This document shows, in pieces, positions 1 through 64,000 of a stretch of DNA of 64,000 nt. The notes under the pieces are model-generated. The model was not told the origin of the DNA, searched no databases, and worked only from the letters and a program-made list of their open reading frames with translations. Numbering within the stretch: the stretch's first letter is position 1; the number at the start of each line of letters is the position of its first letter. A program made the translations under genes and the position numbers. Origin of the DNA: Trichosphaerium sp. ATCC 40318 (Eukaryota > Protista > Tubulinea); NCBI GenBank assembly GCA_038496445.1, contig JALMLS010000497.1, positions 1-64,000 on the forward strand, written 5' to 3'.

Positions 1-185
1 AACTGTATTGTGTACCACTATTTACAAACGTCACTTTGCACCGTAAACAACAAAAATTCCTTTTCATGAGAAATAGTGGACGAAAAATTCACTGAATAAC
101 GCAAGGCTAAAAACCGATAAATTTAACTTAACGCTCAAGATCAACATCACCTCCTCGTAATCAAATATACAAAGTTACGAACAGG

Positions 186-967
186 ATGAAACCAATACAA
201 GCAACAACGTTTACAACAACAACGACGTTATTTCCTGTCACAGACTTCAAACAACCTACACAAACAACAGAAACGCCAAGAAGAACATTAAAACCATCAA
301 GAAAGGAGCGACGTAGAATTCAAAGAAAAGAAATTGAAAACGCGATTTCTGATGCAAATGGAGCTCCTGTTTACATTCTATTGTCTCAGTTAAACGCAGT
401 TTGGCAGACACCTTCATCAAAAAACGTAAACGTAGCTACAAATCTTCATAGAATAATCTTTCACCTTTCTATTCAAAACGCCCAAGATATCGCAAAAAAA
501 GCAACAGAAGAAGTTATAACAATACATCCTGACTTTAAACGGGGCATGGGTCAAGGACAAGTTGGTACACAGTTTTGCGATTGCTATCTACGAGCAAGAC
601 CGATGAAATCTTCACGTGTGCAGTTGGTTGAGTTCGCTGAACACAAAGCACAGTTCCAGCAGCAAAAACCGTATATTCAAGTAAAGCCACAAAGAAGACA
701 GTCTGTCCTTACAACAAGCGCAGAAATGCTCTACGAAGGCGCACAGATATTGGTAAGTCTTCATAACAACAGTGAAGCGATGACATTTCAGGCCGGAGCT
801 AAGAGAAGACTAGAAGTCGCTGATGAATACAACAAAAAAAAAAACTCAAGTTGGCTCCATTTAGAGAGTTGATGGAAAGCCTATCTTTAGATAAACCAAT
901 ACATCAACGTCTATCATCATCGGAGACATGTAAAATAAGATTACCTGCTTTGAGGATGAGGCAGTGA
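186..967 (+). CDS. Hypothetical intronless protein (228 aa as given; probably ~260 aa if the A-run at ~834-844 is corrected)
   Basis: Long ORF 186-872. A shifted frame after the A-run continues KLKLAPFRELMESLSLDKPIHQRLSSSETCKIRLPALRMRQ* to TGA at 965-967. No family recognised. Confidence 0.55.
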
Positions 968-1199
968 AAACATTTTTCGCTAAACAACAAATAATTTGTA
1001 CAAATTCTGTAAAAAAAAAGAAAAACTTGTAAAAACAAATCACCAATTAAAACAAAATCCGGCTTTCGCCACCTATCCTTCAAGAGTCAGTTATCTATAG
1101 AAATTAAAACTTTTTGATTGACTGAGATCACCTCACAGATTTTTATCATAAACTCAGTGAGCTGTTTTCGCCTAACATTTAACACAGATGGAAACTCTT

Positions 1200-1500
1200 T
1201 CACCTAAAGCAGTCCTGTAAGATTTCACGTAACACATTGTAAGAAGTAATATCTTTCAATGAAGGTTTTGTCTTTGTTAAAGTTGAGGTATGAAAGGCCA
1301 TAGTACAGTCAGCAATTGTTTGGCACTTTTTTATCCTCATCTGTCCGATTTTTTTGAGTTAGCCTAAATCTTTGATGGCTTTTATATGCATCAAGATGCC
1401 CTCATCTGTAATATTATTCAAGAGCATTTGTATGAGCTCCCGAATGCGCTTTAATATGTTCTTGTACTGAAGTAAACTTGGTAGTACGTTAACGACAGTT
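1200..1500 (-). pseudogene. Possible degenerate LRR-gene relic
   Basis: Minus strand reads ...LIQMLLNNITDEGILMHIKAIKDLG*. NNITDEGI resembles cysteine-containing (AMN1-type) LRRs. Interrupted by stops. Confidence 0.2.
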
Positions 1501-1887
1501 CCAATTTTTGTACTAGACAATCAACAACTGTCCTAATTTTAACTATGTTTGTCAAAGAGCACTATCGCGTTTTTTAATAGTTCTTGTGTCTACTGTGAAA
1601 AGATAAAACCATCGTACCGGCAATGTCATGAATGATAGAAACAGCGGTTGACACAACGTTCGAGCTGTTGTTTGTAGGAACTAGTTTCTGTAGCGTATGT
1701 ACCCATGATATGCAACACTAGTTATTGTTTTAACAAGTTAAAATGTGCTGTTTATTGCTTGTCGGTTGCGGTGGACTGTTTTTGAACAATAGCTTTTGCC
1801 ATGTAAAAGCTGGTCCAAACTTGAAAAAAATAACTATTTGCTGTTATCGTTGACTTAACCCGGTTTGTAAAAGTACTTCATTACGTA

Positions 1888-3817
1888 ATGGCTGAATTGA
1901 AGTATTATGTTGACGATAAACAAGAAAAAGGGAATAACGTTACATCTCATTTTATGGAAAAGAAGAAAGAAATATTACAAACCAAAGAAGCTAATAAGTT
2001 GTACGTACTTTGATAAAGAATAAAATAGCGACGCTCTAGGTTTTATTTCTTAGCCTTTTTTGAACCTTTTTCTTCTTCTTTGGTTCACATAGTAAGTCAC
2101 ACTCATTTTAGGCAGCGTAATAAGGTTAAACTATCAGTAATAGATAGATGTGTACCTTCTATGCATATTATGGCCACGTTTATTTTCAAACAAAAGATAA
2201 AGACTGATAAACTTAAAAAATCGCTTCTTAAGGTTCTAGCGTACTACCCTGTTCTTTCTGGGAGGTTTTTATTATCACCTGACGGTATGGCAAAGAAATA
2301 AAAAACAAAACCCAAACTTTCTTTTTTGAGTAAGAGAGTTCATCACGTGGTAATTTATTATATAATATAGGCTCTCTTGATGTATTATGTAACGGTAAAG
2401 GAGTTATTTTTGTAGAATCAACAAATACACAGCTAGATTTAGCAGGATTAAATTTGGAAAGTAATGACACTACCAAGAAGTTACCTAATTGCGAAGCACG
2501 TGATACAAAAGTCTTTTTTTCTCCTGATAATCTTTTTTTCGTTTCTTGAATGTAATTTTTCTTCCTAGTACTTCACTACAGCTATGAACGTTGTGATAGA
2601 TCCAACTGATTTTGAAAACCACGAACTCGCTGGTTTTAAGATTACTCAGTGCAAAGACTTTACGATTATTGGTGTTAGCTTCCAAAGACTTATTGCTGAT
2701 GCAAGTAGTCTTATTTATTTTATTACTCATTGGTCTTATATGACAAGAGGCAAAAAGTTCAAGCTACCTAACCACAACAGACTTAGTGTTGAACACATTG
2801 CTGACAGTACGACACTGGCTTTTTTTTGGTTGATAAATTCTAATTGAGAAAAAAAAGGAAATCGAAAGGATCCAGCTCGTGCAGGTGTATATTGTTTAAC
2901 CCCAAAAGAGCTTTTTTTATGTGGCAGAATGTTCTGGGAAAGCTTACCTCACGCTATTGAAACATTTGAGTTCACAAAAGAAGTACAACAACAGCGTTAT
3001 GTAATTTTATCTTGCTAAATTGTTTAGGAGCTAGCAAACATGAAACAAAGCTGCACAACCGATGACATGTGGATATCTACAAATGATGCATTAACAGCAC
3101 TGCTTTCTAAGATACTCACACAAGTACGGAAAGTAGACGTTAACGAAACAGTAAACATTGGTGTAGCTAAAAACATAAGGTACTTTTAATTCCTGCACAT
3201 CTAATAGTCACTTACATATTGAAATTAGGCGGTTGTGTGAGCCACCTTTAGAACAAAATCTTTTCAGCTGCGCTGCTCTTAATGTTTCAATTGAATATAA
3301 AGTTAAAGACTTGATAGAAAAACCTATTGTTGAGGTACAAACACGTGACCCTTGTCAATACAAGAAACCAAACCTGCTTTTTAACATCTCCGCAGATTGC
3401 CACATCGATACGTCAGTCCATTATAGATTTCGATTCAGATACACTACAACAGCATGTACACATGATTAAAAGTTTTGGGTCTAAAATGTTATCACCAAAC
3501 CCTCAGATTCAAATTCTTGGTGATCCGATAGGAGGTGATTTATTTTTTTCAAGTTGGACAAAAGCTCCTTTGTATGATATAGACTTTGGCGCAGGAAAGC
3601 CATTATGGTGTGGTCCCCCTATACCCGAAGAAGGCATTCCAGGATTTGTTGGCTCATTTCCATCTCCATCAGGTGAGTCTACGACTTTTTTTAGTAAATT
3701 GTGATGAAGCTGATCTTTTTTACAGGTGGTGCCTATGTTACGATTCATTTAAGAATGCGTGCAATGGAAACACTGTTAACAAAAAAATGGTTAAGTGAGC
3801 TTCATCAATATGCTTAA
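1888..3817 (+). CDS. BAHD/Transferase-family acyltransferase, multi-exon
   Basis: Exons give KLSVIDR, KLKKSLLKVLAYYPVLSGR, VLCNGKGVIFVE, IGVSFQRLIADASS (HxxxD position), ISTNDALTALL and SSWTKAPLYDIDFGAGKP (DFGWG-like). ATG at 1888, TAA ends at 3817. Confidence 0.88.
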
Positions 3818-4672
3818 TCACATGGATTGGGCAGTACACCGAATATTAGTTGTATATACATGTCAACACCATTACAATAACAAGCATTGGGCCCATCAGC
3901 CCGTAGTAGCGGAGCACAAACATTTCTTTTTGGCTACAGTTAATGTAGAAATCCCTTTTATGTATGTCAGATGGTAGTAAACGAGTTCGTTGGTTGCCTT
4001 TTACAAAGACATTTAATTATATGCTACAATGGTCATGTGCGCATGCGTGGTTTCAATCTACAGTTACAAGCAGTTCTTGCAAATAGCTAAACAGCTAGAA
4101 AACAGAACCACGGAACATGGTAAACGCGAATTGACGTGAGATTACTTAATTGATTTGACAACGAACAGTTGTGCTAGTTTAAATTAGTTGGGTGAACTAC
4201 AACACTTTTAATATTGCCGTAATCAAGCTTACCAACCCTTACTCCTAATGAAGTAGCTGAGAGTCCCTCAGTCTGAAATCAAGCACAGAGAATCGAAAGC
4301 AGTAGAAGTGGTAACATCTAAAGGTACTTATTAATACCCATTAGGCAAGACACTATCATATGAGCCATTCGAATGTTAAGTATGGACGTGTACCTATCCA
4401 CGCACTGATATGGCTCATGCTCTACAGAATTTCTCAGTCGCTATATTCACGGAATGATAGGTGTACAAAAATAGATTCAAGGCTCGGGTTACCCATAATA
4501 TTTCTGGGTCGGTTAACCCGAGACCCAATACATGACCCAATCCAATATTTTGCCATCAAAATTGTAGCAAGCTCCAAATTCACGTGGTTTACTCAAGATC
4601 CCTTGGTTTTAAGGTATGCAACAATTAAAGCGCGAGCTTATGGACAGGGTTGTTTCCACCGGAGAGAGAACA

Positions 4673-5758
4673 ATGGCAACAAAGGTAAAACCTTACATTT
4701 GGCATTGTAACCAATACAATTTATACCAACGAGCAAGAATCGACTCTGTGTCGCTTGTTACAGCTTCCCTTTGAGCTACAACTTTATGTCATAGATTTTG
4801 GCGTTGATATGTACATGTTGTGGCCTCTGTTATCTAAACAAGCAGCTACGAGCACTCGTTTCAATAAGAATATAGAAAAACACGGCGAGTACAAAATGTG
4901 GTATCTTAATGGACACTTGCGGAAGACATGTATGTATAAGAATGGTATAAAAGCAGGCGAATATAGAGAGTACCAGCATAGAGTTTTGAAAGAAAGGTGC
5001 CTGTATAAAGATGGGAAAAAAGAAGGAAAGTATTCGATTTGGCAGAGAGGAAAGTTACAAGAAGAAGTGTACTACAAAAATGATTTGTGAAGGCATGGCA
5101 TAAAAATGGTCAATTAAAGGAGGGTTGTTATTATGTCAAAGGTAAACGAGAAGGAAGCTACAAGGAGTGGCACGAAGATGGTCAATTGAGAATAAAGGCA
5201 TTTTATTCTGAAGGCATGCTTGATGGAGCGTACAAGGAGTGGCAAAAAGATGGTCAATTGCGAACAAAGGCATTTTATTCTAACGGCAAGCTTGGTGGAG
5301 TGTACAAGGAGTATTTTAATGGTACTTTGGTGCATCACCGTAACTACTTAAAAGGTGTCTTCGATGGAGAATATAGATCTTGGTTTAGTAATGGACAATT
5401 GTCCAAGAAATGGTCGTTTAAGAATGGATTGAAAGATGGACAGCAAGAATTTTGGAATAAGTCAGGTGTATTGGTAAAGAAATGTTATTATGTAAATGAT
5501 AGATTACATGGAGAATTGAGGCAGTGGCGAGATAATGGACAGATTCATAAAAGTTACTTTTATAAGCACGGTAAAAAGGAAGGAGAGTCTAAGGAGTGGT
5601 TTGATAATGGTCAATTAGAAAAGGAATGCACTACAAGAATGATTTCAAAGAAGGAGAGGAACTTTGTTGGAAGACAAGTGGTGAATTTAGTGTGCGATAC
5701 TTCTATAGAAGGGGCCGCAGACAAAGGTTTGGAGGGTCAAGAACTAAATGGTTGTTAA
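4673..5758 (+). CDS. F-box-like + MORN-variant (YwqK-like) repeat protein, copy 1, frameshifted
   Basis: LLQLPFELQLYVIDF..WPLLSK followed by repeated YxNGxxxGxYKxWxxNGQL units. Frame breaks at ~5087 and ~5630. Confidence 0.75.
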
Positions 5759-5854
5759 GTAAAGTGTTTGGGAACCCAAGCTTATGAGATTGTACTGAAA
5801 AATAGCCAATAAACCATAGTGTAGTTTCTTAATATTCACAATATTTCACACTAA

Positions 5855-6011
5855 CCAATACCGTTCAAATAAGGAACTGTAATGGCAAAGTATTAGCACT
5901 TTGAAATACCTTGAATGTTCGTCCATCACACAGGATGGCCTTAAAAATATTTTTGATGAAGCTATACATGCTGTTGTAGCTCCCATAAACAAAACACAAA
6001 AATGTGAGTGA
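5855..6011 (+). pseudogene. Rac/Rho GTPase C-terminal fragment
   Basis: PIPFK*GTVMAK / frameshift / [39 protein letters not shown] matches the Rac consensus PIT..QG..MAKEIGAVKYLECSALTQ.GLK.VFDEAIRAVL. Contains a stop and a frameshift, and lacks the N-terminus. Confidence 0.8.
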
Positions 6012-6189
6012 TAGAACAAATAACAAAACTCTGGTCCTTCTTCCTTGTGTTGCTCACCTTAACTTGGGCGAGCCAAATAGGCGTTTTGCGAGTAGAATTC
6101 TTTGACATCCTAAAGTACTTATCTGGTTCAGCAAAATGTGAAACAAAGTTGACTTAACCATACTTAGCTAAAACTCTATTTTTGCAGTT

Positions 6190-7247
6190 ATGGACGAATA
6201 TTTCCCCCTTGAGTTAGTTTATCATGTATTTACATTTCTAGACGCACCATCCCTTGCGCTTGCTACGTGTGTGAACAATCAATGGTGCCAGTTGGCCAAT
6301 TCAAACAATATTTGGCGTATTATTACGGAGAATCATCAATTTGAAAGCAAGAACGACGTAGAAGGTATAACTTTCGATAATTGGAAGATTGGTTATAAAA
6401 TACTTTCAGAGCAATGGACAATGCCGTAAGCTATCTATTTACGCGTTTATTTGACGTACACTAGCGAAGGAAGGACTCCTGAGATGCCCTTTTGGAATCA
6501 AAGCGTAACGTGGCCAAAACACCTCGTTTGTAACTATGGATCATCCCTATCACTTCGTACAACTTATTTATAACCTTATGAGCTGCCTGTAGACTAATTA
6601 GAGCTTGTAGGTAGCTTCCCTGTGTCAGAGGGCGTGTGGTTGTTTGAAATGACAGTGAAAAGTCGCACTTTTGACATGGCTATTGGCTTTGGTACAGCTG
6701 ATATGAGGATGACTCGTGACGTGGAATATGTAAAAGGTGCAAGTCGGAATGTTTATAAACTGGAAATCACGTGTTGTATACAGCTCATTATGAATGTTAA
6801 CGCACATGCTAATGAAACTAAATTTGACATTGTGAATATTGTTTTGCTAACATTTTTAAAGGGTTCGCTGGTTATTATCATGGAGGTTCATCATTGAATC
6901 TTATTTGTGATTCGAACAGAGAGGAAATGCCTTACAAAATCAATGAAAAGAATTATGCTACAACGTATCAAGCAAACCAGAAAGTTGGTGTTTTATTGGA
7001 TATGGACAAGAAAGAGATTAGTATTGTTTCAGAGGGAGAAAAAACTAGTATATCTTGTAGTATTGAATGTCTTGGTACACCATTATATCCTACTATATGG
7101 GGTGCTAGTATAAATGATAGTGTCATTGCATATTTTCCTAGACGAGTTGAAAAATTACCAACAGAGGATGGAACTCGTAAAGAAAGTAAAAAAGTTGTTG
7201 ATCCTGAGCCAGATAATATTGTAATTGTTGATGTTTGTAGCGTTTGA
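6190..7247 (+). CDS. F-box + SPRY domain protein
   Basis: F-box FPLELVYHVFTFLDAPSLALATCVNNQW. SPRY motifs GVWLFEMTV..MAIG, KVGVLLDMDKKEISI and PLYPTIW. Confidence 0.85.
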
Positions 7248-7352
7248 ATGTAAGGTTTAGAAGACGTAAAATCAAATCAACACGTAATCCAATTGTTTAT
7301 TAAGGTGTTTGAAAGTCTAAGACATGATCAAGTAAAGTACTCAGAGCGTCAC

Positions 7353-7829
7353 AATGACTTTAGTAGACAACACAATAAATTTAGAAAAGTTAATTGACTA
7401 TACTTGTATCATTATAACATACTATGGCATAACATCCATTTCTTGTTGCTTGTTTTCGAAAGAAATAGTAGCTATTGTTCTCTTTCTTGAAACACCTGTA
7501 TGTGATCTTGTATTAGATGAGCGCTCCTAAGGTAAACAATTAGCCATTTGTCGACCCTGCCGTAACAGCCTTTTGATTGAATTAAATACGAATAACTGCA
7601 CACTCAAAGAAAAGCTTGAAATCGACAATTTTACTGAAATGAGATGGATAACACCTCTAGTACTTTCAAGTTGTTCGCGAAAGTTGTCTTACGAAATTTA
7701 CATGACATGCAACGAAGTTTGTTCATATTACTACAATACATTAGGGCAGAATATGTTTTTACAACAGAGGCAATTGATCACCTTAAAAAGCTCAAAGTAA
7801 AATGGATCAACATAAAAGATTGCGCATAG
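7353..7829 (+). pseudogene. Possible degenerate LRR-like relic
   Basis: Broken frames with NLEKL..ITYYGITSI and FTTEAIDHLKKLKVKWINI. No intact ORF. Confidence 0.15.
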
Positions 7830-7842
7830 AAAAAAATGCAAA

Positions 7843-7957
7843 AATGGTTTGAGTTTTCCCTTAGTTTTCTCAGCCAGTTAAAGTCGGTCCAAAAACTTAA
7901 ACCGGCTAACCAGCTAAGAAAAAGCTAGCGGCTATAGCCGTTTAGCGACCACCTCTA
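7843..7957 (-). repeat. Interspersed repeat with hAT-like end (TAGAGGTGGTC), related to 23607-23690
   Basis: The reverse complement aligns with 23607-23690 (TAGAGGTGGTC..TAGCCG..TTTAAGTT..AAAACTCAAAC). Confidence 0.6.
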
Positions 7958-8102
7958 ATTTCGCACTGTCCTATGAAATGTGTACATGCATTCTTTAAAC
8001 TGCTGATGACTGAAAGGTGCCACAAACTTGTTTATACCTTACTTATTGTCATTACTTATTTAGATATGACCCAACACAACAATAATTTCTAAAGATGTTT
8101 AC

Positions 8103-8708
8103 CTAGTGTAATTCTATGCTCACAATTGTGCCATCAACGTAATTGCCCTCTGCTGTCAATCGACCAGTACACGACCAACATTTATAATCACCTTCCTTCT
8201 TGCCTTTTACTAAGTAGTACTGCAAATACAACTGTCCACTAGGATGCCAGTGTTTGAACTCTCCTTCAAGTTCATCATTTCTGTACTGACATTGTTGCTG
8301 CAATTGGCCACTGGGAAACCATGCCATGTACTCTCCTTCTCTTTTGTCGTTGATGTAATTAATCTTCTGAAGCAATGTTCCATTTGAGTAATACTCTTTG
8401 TACATTCCATGGCGTTTTCCATGTATCCAATAATCTTCACGTGACACAATGTTATTCTTCTTCGAATATTTAACCCACTTTCCATGTTTTTCAAGTTCAT
8501 CATTAAATCTAGTTGTCTTTGCAGTGTGTTTTGATAACAACGGCCACTTTATGTATGAATCTCTGTCTATCTCCATAATTACAAGCTGTAACTCAATTGG
8601 TAGGTTTAACAGGTAGCATACATCAGGTTTCGAAGTATTTATCTACTTTTGATTAAACAGACGCTAAATAGCTTTAGAAACAGGCACCATGCGTTTGTTT
8701 ATGCTCAT
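8103..8708 (-). CDS. F-box-like + MORN-variant repeat protein, copy 2
   Basis: MSINKRM / short intron / INTSKPDVCYLLNLPIELQLVIMEIDRDSYIKWPLLSK, then HGMYKEYYSNG-type repeats. Confidence 0.8.
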
Positions 8709-8924
8709 CTGGTGTCACGATAATTGTAACGTCATGTGCTTGGATCTACTAAAACAACTTAACTAGTACCTCTCATTTTTCTCGTAATATCTGGAGGCGC
8801 TTGGGTTTAGGTAAACAGGCGAAAGGAAGTAACAGCATATTTTTTATGTGCAATATTGTTTATTGAATAATTTTACAATAAACACGTGATGTTTTTAGGC
8901 TGCGAATATTGATCTCATTCCAAC

Positions 8925-9367
8925 TTAGGTTGAAGCTTTGCAAACTCTGCGGACCACATTGCTCTCTTCATAGCGCTTTCAAAAGCGCCTTTACCTTCAT
9001 GGCAGTATTTGGCGCATTTTTTGGCAACTTCGTATTGATTGTCTTTCCATGCCGCTCTTACAATAGCTACAGACAAAACAATAAGCATGGGAATAAAAAA
9101 AGAAACAGGTAAACAAAATAACTTGATCCTTCAATCCACAAACTCAGGACCCTTTTCTACACCAAAAAACTATTACAAATTGTTTCCTACAAACGTACTA
9201 TCGCATTGTTTGGCTGAAAGGCTAACTTTTTGTTGTGCGAGAGCTTGCTTGGCAAAGTCCTTTTGTTGTGCTTTCCAAGCCTTCTTAAAGTGGGTAAGTA
9301 TGGCTTTAAGGTCAGCAGCGCTTGCTTTCCTCATGCCAGATTCTATTTTCTTTCCTACGCGTGTCAT
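8925..9367 (-). CDS. Small basic helical protein (~100 aa), possibly DUF4476-like, two exons
   Basis: Spliced product MTRVGKK...KKAWKAQQKDFAKQALAQQKVSLSAKQCD|TIVRAAWKDNQYEVAKKCAKYCHEGKGAFESAMKRAMWSAEFAKLQP*. Canonical GTACGT...TAG intron. Confidence 0.6.
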
Positions 9368-10409
9368 ATTGCTTGAGTTGTTTTATGGTGGTTGTTTGTA
9401 AATTATGATTGTACAGCAAGAATTTACTAGACTTTTTTTAGACTTTACAGTAAAACACTTACCGTAAAGTATATTCGCTCTTCTTCCTGTTACAGCTATT
9501 TGTTGTTTGGACCGCATGGCCCTGGCCTGTAATATGTGTTTTTAAAAAAAATTCTGTATTGCGAAAATTGGTATCACAAAAATGTGCCATGCTAAATGCA
9601 TCACATGTGTAAGGATATCCATAGCAATACCTGATACATTGAATTGATTGTTTGTTAATGTAGGGAAAAAAAATATCTATGTAAGTACTTTTGGCGCAAA
9701 CGCTATTGACATGTGTATTGTTACAATTGATCACAGTGGTATTACTATATCATATACCCTGTTTTAAACAAGAAAAGTGTAGAACATCGTGTATAACATC
9801 AGTGTAGATTAGTAAACTGATGTCTTTCAACAAAACTCATTCAACAAACTCCCATATATGAGCCACTCTATTGTGAAGTTAGTTTTCAATAACAACCTGC
9901 GAAGCTATTAAACACAACCATTTAAACCTTCTCAAAGAGACAAATACAAAAATGATAACATGCGCAATGAGGATGACTTTGCTAAAAAAACACTTAAAAA
10001 AGTAAAATATTAAACTCTTTTTTACAGTTGTTGTAGACTACATCACTGTATGTGAATACATAATACATGAACGTAGGTATTCACAATATGTATGGCTACT
10101 ATGCACTCAAGCGTCAAACATTAAAAACGATTTTCAAGAGTGTAAATAATTTTGTTTTAAAAGTGGAGTGCTTACATAATATAGCTCTACTTCATGTGAG
10201 CATAAAAGTAGAAATTCATGTGCGTGCTACAAATCGGGAGTGGCCTTTTAAGAGTACGCTTAACGTTACAATAAAATACCATTACAGGTCAATTTCAATG
10301 CAAACTTGTAAGCTTGATCACTCAAATGTAAAATCAAGCAAGATATAAAACAAGCTTGTAAAAGGTACACTGGTTTTAATTGTTTTCCTCCCTTATTATT
10401 ACGTACAAA

Positions 10410-12353
10410 TCAGATATTATTAGATCGTATTCCTTCACGTATTTCAGCCATCATATTAAACATAAAATGAAGATTATTGAGACTTAGTATCATAGCACCA
10501 AGAGGTTCTTTGTTTTTAAACAAATAATGGACATAGCTATTAAGTTAACTTAGCACTTAAACAGTTACAACAACAGCTACTAAAAAAAGTAAATCATGTA
10601 CCCATAAGAGTACTCTGATATCTCAGGACAGTCTGGGTTAATACTTTTATCAAACATGTGCCTAATGTTATGTGTAAGGGAAAGAAAAAGTTAAAATACT
10701 AAAAGACTAGTTCTCTAAACAACAATAATTACCTAAACTTCTGGTTTGTTATATGAACGAGGCCATCCCTATAGTCTTCGCTTAGCTCAAACACAACTTT
10801 ACATTATAACTGTGTACCTTGTTGTAAGTTGTCCACAACGAGCTGCTCGCGTTGGATAAGCAGAATCGAATGTATCTGTTGTAAGTTAATGTTAATATTA
10901 ACATGTAGACTTTAGTAGTTTTACCAATTCCATATTTAGCGCTTCTTAGTATGTTGCTAGTATCTCCAATACCTATACGCATATAAACATTCAATAGTAA
11001 TTTCTTGATTACAACTGATTGTAACAAAAAACAGTGGTGTACCGAGTAGATGGACAGGTTTTCCTCGAGGTAGAATTGTTGACAAGAAGCCTAATCAAAT
11101 ATTGAGTTTTCATGGTCTTTTATAGACTTATGTACTCAATAACTTCTCTAGATCATCTCCAGTAGCACCCAAAGAACCACCTACACTTGTTACTTTGAAT
11201 TAGCATAGCAAAAATCTCAGAAAATCATTGCGTACCAATTGCGTGACCATCAAAAGGGAGTTGAGTCAAATAATCGACACTATACTTTCTCAGTGTTTCG
11301 TCTGTTCCACCATGAATTATAGAATACATTGCTTGTTGCTTAGGAGATTTAAGATGCTCTATAAGAGATCGTGCTTCCCATCTATCACGTGTGAAATTAG
11401 AAGCATTTCTCAAAGTAAAACGAACTTCACATTACCTATGAGATCTATGCAAAGACTCTTCAAGCTGTTCGTCACTAACATTATGTGCTAATAACTCATC
11501 CAGAGGTATAATTATATCTGAACCAAGTATTTTTTGTGCTTGTATTGTTGACTCTGGTGTTAAAGTGATAATATCTCCTGTACGGTACGACCTGTCGTAA
11601 ATACATCAATTTAATGAAAAATTAATCCTAAAAAAATCATACTTGAATTTAGCTCCTTCTTCGGTGACACCAACAAGTGTAGGTTCATGTGTACTCTTCT
11701 TTGCACCTTTAAGCTCTTTTTGAGAGGTTGTATTGGCCATTGAAAAGACCTGGAAACAAACAACAAATGTCAGAAGTGTTGACACTGTCAGTATCGCTAT
11801 AACTCTCGTACGCACTTGAAAACCTCCAGAATCAGTTATCAGCGGTCTGTCGTAGCTCATAAATTGGTGTAAGCCTCCTGCTTGTTTGATTGTTTCTAAT
11901 CCGGGATATACGAGCATGTGGTATGTATTTACAAACATGAGTGAGCTGCCTTTGGTCGTTAAAAACATTTACTTAAGAACAGCACATTTTTGGTTATTGA
12001 GCTGTTGAGGGCTCTTCTAGTTGCGATTTTACGCGTAAGATGAACTCACCAAGTGATTTAGCATGGCTGGGAAAAACTAACTTCAGAGCAGCCGCTGTGG
12101 CAACAGGAACGAAGCTAGGCGTCTCAATTGCTCCATGAGGGGTCCTTTGACACGATTTAGACTCAATTTATTTGACAAACGTACTGAATAACGCCAACGC
12201 GCGCTAGAGACTTTGTAGATTGGTGTGTTACTTTGAAAGAAAAATAGTCAGGTGGTACACGTTTATCGAACCTTTCGTTAGTAAGTTTCGCCTGGTTAGC
12301 GTTAGAACGCACTCTTTAGGGTCTGTGTAGCCATAATCAGCAAACCGCTTCAT
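10410..12353 (-). CDS. tgt: Queuine tRNA-ribosyltransferase (tRNA-guanine transglycosylase), Chlamydia-like type
   Basis: HGAIETPSFVPVAT, FVNTYHM, ITDSGGFQVFS, GSDIIIPLDEL, IIHGG, FDGHAIGGSLG, PVHLLGIG and DTFDSAYPTRAAR. Confidence 0.93.
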
Positions 12354-12527
12354 AGTCCTGGCGCATTTCGCCGCTACACTAGCCATACTTTGCTACATGA
12401 AGCGTAGTGTTCAAAAAAACTGGACAGGCAGTTAAGGCGGCTTTTTTCGGACTTCGCGCTAATTTTATTTTTACGCCTGAAGCGAGTCTCTGGTGTTACA
12501 TTAATTGTTACAAGCGCCTTCTTCATC

Positions 12528-15500
12528 ATGGAAGCTGACGATGATGTTGTATCTCTTGAAAAGAAAATTGAGGGCCTTAGCCAAAAGGTAGAAAGCAAGA
12601 GAGCGGTAGTAGATGAGCTAAATAAACAAATATCGGCCAAACTGCAAATATTACAACGACACTTCTCCAAAGACGACCTGGCGGATATTCAAGGCCTTAT
12701 TGAGCTTGAAAAAGAAGAGGAGGAGAAATACCTAGATAGCAGGAAGGCGTACTACGCTAAATTAGCCCTATGGCGCTCTAAGGTTATTATCATCCTAAAA
12801 TCGGGCAACAAAACTGCTATTCAACAGTCGTTGTCTGGATCAGCTTTGCTGAGCTCTTCACAATACCTACGGCGCACAATGTCAATGGCAGACGCTGGTG
12901 GAGCTCTACACGACGATTTTGGCACTTGGGAGATTGACAATGATGAAATCAAATTCAAATCTAGTGATTGCATTGGTACGCGTTTACACAGAGTAACTTC
13001 GTAAAACTGCACTCCAACCGCCAGAATTTTTTAGAGAAAGAATGCCAAGTTAACAGAATTAGGTTCTGGTACTTTCGGTACAGTCTACAAAGGAACATGC
13101 CGTGGAAAAAAGGTTGCTGTAAAAGTGCTCAGGAAACAAAACTTCAACCAAAAAGTAATTGAGGACTTTAAACGCGAATGTTCAGTTATGAGGTACGTAA
13201 TAAACGCATTCTACAGCTTTGTAGGTTGACACTAAAAAAACTAGCAAACTGAAGCATCCCAACATTCTCTTATTTATGGGTGCTTGTACTATCGCTGGCA
13301 AGCTTAAAATCGGTAAGTTATTGACACTAAAACGCAAAAGGCGTTATGTTAATTTTATTTGGGTTTTTTTTTTTTTGATTTAACGACGTCTTACTCTTCT
13401 TTAGTCACCGAGGTTGCTGAGAATGGTAGCGTTGAAGATGTTCTAAAGGATAAATCACGTAAATTAAGCTTTCACCGTAAAATGATGATTGCTAAGGACA
13501 CAGCAGCTGTACGCAAGCTCAATTCTGTTTTTATTGTTTAGCTTAAAACAAGTTTCACAGAAAATAGTTTACCCAAAAGTTTTCAACTTTTTTTTTTGTG
13601 ATTTTGATGCTGTAGCTCTTATTGATTGCTTTATTTGTGTTTACTAAATTTTTAGGGTATGACGTGGTTGCATTGTATGAATCCTGTATTACTTCATCTT
13701 GACCTTAAGCCTGCTAATCTATTGGTGAGTTAGGCTTGTCTCGAAATTTTGGATCTTTTTTTCTGTTGTTTTTTTTTTTGGGTGTTCTGTTAACAGTATT
13801 ATTCAAGTTGATGGCTGATTGGTCTGTCAAAATAGCTGATTTTGGTCTATGCACTGTTTTGGATACTCAAAAAGGGTCACAGATTACAGCATCGGGTAAT
13901 TTGTGTTTTGCACTGAATTTACCCATCAACCTAAAGAGAGTTCTTTTTCTTCTTTTGGTTCTTATTTTTTAATATAGGAACACCTGTTTATATGGCCCCA
14001 GAGATGTTTTTAAATGATCCTAAACCCTCAAAGAAATGTGACGTGTTTGCTTTTGGCATAAGTACGAAACTTTTTTTTTTTGGTTTTCTTTTGTTTATTT
14101 TTCGGGTTTCTTCTTGGTGTTTTAAACTGACTCTCGCGCCAATACCATATGAATAGAATGTAAACATTGAAGTTGTATTAATTATTCTCTTAGTTTTGTG
14201 GGAGTTAATATCAGAATTGGTCCCATACGAAGGTCAGTATTCTAATGTTCATCAACTTGTTGGTGCTATTATGGAGAGAGATGTAAGGCCTTCAATACCT
14301 AGATACTGTCCAAGCAAACTTGAGAATTTGATAATGAAGTGCTGGAGTAAAAACCCAGCAGGAAGACCAGGTAAGGAGCAATGCCTCAGGGCGTCATTTG
14401 GTTTAAAAATCTTATGTTTTTTTTAGAATTCAAGTCATTGCTTGACATCTCAATATTCGATGATATTATACTTCAAGCCGTTACAATGGGTAATTCAGAA
14501 TGTACTCGTATGTGGAAGGGTTTTGGAGAGGTATGTATTAATGAACAAAAAACATTGGATTCGTTGAAACATTGAATTTTTGTATTTTCTTTTTGGCGTT
14601 TTTGTGCTTACTTTTGTGTTAGGGTGTTGGTTCTGTACCTTGGAATCACTTCTTAACTGCATTTTGTAAAGTCATTAAGGTCAATAAGTCACCTCTTGAC
14701 CCTCTATTCATTAGTTTAAAGTACGTGAACCAAATCCATTATAATTTATACGGCTGTTTTGTCTTGTTAACACAGTTTTTTTGAAGGTGGGTACTTGATG
14801 TTGACAAGAAGCCAGAACAAGGAAAAGTAACTCTAGAAGCATTTAAAAGATTCTTGCAATGGTTTGGACCAATTACAGCTGGCACAGTTGTTCTCGAACA
14901 CATTCATCAACTCTTGAGTCAAAAGTACGAAAAAACCATTTTATTTTCTTTTCTTTTGCTCTTGATTAATTTTACTTTCAGGTGGTTTCATGGTGTAAAG
15001 AGTGCAGCAGATGCTGAGACAGATTTAAGACGATTTCATAAGAAGGTAACTTCATTTTTATTTCATTTAATTTTTTTTATGGATATATTTCCATGTATCT
15101 TTTTTAATCCTTATGTAACCTTCCTATATTTATATATATATGTATATTAGCGTGGTAAAAAATGCAAGGTATGTTAGATTATTTTACTGCAATAGCAATG
15201 TGTTAAAGCTAATTGTTGTTATTTGTTCTTCTCGCTTTTTTCAGTTTTTTGTTCTTGTTCTCATAATGTTTTAGGGTGGATTCTTAGTACGGTTCAGTTC
15301 TCGTGGAACAGGATCATTTACTATAACATTCTCTAATCGAAAGGATGGTAAGATACTTCATTACCGTGTACCAGATCAACACAAGTATGATTTAATGGGA
15401 TTTGTACGAACTTTCAAAAAGAAAAAGAAGTTGGGCGATCCAGTGCCAAGTCCTTATGAAGGTACTATCTAATACTCCAGAAACAAAACAACCACTTATA

Positions 15501-15699
15501 TATGTATCATTTTCTTACCAATTCATTTCTCTGTCGTTGGTTTTTGGGTCACGTGACCTTACTTGGAAAGAAGTGAATTGATTTTTTTTTAGAGCATCTT
15601 GAAGAAGCTGAACGTGCTGTACTTTACCTTGGTGAGGGCTCAGGTGGAGCTCAGTCACTTACACAAGTTGATATGCCAAAAATAGAAATGATACTCTAG
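12528..15699 (+). CDS. TKL protein kinase with C-terminal SH2 domain (Dictyostelium Shk-like), N-terminal coiled coil
   Basis: GSGTFGTVY, VAVK, LHLDLKPANLL, DFG and GTPVYMAPE. SH2 WFHG...GGFLVRFSSRGTGSFTITF. Confidence 0.9.
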
Positions 15700-16246
15700 A
15701 AGAGAAGAACTTTTCAACCTCAAAAAAAAAAAACTGACCAAAACACCTTTAACTTCCTACCTTGTACTATTAGAAAAAAAAAACCAATAAAAACTAACCT
15801 AAAACTGCCCATGAGATGCAGCGAATTGGGTAGTTTGTAATTCTTTCTTAATAGGTTGGTTTGTTTCTTCTCTGTAAGGTTCGCACGTGATATCCTTAAA
15901 ATAACGTAAAAGTAAACAAAGACACTTTAGTTCCGGTTCTTTTATTTTACCGTATTGAAATCGTAAGCAAACGCGTGTGAGCGTGCTATTAGGCAAAAAA
16001 AAATCGGACAAACATAACGCAAACATCCGGAGAAATCACGATTTAGCACGTGATTAAAAATACTTCTTATTTGAAATCAAAGCTCTTAAATCCCGACAAT
16101 ATAGAGCCTTACAGTACTCGTCCAACTTATAGTGTGATCGTGGATGTATTTTTGTTTCCGAGATGATCGTGTGGCAACGAGTTTTTTTCTGAGAATACAA
16201 AGTGGCAACTCACACAAAAATTTCAAAACAATAAGGACAACACAAC

Positions 16247-16818
16247 ATGTCTACAACTTCTCTCATTAAACAATTGAAACAAGGATCTATTGGGTCTATA
16301 TACATTAAAATAGATAAACTATCAAACGCTAATTGGCCATGCAAAGAGCTTTGTTTTCAAGTATCAACATGGTCTAAAACACAAAGCACTAAACCTCAGA
16401 AACAACGGACATCATTTGACTCTTTTAAAAATATAACACAACGAGGCTGGCTAATACCACTCACTCTAAATAACATAGAAGTATCTGGAGGTGAAACACT
16501 TTTTTTAGTATTCAAAATTAAACAACAAAAATCAAACAAAACACTGGCGAAGGCATACATAAACATTGAAGATTTCAACCTTGTTGGAACACCTTTCAAA
16601 GGAACATTTGAAGTAAATCTACATTCACATAGAGGAACTCAAGATCCAAATATTCGAATAGTATTAGGGCATGAGCCAGCACGTGGGCTCTTTTTGCAAG
16701 CACTCCTAAAAAAATGAAGGCAAAACAAATTAAATCACGTGGTTGTAAACCCCAGTCAACACGGAGTCGAAGTCCTTGTTACAACAATCTAATATTCTCA
16801 CATGGCGTGTACATATAA
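16247..16818 (+). CDS. Hypothetical protein, possibly C2-like beta-sandwich
   Basis: 156-aa ORF with a LFLVFKIK..KTLAKAYINI pattern. The duplicate at 22204 shows a 1-bp indel near 16686 that extends the frame to ~16818. Confidence 0.5.
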
Positions 16819-17169
16819 ATAAAGAACATTATTACTAGTCATGACGAGTTTGAATTCAATCTGTCAAGTACTTGCTAGGGCAGGGGAAAAAAAGTAGAGA
16901 ATTTGAACGATTTGAACTGTATTGTGCCAGTTTTCGTATTGTAGTTACACGTAATATTTAGTAGATATCTTGTCGCAATTATAGTTGAGATAACACAAAT
17001 ATTGTTACCAGATCCTAGACCCAACTACAAAGGAATGCTAGACTTTCGTGACATTTGCCAAAAACTCGATTTAATCAAATGTTCCTATTTTAGGGTGTGA
17101 TAGAGCTTGTACATCTTTCATATGATTATTGTACTCACAGCACTTTAATGATGATTCTACCATTTCAGT

Positions 17170-20100
17170 TAATTAAAACTGTTTATAAACACTAGATTTA
17201 CCTGTATCATCATAAGGCACAGTATCTTTTCCGACATTTTTACTACCAATTAATCTGGAATGTATGCTTTTCCTCTCATTAAACGATTTGCCCGTACTTC
17301 GTCCACTCACATCAAGCTAACAAGTAAAGATGTAAGTGTTAGGTCAAAATATTGAACATCTTTTTTTTACCTTGCGTAATGATTTGCGGTGTTCAAATAA
17401 TTTATCGACGGATTCATCAGTCAGAGTTATTGAAGCAAGTCCAAGATTAACAAGCTTAGGAAAAGGAAATACTTTTGAAGGAGTTGATAGCCAATTTACA
17501 ATTTTTTTGTTCCCATTTAAATTTAATGTCGTCATGTTATCCATTGCCGTGTCACCCCATGATATATTTGAAATCTCAGAACATTCTCGAAATTGTACAG
17601 TAACCAACTGTGGTGCATTAAATTTTACAGAACAGAGGTTTTCCATGTCGCTGAGCACTAGCAAAAACATTAAATAACTTTTTCGAACAAAAAAATCAAG
17701 CTTGCAAAAACGATAAGGACACAAACTGGGTTGATGATTAGCAAGTGCTGATAAAGGTTTTATATAGCATAAATACGTACTGATAGACATCAAGGTGCTA
17801 CTTTGGATATTTAATTCGGTGACTATTAACTTAGAAAAGAATAGAGATTCCAATTGTTTCAAGCGGCAAATCATGTTTGTAAAGTTTGGCAGTGTAATCA
17901 GTAGTAAAATAGAAATGGGAATTTTTAAGTAATCCACCCTGTTTTCCTATGGGAAAAGTAGACGGAAAAACTCTTCCTTAATTCCCATTGAATTTATATG
18001 AAATTCCGTAAGTATTACTCATAGAATTCTTAGAGTATTACTTTTGGAATTGCATATGTATTTTATATAGAATTCTCTATGTATTCTTTATAGCATTTCT
18101 TAATGTATTTTTTGTAGATTTCAATAAAAAATACTTTATAAATTACACAAAATATTATTCAATACTTTGGTTCAGATTTAATGCAAAGTCATTTTATTTA
18201 TTGATCATTACAAAATACAAACATCCTAAATAATACGTACAAGTTAAATACATCGTGTCTTCATAAACGAAAGAAGTAATTTGATCGCATTTGGTTTTGA
18301 GAGCCTGAACAATAATTAATGCGTTTGTAAACGCTAAATTAAGAACGTGTAGGGTTTTTTGATAAATTAAGTGGAAATAAGCTTTAAAAACAACGTACTT
18401 GGAGTTAATGCTTTAAATACATTCTTTAATGGTGTAATAAGGCTGTTGCAATGCTTTAATCATCCTAAAACAGATAAGTAAGAGATATTTATGTTTAAGT
18501 GATTTTCCAAACCACCTAAAACGCGTTCTCTGTTACTTTTTGGATTAACGCACTTTAACCTGTACCATTGGTTTTTTCACCTTTAATAATAGCATGTGGA
18601 TATTGTTTGCTAGAAAAACCTATGTACCTAAGGTGTCGATGGTTTTTTGCAAATATAAAACTAAACCCTAACCCTAACTTAATTTGTACTTACATAAACC
18701 TCAACCCTAGCCCTAACCCTAACCCTAACTAAATTAGTACATTATTTGGTGGATTTTGTACAATAATTCTGAAAATTCCGTATTTAAGGGAATATTATGG
18801 TAATTCTATCAAAAATCCTGCCATAAAAAAAAATAAAAATAAGAATTCTTCACAAATTACCTTAAAAATCCCTAAAACAAAGGAATTTAGTGGGATTTAT
18901 ATCCAAAATCCCGTTTTCATTTTACCACTGATGTTCATATTGGAGAGGATTTGTTTGACTTCGGTTTTACATTCTGGGCAAATGTTTGTAAACTTGTCAG
19001 GTTGTGTAATGTTCATATTGGAGAGTATTAACTGTTTGATTTTGTTTGTACGTTCAGTAAGGCTGGGTAGAGCGCCTGAAACAGAAAGATATTCCTCAAC
19101 ATAAATAAACAAAAAAAGACAAAATAGTTAAATAAAGAAAAGCGTTTTCAAAGCACTTATAAGGCGTACAAGATTTGGACAATCTATGATCAGTCCACCA
19201 TCCTTTGCTTCTTTTAAATCCATGTACACCAATGTTTCATTATACAGCGTAAATGAGTCTAGTTTTCCAGTAATAGTACAAAACTTTAACTTTTTACTTC
19301 TAATCACAGCTTTGATACATTTTCTGTCTCCTAGTTTTAGCATTAGAATACTGAGGAAAAAGTTGTTTTAGAGGATGGCACTTTGGTCAAATTATGAGTA
19401 ACTCTAAAATCTGAAGAAAAACAGAATGTGTGCTCTGGCTGAATTATTTGACGTTCAAAAAGGTAGTACATGCCTTTAGCATAGAAGTATTCAAGCACCG
19501 GAAATCCTACAGTTTCTACGTTTTGTGACTTGAGATCGTCTTCGCTTCTGAAATGTCGGAGCTTTTGAACCTTTAATTTTGCAGGTATTTCAATGTTTTG
19601 GGTACTAGGGATATCAATTATTTCAACGAACGATATAGAAGAAAATATAAGCAGCTAGGATTGACAGGAAACAGGGGTCGTACTGGTGTAGAATTGTGCA
19701 ACTTTTATCAAAACAAAGTTTTGAATGAAATGTTTCTTTACTTCCGTTTGCGTTTAAGGCAACTTCGCTTGAGATATGAGCTTCAACAAGATGGGGCGCT
19801 TCAATAGAAACCTACAAGAAAATGTTACTATTGTTGTCAAGAACTTGAAACGTACGTGACCATTGTAATTGTCAATATTTAGTTTACGCAATGATGTTGA
19901 TTTAATAGCGATTTCTGGTACAAGTTCATCACTGTAATAACTCAAGTCTAGACCTTCAAGATTTTTGGCCAGGTCTGCAATATGTTCTACCTACAAAATC
20001 AAAATTAAATGACCAAAATTCAATTGGCATTTTTGTACATACTGCAGCTTTAGAGACGCGGATTTCAGTTAGTTTCAAGCTCTTGAGCATTGGTAATTCA

Positions 20101-21893
20101 AGATTAAATCCTTTACAAAAGGTTACTTGAGAAATCTGAAGCTCACTACAATAGTAATTAGTCGAAATGTATAACCATAGCGATTTACATACTGAAGGTT
20201 TGAAAGTCTCAACTGAAAGTCTTTTGAGTACTCTGGTTTTTTTTTGTTGCACCACACAAGCGCAAGACTTGTTGCGTTGCTCAGGAGTTTAACACTATCA
20301 AGTATTGCAATAAACTCTTTTGAAGCTCCGTCATAGTGAATGTGGATTGTTTTACACCTAGAAATATAAGCAAGTAACTGCGTAAAGCGACAAAGAGATT
20401 CTTAAGGGCGCAATATTGATACAAAAACATTCTGAAAGCTCTTATTTTTGTATGTAGTTAAGAATTTGTAGAACGTACACTTTCAACCGGAAAAACAAGT
20501 CTCGCTCAAATGATGATAACCTAACTTTGAGGTGTTTCAAGTACGTCAGTTTGTTCCTAAGTTGATTATTGAAAATATGATCATATTTTTTGTTCTGAGT
20601 TTTAGAGGGCACGCACTGTTTTAAAAGGTGAAGAATAAGATCACAAAGCTTGCTACAAACAGCTGCTTTAAGTGAAAGTGTTTGAAGAGTACAAAATGTT
20701 GCTAGTGTGACAAGCCAAGCACAATCCAATGGATTCTACGACAAACAGTCGAAAATTAGTAATTATATTTATTGTAAACTCAGTCTTACCTCAGCTGCAC
20801 ATCCGCCATAACGCGTAAGGACATCCGTCTTTTTTCCCTGGGCAGTACTTTTCATGAAGTCTAAAGTCTAGAAGAGTAAGAAAAAGAAAAAAAAAACAGA
20901 AGATAACTACTGAAAAAGTACTTACCACGGACTGCAAATTGGTGCAATAGGCAGCTATCTGTGTTAGCTCTCTTAAACAAATAAAATCAGTACAACTTTT
21001 TAGTATTAGGTAGGAGTGCGTACTTTTCCAGTATACGAGGGTCAGAGACACCTAATAAACACGTCAGGTTATTTTTTGGCTGTGGTACTGCGTACCTCCA
21101 AAAAAAATAGACCTAACTCTAAATTTCCTCCTCAGTGCAGTTGTGACATCTTCTGTATAGTAGGTGTATCATCTGCTGTGAGATGAAGCCAGAAGTGTTT
21201 TCGACAAGCTGAACAAGCAGCAGTACAAGCGATAAAGTCATGGCTACTCAATAATTGAGTCAGTCGAACCAGCACAGCGGCAAACTACGTAAATTAATTT
21301 AGGCAGGCACGTGACTTTTTAAAATAAAACGCACCTTTCCTCCGAGAGGTTTTTCTTCGTCAGTACGTGAACTTTCTGGCGTTTCTTCTCTAGTTCAATC
21401 ATAAGAATGAGTTGCAGTACTGCAAAACTTACAAAGATCCTGTTTCGTCTTCAATGTCTGCAGCATCTTGTTGATCTTTGATTGATTCCAGCTCAACTGC
21501 TGTATCATATTTTGCCATTTTGCATGGAATTTTTTGAGTCTTTACGACGGTTGGGGTTTGTGCTGGATATGGATACACAGATTGACGGAGTAGTTGAGCA
21601 ATGAGTTGAGGACAAAGTTTGAGAATAGCCTCTAACAGCTTTCTACGGGTGCCTGTAGCTAATTAAACGCGTATTACAATGACGTATTTGCGTACTATGG
21701 TTAAAGCCAAAACCTACTAACATTGTGTCATTAAGCTCCATGAGGGATATTCCATCTATTTGATTCTCTCTTGGCATGGAGTCAGGAAAAGGCGTACAAT
21801 AATCGAAACAAACCTCAGCTTTTCTACACATTGCCCCAAGCCTTCTTTGGATAACCAATCGCTCACTCTATCACACGTCCAATACCTGGCCAT
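17170..21893 (-). CDS. SAM + F-box-like + LRR protein, multi-exon, possibly disrupted
   Basis: SAM WTCDRVSDWLSKEGLG..ENQIDGISLMEL. F-box-like LSSHDFIACTAACSACRKHFW. Many LRR exons (LPMLKSLKL, STSLRKLNI, CPNLVRL, FPKLVNLGL). An in-frame stop near 21132 and an insertion at 17937-18894. Confidence 0.6.
17937..18894. mobile_element. AT-rich insertion with CCC...GGG ends and internal telomere-like repeats
   Basis: Abruptly separates LRR-coding segments. Both ends are rich in GAATTC/AATTCC motifs. No clean TSD. Confidence 0.45.
18663..18729 (+). repeat. Interstitial (TAACCC)n telomere-like repeats
   Basis: aaaccctaaccctaac ... aaccctagccctaaccctaaccctaac. Confidence 0.85.
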
Positions 21894-22203
21894 CTCGTAG
21901 GATCTATTTGAAGTATTTGTTGCTATGGTCAATTTTTTTAGGAGCGAATTGTTAAGCAGTGCCACTCGTTGTAGACACGTGCGTGGAATGTTCACTAGTT
22001 GTTATTGTTTGAAGCTCATAAAAAAATAACAAGCGTAGTTGGCAGAGTTTTTGCTATGCTTTGGCAACGTTGATACTGATGTTGCATGATATAGCAGGAA
22101 CGTTTTTGTTCGATGTAAATACCCTAAGGGCTGCTGAGCGCTCTAGTTACGACAAATGGCATAAAAGTTATTTTGACAAAACGTTACTATTGTCCAAGAT
22201 TAC

Positions 22204-22560
22204 CACTTTTTTTAGTATTCAAAATTAAACATCACAAATCAAACAAAACACTGGCGAAGGCATACATAAACATTGAAGATTTCAACCTTGTTGGAACACC
22301 TTTCAAAGGAACATTTGAAGTAAATCTACATTCACATAGAGGAACTCAAGATCCAAATATTCGAATAGTATTAGGGCATGAGCCAGCATGTGGGCTGCTT
22401 TTTGCAAGCACTCCTAAAAAAATGAAGGCAAAACAAATTAAATCACGTGGTTGTAAACCCCAGTCAACACGGAGTCGAAGTCCTTGTTACAACAATCTAA
22501 TATTCTCACGTGGCGTGTACATGTAAAATAAAGAACAATATTCATGAATTAAATCTGTCA
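22204..22560 (+). repeat. Direct duplicate of 16497-16866 (3' part of the C2-like gene)
   Basis: Near-identical ~350-bp sequence lacking the 5' half of the gene. Confidence 0.9.
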
Positions 22561-22613
22561 CTTTTTTCTTCTGACTTTATAATCAGCGAACAGTCTTCTT
22601 CTCACAAAAACAT

Positions 22614-22708
22614 CTATTCAGCATTTTGTTGCTTGATGCTAGGTTTTGGACCATGTATAGAACACAAACATTTAAAAGCATGTGTTACAACACCATTTAG
22701 AGCATGTA
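22614..22708 (+). repeat. ~95-bp repeat, second copy at 23687-23776
   Basis: ctattcagcattttgttgcttgatgctaggttttgga...ccatttagagcatgta occurs in both places. Confidence 0.85.
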
Positions 22709-23490
22709 TTGTCCGTATCATTCAAGTTTGCTAATCTTTGCAACTTTTTGCTGTTTGTGACTTTTGATTTTCGAGTTTAGTCAGATCTGACAGATCTTGC
22801 AACTTCTGTTAGTTCTTACAGAACTGACAATTTTGCTAGAACTAGCAGACCCAACGTTTGAAATGTGATTCACGTTATTGAAGGCTTGCTAGGCAGAAAA
22901 ATCATGAATTTGCACTGGCCACGTGTTTTTAAAAACCCACCCAACATTTATTTTATTTTACATTTTTAGTTAAACGGTTACATGGCGCCCGTACCACAAT
23001 ATCGCCTCCAGAGATAATTTGAGCGCTTTTGATACGCCTCTTGAGTGTCGCCTCTTGACAGTTTTTTCCCGTCTTGACGCTATGATTGTGTCAGCACTAG
23101 CGCGTGGCGGCGTAGTACGTTAGGCAACAAATAACGAGTAATTTGTACCTTTTGGTATTGTTCGGCTCCTTTGGGCGCTTCTTTGGTGAGTGTAGCGTTT
23201 ACAAGCGCACTTACACAAAATACTGCGATAGTCTTGTTAGATGATGTGACTTTGACATTGTATTTTTTTCTTGCCTTAAGGTACATAAGCACGGCAAGCA
23301 AGGTACATAGACTGGAGTTGTGGAATGTGATGCATTCACATTGCACTGAACCTTCAAGTTTTTAACAGATCTGACAGAACTTACAAGAACTAGCAAAAGT
23401 GACAAGATCTGACAGATCTGTTAGTTCTTGCAAGATCTTACACTTTGATACTTCTGCCAAACCTGTCGCAAACTTGAATGATACGGACAA
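22709..23490. mobile_element. Non-autonomous TIR element (MITE), 782 bp
   Basis: Perfect TIR TTGTCCGTATCATTCAAGTTTGC at 22709-22731 with its reverse complement at 23468-23490. Flanked by TA/TA (or by ATGT/ATGT with a 24-bp TIR). Subterminal CAGATCTGACAGA repeats. Confidence 0.9.
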
Positions 23491-23606
23491 TATGTCCCTC
23501 CATCTGTAACCTGGACCACAACACAACCATCAACTTTACAAATAGAACCGACTTGAAATGACCTGCCGCGATTAAGGTCAACAACACTTCTTGTACTTTG
23601 TATGTA

Positions 23607-23776
23607 TAGAGGTGGTCATAGCCGTTTAGCCGTTTAAGTTGTTGGGACGGGCTCTCACCTGCAAGAAAAATTAGGTAAAACTCAAACTATTCAGCATTTT
23701 GTTGCTTGATGCTAGGTTTTGGATGTATCGAACACAAACATTTAAAAGCATGTGGTACAACCATTTAGAGCATGTA
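23607..23776 (+). repeat. hAT-like repeat end joined to the 95-bp repeat
   Basis: Starts TAGAGGTGGTC. Homologous to 7843-7957 and to 22614-22708. Confidence 0.6.
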
Positions 23777-24171
23777 GAACTTAGGAAAAGCATGTGGTAC
23801 CACCAACAAAATCTCACATTTTAAACATTTTTCAGATTTTGTTGCTACTTTCTGGCTCGCTGTTGGATAACAGGCTATAAATTTTTGTACTACTGCCTCA
23901 GTTTGTACATTCAAGCCGCATTTTTACCCTAGTTAATCACCGTAGCGTGTCTTGCATCTTGTTATAAAAGATAACTTAACCAAATTTTGAAAAGTGTTCA
24001 CATAACGGTTTACGTCATGTCATGACATTTGTAAACCGTTCTTGTAGCTTAATTGTTAAATATGTGATTATTGGTATTACCTTGACTACCCATGACTATA
24101 GATATATGCGCAGGGTACATAAACAATTGGCTCTTTTGTCTACAACATACTTATTTAATTCAAAAAAACAG

Positions 24172-25131
24172 ATGAGCGAAGAATCGGCCAAAGAAACTGT
24201 ATTACAGCTTCCACCTGAATTACAATATTATATTATAGACTTTGATATCAGTTTATACATAAAATGGCCACTTTTAGCGAAACAGGCAGCGACAACAACT
24301 CGATTTGACTTTGACTTAAACAAACATGGCAAATGGCTTAAATTAAAAAAAAAGAGGAACAGGATTTTAGAACAGAGGTGTTGGCTACATGGTAAACAGC
24401 ATGGCGAGTATAAAAAGTGGAAGAAAGGTGTTCTCCGTACACTGGTGCACTATAAAAACGGCAAAAAGGAGGGAAAAGCAAAGGTATGGAGCGGCGAAGG
24501 CAAGTTGAGATCAGAATGTTTTTATGTCAATGATAAGAAGGATGGTGTTCAAAGAAAATTGCACCACAATGGTCAAATAGAAACAATATGTGTTTATGTG
24601 AATGGTAGAATAGAAGGAGAATATAAACAGTGGTACAGCGATGGTAAATTGAAAGAGGAAAGTTACTTTGTCAATGGAAGACTACATGGAAAAGTTACAA
24701 CAAGGGCATATACTGGCATTGAAGCACGTGGTTTTTATGTCAATGGCAAGCTTGAGGGTGAGTATTTCACTTATAAACACGGGTCATTATTTGAACAGTA
24801 CCATTACACAAACGGTAAAAAGCAAGGTGAGTATAAGGCATGGCACAGCAATGGGAAAATAGCTGCTTGTCATTTCTTCAAAAATGATGTGATTGAAGGA
24901 GAATGTAGGGTGTGGTTTCCTTCAGGCCAACTGCATCATGAGTACAAGTGCGTTAATGGTGATGTACATGGCGATTTTATGGAATACCATACAAATGGAC
25001 AATTAATGAGGAGGACATCCTACTTTGAGAATGTGAGGGATGGCGAACAAAAGCTATGGAATGAACAAGGAAAACTTATGGCAAGAACTATGTATGTTTA
25101 TGGAGAAATGACTAAACAAACACGTTACTAA
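24172..25131 (+). CDS. F-box-like + MORN-variant repeat protein, copy 3 (intact)
   Basis: MSEESAKETVLQLPPELQYYIIDFDISLYIKWPLLAKQA followed by about 11 repeats, in an uninterrupted ORF. Confidence 0.85.
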   Translation: MSEESAKETVLQLPPELQYYIIDFDISLYIKWPLLAKQAATTTRFDFDLNKHGKWLKLKKKRNRILEQRCWLHGKQHGEYKKWKKGVLRTLVHYKNGKKEGKAKVWSGEGKLRSECFYVNDKKDGVQRKLHHNGQIETICVYVNGRIEGEYKQWYSDGKLKEESYFVNGRLHGKVTTRAYTGIEARGFYVNGKLEGEYFTYKHGSLFEQYHYTNGKKQGEYKAWHSNGKIAACHFFKNDVIEGECRVWFPSGQLHHEYKCVNGDVHGDFMEYHTNGQLMRRTSYFENVRDGEQKLWNEQGKLMARTMYVYGEMTKQTRY

Positions 25132-25459
25132 TGATGATATTATTGCATATCTATGATTTGTTCATTTCTTTACTGTACAAACCACTGCAGGCTAAAATAA
25201 AGGAAGCTGTTACATACATGCATTTCAGGTTAATTGTTAAAAGTGTTGCAAAATCTTGTACTTGCGTTCATTGAAGTTAGCTGAGTTAAGTTAGGCATCA
25301 GTTTGACGTAGCTGGGTCTATACCGTTCAAGTGTTGACTATAGGCCACAATAACAACAAATTTGGGTGTTTCAACAATGACGTTAATTATTTCATTCATG
25401 CAAGTTATGGAGAACAGCGAGATGATTTATTTATATTGGTATTTTTATTTTACTTACTT

Positions 25460-26946
25460 TCTCCTGGTGTGAAAAGTACAACATGTCCTCATGGTAAGCA
25501 ATACTAGTAATATCCTCTGTTTTATTATGATTCATTCTAATATGAACAATATCGCCTGTGTCAACAAACAATCTGAGTATTGAACCTCCCCAACAAAAAA
25601 GTAAGCTGCCTAAAAAAGTATCTTTAGCTTTTTTCTGACAAAAACAGGAACACCAGTGCTGAAAAATGGTAATTTTGACTATTCATAAAGACAGTAAAAA
25701 AGTCCCACATGGTTATATTCTACCAGAGACGCTGAGTACTACGCAAGCGTAACTGTACAAAAAACAACAAAAGTATGTTTGGTTTTTTTTTTTTTCAAAA
25801 AGAGTGGTCTTGTGACTGGCATGTTGTCTGCACAGTACTTGTATCAACAACGTACCGTTTTTATAAAATATATAACCCCATTTATAAATACATTTTCTTT
25901 TAAACAAAAGTGTTTCAACCTTTGTTTCGAGATTCAAACAATATATCAACAATGTTTGCCATTGATTTGCTCTGTAGTACAAATTGCCCTTCCCGTCAAA
26001 TGCCAGGCCGACAGGGCGTTTAGCTTGTATGATTTCTTTGATATCTTCATCATAAAGACGTCCACCATTATTTGAAAATGTTGGATTCCTTACCACACAA
26101 AAACGGTTCTCCTTTCTCAAGGAGTAGCAAATGTCACCTGACGGCATAATAGAAATACCTCGTGCCCAATTATGTGAATAAATAAGTACTTTTAGTGTAT
26201 TCGTGTTCGCTTCCAAGTATAATATACGCTACATAATCTATTAAAACAAGAACTTGTATATGTACATCGGTGTGTACTCTGTTGACTAAATAAGGAAAAA
26301 GTGAAGTAAACTTACACATGTACCAGAATTACAAAAGAAAATGTTGTTGTTCTTGTCCACTACAACATCTTGTGGGAATTGAAGTTTATCCCTTGTAGAT
26401 TCAAACGTTGTTGTTTTGTTTGTTTTTATATCGATCTTGTGTATTAAATGGAGCTTATTGTCAATCACGATCAACTAGTATAATGTTGTAAGAAAAAACT
26501 GAGATACAAAGTTGCTGTCTCAACTAAATTTTGGCTGACACGTGGGAAAATACTGATAACGTACATTACCATCATTATCGAAGGCAAGTCCCCTTATGTT
26601 ACCACAAATCGCTGATAACTCTTCACCTAAACACCAACTGTCAAATCAAACAGATAGAACTTTTCTCGTACCACCTACACCATGTATCACTGAGTGCGTT
26701 GTAGCTATAGTCTTAAAAAGTTGTGTAAATGAAGTAGTATGTCAAATGACTCTATATTGCGTTGTTTTAGAGTGGTACCTTGTACAATAACGAGCCTTTA
26801 CAGACATTACACAGAAATTTGCTCGTAAGCATTGTATTCAATAATGCAGTAGGTGTAGAAGCGAAATCTACGATACAAAGCGCTATTTCAGGTGGAAGTA
26901 TGGAGAAACCCTCATTTGCGTTTGTTTCACGTTTCTCTGGTTCCAT
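25460..26946 (-). CDS. F-box + NHL/beta-propeller repeat protein
   Basis: FSILPPEIALCIVDF..MLTSK, followed by IRGLAFDNDG, FPQDVVVDKNNNIFF and PVGLAFDGKGNLY. Confidence 0.75.
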
Positions 26947-28139
26947 TAATACAGTCGCGTACTGTCCAGTGTGCTATGCTTCGCCGGAGCAAGATTGTAG
27001 GGTTCAGAAGGTCAAAGCCAGCAAAATAAACTGAGTGAATCTCGCACCCCAATTTTTACAGTTGCTGTGAGAAAAAGCCACGTGGTATTGTTACTATTCT
27101 CTGATTACAATTAATCATGAGATTAATGGTGTCTCGCTAATGAACATTAAAATGTATTCTCTGAATTATGTAACATGTAAACAGCTATTATCCTAAAACT
27201 AAGGCCACATCTCTCTTACACGTATTGTCGGTATCGTTCAAGATTGAGAAACTTTGCAGCTTTTTGTCGTTTGTGTTCCTAAAGAAATAGACGGTTTTTT
27301 TTCACATTATTAGTCCTGGTATACCCAAAATTCTCGTTCGTGTTTTTTCACATGCAATTGACGTGTTTGGAAGGACCTTTCCTGATTTCATAGCATAAAG
27401 TGTACCTTTCGTCGTGCTCAGTACATAGGCACGTATTTATGCAATGTGTTACCACTGAATGTTGGAGGATTGGGCTGATTTTTTCTTTTCGTGTAACTGT
27501 TTTCAACACATGATTAAGTATAACATGTTACCACGCTATGAATGTATCGCCGCATACAACATGCAATAAATAGTACGAACAGTTATCTAAAGTTTTTACA
27601 AAACCGAGTGAGCAGGGACAGTGCATATTGGTTTGTCAATAAGGATTGAGTGCCAAACTTTACTGATATTATGTAAATCACGATAAAAAATATGTACAGT
27701 ATAGCGAGGTTACAATACAGACTTGTACAAACTTCTCGTATTGCTCTTGGCAGTAAACTGTAAGTGCAACATTGGATAGTCCAATACAATATTATACGAC
27801 AGACAACTATATGGTAACAAATACAGGCTACAGAATTGCAAAGATACAAAAAAAATAAAAAAATAAACAATGTGAAAACTAACATGGACACTACTCGTAT
27901 AATAAGCGACCAAACTTACTGTGTAGATGCAATGTGTGTAGTGCTTACGCCATGGCGAAAAATTCTTAATCATGGTTGAGTAAGTTAAATTTGCTGTAGG
28001 TGCTATCACTTTAATTCGTTTTCAAATAATTTTTTTATTTTTTCTTTTTACTGAGCAATAGAATGAGTACAATTACCTACATAAAAGATCAATAACTTCA
28101 AGTGCTCAAAGAACTGTTATGGTTTTTGTTCACAAACAC

Positions 28140-29552
28140 GATTAAAAAATAAGTTTGGTGCCTGGCTAGTGTTTATCAACGAAGTGTTGAGGTTGTAGCT
28201 CAGACTCATTTAGATGCAAAATAATAATAAACAGAATGAAACGTACAATTTTTTCTTTGAGAATAAATAAAAGTGCTGACGTTAGTACTGACTGTATGGC
28301 CTTCGCAGAGAACCCTTTATATAAACCTAAGATGCCTTCCCCTTCCATTATTGTCTGTAAATGCAATATCAGTAAAAAAGCACGTGAAAAGTAAACTCTT
28401 TAGCATGCAAACTTAGAAAAAACTTACCTCAAAAGATTGCATCATTGATTGGTATTTAGAATCTTCTTGCTCTTCTCTTTTACGCACCTAAACGCAATGT
28501 ATTTTAGATCACAAATTCAGAAAAAGGGAATCCAGTAGTCAGTAACTAGGTAATAGCAACGCTAGAAACTAGTCTTCGTGCAAACAAAATTTGTTGGAGA
28601 TGAGTACCTGGAGTCTTGTCTTTACTACAATGTATGGATAAGTCGCTATCGTAGCGGCTAATTTAGACAATGCACCAAGAACAAATAGCTCTACTCCCGT
28701 AATATTCTTAGTACCCTTCCAAGCTAACAATCTCAATTTTGCTCTTTCAAAAACGGAATACTGAATAACAGGATTCAAAACTAAAACAAGAGCAGGCATT
28801 ATTCCCTTCCATAGAGCAAAGATTCCTTCTTGTTGAATCAATGACGACAGTGTAGCAAACGTTGATGTTTTTTCCTTTGATTGCTGCTGTCTCACTGTGA
28901 TTATCCATATTGGATTAGTAAGCAAGGCAGTCATACACCCTATCAGAAAAAGATTAGTGGGGTTTTTTTTCGCCTGAACTTAAAAATCATGTGCTGATCA
29001 CGTGGTATCAACCAACGCTTACAAACATTTACGAGTGTTAATTCTATAATGTAGTATTTAATTGAAGGTAAAAAAGCGTACCAGCGAGTGAAGACACAAT
29101 AATGTTTTCAGTGACATGCAAAGCTCTCCCGCTTGCTTGTTTTGCTGCCATTTTATTAAAAAGCTCATAAAAGTAGTAATACGCCGCTTGAGTTGCTGCG
29201 TTACCAACCATTGCCGAATACCACCCTCTACAAAGGTGTAAAAGGAGAAATAAGCTTGTTTTTCCGAAACTTACTTGTATAGCGCCTGACCGCCTTCGGA
29301 TGATATTATCTTATTAATCTGTTGCGTCATGGTCATTGTAATCTCCTCTTCGTTAGCCTACAATTTGGTAACATTTAGAATGCCAGTACGCTTTCAAACC
29401 TGGCGTCTTGTAGTCTAAAATACAGTTTAGGAGCGTAATATATGATTATTGAAGCGTACAAGTACGGATAATGGAAAAGTAGCTGTTAGACTTAGACATC
29501 CACCTAAAGCGCCTGCTAGTGCGTGGAGAAGCGCTGTGCCTTCACTTGCCAT
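28140..29552 (-). CDS. Peroxisomal membrane carrier, PMP34/SLC25A17-like
   Basis: HALAGALGG..ATFPL, LLTNPIWII, ALVLVLNPVIQYSVFE, GALSKLAATIATYPYIVVKTRLQ and EGILGLYKG..QSVLTSA. The 3' end is approximate. Confidence 0.9.
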
Positions 29553-29618
29553 TGTTGTAGTAAGGTTGTTTTGACTTTACCAAGACTTGTTCTCGCTCTT
29601 TTTTGTTAGCTGTTAGCA

Positions 29619-31113
29619 ATGATTCTACCGCGTGTATTTAAACGCTACTATGTAGCGGAGCGCAAGGTTACATTAGATTTCAAATTAGACAATATTGGCG
29701 GTGTTGAAGTTCGGAGAGATCCTTTACTCCATCACATCACAAGGAACGTATATTAAATGCGTATGAACGCCAACAAAGCTTAGAATAAACCCAGAGCGTG
29801 CCTCTAGACCAAAACAAACAGCGAGTACATCAGCAGCCTTAAATAAGCTCATAGAAGAAGCTGGCGATGGCCCTTTCGCGTTAAAAAATGTTTCAGCAGT
29901 GCGTTAATGTCAAATGCTTCAAAACGTCATCTCTAAAGCTAAAAGTAGCTGAAAGAGAAGCTCACACCAAGAATATGCAAGTTATTAAATATTTCAAAGT
30001 CTGTTGGTGTGTTTGAGAGAAATGAGTGTCGTTTCTTTCCAAACAAGTTTCCTTTTGGAAGCAATCACGTTGTTGGTACATCAAAAAAATACTTTAATGT
30101 TGGCTTAATAACAAGTTTTTTTTTTTAACTTCCAGGTGTCATATCTAATGCACCTTACGTCGAAATGCAGGATTTCAAACGTGAGCAACTAGCTGATATG
30201 TTATGGTGTGCAAAGAAGCTAACAAAAGCGTTTAATGAGGCGGATTGTAAGACCATCACAAGATATCTTTTTTTTTTTATTTATTTTTATTACAGCCAAG
30301 GATATATTTCCTACATTGATCTGGAACTACCTTCCGCCAAGTGGAGGATCGATTGTGCATCCCCATGTGCAACTACTTGTAGAGTCAAGAGCAATTAATA
30401 TAGTAGAACAAACGATAACAAGAGCACGTGCTTACAAAGAGACGGAAGGAGCAGAATATTTTAAGAATTTAATTCGATTAGAAACTACTTTAAAGGACAG
30501 GTTAGCATTGCCTTGTTGTTAATCAACTCCTTGTATAGTGTATTAATGCATTTATGTAGGTACATTGGTAGCTACGGTTCAACTGTCGTATTAGCACCAT
30601 TCGCACCACGAGCTTACAACGAAGTCCATATTTTTATTCCTGGATGTTCAACAATAAGTGACCTAACAGATAGACAAATCGGTGACTTGTCGATTGCAAT
30701 TACAAGGGTTCTATTCGGATACAAACAACTAGGTATGCCACAACTACTATTACATGAAGCGCATTTATCCTTACATTTTCCTAAGGCTTGGGCTCGTTTA
30801 ACATGGCTTCAGTATCAGGTAAAACACTTTAGCGGACAAGTTTTGACCTTTGTTTGTAGGTCCTGTTAATGGCTCTGAGGACTTCACATTACATTTTAAA
30901 TTATTTTCACGCCCACATCCTAATGGTATTTATACAAATGATACTGGTGCTTTTGAAAGACTATATGATGAATTTGTACGATTTGATGAAACTCTTTTTG
31001 TTTAAATTGTTTAGTCGCATTTTACTCAATTGTACTTACACGAAAAATCTTTTTTAGGTTGTTGATATGTTCCCTGAACTATTGGCTGAAGAGCTAAGTA
31101 AAAGATTCGATAA
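29619..31113 (+). CDS. GalT-like (galactose-1-phosphate uridylyltransferase/HIT superfamily) protein
   Basis: VEVRRDPL, FPNKFPF, WNYLPPSGGSIVHPHVQ (HxHxQ), LAPFAP and PELLAEEL. Confidence 0.8.
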
Positions 31114-31430
31114 ATAAAACAGAAGATTTTGTTTCTTGAAACAATCACAGTTTGGCCTTGTTTGGCCTTTGTTGAAAACATGCGCGCGTAGAAAATGTTG
31201 GTATACGTCTATATGACGAGTAGAACGCCTGGGTTGAAGGCGTACAAACTGACTGCGTCATGATAAAACGAAGGAAAAAAATAAAACCGCCAAGTGTCAT
31301 TTTTTTTGATTCTCTAAGAAAAGCGCGTGGTGATTCTAAAACAAGTTGTTTTATTGTTAGAACCTCGTTTTAGCAACGATGGGGTGGTGAGTGATAAAAT
31401 AAAGGTATTTGTGGCGTTTGAAAAGATTGT

Positions 31431-31808
31431 TTACCGCTCAAATGTATTCGTCTTCAAAATCTTCGTCTTCCCACCTTTGAGTTGCTATACAAACGCGTAA
31501 GAGGGGTTTTTTAGAGTAAATTGGTAGGGAGGCGTACATTTCTTTTCCTGTGGAGTATTTTCAGCTTTGGCTTTTATAGCTTTCTTTTTACGCCTTGGTT
31601 TACCGTTCCACCACCTATCAAGCTTTTTGTATATTTTAGGTGACAAGTAAATGGTGGAACCAAGCACTGCGCCCCAGTACGTTACTATAAACCACCTAAC
31701 GAACTAAGTGGACGCAAGTTTAACCACTATGTACTCATAAGGCGTTTTTGGCTTGTAACGAGCCCAACTGACTAAACGAGTACTGATCTTGTAATACCAG
31801 TTGCTCAT
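31431..31808 (-). CDS. Small hypothetical protein with one hydrophobic segment
   Basis: Three putative exons: MSNWYYKISTRLVSWARYKPKTPYE / VVYSNVLGAVLGSTIYLSPKIYKKLDRWW.. / QLKGGKTKILKTNTFER*. Confidence 0.4.
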
Positions 31809-32105
31809 TATGCATAATAAGCTCAGAAGTATCTTGACCCGGAGAAATAGCAGCTATTTATTCCAAGCCATTCTAAACAGCTTATTACGCTCACAAAATG
31901 AGCATTCTATCAATAGTGACAACGTTAGGGCTGGTAATGTTTGCTGGTTGGACTTTAACGAATACGTACCGTTACGCCACTGGCGACTACTTTACCATAA
32001 ATGGGCTACCCGAGGTACCATAAAAACTGTATTTTTCACACGAAAAAGCGTGCACAGGTTTTTTACCGTTCGTAATCGATTAATATAGCTAAAACTCTTC
32101 CTAGA

Positions 32106-33141
32106 ATGCTATGGAAGCGATTGGTGTCCATAACTATACTGATCTGTGCGTTATTATGTTGGCACATCGTTTTACAGTTTTCTAGTGAAGCATTTTCAGC
32201 CCGTGTTTGGGAAGCCAGATTCGCTCACCATTTAAAGTATCCAACATCTCTTGTTGTTGAATCTCATGTACATCTGTCTACTCTATATGGTGCCTTATAA
32301 CGGAAACCAAGTTAGAGAGATAGCTGACATTGTCTTGTTTGTTTAGGTTTGATTGTACCTTTTCAGTTTTCAACAACTGTACGCAGCAGCTTTCCTATGA
32401 TTCATAGAGTATGTGGGTGTATCCTTTTCTATTTGTTGTTGAAATTGCACAAGGCAGCGTTTATAATTTTAACTTTTCTTGTGCTGCTTTGCTTGTTGCG
32501 CGCTTGTCACTTCGCTTCTGCCTGGTCCATTGCTTAAACAAATGTTATTGACATTATAAGCTTTGTTTGCTTGTAAAGTTTCAGACCAAGAACGTGATGA
32601 GTGGTAACTTGCCAAGCATGCATAATTTTACTACTTTCTTAATTTTGCTTTGATTGTTTTTTTTTCCTTCACTCTTTTGAGACTTGTACTACCTTCTGAG
32701 TATATACTTGAGTATTACAGGTATAATGTTAGGAGTGAATACAACACATGATATACATGTTCCAGTGGTAGCAGTACTAAATGGAGGATTGTTCGTGTAT
32801 GCAATATACAATTCATACATTGCTGCAAAAAATAAGAGATTTTTGGAACACAGAGCATGGAATCTCAGATCCCTTGCTTGTTCAGTGTTTGTACTTGTAC
32901 AGCGATTTTTGTTTGGTGTTTCTTTATCTTTCCTACCACCTGCTGATGTACGTGTTTTGGAGTTATTTTTAATGAATGTTGTACCTGACAATTTGATTTT
33001 GTATTTAGGATCACACATCTTGGATGAAGAATTGGGACACTGCTTTTGCATTGGGCAATTGGTTAAGCTTTGTTCTATGCAATATGTTTGTAGAGTATTA
33101 TATATCCTTACAGAAACCAAAGAAGCGAAAAATATACTAAT
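32106..33141 (+). CDS. DUF2306-like membrane protein
   Basis: PFQFSTTVRSSFPMIHRVCG..Y and EHRAWNLRSLA motifs, plus hydrophobic helices. Confidence 0.7.
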
Positions 33142-33411
33142 TAAGCATAATAGCACTGTTTTACACAAGAAACAAAATAGTGGAATCAGATTCCACTTTC
33201 CTACTTTCTCATTATTTTCACATCGTCAGTTTACTAATAATAACATGATGCCATCACATGTTAATCTAAACAAAGGTTTCACCTAAGCAGTAAGATGATT
33301 ACTTAGAGAAGCGCTCTATGAGCAATTCAAAAACAGAATTGTTAAGTGAGTTTATTTTTTGACATTATTTCACCACTTGGTAAAACTGACAACGTATCGC
33401 TGTACTCCACA

Positions 33412-35048
33412 ATGCAGAATAACCGATTTGACATTCTACCAAACGAAATAGTGCTCACAATATTCGAAAATACTGACACTTTAACGCTAGTGTACTGTGG
33501 TAGCGTATGCAGGCGTTGGTACGTGAGTTCAGATATAAACCGTTTTTCTTGCTTACAGGAGCCCTCGGTAGGCGCGATTTAAGCGTCGTAGAGTCTCTAT
33601 GGCCTATTTACAATGCTGAGCACTCTGTACGTTACTAAAGACCGCATTTGCTGTCAACTACGTGTTCTAGCTCGCTTACCATCTCGAAGGGCGCTAGAAG
33701 AGCTAATTACTTGCTTCGTAAACGAATAGAAGCAAAAGGACGGCGAGAACATCGCACACTTCAAAAGTACCGTAGAAATCATTTTATTCAGAAGATTGAC
33801 ATTTTGACACTTTAGGAAACATGATTTTGAACTTTTTCGTCGACTGCTTTTCACTTGTCCTCTTGTTTCTCATATCTGTGTTAACCAGTTTCATATGATA
33901 ATGGCTCAACTTGCAACCATGACCACAATAGTAGGCACGTATTTCATTCAACGAGAATATTTTAAGAATTTTTACTATTTTTGTTCTTACACATGCGTAG
34001 AAGCATTACCAACAATGAAAGAAGTCTATCAGCGTGTACGCAGAAAAGCAATTTATACTATTGAACCATACATGGGTTTTTTAATTAAAACGTAGTGGGC
34101 GTTATCACCTGTGCCTTACTTAAACCTCGGTTTGATTGGCGATTTTTGGATACTTGGAAGATTGTTTACACCTTCCATTGTTGAAAAGCCAGTGCGATCT
34201 CAAGTGAAAGTATTATCAAAAGGTACTTTATATGGGCTTGTATTCCATATTTTAATCTTATAATTGAACTTTAGCATTCATAATAACGCTCACTACTTCA
34301 TTCCTTAGTATGCCTGTGGAAACGAGTGCGTTTACTTTCATCAACACGTATTCAGTTAATTCTTGTTTTATAGTTAAAACTGGTATGGCTGCGCTATGGT
34401 CATCAAGTAACACAACGCATATAAGCGTTGCAAGAGAAATTTACACCAAGCATGGTATTACAGGGTTTTTCTCTGGAGGAATAACAGCTGTTGTTGCGAG
34501 TATGCAATTTTACTTGTTGTTGATAAACGTTTATAATTTCGGGTTAGTTGCTACATTGAAGACACTTGGTATGTTTTTGGGTTATAGATTATGGATATAC
34601 TTTGCTAAAAGATACAATGTATCGCACAAGACATCATATTCAGACCCTATAAGAAACACATTATGTACGTCATCCAAATGCGCAAAAAAGAAATCTAATT
34701 ATTTGTCCTGCAGGGTCAGTTTTATTTGTTGGCATCTGTGGTCATGTACTCACCACTCCTATAGTGACAGCTTGTCGCCTCATGTATGTACTAAAGCTAT
34801 AAACTATGGCTTTACTTAATGTATTTGTAGGCAAAGTGCACTAGTAGTTCCCGGTTCTTGCATGGCTGATAGGTCATTACTTAACACATTAGTTCTTGTA
34901 GTGAAAGAAAAAGGCTTCATGGCGCTTTTCCGTGGGTTACAACAATCTTCAGTACGTATTCAACTGGCGTTAAATGATTTTTAATTCATTTTAGAATCTT
35001 TTGTTGACAATGTTGATTGCTCAGTACACTGCAGTTACATGGTGTTAA
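33412..35048 (+). CDS. F-box domain fused to a divergent mitochondrial-carrier (SLC25) domain
   Basis: FDILPNEIVLTIFENTDTLTLVYCGSVCRRW. Later exons give MPVETVKT..VAREIYTKHGITGFFSG and TTPIVTACRLMQ..VVKEKGFMALFRG. Joining exon 1 to exon 2 needs a small indel near 33560. Confidence 0.6.
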
Positions 35049-35301
35049 TAGTTTTTAATATGAACAAAAACTTCTCTAATTATTGGGTGAGGCAATAATC
35101 AATTTAACCACAGCAAACTTACTTGACATTGTCAACTCAATTAATAATTACTCATGTAATCAGATAACAACTGTTCTGAAGATAAATAACTACAATTGTG
35201 GACTACAACTTATGAATTCATACTATAACCAAACTTAGCTGCAAATTTATGCTTTAATTGCGCTTTTAATAGTAAAAGGTTTCCAATGGCTTACATCTGA
35301 G

Positions 35302-38300
35302 CTAGTTTTCAAATGTTAAATAGGGTTGCTTTTTAGTTCCATCTTCGTTTACTTCTTCAGGTTCTTGAGGCTTCTTTGGAATAACAAGGCATAGTACCTT
35401 AATATGAAATGGTTAATAACGCATTATTATAATGGTATACATACCACACAGATTAGACAAACGCACACAAGAGAGAAGAGAACAATAGCAACTATCAGAT
35501 ACACTTGATAGTTTTCCCAAAATTTTGAAAACCCAGTTTTAGGCAACTCTCCTCGTGTAAGTAGACGCATAGTTGATGATATCCTGAAGTTTCCTCTACC
35601 TTTTACTGGATCTCTAGATATACCTACAGGGAATATACCAAGTTGTATTAGGTACTCCTAGTTGATATTAATTAACATCAATCTAATAAAAACGTGTGCC
35701 GTGTTTAGAAGTTATCTTGTTTTTTTCTTATTTGTAGCTAAAACGCAACAATGATGTGACGTGCCTGTCCTTTTGTAGCATTAAAAGAAATCATACTTTT
35801 ATAACCACAATCATTTGAACTGCATGCAATAATAGATGTATTTGATACAGCGTCACAATCTGTAGTAGAATAAATTGCCATCTAGTTTGAACAAAAAGGT
35901 TAGTACTAAAAAGTGTACAAAACAAAATCACGTAAGCACTTTGTACTTGGACTTCAGAAATGAGAAAAAAAAAAGGCAAAAAAGAATCACGTGATAAGTA
36001 CCTTTGTGTCGAGAGTAGGTGATAGATCATCACAAGTATCAACAGTAATAAATTGATCCTCATCTGATATCCATCTAAACCAAACATCTGATTCAATACC
36101 AAGCTCATCCGCTATGTCACAACGTTGCATATTTTGACCAATTTGCCCTTTGGTGGCACTTTTAACATATTAGCCAAAACATGGTTAAAAACCACAACGT
36201 TAATTGTTTTGACCTACCGTGAATTATCCCAAGGAAATATACCAGTTCCATTTATTGTAATAGCATCAATACAAAAATCGGCAACTACAACAACCATTAA
36301 AGAAGATCAAAATAGCAACCTGCTGCAGGTTTTTTTTTTCAAGTTTGACAAAAACAAACTAAACTTTTGTGCTAGCTAGTAATAACAGTGATGTAATGAA
36401 CCCTTAACTAAAATTACTACTTACCTTCTATTATCTCTGATGGGTCTTCTAGTATTACTTCAGATACACATTGAGGATATCTTAGCTTAACATATTGTTC
36501 AATACGTTGTCTTATATTCCAATTCACTCTAACGCTATCAGTCCCATAAAATCCTTTTCTACCCATGTATTCATGCATATCTACTAGCGTTCCAACGCCC
36601 TTTGTATCACAGTAGCTCATAATAGATCCTAGCAACCGAAGATTGTAAGAAAAGAAAAGAAAAAAAAAAGAGCGCACCTCCTGTTTCTGGTTTTTCTAAT
36701 GGATTGCTACCGCATTCACCATCGCAGTTATCAATAGGCGGAGGGAATCCGGCGCCATATCTAAAGCAATCCAAATCTTGATTATTGTAACAATGAGTAT
36801 GAGGGCTTCCAAGACTGTGACCTTGAGAAACAAATCAAACACGAAAGTATTGTGTTTTAAAGAAACGATTATCTTGTATTGTAGTGTACCTAACTCATGA
36901 CCAACAACAACAGTGTTAAATTTAGGATTTTCTTTTGTAATACCAGAGATTCCTAGAAATATGTAAGTAAGAGTTGTCACGTGTTAATTTTATTGAAAAG
37001 CTAAAAGTATATGCCAAGAAAATCACGTTTTTTGGTGTACCTGTGGCGCTGGTTGAACATAAAGTTCCAATGTATGCTAAACCACCTTCGTTTCTCCCTG
37101 AAAGGAGATGTACTGCGCCAATATTTCTTTGTTCTATATACTCTACACCTGATGGCCTATTCAAACATTGTTTAGTATTCTAAATGCTAACAAGTTTATT
37201 GTTGCTTACTGAATATATTTAGAAGTTAAGTCCTCTAGCAAAACAGTAAAATTCTTGTTTCCTGCCCAAGGTGTAGCAGCTTTAAGCGTTAGGATACAGC
37301 AGAAATATGAGGAAAATCACAAGACGTTTTAAGTAAAAATTGAGAATTCTCAATAATTTCCGTACTTGGTGTTTGAGACACAAAAACATCGGCTATACTT
37401 ACAATTACCCCCAAGTCTCTTTTATAAAATATATTTACACGTGCAATAATACCGGCTACAAAATCAGCAGCAGCACGAATAGCCAGCGAACCTTCAAAAT
37501 CATCTTCAAAAAACTGAAAGAATGAATAATCAGACTCGAACGCAACCTTTAAACCAAATAAGTAAGAACAGATTATTGATCAAAACCATGCTATATTCCA
37601 GATTTGTGTTCAGAAACGAAAAGTAAGTTGTCAAGTTGTACCCTGATAGCGTATACCGGCTGCCAGTTACTGAAATCTGTTGGACATTCCCTATTCATTG
37701 GGCATTAGATTTCTATGTACTTTTGTGGCCTTCTTGTTAGTACGTTGTTTGTCGTTTGATGTGATCATGTGCTTGCTTCTTTATATCTGCTTCAAAGTCA
37801 CGGATAGTATGATTGTGGGATCCACATTTAAACCTCGGAGGCTCAACTTCTTTTCGTTTTTGTTTTAAAACCAATACATCGTGATCTCTGTGACCCAAGT
37901 ACCACTCTCCCTAAATGTCAATCAACGTAAACGCATTTTATTCGAACCAGTCCATAAAAAACCACTCGGGCAAATAGGCAAATAAAACGTACCTCGTGAA
38001 GTATGGATGCTGTAACGTTTTTAGACTCATGTACTGTAAGATGAACTACCGAATGAATATCTGACGATGCTTTACCTGTGAAAAAATGCGATTCTATCAG
38101 TAGTTAGTGCCAAATCACGTGTACTACTACTTTAATACGAACCTGGTGGTCTGATAAAGCCATCTCCAGTATGAATACGTGCGTCACTGGCCCAAGGAGA
38201 TGGAAGCTTTCTAAGCTTATAATGCTGTGACTCTACTACTCCTCTGTTGAAAGTTAGTAAAGGGAAAGCCCACAACTATCCCTGTTGTGTTTTTTTTTTA

Positions 38301-38492
38301 CCTTTTGTTCGTTGTAGAAGATACTTCTAGCTCTGACCCAGTATTAAACTGTCCAGGGTTATCTACAAGTTGAGAGAAGGTGATACTGTGGGATGAAACC
38401 CATTCCATACTCAAAATCACCCTTATCACGTGATAAGCATACTGCTAGCGGTATAAACAAACGTACAATAAGGTAACGACGAGAAGGTGCAT
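35302..38492 (-). CDS. Membrane-anchored M12B/reprolysin-like zinc metallopeptidase, paralog A
   Basis: Signal peptide, GGLAY, HELGHSLGSPHTH, Met-turn GSIMSYC, a DFC..DVWFRW..TVDTC..DTK domain, a TM helix and a tail ending YLTFEN*. Confidence 0.88.
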
Positions 38493-38916
38493 TTTATACT
38501 GAGTACAAAAGAAAATAGTGCCTCGGGTGATTCCCAACCGCTTATGCGAATTCTGGCAAACTGTTTTTTCTCTAATGTTCTACAAAAAGAATACGGAATG
38601 TACTGAAAATCGCGCCATAGACAACTTACTCGGGTGTTTTGATTTCGTAACTTGATACTGTATTTGGCGCTACAAACTGATTGGTAGCCTTCTTGCAGCA
38701 CTAGAGCTTTGCTTTCACGTTTTTAGAGCCACCAAGCTTCCTTTTTTTCATTTGTCACTCAACGGACACTTAAACCTCACTTACATACGGTTTTAGTGCA
38801 TATTACGATTTTCTCAACTCCAAAGCCAGTTATCTAGCGCAAACTGATTTTGCCGCAAGCGCTCACAAGCTTGGTGAGAGTTTATAGCTAGGGTGTTTTT
38901 CACGTGATACGATGAA

Positions 38917-40219
<1,303 letters not shown>

Positions 40220-40675
40220 TTCACCAACAGTTTAGTATAATATTCATTCACATGTTAAGTCAACCCGCTCGCTTCGCAAACTGGATAATGCGCTGAAAAA
40301 ACTCATGCAGTCGGACCATGTAAAATCTTGAGCCATAATATTATCTAAACAACTACAGTGGCACGTGAAATTACCTCGAAGAGTTGCTTTCTACAACTTG
40401 CTAGCGCACCTTATGCATATGGCTACTTAGAGCCAATTCATGGACAAAAAACCTGAGCATTGAGTTTTTTCGCTGCTAGGAAGATACGAACTGTATGATC
40501 AACAATTTGGGTGCGTCGAAAAGTTGTCGATTGAAAACGGTTTGCAACACAGTGCTTTTTTCTATTAAAGGTGTAACTTTTTTCACTTCAGTTTATTGCA
40601 AAGACGTTTAAAAACGAAAAAAAACTATTAAGACAGTACTTCATCCCTTGTCAATAAAGATGCGTTTGTTTTATT

Positions 40676-43600
40676 TTACCAATTCTCGTTTTCCAATAAA
40701 CCTTTGAGTCTTTCTACAATGACTCTGAATCTTGGTCTAGAACGAGCATGATGTTTCCAACAATCAATAACTAATGTTACAAAACTTTGTTCTAACGAAC
40801 TTGTAGGTTTAGGAATAGTAGGTCTACAAAATAAAAAAAGTAAGAAATACAAATCTTCATCTTTCAAAAAAAAAACCAAAACTTAAGAGCGAGAAGCTTT
40901 CATCGTATTGTTTTGCTCAAATATAAACACCAGTATTACTAATATATAAATAGAATATATAAAAATCCAAAATTATGTGTTAGGATACTGTACAGGCAAG
41001 CAACAAACTTAAGTTCGATTTTTTTTCAAACTGCAAAAAGAGAGAAAGTAAAACAAAGATAATAACGTACCTAACGTTCCCTTCCGAAATCATCTCCCTT
41101 AGGAGCCATTTATTTAAATGGCTAAATTCCTCATAAGGAAACCCACCATTTGTTAATAGTCTCCATAAAATTATTCCAAAACTATAAACATCACTCTGTA
41201 TAGAGTAAGCCTCTCCACGTATGATCTCTGGCGCAAGAACAGGTGTATTAAGAACAACAGGTCTTTTCAGTTTTTGCAAAACATAAGCTGCTGTTCCAAA
41301 ATCAGCTATCTTAGCTAATACTGGATCATCTGGATTTGAAGAAACCATCAAAACGTCTAAATGAAATTAAAAAGAAACATATCAAAAAATGCTTGGAGAA
41401 ACGTTTTCATTGTTTTCTCGTCTCAGACGAACTACGTTTATAAAATAATATCTAGCACAAAAATTTACCATATTTGGTGTTTTTTTAACATTAGTAGAGT
41501 TTTAAAGAGTGGGTAAGGTGTCGTCACCTTACAAAAGATATGCGAGCTTGGGTTTTTTTGATAAAAATGAGAAAATATGAGAAAAACGTTATTTCTTACT
41601 CTCACACTTGACATCTCGATGAATAATAGGTGGCGTTAGATTGTGCATACGAAGCATACCATTTGCAATATCACATGCTACTCTCAGTTTGAACTTCCAT
41701 GTAATGAGAGGCTAAAAAAACAGAAAAATTAAAAAAAAGTTTTAGCGCTGACAAAGATCCTTTTGAGCACGTTTCGCGTCTTGCAGTTTCAACAATTCAT
41801 TTGTAATAAATGTAAGTACCTTGTTTTCTTCTTTAGCAAGGAACTTTGCCAAGTCTCCCATAGGTAAGAACTCCATTACCATCGTCAAAGGGTCAACTGT
41901 CAAACCCAATAATTTAACAATGTTAGGATGCGAAAGCATTGCCATCAGTCTAACTTCATGTCTAAACTCAGTTACCATCTCTGAAGGATCTGATTCCTAG
42001 TAAAGTTTCTTAATTACCAATATCGAATGCTAATAAAAGAAGGCATGTGTCAGACGTACGTATTCTTCTTCAATGTGATAAAGTGTTTTAACAGCGACAG
42101 TCTCGCCTTTGTATGTAGCCTGTTGCACAGCGCCAAACCCACCAGCACCGATTGAATCTCCTAATTCAAGGTCCTTATATTGTAGCACCATATCAGCAAG
42201 ATCAGCAAGTGCTAAATCTGGAGCAAGGTCTTTAAGCCTGTAAAAAATATGTAAGAAAACATCCAAAATACCAAAATATAATTTTCGCTAAACAGAAATA
42301 CAGTCTCAGTACTTACAATACTTCTGTTCCATCTTCACATGTCAAATAACCTGATCCTGACGCTAAATAGAACTAAGAGTTGCGGACATCCAAAGACATG
42401 GTTTAGCATACCTAGAGCTTTTGCTACTTCTTCCTTGTCAAACATATCTGGCTTACCAAGTGGCAATGCAAATATAAAACACTTATATTCAGCACCTTGG
42501 AACCAATCATCTATAAGACTATCAACAGCTTGTGTCACATCAACAATGAGGCTAAACTCTTTTCTGAAGAAAAAAAAATAAGCAAAACAAATCGTACAAC
42601 GATAAACTCAACACTCCAACACGGCAATGAACAAACGCGTAATGTGATAAGAACACATTGCTGACAAATATATAGAACTTAATGAGCATAATGCCTGAAG
42701 CGGAGCGCAGGAGCTGCACATACTAAAGGACTCTAATAGAAATTTGATTACGTACTCCACGTAGAATACAACAGTTAAACTATGACTGCAGTTATCATAA
42801 TTCAAAGTACACTTTTGTCCACTCCGGCCAAGAGACAACCCGTTCTGCCAGTACCCAATAAAAGATACATTCGGAAGATGTAAACAACGTATAATAAGTC
42901 TACTTGCGAAACTTATGGGCATAAACTTAAACCTAACAAACCAAATAAGCAAACGGCGACTTCTGCCAATGTAATACTCTAAGGTATATGTGTACATACC
43001 TGTAAGCCCTTCTATAACATTTCTTATCCATGTCGGTGTATGAAACAGCAGCAGAAGGAACAACATCTGTTACTAAGCAAGGAATCAAGAATTTTTGTTC
43101 AGTGTTTTTTTCCGTATCTAAAATAGTAGTAAGCATCATGTCTACATGTCTTTTCTAATTACGTACTTGGAAGTAAGTATACAAGTTCAAAATGTTGTAG
43201 TAATTGTAGCAACTTTTTTTTCATGCTCTTGGTCACGTGAGGCCAGAAATGTTGCATTATGTTTGACCGTTCAACTGTACCATTCTTTATCCAATTATGT
43301 TTTGTAGTAATCTAAAAATGACCGTTAGTTTTTACCCAACACATGATCATAGTGCGGTTGTAATCACGTACTACTTCAGAGAATATGTCACAAAGAAACT
43401 GAGGGCTCAAAAAAACGACATCAGATAAAGCATTAAAGTCACCAGACTCAGAAAAATGAAGTATTACACCTGAGCTAGGTTACCAAAAAACTTATGATAC
43501 CTTCTTTAAATGTGCGTACCTGCATGACTTAGGGCACGAGCGGCATTTGTTGTTTCAGAAGGGTCAATATCAGCATTGCTACATAGCATGCAAAACTTCT

Positions 43601-46600
43601 TCCATGATATGAAATGCTAAATAAAAACACTTTGGTCAACCACCAGCTTTTCTCGATGAAACTTCTTACCTGAGATAGTCCCGCTAAAGTGTTCTCAAGT
43701 TTCAGATAAGGCTCAGGCATATCATAACTATACATGGCGTTAAGAAAAGACAAATACGATAATGACTCTAGTCTCACATACCCAACTAGGCGGAACTTGA
43801 AGCAAGCGTCAATTATTGTGTTCTTTAATGTTCGCATACCCTTTCAGAAAATAAGTACTCAGCTCATGAATCGTATACACGCTCACCTTGATTTCCTTGC
43901 AACTAGTTACAAGGTAGCTTACAATATTTAGAAAAGATTTGTATCGCCTAAACGTAAGTGTTAGTTGTTTTTACATAAAGAAAGTTTTCTGTAACAATAA
44001 CTTACTTGCAAACAGCTTTCATTGCTTCTTGAGCTTCATCATCACTCATTGTCTCGGCTTTATTACCAATTAAGATTATTGGGGTAGTTTTGCCAGCACT
44101 AACAAAGAGTAAGAAAACCCCAACCAAAGCCAGTATCATACCGTGTGCAAATAGCCTAAAAAACAAAAGCGTCAGGAGAACCGAGTTAAATGGAGTGTTA
44201 CCTTTATCCAATATTCTATTGGTGTATAACAAGGATCGTTTATATCAAATACAACAAGATATATTGCTCTAGAAGACAAGAAAAAGGAATGTGTTCCGTA
44301 GTACAATTCTTGACCTAGTGACAAAAAAATTAGACCTCAAGTTAAACCTTGTTTGTTCATGCCAGCATAGTCCCATATGTTCAATAGAATACGTTTACCA
44401 GAAGTACTTGACTTGATTTCAGCTTGAGATATATCAATACCATCTGTTGACAAGTTATTATCAAGAGTAGGTAAAGTATACAACAGATAATAATTACGCT
44501 TTAAAAGCATGGACAAAGACGTTTTCCCAACCTTTAAGAAAAAAATTAGAACACAGAAGCTCCAAAAAATTACAAGTACTACGTACCCCTGCGTCACCTA
44601 CTAGCATTAATTTAACTTTTTCATAAGTCACTTTGGTGTTAGCATCGCCTTCAAGCGAAGTCAAATAAGTGTACAATCGAGATGTAGTGAAAGATCGTTG
44701 TAGATGAAAGTCGGCCATGTCACCAAACTCTTCTTCTGGTATAAGGCTCCAAGGATTGTTAAGAAGTTGTATCTCTTCTAACTGCGTTAACTGACATAAT
44801 TGTCTTGGCAACGCATCAATGTTGTTGTTTGAAAGTAATAAAGCCTTCAAGTTCGTAAGATTAGCTGCAAACAAAGTTAGTTCTAGTTTCTTTCGAAAAT
44901 ACATCATAAAAGGCATGTACAAGAGTTTTACTGCCTTCCTGATGATTCACACTTCTTACAGTGCAGTACACATCTTTTTACATACCTATCTTGCTTGTGA
45001 CTTTAGCTATCTTATTAGAACGTAGATCGAGATGTGTCAAGCTACGAAGCTTATAGAATGAGTTTGGAATAAATCTAAGTGATGCGCCATGACTTAAGTC
45101 TAATTTTGTGATGTGTAGCTTTTCTATATTGTAGTTCAAGTGTAAATCTTGTTTTTCAATATTCATAGCAGCTTTTGCAGCAACACATGTAAGTGGACAA
45201 AATCCCTTGAATAAAAATTACAACGAACTTTTTTCTTTAAATACCCAAGTGTTGTTGTCGCCCGTACCTTATAGATTACTCTATGTTCTCCATCAGGTCC
45301 AATGCTACATATCTAGAGATATTACATAAGTAAAAATTCAATGGTAAATTATAAGGTGGAGTAACGATTTTATAGTACCTTATCAAAACGTTGTGTGTAC
45401 GCCTCACTGATTCGTTTTCTTGAAGCGTGGGCTAAACCACAATCATTTATATTAAGCCAATAAATGGATGTATTATAGTTCATGGCTTTAGATAATGATC
45501 TAGCATTGTTTGTTCCAATTCTGTTACCAGATAGACTAAGAATTTTTATAAAATTGTTGAGCCGAATGACATCACAGATGTGTTTCGTAAACACACCCTT
45601 TTTATCTGTTTTAGACATATCAAGGATACTTATACTCTGGTTAAATATTAAAGCTGTACATAGTAGAATAAAGGTATCTTCGCATAGTGTATTATGTGAT
45701 ACATTAAGTTGACGTAAATTAAGACGATCTGAAATTAGTGGTACAAGTGCTTCAACAGCTTGCAGCTCTAAGGTTATAATGAGTTGAGGTTTACACAACA
45801 AGAGAAATCAAATTAATGTTAACATGAAGTACCCAGATTGCAGTGCGAGAGATTCAAGGATGTGAGACCAATAGCCAATGAAATCTCTGAAGGTAGTGCA
45901 GAAATAAAATTATTGCTCAAATTTAAATGAACAACGCTTGGCTTTTCGCAAATCACTTTAATCATCTCCATATTTGCTTTCTTTGTAGCTAGAGAACTAA
46001 TGAGTATATAATTTTATAAGAAAAAGGTATAAAAGCTACCACAACTGGCCGCACTATTGATGTTATTGCTAGATAAGTTGACACATTTCAGAAGAGGTGT
46101 AAAATCTCGAAATGTCCTTAAGAACTCTGAGCAGCGTATATTACATGAATCCAAGTTTATACAAGTCAATAGAGGTAATTCACATAATTTATCGGCAACA
46201 GAAGGACCTATAACATATCAACACTGACTATGAAATACTTTGTTTTGTAAATAACTAAGAAAAATCACGTACCTGACGCATCATGACAAGCCAATGATAA
46301 AAATTTAGCTGCTATGTACCTCCCAACAATAGAACAAATAGCTTTTGTTTCATCTGAACAAACACGTGTTTTCTTGCTAGTACCAAACTTTTTCTTCTTT
46401 TTTTCTGATTTTTCTAACGATACATCCAAATGTGTCACAGACTTACTAGGAGTACGAACATGTTCTCTTACTAGTTTAATAGTCCTCAAATCTGTAAAAT
46501 TTCCGAGGGGAAGAGAACTATCAAAGAACTTTAACTGTGAATGCGCCACACCTTCCAAAACTGAATAAACATCCTGGATTTGAGTACTCTCACACCAACA

Positions 46601-48187
46601 TTCACGAATGCCAAGGTACGTTAGATTACAAGTTTCAAGCATCATACATATATGAAGCGCTGATTTAACATCAAGAAAAGGATTATAAGAAAGCTCCAGC
46701 CGCTTGATATTGACCATATCAGTTAGACGTTCAACGATTTGGCAGATGTTACAAATGCCAATAGAAGTTATCGAATTATTGGAAAGGTTAAGGTACTCAA
46801 CAGGTGAATGGTATATAAGCGGTGCTATAGGCATAACACCATTATCATCAATAAGATTATGAGATAAATTTAACTCTTTAAGAGTACTTGCTGTTGCTGA
46901 ATTCTTAATAGCATTGATAAGCTCAGCTATGAGATGTGTTAGTTTTACAAAAAAAAAAGTGACAACATGATGAAACGAAAAAAATTACGTACTGACATCT
47001 TCAGACGTTATAGAAGAGTGAGATAAATCTAAGGAGTACAATCCATTCGCAGTACTTATTACTTGTATAAGAGGTGTCGGCATGAATATTTCTAAGTCCA
47101 TATTAGCACGTACAGTAGAGTTTAACAAAAAATCTTCAAACAATCAATAGAAAAAGTTTTCTACGCTATTCTTTGTACCTGAACGACTCTTACTACGCCA
47201 ATTGCTTAATTTAATGACACGTGGTAGTTTATCAACGTCAACAGCTGGAGTGGCTCCTTTTTCGGCGACTTCTTTCTTAAAGCTTTGGCTCTCCTCTTCA
47301 TCTATTTCCTCTAGAATACGAGAGCCAACTGCTACTGTGAAATCTTCGGGCACAATACCACGATTAACGACTTCGGTAAAAAACAAGTATAACTGCGTCT
47401 TCTCACTAGTGAGCGTGCTAGTAACGCGTCAAAAAGCGAATCATGGTTTCACATCAAAATCAGGAAAAATTAATTGTTTTTAGATGCAATAGTCTGGCAA
47501 CAGTTTTACTAAGAGTTTACGTACGTTTTGTTTATAGTACAGGTAGATTCTGACACTGTGGCATTACTCCATTGACAATTGTTTACTAACTCCTTTAGAA
47601 TGGTTTACTTACTATATAAGTACCAGAAACCGCGTCCATGAGGTCAAGTAGCGCGTTTACATTTGAATCAATGCCAAGAGTACCCAAGACGCCGTCTTTC
47701 AGTGTGTCAAGGTCTCTGAGGTAGTGTACACCCGCTAACGCAAATATTTCAGTTATCTCCGGCAAACCAATAGCTTCGAGCACAGTAGACATGCGATAAT
47801 CATCCTTGATATCAGTAACCTACAATAACATCATTTAACACTGATTTTACAAAGAGAACATACAAGTTTTTCTGTATCTTCATTGTTTCCTTCTTTCGCT
47901 GTAGTAGCACCCTTGTTGGAGATCATTTGGCTGTTATATTGCCTTCATGAGGCTTGTAGGGCTTTTAAGGCAATTTCTGTATTAATATTGCTTTCTAAAT
48001 CCGTTAACGAGTTAAATACAACACTTATCACAGATGATGCGACCAGCCTGTTATTTGGCTTTCAGCAAAAGTTAGTATTATTGCCTAAATAGCCCATAAA
48101 GGCAACGCCCGCGTTATACAAATTTCACACGCCACAAAACAAAGTGTGGTACGTCGTAAACCGCGAAACGTGGAAAAATGAATTCAT
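40676..48187 (-). CDS. Roco protein (SAM-like, LRRs, Roc GTPase, COR, TKL kinase)
   Basis: KLMLVGDAGVGKTS, STDGID, WDYAGQE, IILIGNK; COR VFLSPQFL; kinase GAGGFG, HRDVK, DFG and APE. The start is approximate. Confidence 0.92.
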
Positions 48188-48909
48188 TCTCGCTCAATAT
48201 TTAGACGAAAGGATTTCGGATAATTTGTATCTCCTTGTATTCACGAAGCTACCATATATCGTTTACAATATTTGGTTGGAGAGAAAAATGACGTTGTAGT
48301 AATCTCCTTCACGAACTTTCGAAAGTTCCTTTACATTTTTTTTTTGTGACGAAGCAGTTTTTTTGTTGTTTTTATGAAATGTCAAGTGAAATGTAACATA
48401 CACGTTCATAATTTATGTAGTACCGTAGTACGTGTAATAACAATATCGAAATATGCGAAAATAAGGGTGATGACGCATGTTTGGAAGCACACTTGCTATT
48501 TCCAGAGAACATTACCCAAATCCCTATTTCTTGTTAGCAATAGACTCTATGTCTTCAGGTATTTAAGTCTTTCCCAACTTTTGACGCCTCAGCACCGTTT
48601 TGGGGTAACCCACAAAACAAAAAAAATATCTGGCGTTCCCAGCATTACCAGCAAACATGGGAACACTAACATACAAAAAAAAACACAAAAGCAGTTCACC
48701 AAACAGCCCCTAAGAAATAAAGTCCAGAAATTTCTCATCTCTCTTTTCGTTATTACATCAGCCCCTATCACAACAACTAGCGCTAACACGTATCGTACAT
48801 AATGCTTATCAATGATATTACATCTTCACCACCTAAAAGACAAATCACGTGTCCTCCGAAGAGATTACAACTGTACGTAAAAAAAAAACTTGATAGAATT
48901 AATTGATTA

Positions 48910-49701
48910 TTGTCAAAACAACAACAAGAAAGTTCCTACTCGCAGATTTACATATTAATGAATCACGAAAAAGCCTCCGAAATTTATTATTGCAGATTTT
49001 TTTTTTTTGCCTTTTTTTTTTTTGTCCGGTTTTTTTCAGAATCTCCTCGCGTATCGCTTCGTTCATCGATTAACACCTCTAATTTTAAACTTAGGCTCTC
49101 AAAGCTACCTTCAGATATAGTTTCACGACTTTTCAAACTCGATCAGGATGCTTATATCACGTGGCCATTACTATGCAGGCGAACGAGCCAAAAACGATTC
49201 GACTGTAACATGGAGAAAAAAGGAGAGTGGACAAAGTGGAGATGTTGCTACCTGTACGCTGTTAGTACATTTTCGAGAGGTAGAAAAAATGGCCTCAGCA
49301 CGCGCTACTTTAAGAACGGGTTAGTACAAGAGCGTTGTTACTACATCCACGGAAAAATAGAAGGGACATTCACAAAATGGCATCCGAATGGTAAAGTTGA
49401 CGTTGAATGTTTTTTTAAAGAAGGTATACAACAAGGAGAGTTTAAGAAATGGTATCCTGATGGTAAACTCGAAGAGAAGTGTTTCTTGAAAGAAGGTAAA
49501 CCCGAAGGAGAATACGTGTCATGGAAAAAGAATGGTCAAGTTTATTCCCATGTTATGATATCTAACGGCGTAGTGGTACAGATTAACGCTTTATACGGTA
49601 TCCAAGACTTTGTCAAAAAATACAAGGAGCAGCAAAGACAACGACAGCTTCAGCTACAACATCGACGGTATCGAAATACTATAACGCCTGTGTTCATATA
49701 A
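48910..49701 (+). CDS. F-box-like + MORN-variant repeat protein, copy 4
   Basis: LSKLPSDIVSRLFKLDQDAYITWPLL..RFDCNMEKKGEW followed by KWHPNG/KWYPDG repeats. The true start is uncertain. Confidence 0.75.
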   Translation: MSKQQQESSYSQIYILMNHEKASEIYYCRFFFFAFFFFVRFFSESPRVSLRSSINTSNFKLRLSKLPSDIVSRLFKLDQDAYITWPLLCRRTSQKRFDCNMEKKGEWTKWRCCYLYAVSTFSRGRKNGLSTRYFKNGLVQERCYYIHGKIEGTFTKWHPNGKVDVECFFKEGIQQGEFKKWYPDGKLEEKCFLKEGKPEGEYVSWKKNGQVYSHVMISNGVVVQINALYGIQDFVKKYKEQQRQRQLQLQHRRYRNTITPVFI

Positions 49702-49920
49702 AAAGGTTGTTCGAAAAAAAAAGAATAAAATGTACAAAGTTAACAATGTATCGCTTTTTGTGATTTGTTTTTTTTGTTTATGAAGCGTTCAGTATCTCTT
49801 TTGATATGTTTTCTTTTATGTTGTTACATTCTTATTAGCGAAAAATTTAGTGAGTGTTCTAAGATGCTCCTTTTTGATTTTTTTTTTTTGAACAAAAAAC
49901 AATCACGTTTGGGAGGTTTG

Positions 49921-52900
49921 TTATCTACATTGTTCTTGTGTCGGCGCTTTGCAGTAAAAATACGCTGCCTGTTGTCTGTAACATGCTCCATTCTCGTTCT
50001 TAAATCTTGTCGGACCACATATACATGTCTCAGTAGAGCCACAAAGAACCTAAAACAAAAATTAAAACATGAAAAAACCAAAAAAATCACCTCAACACGA
50101 AAAAAAAAAAGTTCCTGAATACAACCCGTCTAAAAATACCAAAGAATAATCATGATATACTTAATTACGATAAAAAGAACATGAATAAAAGCATGTTTCA
50201 AAAATTAACTATATTTATTCGAAATGTCAACGGAAAAAGAACATTGTTTGACGTTTCGAAATTTCCTATCATATTTACAAAAATATCACGTGGAGTTTTT
50301 TTTTGTCGTTTTTGATTTTTTCGGGTCTTTAAAAGGTTTTTTTCAAAAAAACACTTTTGATCCTGAACGTACGATTCCGTGATCAGCCCAAACGCCTGTA
50401 AATAATGCAGCATCGCCTCCGAATGCCGCAGATTGTGCAGAAACTTCAGCAGTACAATGTACACTGTCTGAAGAACAAGAACAATTTCCTTCGCCACTTC
50501 CACATCTACAATTGAATCCATCGCATCTATTTAAAACCAATTAAACCAAGTAAACCAAATAAAAAAACGATCGCTGAGATTAGTAAGAAAAAAACTCCTT
50601 AAGAAGTTAACAAATGTTTGTTGAGCTCTCTTTGTTGTTCTCATTATCTCTTGTTTTTAGCTGTTTGTTATTACGTACTGACAATTTCCAGCTTCGTCTA
50701 ATGTTCCTCCGCATATTTGCTGGCGAGACGGAGCGGATGAAGTAGGATTTACTGTAGGAGGAGATGTTGGAACTTGTGATGGTTGTATTGATACTGGCGC
50801 GTCAGTTGGTGTAGTTCCTGTAGAAGGCGCGTTCACAGTCGCTGGTTGTGATAACGTTGTTGGTGTTAATAGTGTATTTGGTGGTTGGATATTAGGTGCA
50901 AACGTTGGTATCATTGTCGGTGGAGGTGTTACACCAGTTGGAGATCCAAACGGAGTTAATGAAGAAGTAGGAACCAGTATTGAGCTCGGTATTGCCAATG
51001 AACCAGGTACTCGAACAGACGATGGTGTCATAATAGTTGTAGGTGTAGAAATTGTGTTTGGTGCACTGACAGTTGTTGGGATCTGAACTGTCGTTGGTGT
51101 AAAAACAGTGGATGGAGCTGAAATAGTTGAAGGCGAAGAAAATGTCGCTGGTGCTGCTACTGACGTTGGATTCTGAACTGTTGTAGGTGTACCACTTGTG
51201 GTTATTGTCGTAGGTACTGGTAGCGTCACAGGCGAAGCCAACGTGACAGGTGACTGAATTGTTGATGGCGTTGATATAGTTGAGGGTGAAACAACTGTAG
51301 TTGGTGTTATAATTGTTGAAGGGTTTTGGATTGTTGAAGGTGTTGATACAGTTGTAGGTTCACCTACTGTTGATGGTACACCAACTGCACTTGGTGTATT
51401 GGATGTTGTACTTGATGGTGTAACGCTTGTGCTTGGCGCGTTAGAAGTCGATGTTGTAGGTGTAACAGTTGTTGTAACTGAAGGTGTAGCAACTGTTGAG
51501 GGTGTGTTAAGAGTTGCTGGTTGTAATGACGTTGTTGGTGTTAATAGTGTATTTGGTGGTTGGATATTAGGTGCAAACGTTGGTATCATTGTCGGTGGAG
51601 GTGTTGCACCAGTTGGAGATCCAAACGGAGTTAACGAAGAAGTAGGAACCAGTATTGAGCTCGGTATTGCCAATGAACCAGGTACTCGAACAGACGATGG
51701 TGTCATAATAGTTGTAGGTGTAGAAATTGTGTTTGGTGCACTGACAGTTGTTGGGTTCTGAATCGTCGTTGGTGTAAATACAGTCGAGGGTGTTGAGACT
51801 GATGAAGGAGCTGAAACTGTCGACGGTGAAGCGACTGTACCTGGTGTCATTATAGTCGAAGGGTTCTGGACAGTTGATGGCACATCTTGAGAGGTAGGTG
51901 AAGACGTTGTTGTGGCCGGAGATACAATAGTTGATGGTGTTTGAACAGTTGAAGGTGAGTTGATTGTTGTAGGCACTCTGATGGTACTTGGTGTAACTAT
52001 TGTTGAGGGTGTTTGTATTGTGGAAGGTGTGAGTGCCGTTGTTGGTGATATAATCGTATTAGGAGCTCTTACTGTAGCAGGGTTCTGAATTGTTGAAGGT
52101 GTGAAAACAGTAGAAGGTGCTGAAACTGTTGACGGTGTTGTTGCTGGTGCTATAGCTGTTGATGTTGTACCAGGTGATATAACAGTTGAGGGTGAGGACA
52201 CAGTCGAGGGTGAAACAATCGTTGTTGGTGTTGTAACTGTCGAAGGGTTTTGAATAGTTGTAGGTGTGAAAACAGTTGATGGTGTTGAAACAGTTGCAGG
52301 CGAAATGATTGTTGCTGGTTGTGAGTTTATGGAAGGTGATGCACTTGTTGATGGCACACCAATTGTGCTTGGTTCATTGGATGTTGATGGAGTACCACTT
52401 GTGCTTGGCGCATTGGATGTTGATGGTGTAGCACTCGTACTTGGTGCATTGGATGTTGTACTAGATGGTGTAACGCCTGTACTTGGTGCGTTTGATGTTG
52501 TAGGTGTAGCACTCGTTGTTGGAGCGCCAACAGTTGAAGGCGCACTGACTGTTGAAGGAGCACCAACAGTTGTAACAGTTGAAGGTATTACACTTGTTGT
52601 TACTGGGGTGAGGATTGTAGAGGGAACAGAAGCTATTGTAGGTGCGATTGTTGATTGGCTTGTAGGTGAAGCACCAAAGGGTGTAAGTGAAGAAGTAGGA
52701 ACGCTTATTGTGTTGGGCGATGCTATTGAACCAGGTACTTGAATTGTTGATGGTGTGCTTAGTGTAGAAGGCGTTGGAGAGGAAGTTGTTGGTTGACTTG
52801 TTGGAGGCAACGTTGTGGGCGCCATCGTTGGTGGTTGTGTAGTTAGTGATACGATAGGTGCCATAGTTGTAGGGGATCTTGTGGTTGGCGGCTGTGTTGT

Positions 52901-55900
52901 TGGAGCCATAGTTGGAGCAGTTGTAGGCGCTCTTGTTGTTGGTATCACCACAGGAGCTTCTGTTGTTGGAGCCAATGTAGGAGGTAGTGTTGTAGGTGCG
53001 TTTGTTGTCGGTGCGGTTGTTGGTTGTCTGGTTGGTGATTGCGTTGTTGGCTCTGGCACAGGTGGAGCAGTTGGTGCCATAGTTGTTGGAGATCGGGTGG
53101 TCGGAGGACGTGTTGTTGGCTGCATGGTTGGCGCTGTTGTTGGTGGTTGTGTTGTAGGTATCACTACAGGTGCTGATGTGGTTGGAGGCAAAGTTGGAGG
53201 TTGCGTTGTAGGAGCCCTTGTAGTCGGTGGAAGTGTGGTTGGTTGTTGAGTTGGTGCTGTGGTTGGTGCTCTTGATGGTGGATTCGTTGTTGGAGATCTC
53301 GTCGTTGGCGGCAGCGTTGTAGGAACTCGAGTTGGTGCCCTTGTAGGTGATTGCGTTGTTGGCTCTGGTACAGGTGCAGCAGTTGGTGCCATAGTTGTTG
53401 GAGAACGTGTGGTTGGTGGTAGCGTCGTAGGTGGACGAGTTGGGGCACGTGTTGGCGCTCTTGTTGGAGGGTTTGTGGTAGGAGCGCGCGTGGTTGGTGG
53501 TCGTGTTGTAGGAGCGAGTGTGGGTGCTCTTGTTGGCGCTCTTGATGGTGGATTTGTAGTTGGTGCTCGTGTAGTTGGAGGCCGCGTTGTAGGTGGACGA
53601 GTGGGCGCTCTAGTTGGTGCTCTTGTTGGAGGATTTGTGGTTGGAGCACGTGTAGTTGGAGGTCGGGTCGTTGGCGAACGAGTTGGTGCACGTGTAGGTG
53701 CTCGAGTTGGTGCTCGGGTTGGTGCTTGAGTTGGCGCGCGAGTTGGTGCTCGGGTTGGCGCTCGAGTTGGCGGATTTGTAGTAGGAGATCTTGTCGTTGG
53801 TGGCAGTGTTGTAGGAACGCGTGTAGGCGCTGTAGTTGGAGCTCTTGTAGGCGCTCGAGTGGGTGACGCTTCCGTTGGGGAATTTGTTGGGTCCCCTACT
53901 CTGAAAGGCAATTGGTTACTTAAAATACCTTGCGCGGCTACTTCTATTCCACTTAGAGTTCCTGTAACGGTACTGGGTACTCTACAGCTCTAAGTAAGAC
54001 GTTAGTGAACAAAATAAATGAAACAAAAAAAAAAGAAAGATTGAGTACACATCTTTTTTGTACTGAACTTTTTTTGAGTGTAAATGAATAATACCGTAAG
54101 GCACGTTATGTGAAATTTTAAATTTATCACGTGGGGTATGATTTGGAAATTTTGGGTTCAAAAAAAACCGACTCAAAAAAAAAGTTTTGGGTTTTTGGAA
54201 AACAGAAAAAAAAAAAAGAGCTGTACGTGCAACTTCAGATGCCGCGGCATTAACAACAACATTTTCTCCTGTAATAGTTGAAAATAATCCTCCAAATATA
54301 CATGTTACTGTTTCATAAAAGAAAAATCCTCTGACTGTTACTGTATCTCCTGGTCTTACTTGTGTTGGAAAAACCCAAAAGATAGCTGGACAAGGCTCTC
54401 TATTTTCTATTGAACAAAAATCACGTGTTAGCGAAACAAAAAAAAGGGTTTTGTGGTTTTTTCGGTACTTACCTGGTAGTGTCCATCCAAGTCTATGAAA
54501 TACGTTCACATCATTTAAACTGAATCCAGGTACTTCGTTTGGACTTATCACAGGGTCCATGATACCTTTTCATCGCAAGTTAGAAATTTCTTTCGCTTTT
54601 TTTTTTTAGTTTTGCTTTGAATTGACCTTACCTAAGTTCCTGCCATCTCTCCATGAATCCGCAGGGTTACCATCTCCCGTGAGACCCGAAGAAAATTCGA
54701 TACCTCGAGGATCAGCATCACTATTAGTGAAATACATTGCTCGTTGACCTGAAAGTAAAGAAAATTAGAAATCGTACCAGAGAAGAAAACCTTGATTACC
54801 TGGAGTCAACATGCGCGGTGTTCCAAACCAACTAGGATCTGACGTAATCGGGTACCTGTATAAATCCAAAACAGTTGGATATACAGAAGTAGAAGGACCC
54901 ATTGGGTTTTCAACTAAACGCGAACTAATTAGTCACAAATAAACAATAAAGTAACGTTACTTCGTGTTGTATCTGATATAAATCCTAACACGTGTCCTAT
55001 TTCTCTTACAAGTACTCCCAAACCATCAACAGCTCCCTTTTAGATGTTGGTAAACAGCAGAGATAATAATCGACGTACATTTTCTACAGGAGTTGTAGTA
55101 TCCCAATCGAAATTTGCTGAATTTGATAAAGTAATAACACCATCTGTTACGCCGTTCTGGGAATCGAATTGATTGGCATTCCCAGGAAATAACATCTAAA
55201 CGCCATTGAGTGCATGTTAGGAACGTGATCATAAAACTGATTAAGCAAAACAGCAAAGAAAGAAACGATAAAACACGTGGCTGCGGGTTGGTGCTGGTTA
55301 TTATTTACCTTTGCCACAGTTTTTGCAGGACCCATTTGTGTTGGCGGTTGAAATAGGGATGGTATTGTAAATTCTGGATCTCTAGGGTACATTCCTACAG
55401 GGAAGAATCTTTGTTCGAGTACTGTACTGTACAATTGAGTAAATAAATGAAGGATATTAAGAAGGAAATCGAAAGGTGAGAAACAAAACGTAACATCAAG
55501 GTAAATAACGTACGTCAATTCTGCTGTATCAATACCCATAACCCTTGTTACTGTAGTTTGTGCAAGGTTCAAGAAGTTTGGTACTGATCCAAATTGTACT
55601 GTAATAGATATGCGTTGATCATCAATAATCATTTGTTCCTTAATATACATAAACTAACGCCAAAGTTCATTGTGATGTATTACGTACCCACACAAATATA
55701 GCTGCTTGTACGGCTTCTTCAAAGCCTTCTACCTACAGCAACGATAAGTTTATTATGCATAATGGTATCACGTGCGCTTTGTGATCCTCCTGCAAAGGTA
55801 ACTTGAAAATCTATATCTGAAGTATATCCGCCTGTGGTAGGATCAGTACTTGCCCTATTATGTTATAAGAAATTTTGCACTAAGAGTTGATTTCGTACCT

Positions 55901-56408
55901 TTTTGGGAACATTCTTTCGCTCTTGGCGCTCCCTAAGGTAATGTGTATGAGTGATAATTATGATTACAACGTTAGGGATTTTTACGACATATTTGTCAAG
56001 AAATTCGCCTTTTTAGCGCACGTGATCATCAAAAAGAAAAAATAAAAACCAGAAAATTATGACAACCTAGTGTCGTAAAGTACTTGGGCCAAAACAAGAT
56101 AGAAGGGTCATTTTAGATACCACATTATACACCAAGTACTCTATTTGTAAAAACCCAAGTACTGCACACGCATAGCGGTGGAATTTACGATAGTAAAGAA
56201 TATATCTCCCGCTAGATGTAAGGAAGGAAAAAAAAAAAAAAAAGCAAAAGAAAGTGTTTCATCCGCGTATCGTTACTTAAGAATCGAACGGAGAAACACG
56301 GTTGAGTGTTTTCTAATGATAATTACTTTAATTCGTACCGTATACCGTATAAGTAAGAGCTAACACGCATAAGAAGATAAGGGAAATATAAGTAGCGTGT
56401 GTAGCCAT
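49921..56408 (-). CDS. Secreted protein: NF038122-like metalloprotease domain, IPT/TIG domain, ~1050-aa Pro/Thr/Ser mucin stalk and Cys-rich C-terminus
   Basis: Signal MATHATYISLIFLCVLALTYT, then VLVREIGHVLGF, LDLYRY, GIMDPVIS..NDVNVFHRLGW, PAIFWVFP..PGDTVTVRG, PTRAPT repeats and CDGFNCRCGSGEGNCSC..CICGPT..C..C..C*. Confidence 0.8.
50853..53880 (-). repeat. Coding tandem repeats (PTRAPT/PSTV) including a ~230-bp internal duplication (50853-51080 and 51531-51757)
   Basis: Visible directly in both the sequence and the translation. Confidence 0.9.
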
Positions 56409-56776
56409 TAGAGGCAATATCTTTCGAGAAGAGAATGACTGAACAAGACTGAAGGTTAAAACAGCGCTACTGGGTTCACAAAGTACCCAACACAACTGTT
56501 CTACTATGGTCACTATTTAATTATAGAGAAGATATGATATCACGTGATATACAGTCATAAGTGCGATCGTACAAAAAATAGAAATCAGGATCTAATTTTT
56601 TATCAGGCAAGTTTACTTTTGTGCACTCTTCTGATTCAATACGCGTAATAGGTGATATTTCAAACTGCCATCACATTACGCTGTAATTTGGGATTTTTAT
56701 TAACAGGTTTGAAAAAAAATTGCTTCTGGGCTACAACAACTACACCTGACTAGTTTTTCAACAATTTACATCTGAA

Positions 56777-59700
56777 CTAGGTTTCAAACGTTAAATACGG
56801 TTGCTTTTTAGTTCCATCTTCGTTTATTTCTTCAGGTTCTTGAGGCTTCTTTGGAATAACGAGGCATAGTAGCTTAAAGTGAAATGGTTAATAACGACTT
56901 ATTATAATTATTCTACTTGTGTACATACCACACAGACTAGGCAAAAGCACACAAGAGTGAAGAGGACAATAGCAACGATCAGATATATTTTGTAGTCTTC
57001 CCAAACTTTTGAAAACCCAGTTTTAGGCAAGTCTCCATCAGGAAGAACGCGAATAGCCCCTGATATCCTGAATAGTCCTTCACCTTTTATTGGATCTCCA
57101 GATACACCTTTAGGGAATACACCAAGTTGTATCAGGTACTCCTAATTGATATTAATTAACACCAAGAATTAGCATTTTTTGCTCCAAAAAACCGCAAGAA
57201 GTTTTACTTGCGAAAGCTTTGATAAAGTGGAATATTTGTTTTTGTGCTTTTTGATTGACAAATGTTACATGTATTTAATGATGTGACATACCTGTCCTTT
57301 TATAGCATCAAAAGAAATCATACTTTTAAATCCACACTCATTTGAACTGCAATCAATAATAGATGTATCTGATATAGCGCCACAATCTGAAGTAGAATAA
57401 ACTGCCATCTATTTTAAAGCAAAACGAGTGAGTACACATAATAACAAAACACGGACTGAGCAAAATACTGGACTTCAGAAAAAAAAAGGCAAAAAAAGAA
57501 TCACGTGTAAGTATTTGTACCTTTGTGTCAAGAAGAGGTGATAGATCATCACAAGTATCGACAGTAATAAACTGATCATCATCTGATATCCATCTAAACC
57601 AAACATCTGATTCAATACCACGCTCATCTGATATATCACAACGTTGCAAGTCTTGTCCAATTTGTCCGTTTGTAGCACTAAACAAAAGTAAACGAAAATA
57701 AGAAAAAAAAACAATTCAAACGAACTGTTACACTAAATGTTACAGTTTATATTCACCACCTACCGTGAATTGTCCCAAGGGAATAGCCCAGTTCCGTTTA
57801 TTGTAATAGCATCAATACAAAAATCGGCAACTACAACAACCATTAAATAAGGTGCAAAGAGAGAACTCCTTTTTTTTTTCAAGTTTAAAGTTATCAAAGA
57901 AACTAGCTCAAAAAACTTGGGTTTGTGCTAAATATTGCTAGCTAGCAATAACAGAAAATATTGTAATGAACGCCACTTAACTAAAATTACTACTTACCTT
58001 CTATAAGTTGCGATGGGGCTTCTGGTTGTATTTCAGTTACGCATTGAGGGTGTGCTATCAAAATATGATTTTCAAGATGTTGTCTAATTGCCCAATTCAC
58101 TCTAACGCTATCAGTCCCATAAAATCCTTTTCTACCCATGTATTCATGTATATCTGCTAGCGTCCCAACGCCATCTGTATCACAGTAGCTCATAATAGAT
58201 CCTAGCAAGCAACAAGTAAGAAAAAAAGGAAGAAAAAAAAGAGCGCACCTCCTGTTTCTGGTTTTTCTAATGGATTGCTACCGCATTCACCATCGCAATT
58301 ATCAATTGGCGGAGGGAATCCGGCGCCGTATCTAAAGCAATCCAAATCTTGATTATTGTAACAATGAGTATGAGGGCTTCCAAGACTGTGACCTTAATAA
58401 ACATAGTTAAACATAAATGCAACAACACAAAATGTTGTTAAAGAAATGATAGTTTATCTTGTATTGCTATTGTACCTAATTCATGACCAACAATAACAGC
58501 GTTCCATTTAGGATCATCTTTCAAAACACCTGAAACTCCTAGAAACAAATTTGTTAGGTGTCACGTGTTTAATTTTATCGTAAAATCAAAAGAACGTGGT
58601 TTCTTTTCCTGATGATCAACAGAAGTTGTAATTACCTAAAAAGTCGCGTGTACATACACCACGAACGTATGCTAACCCTCCTATTGTTCTACCGGAAAGT
58701 AGATGTACTAAACCAATATTTCTTTGTTCTACATACTCAATTCTTGATGCACTTTAAAATAAATTGTTAGCTCTTTTCTGCAAGCAACTTGTATTGTGTA
58801 AATGTATCCACTTACTCATCGTATTCAAACGTTAATTCGTTTAAAAAATCATGGGAACTAGCATCGCTTGTTAATCGTGCCCAAGGAGTAGCAGCTTTGT
58901 TTAAGCGTTAGGGTACAACAAAAATATAACAGAAACTTTTGACTAAAAATATAAGAATTATCATCTGTTTCCGTACTTGGTGTTTGAGATACAAAAACAT
59001 CAGCTATACTTATACGTATACCCAAGTCTCTTTCATAAAATATATTTATACGTGCAATGATACCAGCTATAAACTCAGCAGCAGCACGAATAGCCAATGC
59101 GCCATCATCTTCAAAAAACTGAAAGAATATGTAATCAGACTCGAATGCAGCCTGTAAAACAAATAAGTATCGACAGGGTTTATATTTATGCTTCATCGAG
59201 CGTGGGAGGGAAAACAATACAGTAAATAAAAAGAGTTGACGTTTTTTTGTACCCTGATGGCGTATACTGGCTGCCAGTTACTGAAATCTGTTGGACATTC
59301 CCTATTCATCTAGCATTAGAGTTTTTATGTACTTTTTGTGGCCTTCTTGTTAGTACGTTGTTTGTCGTTTTATGTGATCATGTGCTTGCTTCTTTATATC
59401 TGCTTCAAAGTCATGGATAGTATGATTGTGGGATCCACATTTAAACCTCGGAGGCTCAACTTCTTTTGGTTTCTGTTTTAAAACCAACACGTCGTTATCT
59501 CTGTGACCCAAGTACCACTCTCCCTAAAACTACATTAACCTAAAGAGATAACAAATTCGCTAAAAACCAATCGGGCAAATTGGCTAATAAAACGTACCTC
59601 ATGAAGTATGGATGCTGTAACGTTTTTAGACTCATGTATTGTAAGATGAACTTCCGAATCGACATCTGACGATACTTTGCCTGTGAAAAAATGCGTCTCT

Positions 59701-60103
59701 AAAAAAGTTTTTAGTACGAAATCACGTGTTACGAATAAAATACGAACTTGGCGCTTTAATAAAGCCTTCTCCGGTATGTACACGTGCGTCGCTGGCAAAA
59801 GGTGTATCAAGCTTTTTAAGTTTGTAACTCTGTGCTTCTAGTATTCCTCTATATTTAATGTAAGAAAGGGAGAACCAAGAGCCAAAAAACTAAAAATGAC
59901 ATTTTTTTTTACCTTTTATTCGTATTAGATGTTATTTCGAACTCTGACCCTGTATTAAACTGCCCTGGGTTATCTGCAAGTTGAGAGAAGGTGATACTGT
60001 GGGATGAAACCCATTCCATACTCAAAATCACCCTTATCACGTGATAAGCATACTGCTAGCGGTAGAAACAAACGTACAATAAGGTAACGACGAGAAGGCG
60101 CAT
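56777..60103 (-). CDS. Membrane-anchored M12B/reprolysin-like zinc metallopeptidase, paralog B
   Basis: Same exon structure and motifs as 35302-38492 (HELGHSLGSPHTH, GSIMSYC, YLTFET*). Confidence 0.88.
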
Positions 60104-61058
60104 TTGAGCTAGTAACACAGTTAAAAGTTGCTTAACTCAGTACAACACAACTGAAAATAATTTAAACAAATTGATGGTTGGCTTGACATAATGCCAGATA
60201 GCTGGGCAAAAGACGACGGAAATGGATGAACTGTGCTTGAAATTGGACGATGCCTAAACAACAAAAACAATACCTGATTGGAGGACCTATCTATTGGTTT
60301 GACCGCTTTGTCACGAAGCCTAAGACCCATGTTTTATTAAAAGTCACAAAACAATTGAACAACCAAAGAGCAACACAGACACCTGTCGCTTTTGACATTC
60401 GCGCAAGTACAATTTTGTGAGGCCCTGCAAGAGCAGCAACACATTTCCAGTGACGTTTTTGAGAATGTCAAGTGATAGTATGGACACCAGATAGAGTAGC
60501 AACACTTTTATCTAAGTTTCTGAAACAAAATTTTGTTGTTTTAGCTGCGTAATAAAGCAACATTTGCTTCATAATCCGTGTTCAGAAGATGTTCGAGTTT
60601 GTGCTACGTACATCCCACTGATGGTTGTTTCTTGTTCAGAAAACGCATGGTTGTACAGCCTTGATGAGGAATTTCTAACAAAGATAAATCATGAACACCA
60701 GCTAATCAGTGAACATACCAAATATACAAATGTTATGAACACTTTTGAGAGCTTTGTACCTTCATCAGTTACTGAGGTACCACCATAAAAGAATGAGTTT
60801 TTGACATGTTGTTTTGAGGAATGCTGTTTGCTCCAAAGACATTCATTGTTGCACTTTATATCGCAATGATTTTTTGCAACAAAGTATTCACTGTATGAGA
60901 TCTGCCAACAATTATAACATAGCATACATAGATGGTTTTTGATTCACGAATAATGTTTTACCACGACGGACTTTTTTGCGGGTTTTTTTATGTAGGATTT
61001 ATTGAACTGGAATTTAAAGTTTTTTTAACTCAGCGAATGGAATAACAGATTGTTTACA

Positions 61059-63270
61059 ATGAAAAACACGGAAGAGAACACCAGAAGCTTCACCAAGGTT
61101 AGCAAAACAAGCAATTTTTTGAAAACATCAAAACATACCTAACCACTGCACAGAGTGATATAGTTATTGGAACCGGAGCTTTTAAGACAGTTTATAAAGC
61201 TTATGATAATACACAAGTACAAATCCCTCCAAATATCGCTCACGCTAATGTTCACAGGGTATAGAAGTAGCATGGAGCGAAATAGACGTTAACAAGCTAC
61301 CAAAGCGAAAGTATGTATTTGTTGTAGGAAACCACAACACCTCTGGTAGTTAATACTGACACTATTATTTTTAGTCCAGAATATGAGTTGAAACGACTGA
61401 AAAGCGAAACAACGCTACTACGCCAATTGAAGTCATCAAAGCAGCTTATAATCAAATATCTGGACGCTTGGTTCGACAAGTAATACAATTTAGCAGAAAC
61501 CGCGTTTTGTTGATTTACATCTTAGAGAGCGAGGAGTAATGGTGCTAATAACCGAACTCATGAGCGGGTCATTGCGAGAGTACGTCTATAAGGAAATTCC
61601 AGTGGAAAACTTACCCGCCAACTCAGATTCGTCGACGCATGTGGTAATTTACATATTGGCGTATACAAGAGATGGTTAACGCAACTTTTGGAGGGATTGG
61701 GTACGCGTAGCGAACTTCGATTATTCTCTAACATTTTTTAGTTCTATTACATTCTGAAGTACCACCGATTATACACCGTGATATAAAAGCAGATAATATT
61801 TTTATTGATGGTACAGTAGTAGCGAAATTACCTTTTTTTTGTTGTTTTTTTGGGTTTTTTTGCAGTTTTTGTTGACTATTTTTTTTCTAGGCCGTGATGG
61901 CAGTTTGCGCATTGGAGACTTGGTAAATAGCTCACCTAGCTATTGTGTAAATTTATTTATTATTATTTAGGGTTCTGCTACTGCTTGGAAGCCTGTAGGA
62001 CTAACGCAAGGTGGTAAGTAGTTAAGCTTCAAAAATTCTCAGAGTTTTTTTTTTGACATTTATTCACGGTTACTTTTTAGTGGGTACCCTCATATACGTC
62101 GCTCCAGAGACTACTGATGGTAATTACGACACAAAGGTAAGCATTTGTTGCGAAAAAAAAAAATAGTTTCGCTTTTGCGATTTTTCAAGTTTGCTAACGT
62201 TAGTAGGTTGATATTTGGGCATTTGGATTAACTGCAATTGAAATAATAACAAAAGAAGCTCCTTACTCTGAATGCGAGCTAGTACAGCACGTGTGGGCGC
62301 TTATTTGCAAGGTACCTTGATACGACTACAAAACCTTTTATTACTTTTTTTTTGTTTAAATCATTCGCCTCACTTTCGCTAACACTCTCTTCCAATACAG
62401 GGTCGTCTTCCGCTTGCGTTTTATAAAATTAAGGACCCACTTCTAAGAGACTTCTTGCAATGTTGCCTTCAACTCGACCCAGAAAAAAGATGTACAGCAT
62501 CAGAGCTTCAAAACCATGATTTTTTAAAACCTGATCCAGAAAGAGATACACAAGTATTTGAGTTTTATAATGAAGAAGAAGCAAGAAGTCGTTATGGTAA
62601 TATTACAAAAGTAGGAGGAGGAGAAGGTATTAAAATGAACTCAACAGGTGCTGGGCAACCAGGTATTGACGCAGACCCACATCTTGCTTCAACTACAAAT
62701 AATCCTCTTGATATAACTCCAAGTACACCTGAAAGACCTTCACCTACTACTAGAGTATTAAATGGATTACCAAAATGTATTTTCAGTCCAGATAAAGTAA
62801 CACCAGATAGAAGAGTAGGAGTAAAAAAACCAAAAAAAGAACCTAGATCTCCTTTGGATTCTTTAACAGAGACTTCTCTTGAGAATTTTTCTTCAAGTGG
62901 TAGATTATCTCGTAATGGAAGTACAGTACTTGATCCTATACCTTTGGATATTCTTAGTCCTTCACCAGTACAAAGAAGGCCTATACAAGATAATACAGCT
63001 CAAGTATTGGCTATACTAAACAGTGAACCTGGTAATATCGTAAACGTTGCTACTAGTCCTACATTGGCTCCTAAACCTGCTATTATTAAGCCTAAACCTA
63101 TTAACCCTTTTCATGATCCTATACCTCTTCTTGTTGATACAGATGCAAACACACAATCATTGATATCATTCTCTGGCGATATGGAAGAAACAGAGCGATC
63201 TAATACTACTACAACATCAGTGCCTATCAATGAACCAGAACCTGTTTTATTGGATTTCAAGATGAGTTGA
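61059..63270 (+). CDS. WNK-family protein kinase with low-complexity C-terminal tail
   Basis: GTGAFKTVYKAYD (Lys in the Gly loop), GIEVAW, ITELMSG, IIHRDIKADNIFI, IGDFG and GTPHYVAPE. The start is approximate. Confidence 0.88.
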
Positions 63271-64000
63271 GATTTGGCCTACTACTTGATTCAAAAGCGT
63301 TGATAGGCGAAAATTTTTTTTAATGGTGTATAGTGTTTTTTGGCGTCCGTTTAGAAACGAACAAGTCAAAAAAAGAAGAAAAGAAGAAGAAAAAAAATCA
63401 GGTTCTTTTTTTTTGCTTTTTTTTTATGAGATGTAATGTAGTGAAGAATAATAAATGGCTTCAATCCTGGTAACAGGTGTATTATTTCTTTGCTTTGAAT
63501 TGATCCGGATCGTGATGGCTTGAACAGCAGTGACCAACTGGTTATTCGTTAAAAATGCCAAGTAACTTATTGATAGCAGCGTCTACGCACAAGTTAATTG
63601 CTACGTAGTTATCTACGCATAGCAGTAACGTTGGGTAGAATAGGCAAAACAAAGTTTTTCAGCTTGTTGGTCATAAATTACGCAACGGTAAGTATTTTTG
63701 CCATTATATACGCATTTGGTTTGTGTTTTTGTGAAAATGATGTATGCGAGAAGGTTCTGAAGCGGTATTTAGATACTGCACTTTAAACCTCATGATTACC
63801 AAGGCGAAATGCTGACAATCACTAAAATCCTTTATTTTTCAAAATTACCGCCAATTACGCAGAAAACAAGCTTACTCTAGCACTAGGACAACCATTGTGC
63901 AATCAATGAAGCGTAGTAAGGACTCTAACATTTGTCACGTAGTATAGACTTCTCTAATAGCTCACGTCGCACTTCAAAAGCGCTAAAAGACAAATAGACG

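Follow-up and report, generated by a model that had tools for sequence, protein, structure and literature searches.

The window, a stretch of 64,000 nucleotides of DNA from Trichosphaerium sp. ATCC 40318, contains on the minus strand (10410-12386) a complete, in-frame gene of 14 exons and 13 GT-AG introns of 40-100 nt for a tRNA-guanine transglycosylase (TGT) of 406 aa. The gene is probably an amoebozoan member of the bacterial-like TGT (BL-TGT) family, nuclear and intron-bearing, and its product a putatively organelle-imported queuine/preQ1 exchanger that would still be active without zinc. Chlamydia-type TGTs have been reported from eukaryotes before, and in this respect the gene adds only another amoebozoan member. 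Its unusual feature is the loss of the structural zinc site, which is otherwise treated as invariant. The site has also been lost elsewhere, so the feature is not unique.

Gene structure and transcription

The gene model was assembled by eye and from homology, with the possible 5' splices enumerated and the frame checked, and the joined 406 aa model was used in local BLAST, MAFFT alignments and trees. The start codon is the ATG at 12386 and the stop codon lies at 10410-10412. The gene start is thus probably 33 nt upstream of a second ATG (12353), where the range given in an earlier note on this DNA began. The features, all on the minus strand, are listed below; a slash marks a splice junction here and in the text.

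12313..12386, minus: exon 1 (predicted from splice enumeration and frame), encodes MASVAAKCARTMKRFADYGYTDPKE; YGYTDPKE/F across the junction matches YGY[P]DPxxF of eukaryotic relatives
12272..12312, minus: intron 1 (predicted), 41 nt, GTGCGT...TACTAAC...AG
12185..12271, minus: exon 2, FDKRVPPDYFSFKVTHQSTKSLARVGVI(Q); the conserved TGT core begins here, and the next intron is within 1 nt of an intron in the relative L081
12050..12144, minus: exon 3, TPHGAIETPSFVPVATAAALK...; Pfam TGT (E 7.7e-4) and alignment
11816..11949, minus: exon 4, LMFVNTYH...GGLHQF...TDSGGFQ; Pfam (E 1.9e-12) and PDB alignment
11643..11749, minus: exon 5, VFSMANTTSQKELKGAKKSTHEPTLVGVTEEGAKF; insertion of ~20 residues typical of the bacterial-like TGT clade
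11436..11591, minus: exon 6, SYRTGD...DIIIPLDEL...; linked to exon 7 by the loose end of a contig from public run X2
11236..11381, minus: exon 7, WEARSL...IHGG...LPFDGHAI; profile match and contig 11252-11385
11136..11180, minus: exon 8, GGSLGATGDDLEKLL; pocket motif GGSLG
11043..11090, minus: exon 9, FLSTILPRGKPVHLLG; alignment
10925..10972, minus: exon 10, IGDTSNILRSAKYGI
10818..10875, minus: exon 11, DTFDSAYPTRAARCGQLTTR; includes the Asp280 equivalent
10733..10768, minus: exon 12, DGLVHITNQKFR
10602..10661, minus: exon 13, HMFDKSINPDCPEISEYSYG; degenerate zinc knuckle; contigs from public runs X1 (10602-10637) and X2 (10602-10655), 0 differences
10537..10601, minus: last intron, 65 nt, GT..AG; spliced out in the two public runs
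10410..10536, minus: exon 14, YVHYLFKNKEPLGAMILSLNNLHFMFNMMAEIREGIRSNNI and stop codon; alignment to Zymomonas and Thermotoga TGT, spliced contigs

The donor of intron 1 is the same as that of the 66 nt intron at 11750-11815, and its TACTAAC resembles the canonical branch point. An alternative 5' model with an 86 nt intron (MAS/AKLTNERF...) was dropped, as only the 41 nt intron restores the conserved YGYxDPxxF. All of the motifs listed in the earlier note were found in the model (LMFVNTYH, GGLHQF, DSGGFQVFS, KSYR, DIIIPLDEL, WEARSL, IHGG, LPFDGHAIGGSLG and DSAYPT). Three of them cross splice junctions, and with 13 introns in the model the gene is intronised, as that note had proposed.

The 3' part of the gene is spliced and transcribed. 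Contigs from both X1 and X2 carry the spliced junction 10602/10536, from which the 65 nt GT..AG intron is absent, and match 10432-10536 plus 10602-10655 with zero differences in the two runs. One X2 contig also spans the junction 11436/11381. Transcript support therefore covers 2 of the 13 junctions, comes from two small-share runs presumed to be RNA, and does not extend to exon 1. Both differences listed relative to a second sample are in exon 7 and are synonymous.

Active site and zinc site

As read from the predicted protein, the residues of the catalytic centre and of the queuine-type pocket have all been kept. Using the numbering of the Zymomonas TGT, the equivalents of Asp102, the general acid/base, and of Asp280, the nucleophile (roles from PMC4425180), are at 11831-11833 in exon 4 and 10865-10867 in exon 11, respectively, and that of Asp156 is at 11498-11500 in exon 6. 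The position of Cys158 is occupied by Leu (11492-11494, exon 6) and that of Val233 by Gly (11167-11169, exon 8), a combination reported as the signature of queuine-using TGTs of the C. trachomatis type (PMC12301720; PMC11570991). This BL-TGT pocket signature is seen in the PLDEL and GGSLG motifs. TDSGGFQ, PLDEL, GGSLG and DTFDS are all conserved, with TDSGGFQ and DTFDS in columns common to all 63 rows of the alignment. In the alignment to Zymomonas and Thermotoga TGT, the equivalents of Zymomonas Tyr330 and His333, positions which we take to belong to the aromatic dimer-interface cluster, are Tyr and Tyr.

The zinc region reads INPDCPEISEYSYG/YVHYLF...SLNNLHF, where the TGT consensus is CxCxxC...H. 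The knuckle (DCPEISE...N) includes a sole Cys at 10628-10630 and Glu at 10622-10624 and 10613-10615, and in the alignment the Asn at 10476-10478 stands where Zymomonas TGT has the zinc ligand His349 and where the Thermotoga enzyme reads HN. Hence, three of the four ligands of the structural zinc site (Cys318, Cys320, Cys323 and His349) have been lost; alignment and spliced contigs both confirm the earlier observation that the zinc ligands are missing with one Cys left. The knuckle region is also two residues shorter in the alignment than in relatives. The mutagenesis study of Chong et al. 1995 is among the references of bioRxiv 10.1101/2020.09.01.277731; in that study, zinc-ligand changes in the E. 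coli enzyme reportedly cost it zinc and activity.

The cysteines are also missing from the TGTs of red algae and Bigelowiella, from the eukaryotic P0138 and P0146/P0170, and from a bacterial trio, P0317/P0339/P0377. The gene for the zinc-less bacterial P0317 overlaps a Vut_1 transporter gene (YhhQ/QPTR family). A literature search, limited in reach, found no mention of zinc-less TGTs.

That the gene encodes a decaying or repurposed pseudo-enzyme, with its binding of tRNA or its dimerisation destroyed by the loss of the knuckle and the gene either disappearing or kept for a non-catalytic function, is unlikely. The three missing ligands and the shortened knuckle would be expected of such a protein, in a site that is described elsewhere as highly conserved in TGT, QTRT1 and even QTRT2 (PMC4425180), and the window's TGT has the longest terminal branch in the amoebozoan subclade (0.84). 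However, the ORF is intact over 14 exons and retains all of the catalytic and pocket residues as well as Tyr at both of the Tyr330 and His333 equivalents, spliced transcripts are present in two runs (presumed RNA), and the listed strain differences are synonymous. In addition, zinc-less TGTs have been kept by whole groups (red algae of three classes), and a bacterial one is encoded in an operon together with a transporter of the queuosine-precursor type.

An enzyme that works without zinc is the reading we prefer. The protein would enter an organelle, of which the mitochondrion is the likeliest, and there exchange G34 of the GUN-anticodon tRNAs (Asp, Asn, His and Tyr) for queuine, or possibly preQ1, using the usual Asp-nucleophile ping-pong chemistry. 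Activity is predicted to survive the loss of zinc, with other contacts holding the C-terminal subdomain in place. The N-terminal extension is 34 residues, ~17 of them before the conserved motif, and the first 16 residues, encoded by the predicted exon 1, include four basic and no acidic residues and may form a short targeting peptide. An organellar role, as suggested in the earlier note, is plausible. We see about an even chance that the predicted TGT of this amoeba is active without zinc and that the knuckle has been discarded repeatedly within a clade of organellar/endosymbiont type (in the amoeba, in red algae and Bigelowiella, in other protists and in one bacterial lineage). More speculatively, because the C-P-E-I-S-E register keeps the C-x-C-x-x-C spacing, the site may be ligand-swapped to Cys/Glu/Glu/Asn and bind a different, harder metal.

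In reviews of TGTs the Cys3His site counts as conserved family-wide, even in the non-catalytic QTRT2, and here it is missing from a transcribed and otherwise intact gene, as it is, independently, from several other lineages. Should zinc-less TGTs be active, nature has provided in them a test of whether the zinc subdomain serves tRNA binding, dimer stability or folding, and the metal site would be dispensable on the TGT scaffold. Such proteins are also a warning against relying on the zinc motif to annotate TGTs. The finding opens no long-standing question, and the zinc site is its mildly useful part.

Phylogenetic position and origin

Individual exon pieces match the Pfam TGT profile PF01702 (E 1.9e-12, 2.8e-9, 1.2e-6 and 9.1e-9), with five pieces falling at profile positions 10-37, 44-85, 107-154, 158-202 and 304-343; the same pieces matched NCBIfam TIGR00430. 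Against bacterial TGTs, the model can be aligned over its whole length at 47-52 % identity, and for the closest of them, from Chlamydiae and other intracellular bacteria, the full-length range is 47-54 %. The top bacterial matches are from Chlamydiae, Dependentiae and Berkiella, all of them intracellular bacteria of protists, and the insertion in exon 5 aligns with that of Chlamydiae/Dependentiae TGTs, where the Thermotoga TGT has a gap. The closeness to chlamydial TGT reported earlier is thus retained, and extends to the TGTs of other intracellular bacteria. Word searches using alignments of bacterial relatives, or of P0141 plus exon pieces from the window, returned only bacterial or already found relatives and no protein of the window itself. 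An alignment of a single carrier with the exons misplaced the short exons and was left out of the searching.

In two careful trees, the BL-TGTs, including that of the window, split from canonical bacterial TGTs with support of 100/99. In a quick tree that included one QTRT1 sequence, the QTRT1-like P0216 (534 bits to human QTRT1) grouped with the canonical TGTs and the window's TGT stayed in the amoebozoan BL-TGT subclade. With a branch of 99-100 % support between the two, the gene is of the bacterial type rather than QTRT1, as the earlier note had it.

Within the BL-TGTs, the window's TGT nests with those of Dictyostelium, the Vermamoeba cluster, Nematostelium, Cavostelium and environmental eukaryote contigs. 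Support for this amoebozoan grouping is moderate overall (99/92 in one tree, 82/92 and 98/77 in the other). The branch leading to the window's TGT has a length of 0.68-0.84 and was not flagged as long (tree medians ~0.5).

The earlier note had also proposed horizontal transfer from a chlamydial symbiont. Of this, the relationship to a Chlamydia-related family stands, and a chlamydial origin is the published view for the BL-TGT family as a whole, according to PMC2376095 and to Manna & Harman 2016 as cited in PMC12301720. It is improbable that this organism or its recent ancestors took the gene directly from such a symbiont, independently of other eukaryotes, despite the identity of the top bacterial matches and an AU test that did not reject a tree with the window's TGT held with the bacterial clade (p = 0.13). 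The best trees place it in Amoebozoa, in a subclade separate from the bacterial clade (support 92/97). It is 54 % identical to L081 and 52 % identical to the Vermamoeba cluster, no less than to any bacterium, and the 13 introns suggest long nuclear residence. The N-terminal motif YGY[PT]DPxxF is found only in eukaryotes and is common to the window's TGT and its eukaryotic relatives, and an intron position is shared, within 1 nt, with L081, which is among the closest relatives in the trees. The subclade, the motif and the intron position together make inheritance within Amoebozoa likelier than acquisition by this organism from a chlamydial symbiont, and vertical descent within amoebae would fit these sequence data better than a separate transfer.

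Chlamydial TGTs retain CxCxxC...H, and zinc loss is therefore not a chlamydial trait. Since all of the amoebozoan relatives examined retain the zinc ligands, we infer that the loss arose within this amoeba's own lineage. The short C-terminal exons and a model built by eye and homology might raise the concern that CxCxxC...H comes from an exon overlooked by the model or used alternatively, but this has almost no chance of being correct, as contigs of two independent runs read through FDKSINPDCPEISEYSYG/YVHYLF...SLNNL with zero differences and include no such exon, and the zinc-less reading is thus not an artefact of the gene model.

Comparison with known TGTs

As a family, the bacterial-like TGTs known from algae and protozoa were published by Moustafa et al. 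2008 (PMC2376095 Fig. 2B) and are also the subject of Manna & Harman 2016, as cited in PMC12301720 and PMC13305018. A BL-TGT from Chloropicon was described in 2025 (PMC12301720). Red and green algae, jakobids and choanoflagellates have members of it, as do Dictyostelium and Acanthamoeba. Among bacterial TGTs, those of Chlamydiae, Dependentiae and Legionellales are related to this family, whose annotation is mostly mitochondrial, as with a relative in Andalucia godoyi recorded as 'mitochondrial TGT'. The eukaryotic BL-TGTs (e.g. Dictyostelium DDB_G0275613, Andalucia godoyi) and the window's TGT form one clade and share the ~20-residue insertion after DSGGFQVFS, the PLDEL/GGSLG pocket and the FDS nucleophile motif; their genes are nuclear and have introns, and the proteins carry an N-terminal extension. 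The extension is shorter in the window's TGT than in most of these relatives, and the BL-TGTs examined from Amoebozoa, jakobids and choanoflagellates keep CxCxxC...HN where the window's TGT has one Cys and Asn.

The C. trachomatis TGT inserts queuine directly according to Yuan et al. 2019 (PMC6754566), as cited in PMC11570991 and PMC12301720. The window's TGT shares ~48 % identity with L079, from a MAG labelled C. trachomatis, and its pocket residues are identical to those of this type, making queuine a plausible substrate. Unlike the window's TGT, which lies outside Chlamydiae in the trees, the C. trachomatis type has kept the zinc site and has neither introns nor an N-terminal extension.

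QTRT1 and QTRT2 belong to the same superfamily as the window's TGT and share its chemistry, and Gly at the Val233 position leaves room for queuine. The PLDEL exon scores 30 bits to QTRT1 versus 19 bits to Zymomonas TGT. However, the BL-TGT insertion and the FDS motif set the window's TGT apart from QTRT1, which keeps the zinc site.

The likeness in the zinc region is to the BL-TGTs of red algae (Porphyridium purpureum KAA8493045.1, Pyropia vietnamensis GAB0496695.1 and Cyanidium caldarium) and to the bacterial P0317/P0339/P0377, which likewise lack the cysteines of CxCxxC, with 0-1 Cys in the knuckle. On the tree, these losses are independent of that in the window's TGT. The red algal and bacterial proteins keep the fourth ligand, His, whereas the window's TGT has Asn, a replacement seen only there among the sequences compared; P0138 has Cys at this position.

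Structure and transcription of the window TGT gene

The minus strand of 9800-13000 was read and open stretches were joined at GT-AG boundaries, giving one unbroken frame of 406 residues in 14 exons, with 13 introns of 40-100 nt. All 13 introns are GT-AG, bearing out the description of the gene in an earlier note as intronised, and the motifs quoted there are all found in the joined protein, three of them across splice junctions. Exon pieces match the Pfam TGT profile (PF01702) at consecutive positions (best E value 1.9e-12) and also match NCBIfam TIGR00430. In local BLAST against 78 bacterial TGTs, the protein aligned from residue 17 to its end without internal breaks (45-53 % identity); no exon seems to be absent from the model.

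To place the 5' end, GT..AG pairs were enumerated that would bring an ATG further upstream into frame with FSFKV. The best solution uses the ATG at 12386 and a 41-nt intron (12312-12272), whose donor, GTGCGT, is also that of another intron in the gene, and which has TACTAAC right before its acceptor. The N-terminus modelled across this splice is MASVAAKCARTMKRFADYGYTDPKE/FDKRVPPDYFSFKV. The splice is supported because YGYTDPKEF, which straddles the junction, matches a motif (YGYPDPQSF, YGYPNPQSF or GYPDPQLF) that the nearest relatives among eukaryotes carry shortly before their TGT core. Four basic residues are found among the 16 preceding the first acidic residue, a composition compatible with a short mitochondrial presequence, and nothing further.

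A search of public sequencing runs recovered two small-share runs, X1 and X2, stored as contigs and presumed, as a guess, to be RNA; these were compared with 10300-12600.

Features of the TGT gene and matching contigs
12386 (-), start ATG, in the frame of the joined model including the added 5' exon
10410-10412 (-), stop codon of the joined model
10391-10536 and 10602-10637, X1 contig, spliced
10432-10536 and 10602-10655, X2 contig, spliced, with zero letters differing from the window
11252-11385, second X2 contig, with 17 further letters

The joint 10536/10602 is present in both X1 and X2 contigs, and the 65 nt skipped have ends that are CT..AC on the plus strand and hence GT..AG on the TGT gene strand. 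This confirms the last junction, and with it the C-terminal exon, in presumed RNA. In the second X2 contig, the 17 trailing letters match, in reverse complement, the last letters of the preceding exon, which ends at 11436; a second junction is thereby bridged (2 of 13, both downstream of exon 1). Two differences listed between X2 and the window (11294 and 11339) are both third-position and synonymous. As the spliced contigs read through, FDKSINPDCPEISEYSYG/YVHYLF...SLNNL is the transcribed form, if the runs are RNA as presumed.

A neighbouring ORF of 158 codons (12528-13004, +) is divergent to the TGT gene, starts 141 nt from its start codon and has an acidic, coiled-coil-like product (MEADDDVVSLEKKIEGL...). 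An X1 contig covers part of it (12533-12600), so this ORF is probably transcribed, X1 being presumed RNA, and the two genes may have a common bidirectional promoter. Elsewhere in the window, at 50001-54000, G+C is raised (0.40-0.50), as is GC skew (0.26-0.47), and a 1084-codon ORF (50657-53911, -) lies beneath this stretch.

Zinc site of the window TGT and of its relatives

The fourth zinc ligand of the Zymomonas TGT is His349, and HMMER alignment of the last exon with TGT chains places an Asn of the window TGT opposite it (LSLNNLHF, against MTEHNIAF and LTIHNINF of Zymomonas and Thermotoga). The Zymomonas ligands also include Cys318, Cys320 and Cys323 (bioRxiv 10.1101/2020.09.01.277731). In this knuckle, relatives have D-x-x-C-x-C-x-x-C-x-x-Y-[ST]-x-[AG]-Y and the window TGT has N-P-D-C-P-E-I-S-E-Y-S-Y-G-Y, which is two residues shorter. 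MAFFT places its sole Cys opposite the first or second ligand, depending on the sequence set, and an ungapped register gives C-x-E-x-x-E, imitating the ligand spacing; from sequence, any of these registers may apply. In any register, at most one Cys is kept and the His is replaced by Asn, as the claim of missing Zn ligands held. The transcribed form agrees, and the spliced X1 and X2 contigs contain no missed exon that would restore CxCxxC.

Among the 78 bacterial ORFs obtained from a one-exon genome scan, 75 contain CxCxxC, the exceptions being L041, L069 and L080, of which L080 ends at the locus edge; 120/120 word-search matches also contain it. All amoebozoan relatives, including environmental contig L081, have C,C,C,H, and the zinc loss is therefore specific to the lineage of the window. 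Within Amoebozoa the zinc-less state is genuine and lineage-specific, and it is paralleled elsewhere.

Other cysteine-less TGTs
Porphyridium, Pyropia, Cyanidium, Bigelowiella and P0138, one clade in the tree
P0146 and P0170, a pair
P0317, P0339 and P0377, proteins of bacterial length
P0162, canonical group, with a His-rich stretch (GHHHEHTSH) at the CxCxxC position and the His kept

On the tree, the zinc-site state requires at least five changes. The fourth ligand is His in all of these other cysteine-less proteins except P0138, and Asn is found only in the window TGT. In the set P0122, P0129, P0328, P0314 and P0138, the red algal BL-TGTs (Porphyridium, Pyropia and Cyanidium) and the Bigelowiella protein lack the CxCxxC cysteines and keep the His, while P0138 lacks them too and has Cys for His. 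As these form one clade, an old loss is suggested; no mention of cysteine loss in red algal BL-TGTs was found in the literature searched. In P0162, the metal site may have been replaced by one based on His. P0317, a BL-TGT on a bacterial metagenome contig (L086:2692-5116), has the knuckle SLAPVC and keeps the His. Its gene runs into the end of another, which encodes CTP_transf_1 and Vut_1 (PF02592, YhhQ/QPTR family) domains, an arrangement that looks like a working queuine/preQ salvage operon with a TGT lacking the Cys3 site.

Three relatives from environmental eukaryote contigs have the knuckle itself interrupted by an intron, as CxCxx/C (L087:2100-2400, L088:4050-4420 and L089:4150-4510; ...VEGCxCPT/intron/C..HSAAYVHHLF). 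Prokaryote-style gene calls consequently truncate the protein, which then looks falsely zinc-less; with the intron removed, the group has C,C,C,H.

Position within the BL-TGT family

Scanned with one exon, bacterial and archaeal genomes gave as best matches, at 55-67 % identity over the exon, TGTs from Dependentiae/Babeliales, Chlamydiae, Berkiella, Coxiellaceae, Legionellales and a Rickettsiaceae MAG, all bacteria living within protists. A queuine tRNA-ribosyltransferase tree uniting red algae, chromalveolates and prasinophytes with Chlamydiae, the protein being listed as mitochondrial, was published by Moustafa et al. 2008 (PMC2376095). The group is called BL-TGT in a 2025 Chloropicon paper (PMC12301720), which cites Manna & Harman 2016 for a chlamydial origin and for occurrence in "diverse algae and protozoa", and an Acanthamoeba case is recorded in a 2026 review (PMC13305018). 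An exhaustive profile search (A2) with four bacterial relatives and eight window exon pieces gave as top matches proteins with N-terminal extensions. Those named were from Porphyridium, Pyropia, the choanoflagellates Helgoeca and Salpingoeca, Dictyostelium (DDB_G0275613), an MMETSP transcript and Andalucia godoyi, the last annotated "mitochondrial queuine tRNA-ribosyltransferase". A second word search added Vermamoeba, Nematostelium, Cavostelium, Bigelowiella and Cyanidium.

Three trees were built from the joined model, two careful ones (LG+C20+F+G4) and a quick tree for QTRT1; backbone support within BL-TGT is weak and several rows are of deviant composition. A 100/99 branch separates BL-TGTs, including the window TGT, from canonical bacterial TGTs in the careful trees. 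In the quick tree, the QTRT1-like P0216 (534 bits to human QTRT1) groups with canonical TGTs, a 99 % branch apart from the window TGT. The reading as Chlamydia-type and not QTRT1 is upheld, though the family is already published and the claim is not new.

The transfer also proposed in the earlier note, by which the present organism would have gained the gene from a chlamydial symbiont, is not favoured. The window TGT grouped with L081 and Dictyostelium in the first careful tree (99/92) and, with more Amoebozoa added, within a clade of Nematostelium, Cavostelium, Dictyostelium, the Vermamoeba cluster and environmental eukaryote contigs (82/92, 81/90 and 98/77), whereas Chlamydiae, Dependentiae, Legionellales and Rickettsiaceae TGTs formed a separate clade (91-92/97). 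However, holding the window TGT with the bacterial clade was not rejected by the AU test (lnL difference 28.7, p = 0.13). The intron following ...ARVG.I[QH] is at most 1 nt from an L081 intron, a hint of common eukaryotic ancestry.

With canonical bacterial TGTs as the root, the trees place Chlamydiae, Dependentiae, Legionellales/Berkiella/Coxiellaceae, Rickettsiaceae and Chromulinivoraceae in one clade, while the eukaryotes (Andalucia, choanoflagellates, Amoebozoa and red algae) branch below this clade and around it. A direction from Chlamydiae to eukaryotes, the usual one for BL-TGT, is not evident in these trees, with their weak backbone and long branches.

Active site and predicted function

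Active-site residues (Zymomonas numbering) were taken from alignment columns common to all rows.

Active-site motifs of the window TGT
TDSGGFQVFS, Asp102 equivalent
IIIPLDELLA, Asp156 equivalent, with Leu for Cys158
AIGGSLG, Gly for Val233
IDTFDSAYPTR, Asp280 equivalent

These motifs are identical or nearly identical to those of the chlamydial and amoebozoan proteins, and the positions of Tyr330 and His333 are both Tyr. That the window TGT is a decaying pseudo-enzyme is a fair rival reading, to which the zinc site points, but catalytic and pocket motifs are kept and there is no sign of lost function beyond that site. The most likely function is that of a zinc-independent enzyme, which would insert queuine (or preQ1) into GUN tRNAs in an organelle.

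The PLDEL exon (11438-11590, -) scores approximately 30 bits to human and mouse QTRT1 and 19 bits to the Zymomonas TGT, while the other exons show the reverse. The queuine-pocket region of BL-TGTs is locally similar to that of QTRT1. BL-TGTs, including the window TGT, have an insertion of approximately 20 residues after DSGGFQVFS that the Thermotoga TGT lacks. All BL-TGTs, like the queuine-inserting C. trachomatis enzyme, have Leu in place of Cys158 and Gly in place of Val233 (PMC12301720).

Follow-up and report, generated by a model that had tools for sequence, protein, structure and literature searches.

A candidate F-box/degenerate mitochondrial-carrier fusion gene in the amoeba Trichosphaerium sp.

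We analysed a 64,000-nt window of the genome of the marine amoeba Trichosphaerium sp. ATCC 40318 (assembly GCA_038496445.1, contig JALMLS010000497.1, positions 1 to 64,000 of the forward strand), in which a locus at 33412-35048 carries an F-box exon followed on the same strand by exons that encode carrier-like repeats (Table 1). The published Trichosphaerium draft comprises 70.87 Mb at 37.7% GC; its genes contain 8.7 introns on average, and introns and exons have mean lengths of 75 and 154 nt, respectively (Tekle et al., 2023; PMC10521059). Our genome searches covered a 70.3-Mb, 642-contig assembly. A script-checked splice model, hereafter model C, joins the locus into 10 exons and nine GT-AG introns with a 343-residue open reading frame (ORF) free of defects, and its exon number and size agree with those published averages. 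The nine donors read GTGAGT, GTACGT, GTACGC, GTACTT, GTGCGT, GTATGC, GTACGT, GTATGT and GTACGT, the acceptors are TAG or CAG throughout, and the introns measure 69, 189, 60, 52, 48, 48, 49, 47 and 43 nt. Two further splice models, D and D2, differ from model C in the stretch between the F-box and exon 3 and are considered below. The upstream neighbour, on the forward strand at 32684-33283, is a membrane-protein-like ORF with a weak match to DUF2306 (19.8 bits, below the cut-off), and it terminates approximately 300 nt before the F-box start codon.

Table 1. Exons of the F-box/carrier locus under the alternative splice models (window coordinates), and paired carrier genes elsewhere in the assembly (contig:position).
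Feature	Position	Strand	Content and boundaries
Exon 1	33412-33522	+	ATG start and F-box helices 1-3 up to CRRWY; strong donor GTGAGT at 33523
Exon 1 in model D	extended to 33526	+	weak donor GTTCAG
Exon 2, model C	33592-33626	+	frame 1, SLYGLFTMLSTL; acceptor TAG 33591, donor GTACGT 33627
Exon 2' (D, D2)	33559-33626	+	frame 0, ALGRRDLSVVESLWPIYNAEHS; codon log-odds +3.6 over 22 codons, no stops
Exon 2b (D, D2)	33690-33766	+	basic linker GARRANYLLRKRIEAKGRREHRTLQK; acceptor AAG 33689, donor GTACCG 33767
Exon 3	33816-34035	+	putative helix 1, degenerate signature PLVSHICVNQ, loop
Exon 4	34096-34222	+	putative helix 2 (WALSPVPYLNLGLIGDFWILGRLF), start of repeat 2; codon log-odds +6.9
Exon 5	34275-34325	+	helix 3, start of intact signature (AFIITLTTSFLSMPVET); carrier HMM positions 114-140
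Exon 6	34374-34499	+	IKTGMA...AREIYTKHGITGFFSGGITAVVA, repeat 2 core; PF00153 16.2-17.3 bits
Exon 7	34548-34664	+	helix 4 (TLKTLGMFLGYRLWIYFAKRY) and loop; codon log-odds +7.5
Exon 8	34714-34783	+	helix 5, degenerate signature (VGICGHVLTTPIVTACRLM); second HMM domain, 12.7 bits
Exon 9	34831-34951	+	repeat 3 loop helix, LLNTLVLVVKEKGFMALFRG; PF00153 14.3-15.7 bits
Exon 10	34995-35048	+	short helix 6 (NLLLTMLIAQYTAVTWC); stop TAA 35046-35048
Carrier pair	C190:4568-5783 and C190:43498-44713		
Carrier pairs across contigs	C202/C410; C53/C163; C2/C577; C48/C485; C340/C28		

An earlier note on this DNA, made from its letters alone, had described a clear F-box at the start of the locus, and profile searches bear this out. 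The translation of 33412-33522, MQNNRFDILPNEIVLTIFENTDTLTLVYCGSVCRRWY, exceeded the cut-offs of both Pfam families, scoring 34.5 bits against PF12937 (E 1.7e-8; cut-off 24.3) and 29.5 bits against PF00646 (cut-off 20.5), and it reached 31 bits against an HMM of local F-boxes. The match spans profile positions 2 to 32 or 34 of 47. Local F-box paralogues end in a W-x9-W tail, which was regained in none of the splice variants examined; variants A, B and C and the read-through all scored 29-32 bits with the tail unaligned, and F-box scoring does not separate them. Exon 1 retains a clean F-box motif, a start codon and a donor site; lacking any close paralogue in the genome, it does not represent a freshly made pseudogene fragment.

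Across the exons, codon-usage scores (from a table trained on 59 long ORFs of the same genome) were positive, with the exception of exon 2 of model C, which scored approximately zero in frame 1. Exon 3 lies within a 95-codon open frame (33808-34092) whose chance probability is about 1e-3 at the local base composition, and this frame contains no Met ahead of putative helix 1. The 60-nt intron that follows, 34036-34095, excises an in-frame TAG, while removal of the 48-nt intron at 34500-34547 puts the [FY]xG motif and helix 4 back at the distance that is normal for carriers. The introns at 34326-34373 and 34500-34547 are consecutive, each 48 nt long, free of stops and in frame, which is why a 169-codon ORF (34310-34816) spans both of them; retention of either would add 16 residues and keep the frame. 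At the 3' end, the unspliced alternative to exon 10 finishes in a non-hydrophobic tail. The seven introns from 34036 on have GC contents of 25-37%, as against 32-46% for the exons. In all seven, a TAAT- or TTAAT-like motif that is probably the branch site lies 11-16 nt upstream of the acceptor AG; a 49-nt stretch at 33767-33815 has TTGAC in its place. Exhaustive enumeration of GT-AG paths returned 2.6 million open paths and does not discriminate between models.

The carrier part proved recognisable at a considerable distance. Exon by exon, PF00153 gave 17.3, 16.2, 15.7 and 14.3 bits, all under the 22.3-bit cut-off. A phmmer search of 1.84e9 proteins with the 169-aa frame at 34310-34816 returned four matches at E<=1e-3 (best 1.2e-6), each of them a Mito_carr protein with three repeats and a Pfam score between 105 and 195 bits. 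With an HMM built from 59 carriers, the spliced model scored 40.8 bits across two domains that correspond to repeats 2 and 3, and protein-language-model features point to Mito_carr clusters, as a lead only. On these sequence comparisons, we regard repeats 2 and 3 as real, very diverged mitochondrial-carrier repeats. The two degenerate SLC25 repeats proposed in the earlier note are thus upheld, with its motifs KHGITGFFSG, PIVTAC and EKGFMALFRG all present. Its PVETVK, by contrast, needs correcting: spliced across 34325|34374, the sequence reads PVETIK, an intact Px[DE]xx[KR] signature. The signature is nonetheless partly lost, as had been noted, being intact in one of the three repeats and degenerate in PLVSHI and PIVTAC.

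Beyond these signatures, PVETIK in repeat 2 is followed by TGMA in place of xRxQ, PIVTAC in repeat 3 by RLMQ, and PLVSHI in putative repeat 1 by CVNQ. The [FY][DE]xx[RK] motif expected on the even helices is absent from all three candidates (DFWILGRLF, YRLWIYFAKRY and LIAQYTAVTWC), and most transport-defining charged residues have been lost from the carrier part. Repeat 1 gave no significant match by Pfam, by carrier HMMs or by pairwise comparison, the last of these being without power even for repeat 2 against repeat 3. The N-terminal 113 residues contain two hydrophobic stretches and PLVSHICVNQ; exon 3 was assigned to repeat 1 by eye only. Hydropathy is compatible with six helices, and a sequence search of the PDB with the carrier part returned chance matches only.

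How the F-box reaches the carrier frame depends on the splicing near 33560, where the earlier note had suspected a frame break. The break is real for the strongest pair of sites: donor GTGAGT at 33523 and acceptor CAG at 33558, with its pyrimidine tract, define a 36-nt intron and lead to a stop at 33580-82. However, three GT-AG paths avoid it and remain in frame, yielding products of 343 aa (model C), 368 aa (D2) and 381 aa (D). Model C sidesteps the break through the TAG acceptor at 33591, and in so doing intronises two pieces of GC-rich, coding-looking DNA, 33559-33591 (61% GC) and 33690-33766; its first two introns have 48% and 41% GC. Models D and D2 instead run from exon 1 to 33559-33626 or 33594-33626, then through 33690-33766 and on from 33816. 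Exon 2' requires the donor at 33527, the acceptor at 33593, or a one-nucleotide error in the CCC run at 33562-33564. Model D accordingly has to accept either a 32-nt intron with the weak donor GTTCAG at 33527 or an error of one base in that CCC run of a long-read assembly, and D2 has to use the second AG of a tandem acceptor. Both models also require the AAG acceptor at 33689 in order to include exon 2b, which has 45% GC, is open in frame 0 with a codon log-odds of +4.3 over 25 codons, and has no Pfam match. A genome search showed that the GC-rich region 33540-33830 is not a repeat. The acceptor at 33815 into exon 3 is common to models C, D and D2, and in each of them F-box and carrier share one frame throughout. 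The 49-nt stretch before exon 3 (33767-33815) resembles the gene's other introns, with 31% GC and GT...TAG ends.

The best match of the carrier part is P0001, with which exon 6 shares 39% identity over 60 residues; we consider this 257-aa protein a giant-virus carrier because its gene sits beside an NCLDV major capsid gene (3229-bp contig of GCA_046766455.1; genes at 212-985 and 1242-2576). The second signature of P0001 is likewise degenerate (PFFTVK). Its cousin P0007 comes from a contig of 117 kb whose gene content is giant-virus-like. After the viral carriers, the next-nearest proteins are of the Flx1/SLC25A32 type. The carrier part may conceivably have a viral source, if one only faintly indicated by these comparisons, and we infer a mitochondrial carrier of the folate/FAD/nucleotide-carrier type as the ancestor of the domain. 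Among the relatives of the nearest carrier, PF00153 stands alone in all 120 among the matches listed. No homologue was found among proteins of 93-296 aa in a database of 5.8e9 proteins, no relatives were found in metagenome contigs or viral contigs, and exon 6 as a query recovered no paralogue of the carrier part in the genome. Literature searches likewise found no description of an F-box combined with a carrier fold.

The window holds a second carrier gene, on the reverse strand at 28166-29400, 4-5 kb upstream of the locus. This is an ordinary, intron-containing gene with three repeats, and PF00153 scores reach 42.7 bits. Its donors (GTAAGT, GTACGC, GTACTC and GTACGT) are similar to those of model C. 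In a small test database, it was not among the best matches of the spliced model, so close kinship was not indicated.

The genome is rich in both of the families concerned. Giant-virus-origin gene models number 1,581 in the published annotation, and F-box and MORN are the commonest domains among them (PMC10521059). Our first look returned 1,809 F-box candidates, with E<=2e-5 for all 150 that were scored, a huge count that agrees with the published rank of the F-box among the giant-virus-derived genes of Trichosphaerium (PMC10521059). A genome profile search (positive control, 30 bits) found an F-box within 2 kb upstream of none of the 52 other carrier genes, and the F-box/carrier architecture is unique within this genome. 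Because F-box exons are so dense, about one such neighbour is expected by chance among approximately 53 carrier genes, and one was observed. Many carrier genes occur twice with identical scores, either on two contigs or in inverted orientation on a single one, which suggests uncollapsed haplotigs or recent segmental duplications. The F-box/carrier locus is present as a single copy in the assembly.

Given these numbers, chance adjacency has to be weighed, and with it the reading that the locus holds two independent head-to-tail genes, each with its own promoter. The earlier note had described the two parts as lying on one strand, joined through short introns with no gap. The shared strand and the lack of a promoter-sized gap stand, but the path from the F-box to the first recognisable carrier exon consists of exons and introns that together cover approximately 750 nt. 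Read from the F-box, the frame-0 ORF stops at 33810-33812, 4 nt before exon 3, and helix 1 is not preceded by a Met in its open frame, so that a separate promoter and start cannot be accommodated. The 4-80 nt available are too short for a terminator or a promoter. Moreover, the intergenic spacers flanking the gene measure about 300 nt, so two independently transcribed genes do not fit, and we consider this arrangement highly improbable in spite of the F-box density that would make a coincidental neighbour unremarkable.

A less easily dismissed reading, although still an unlikely one in our judgement, is that a carrier-like protein is made alone, from Met 33613 (299 aa) or Met 33895, and that the F-box is an untranslated leftover in the 5' leader or makes up its own small ORF on a shared transcript. 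In model C, exon 2 contains Met 33613 in frame, 20 residues before the first signature proline, a spacing identical to that in the carriers P0001 and P0004; because this spacing matches ordinary short carriers, a carrier-only product would be natural. The two candidate starts, Met 33613 and the first ATG, also share an ACAATGC context. If the 49-nt stretch at 33767-33815 is retained, the F-box frame can close at 33810-12, and a separate F-box ORF would have about 50-100 aa, ending there or at 33636-38. Yet that stretch has the length, GC content and terminal dinucleotides of the gene's real introns, a peptide of 50-100 residues would have an F-box without a substrate-binding part, and a relic exon with no close paralogue would not be expected to keep its F-box, start codon and consensus donor. 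The frame break itself raises a further, more improbable scenario, in which a one-base frameshift near 33560 has recently killed a chimera by uncoupling its F-box while the carrier part was already drifting. The strongest donor and acceptor do lead straight to the stop at 33580-82, and the carrier part is extremely diverged, below Pfam cut-offs, without a PDB match and an orphan in the databases searched. Against this, about 340 codons and nine junctions show no stops, frameshifts or broken sites, and codon usage is positive; at 37% GC, that many intact codons are unexpected beyond a short period of neutrality. In-frame splice alternatives exist, the 36-nt intron behind the break would be shorter than every other intron of the gene (43-189 nt), and the break itself could be a homopolymer error of the long-read assembly.

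Taken together, we favour, at odds slightly better than even (roughly 55%), the reading that the locus is a lineage-specific chimera of an F-box and a dead carrier, fused in frame as one Trichosphaerium gene of 10 or 11 exons. The predicted product of this fusion would consist of an N-terminal F-box, 12 to 40 residues, and then a six-helix carrier-like membrane domain. Two of the three matrix signatures and all cytoplasmic-network motifs are gone from its sequence, and alternating-access transport has probably been lost with them: in view of known SLC25 behaviour, loss of both salt-bridge networks makes classical transport of this kind unlikely. Skp1-Cullin sits in the cytosol or nucleus, and an F-box is useful only there. 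The termini of carriers face the cytosolic or the intermembrane side, and carrier-fold proteins in the outer membrane of mitochondria or in the peroxisomal membrane are known to have a cytosolic N-terminus. From these locations it follows that a fused protein would need a membrane with a cytosolic outer face, for which the outer mitochondrial membrane, the peroxisome or another organelle are candidates. The carrier-like body would then anchor the protein in the organelle membrane, leaving the N-terminus exposed to the cytosol, and the F-box would recruit Skp1-Cullin to that membrane, where either neighbouring proteins would be ubiquitinated or the protein's own turnover would be controlled. 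With moderate confidence, we propose that the fused protein acts as a membrane-anchored SCF receptor or as a self-regulated anchor. A more elaborate version is only tentative: a membrane SCF receptor built on a transport-dead carrier, possibly of giant-virus ancestry, might be one of several F-box fusions to eroded housekeeping folds, with the carrier fold serving as anchor or bait at the protein's natural site on the surface of a mitochondrion or other organelle.

Such a protein would resemble several known systems in part. In common with the F-box family, it has an N-terminal F-box of the form LPxEI...VCRRW above Pfam cut-offs and a variable C-terminal domain after it; the C-terminal domain here, however, would be a polytopic membrane carrier fold, and the local W-x9-W tail is absent. 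With SLC25 carriers, it shares two repeats in which helix, signature, loop-helix, [FY]xG motif and helix follow in order, whereas it differs from them in its single intact signature out of three, the lack of [FY][DE]xx[RK], an unrecognisable repeat 1, exons that score below cut-off and the N-terminal F-box. MTCH1/MTCH2, SLC25A46 and yeast Ugo1 are transport-dead carrier-fold proteins of the outer mitochondrial membrane. They offer a carrier fold with eroded salt-bridge signatures and the idea of a membrane anchor or platform whose N-terminus is cytosolic; we know of no F-box on any of them. The comparison with MTCH2 and SLC25A46 drawn in the earlier note did not extend to sequence, as we detected no specific similarity: neither appears among the four matches in 1.84e9 proteins, and there was no PDB match. 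Aralar/citrin and SCaMC/APC are carriers with N-terminal EF-hands, which are exposed to the intermembrane space, where they gate a functional transporter. They share with the predicted fusion a soluble domain at the N-terminus of a carrier body, EF-hands in their case and an F-box here, and to our knowledge there is no F-box partner in the intermembrane space.

If the fusion is not real, the locus would amount to an ordinary orphan gene for a carrier-like protein, preceded by a stray F-box exon. A real fusion would be, as far as our searches show, the first report of an F-box on a carrier fold, and would make a ubiquitin-ligase adaptor that is built as an integral protein of an organelle membrane. 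The carrier fold would thereby have been reused in a further case for a role other than transport. For the amoeba itself, a true fusion would add to the evidence that its partly virus-derived F-box family diversifies by way of captured, disabled copies of housekeeping genes.
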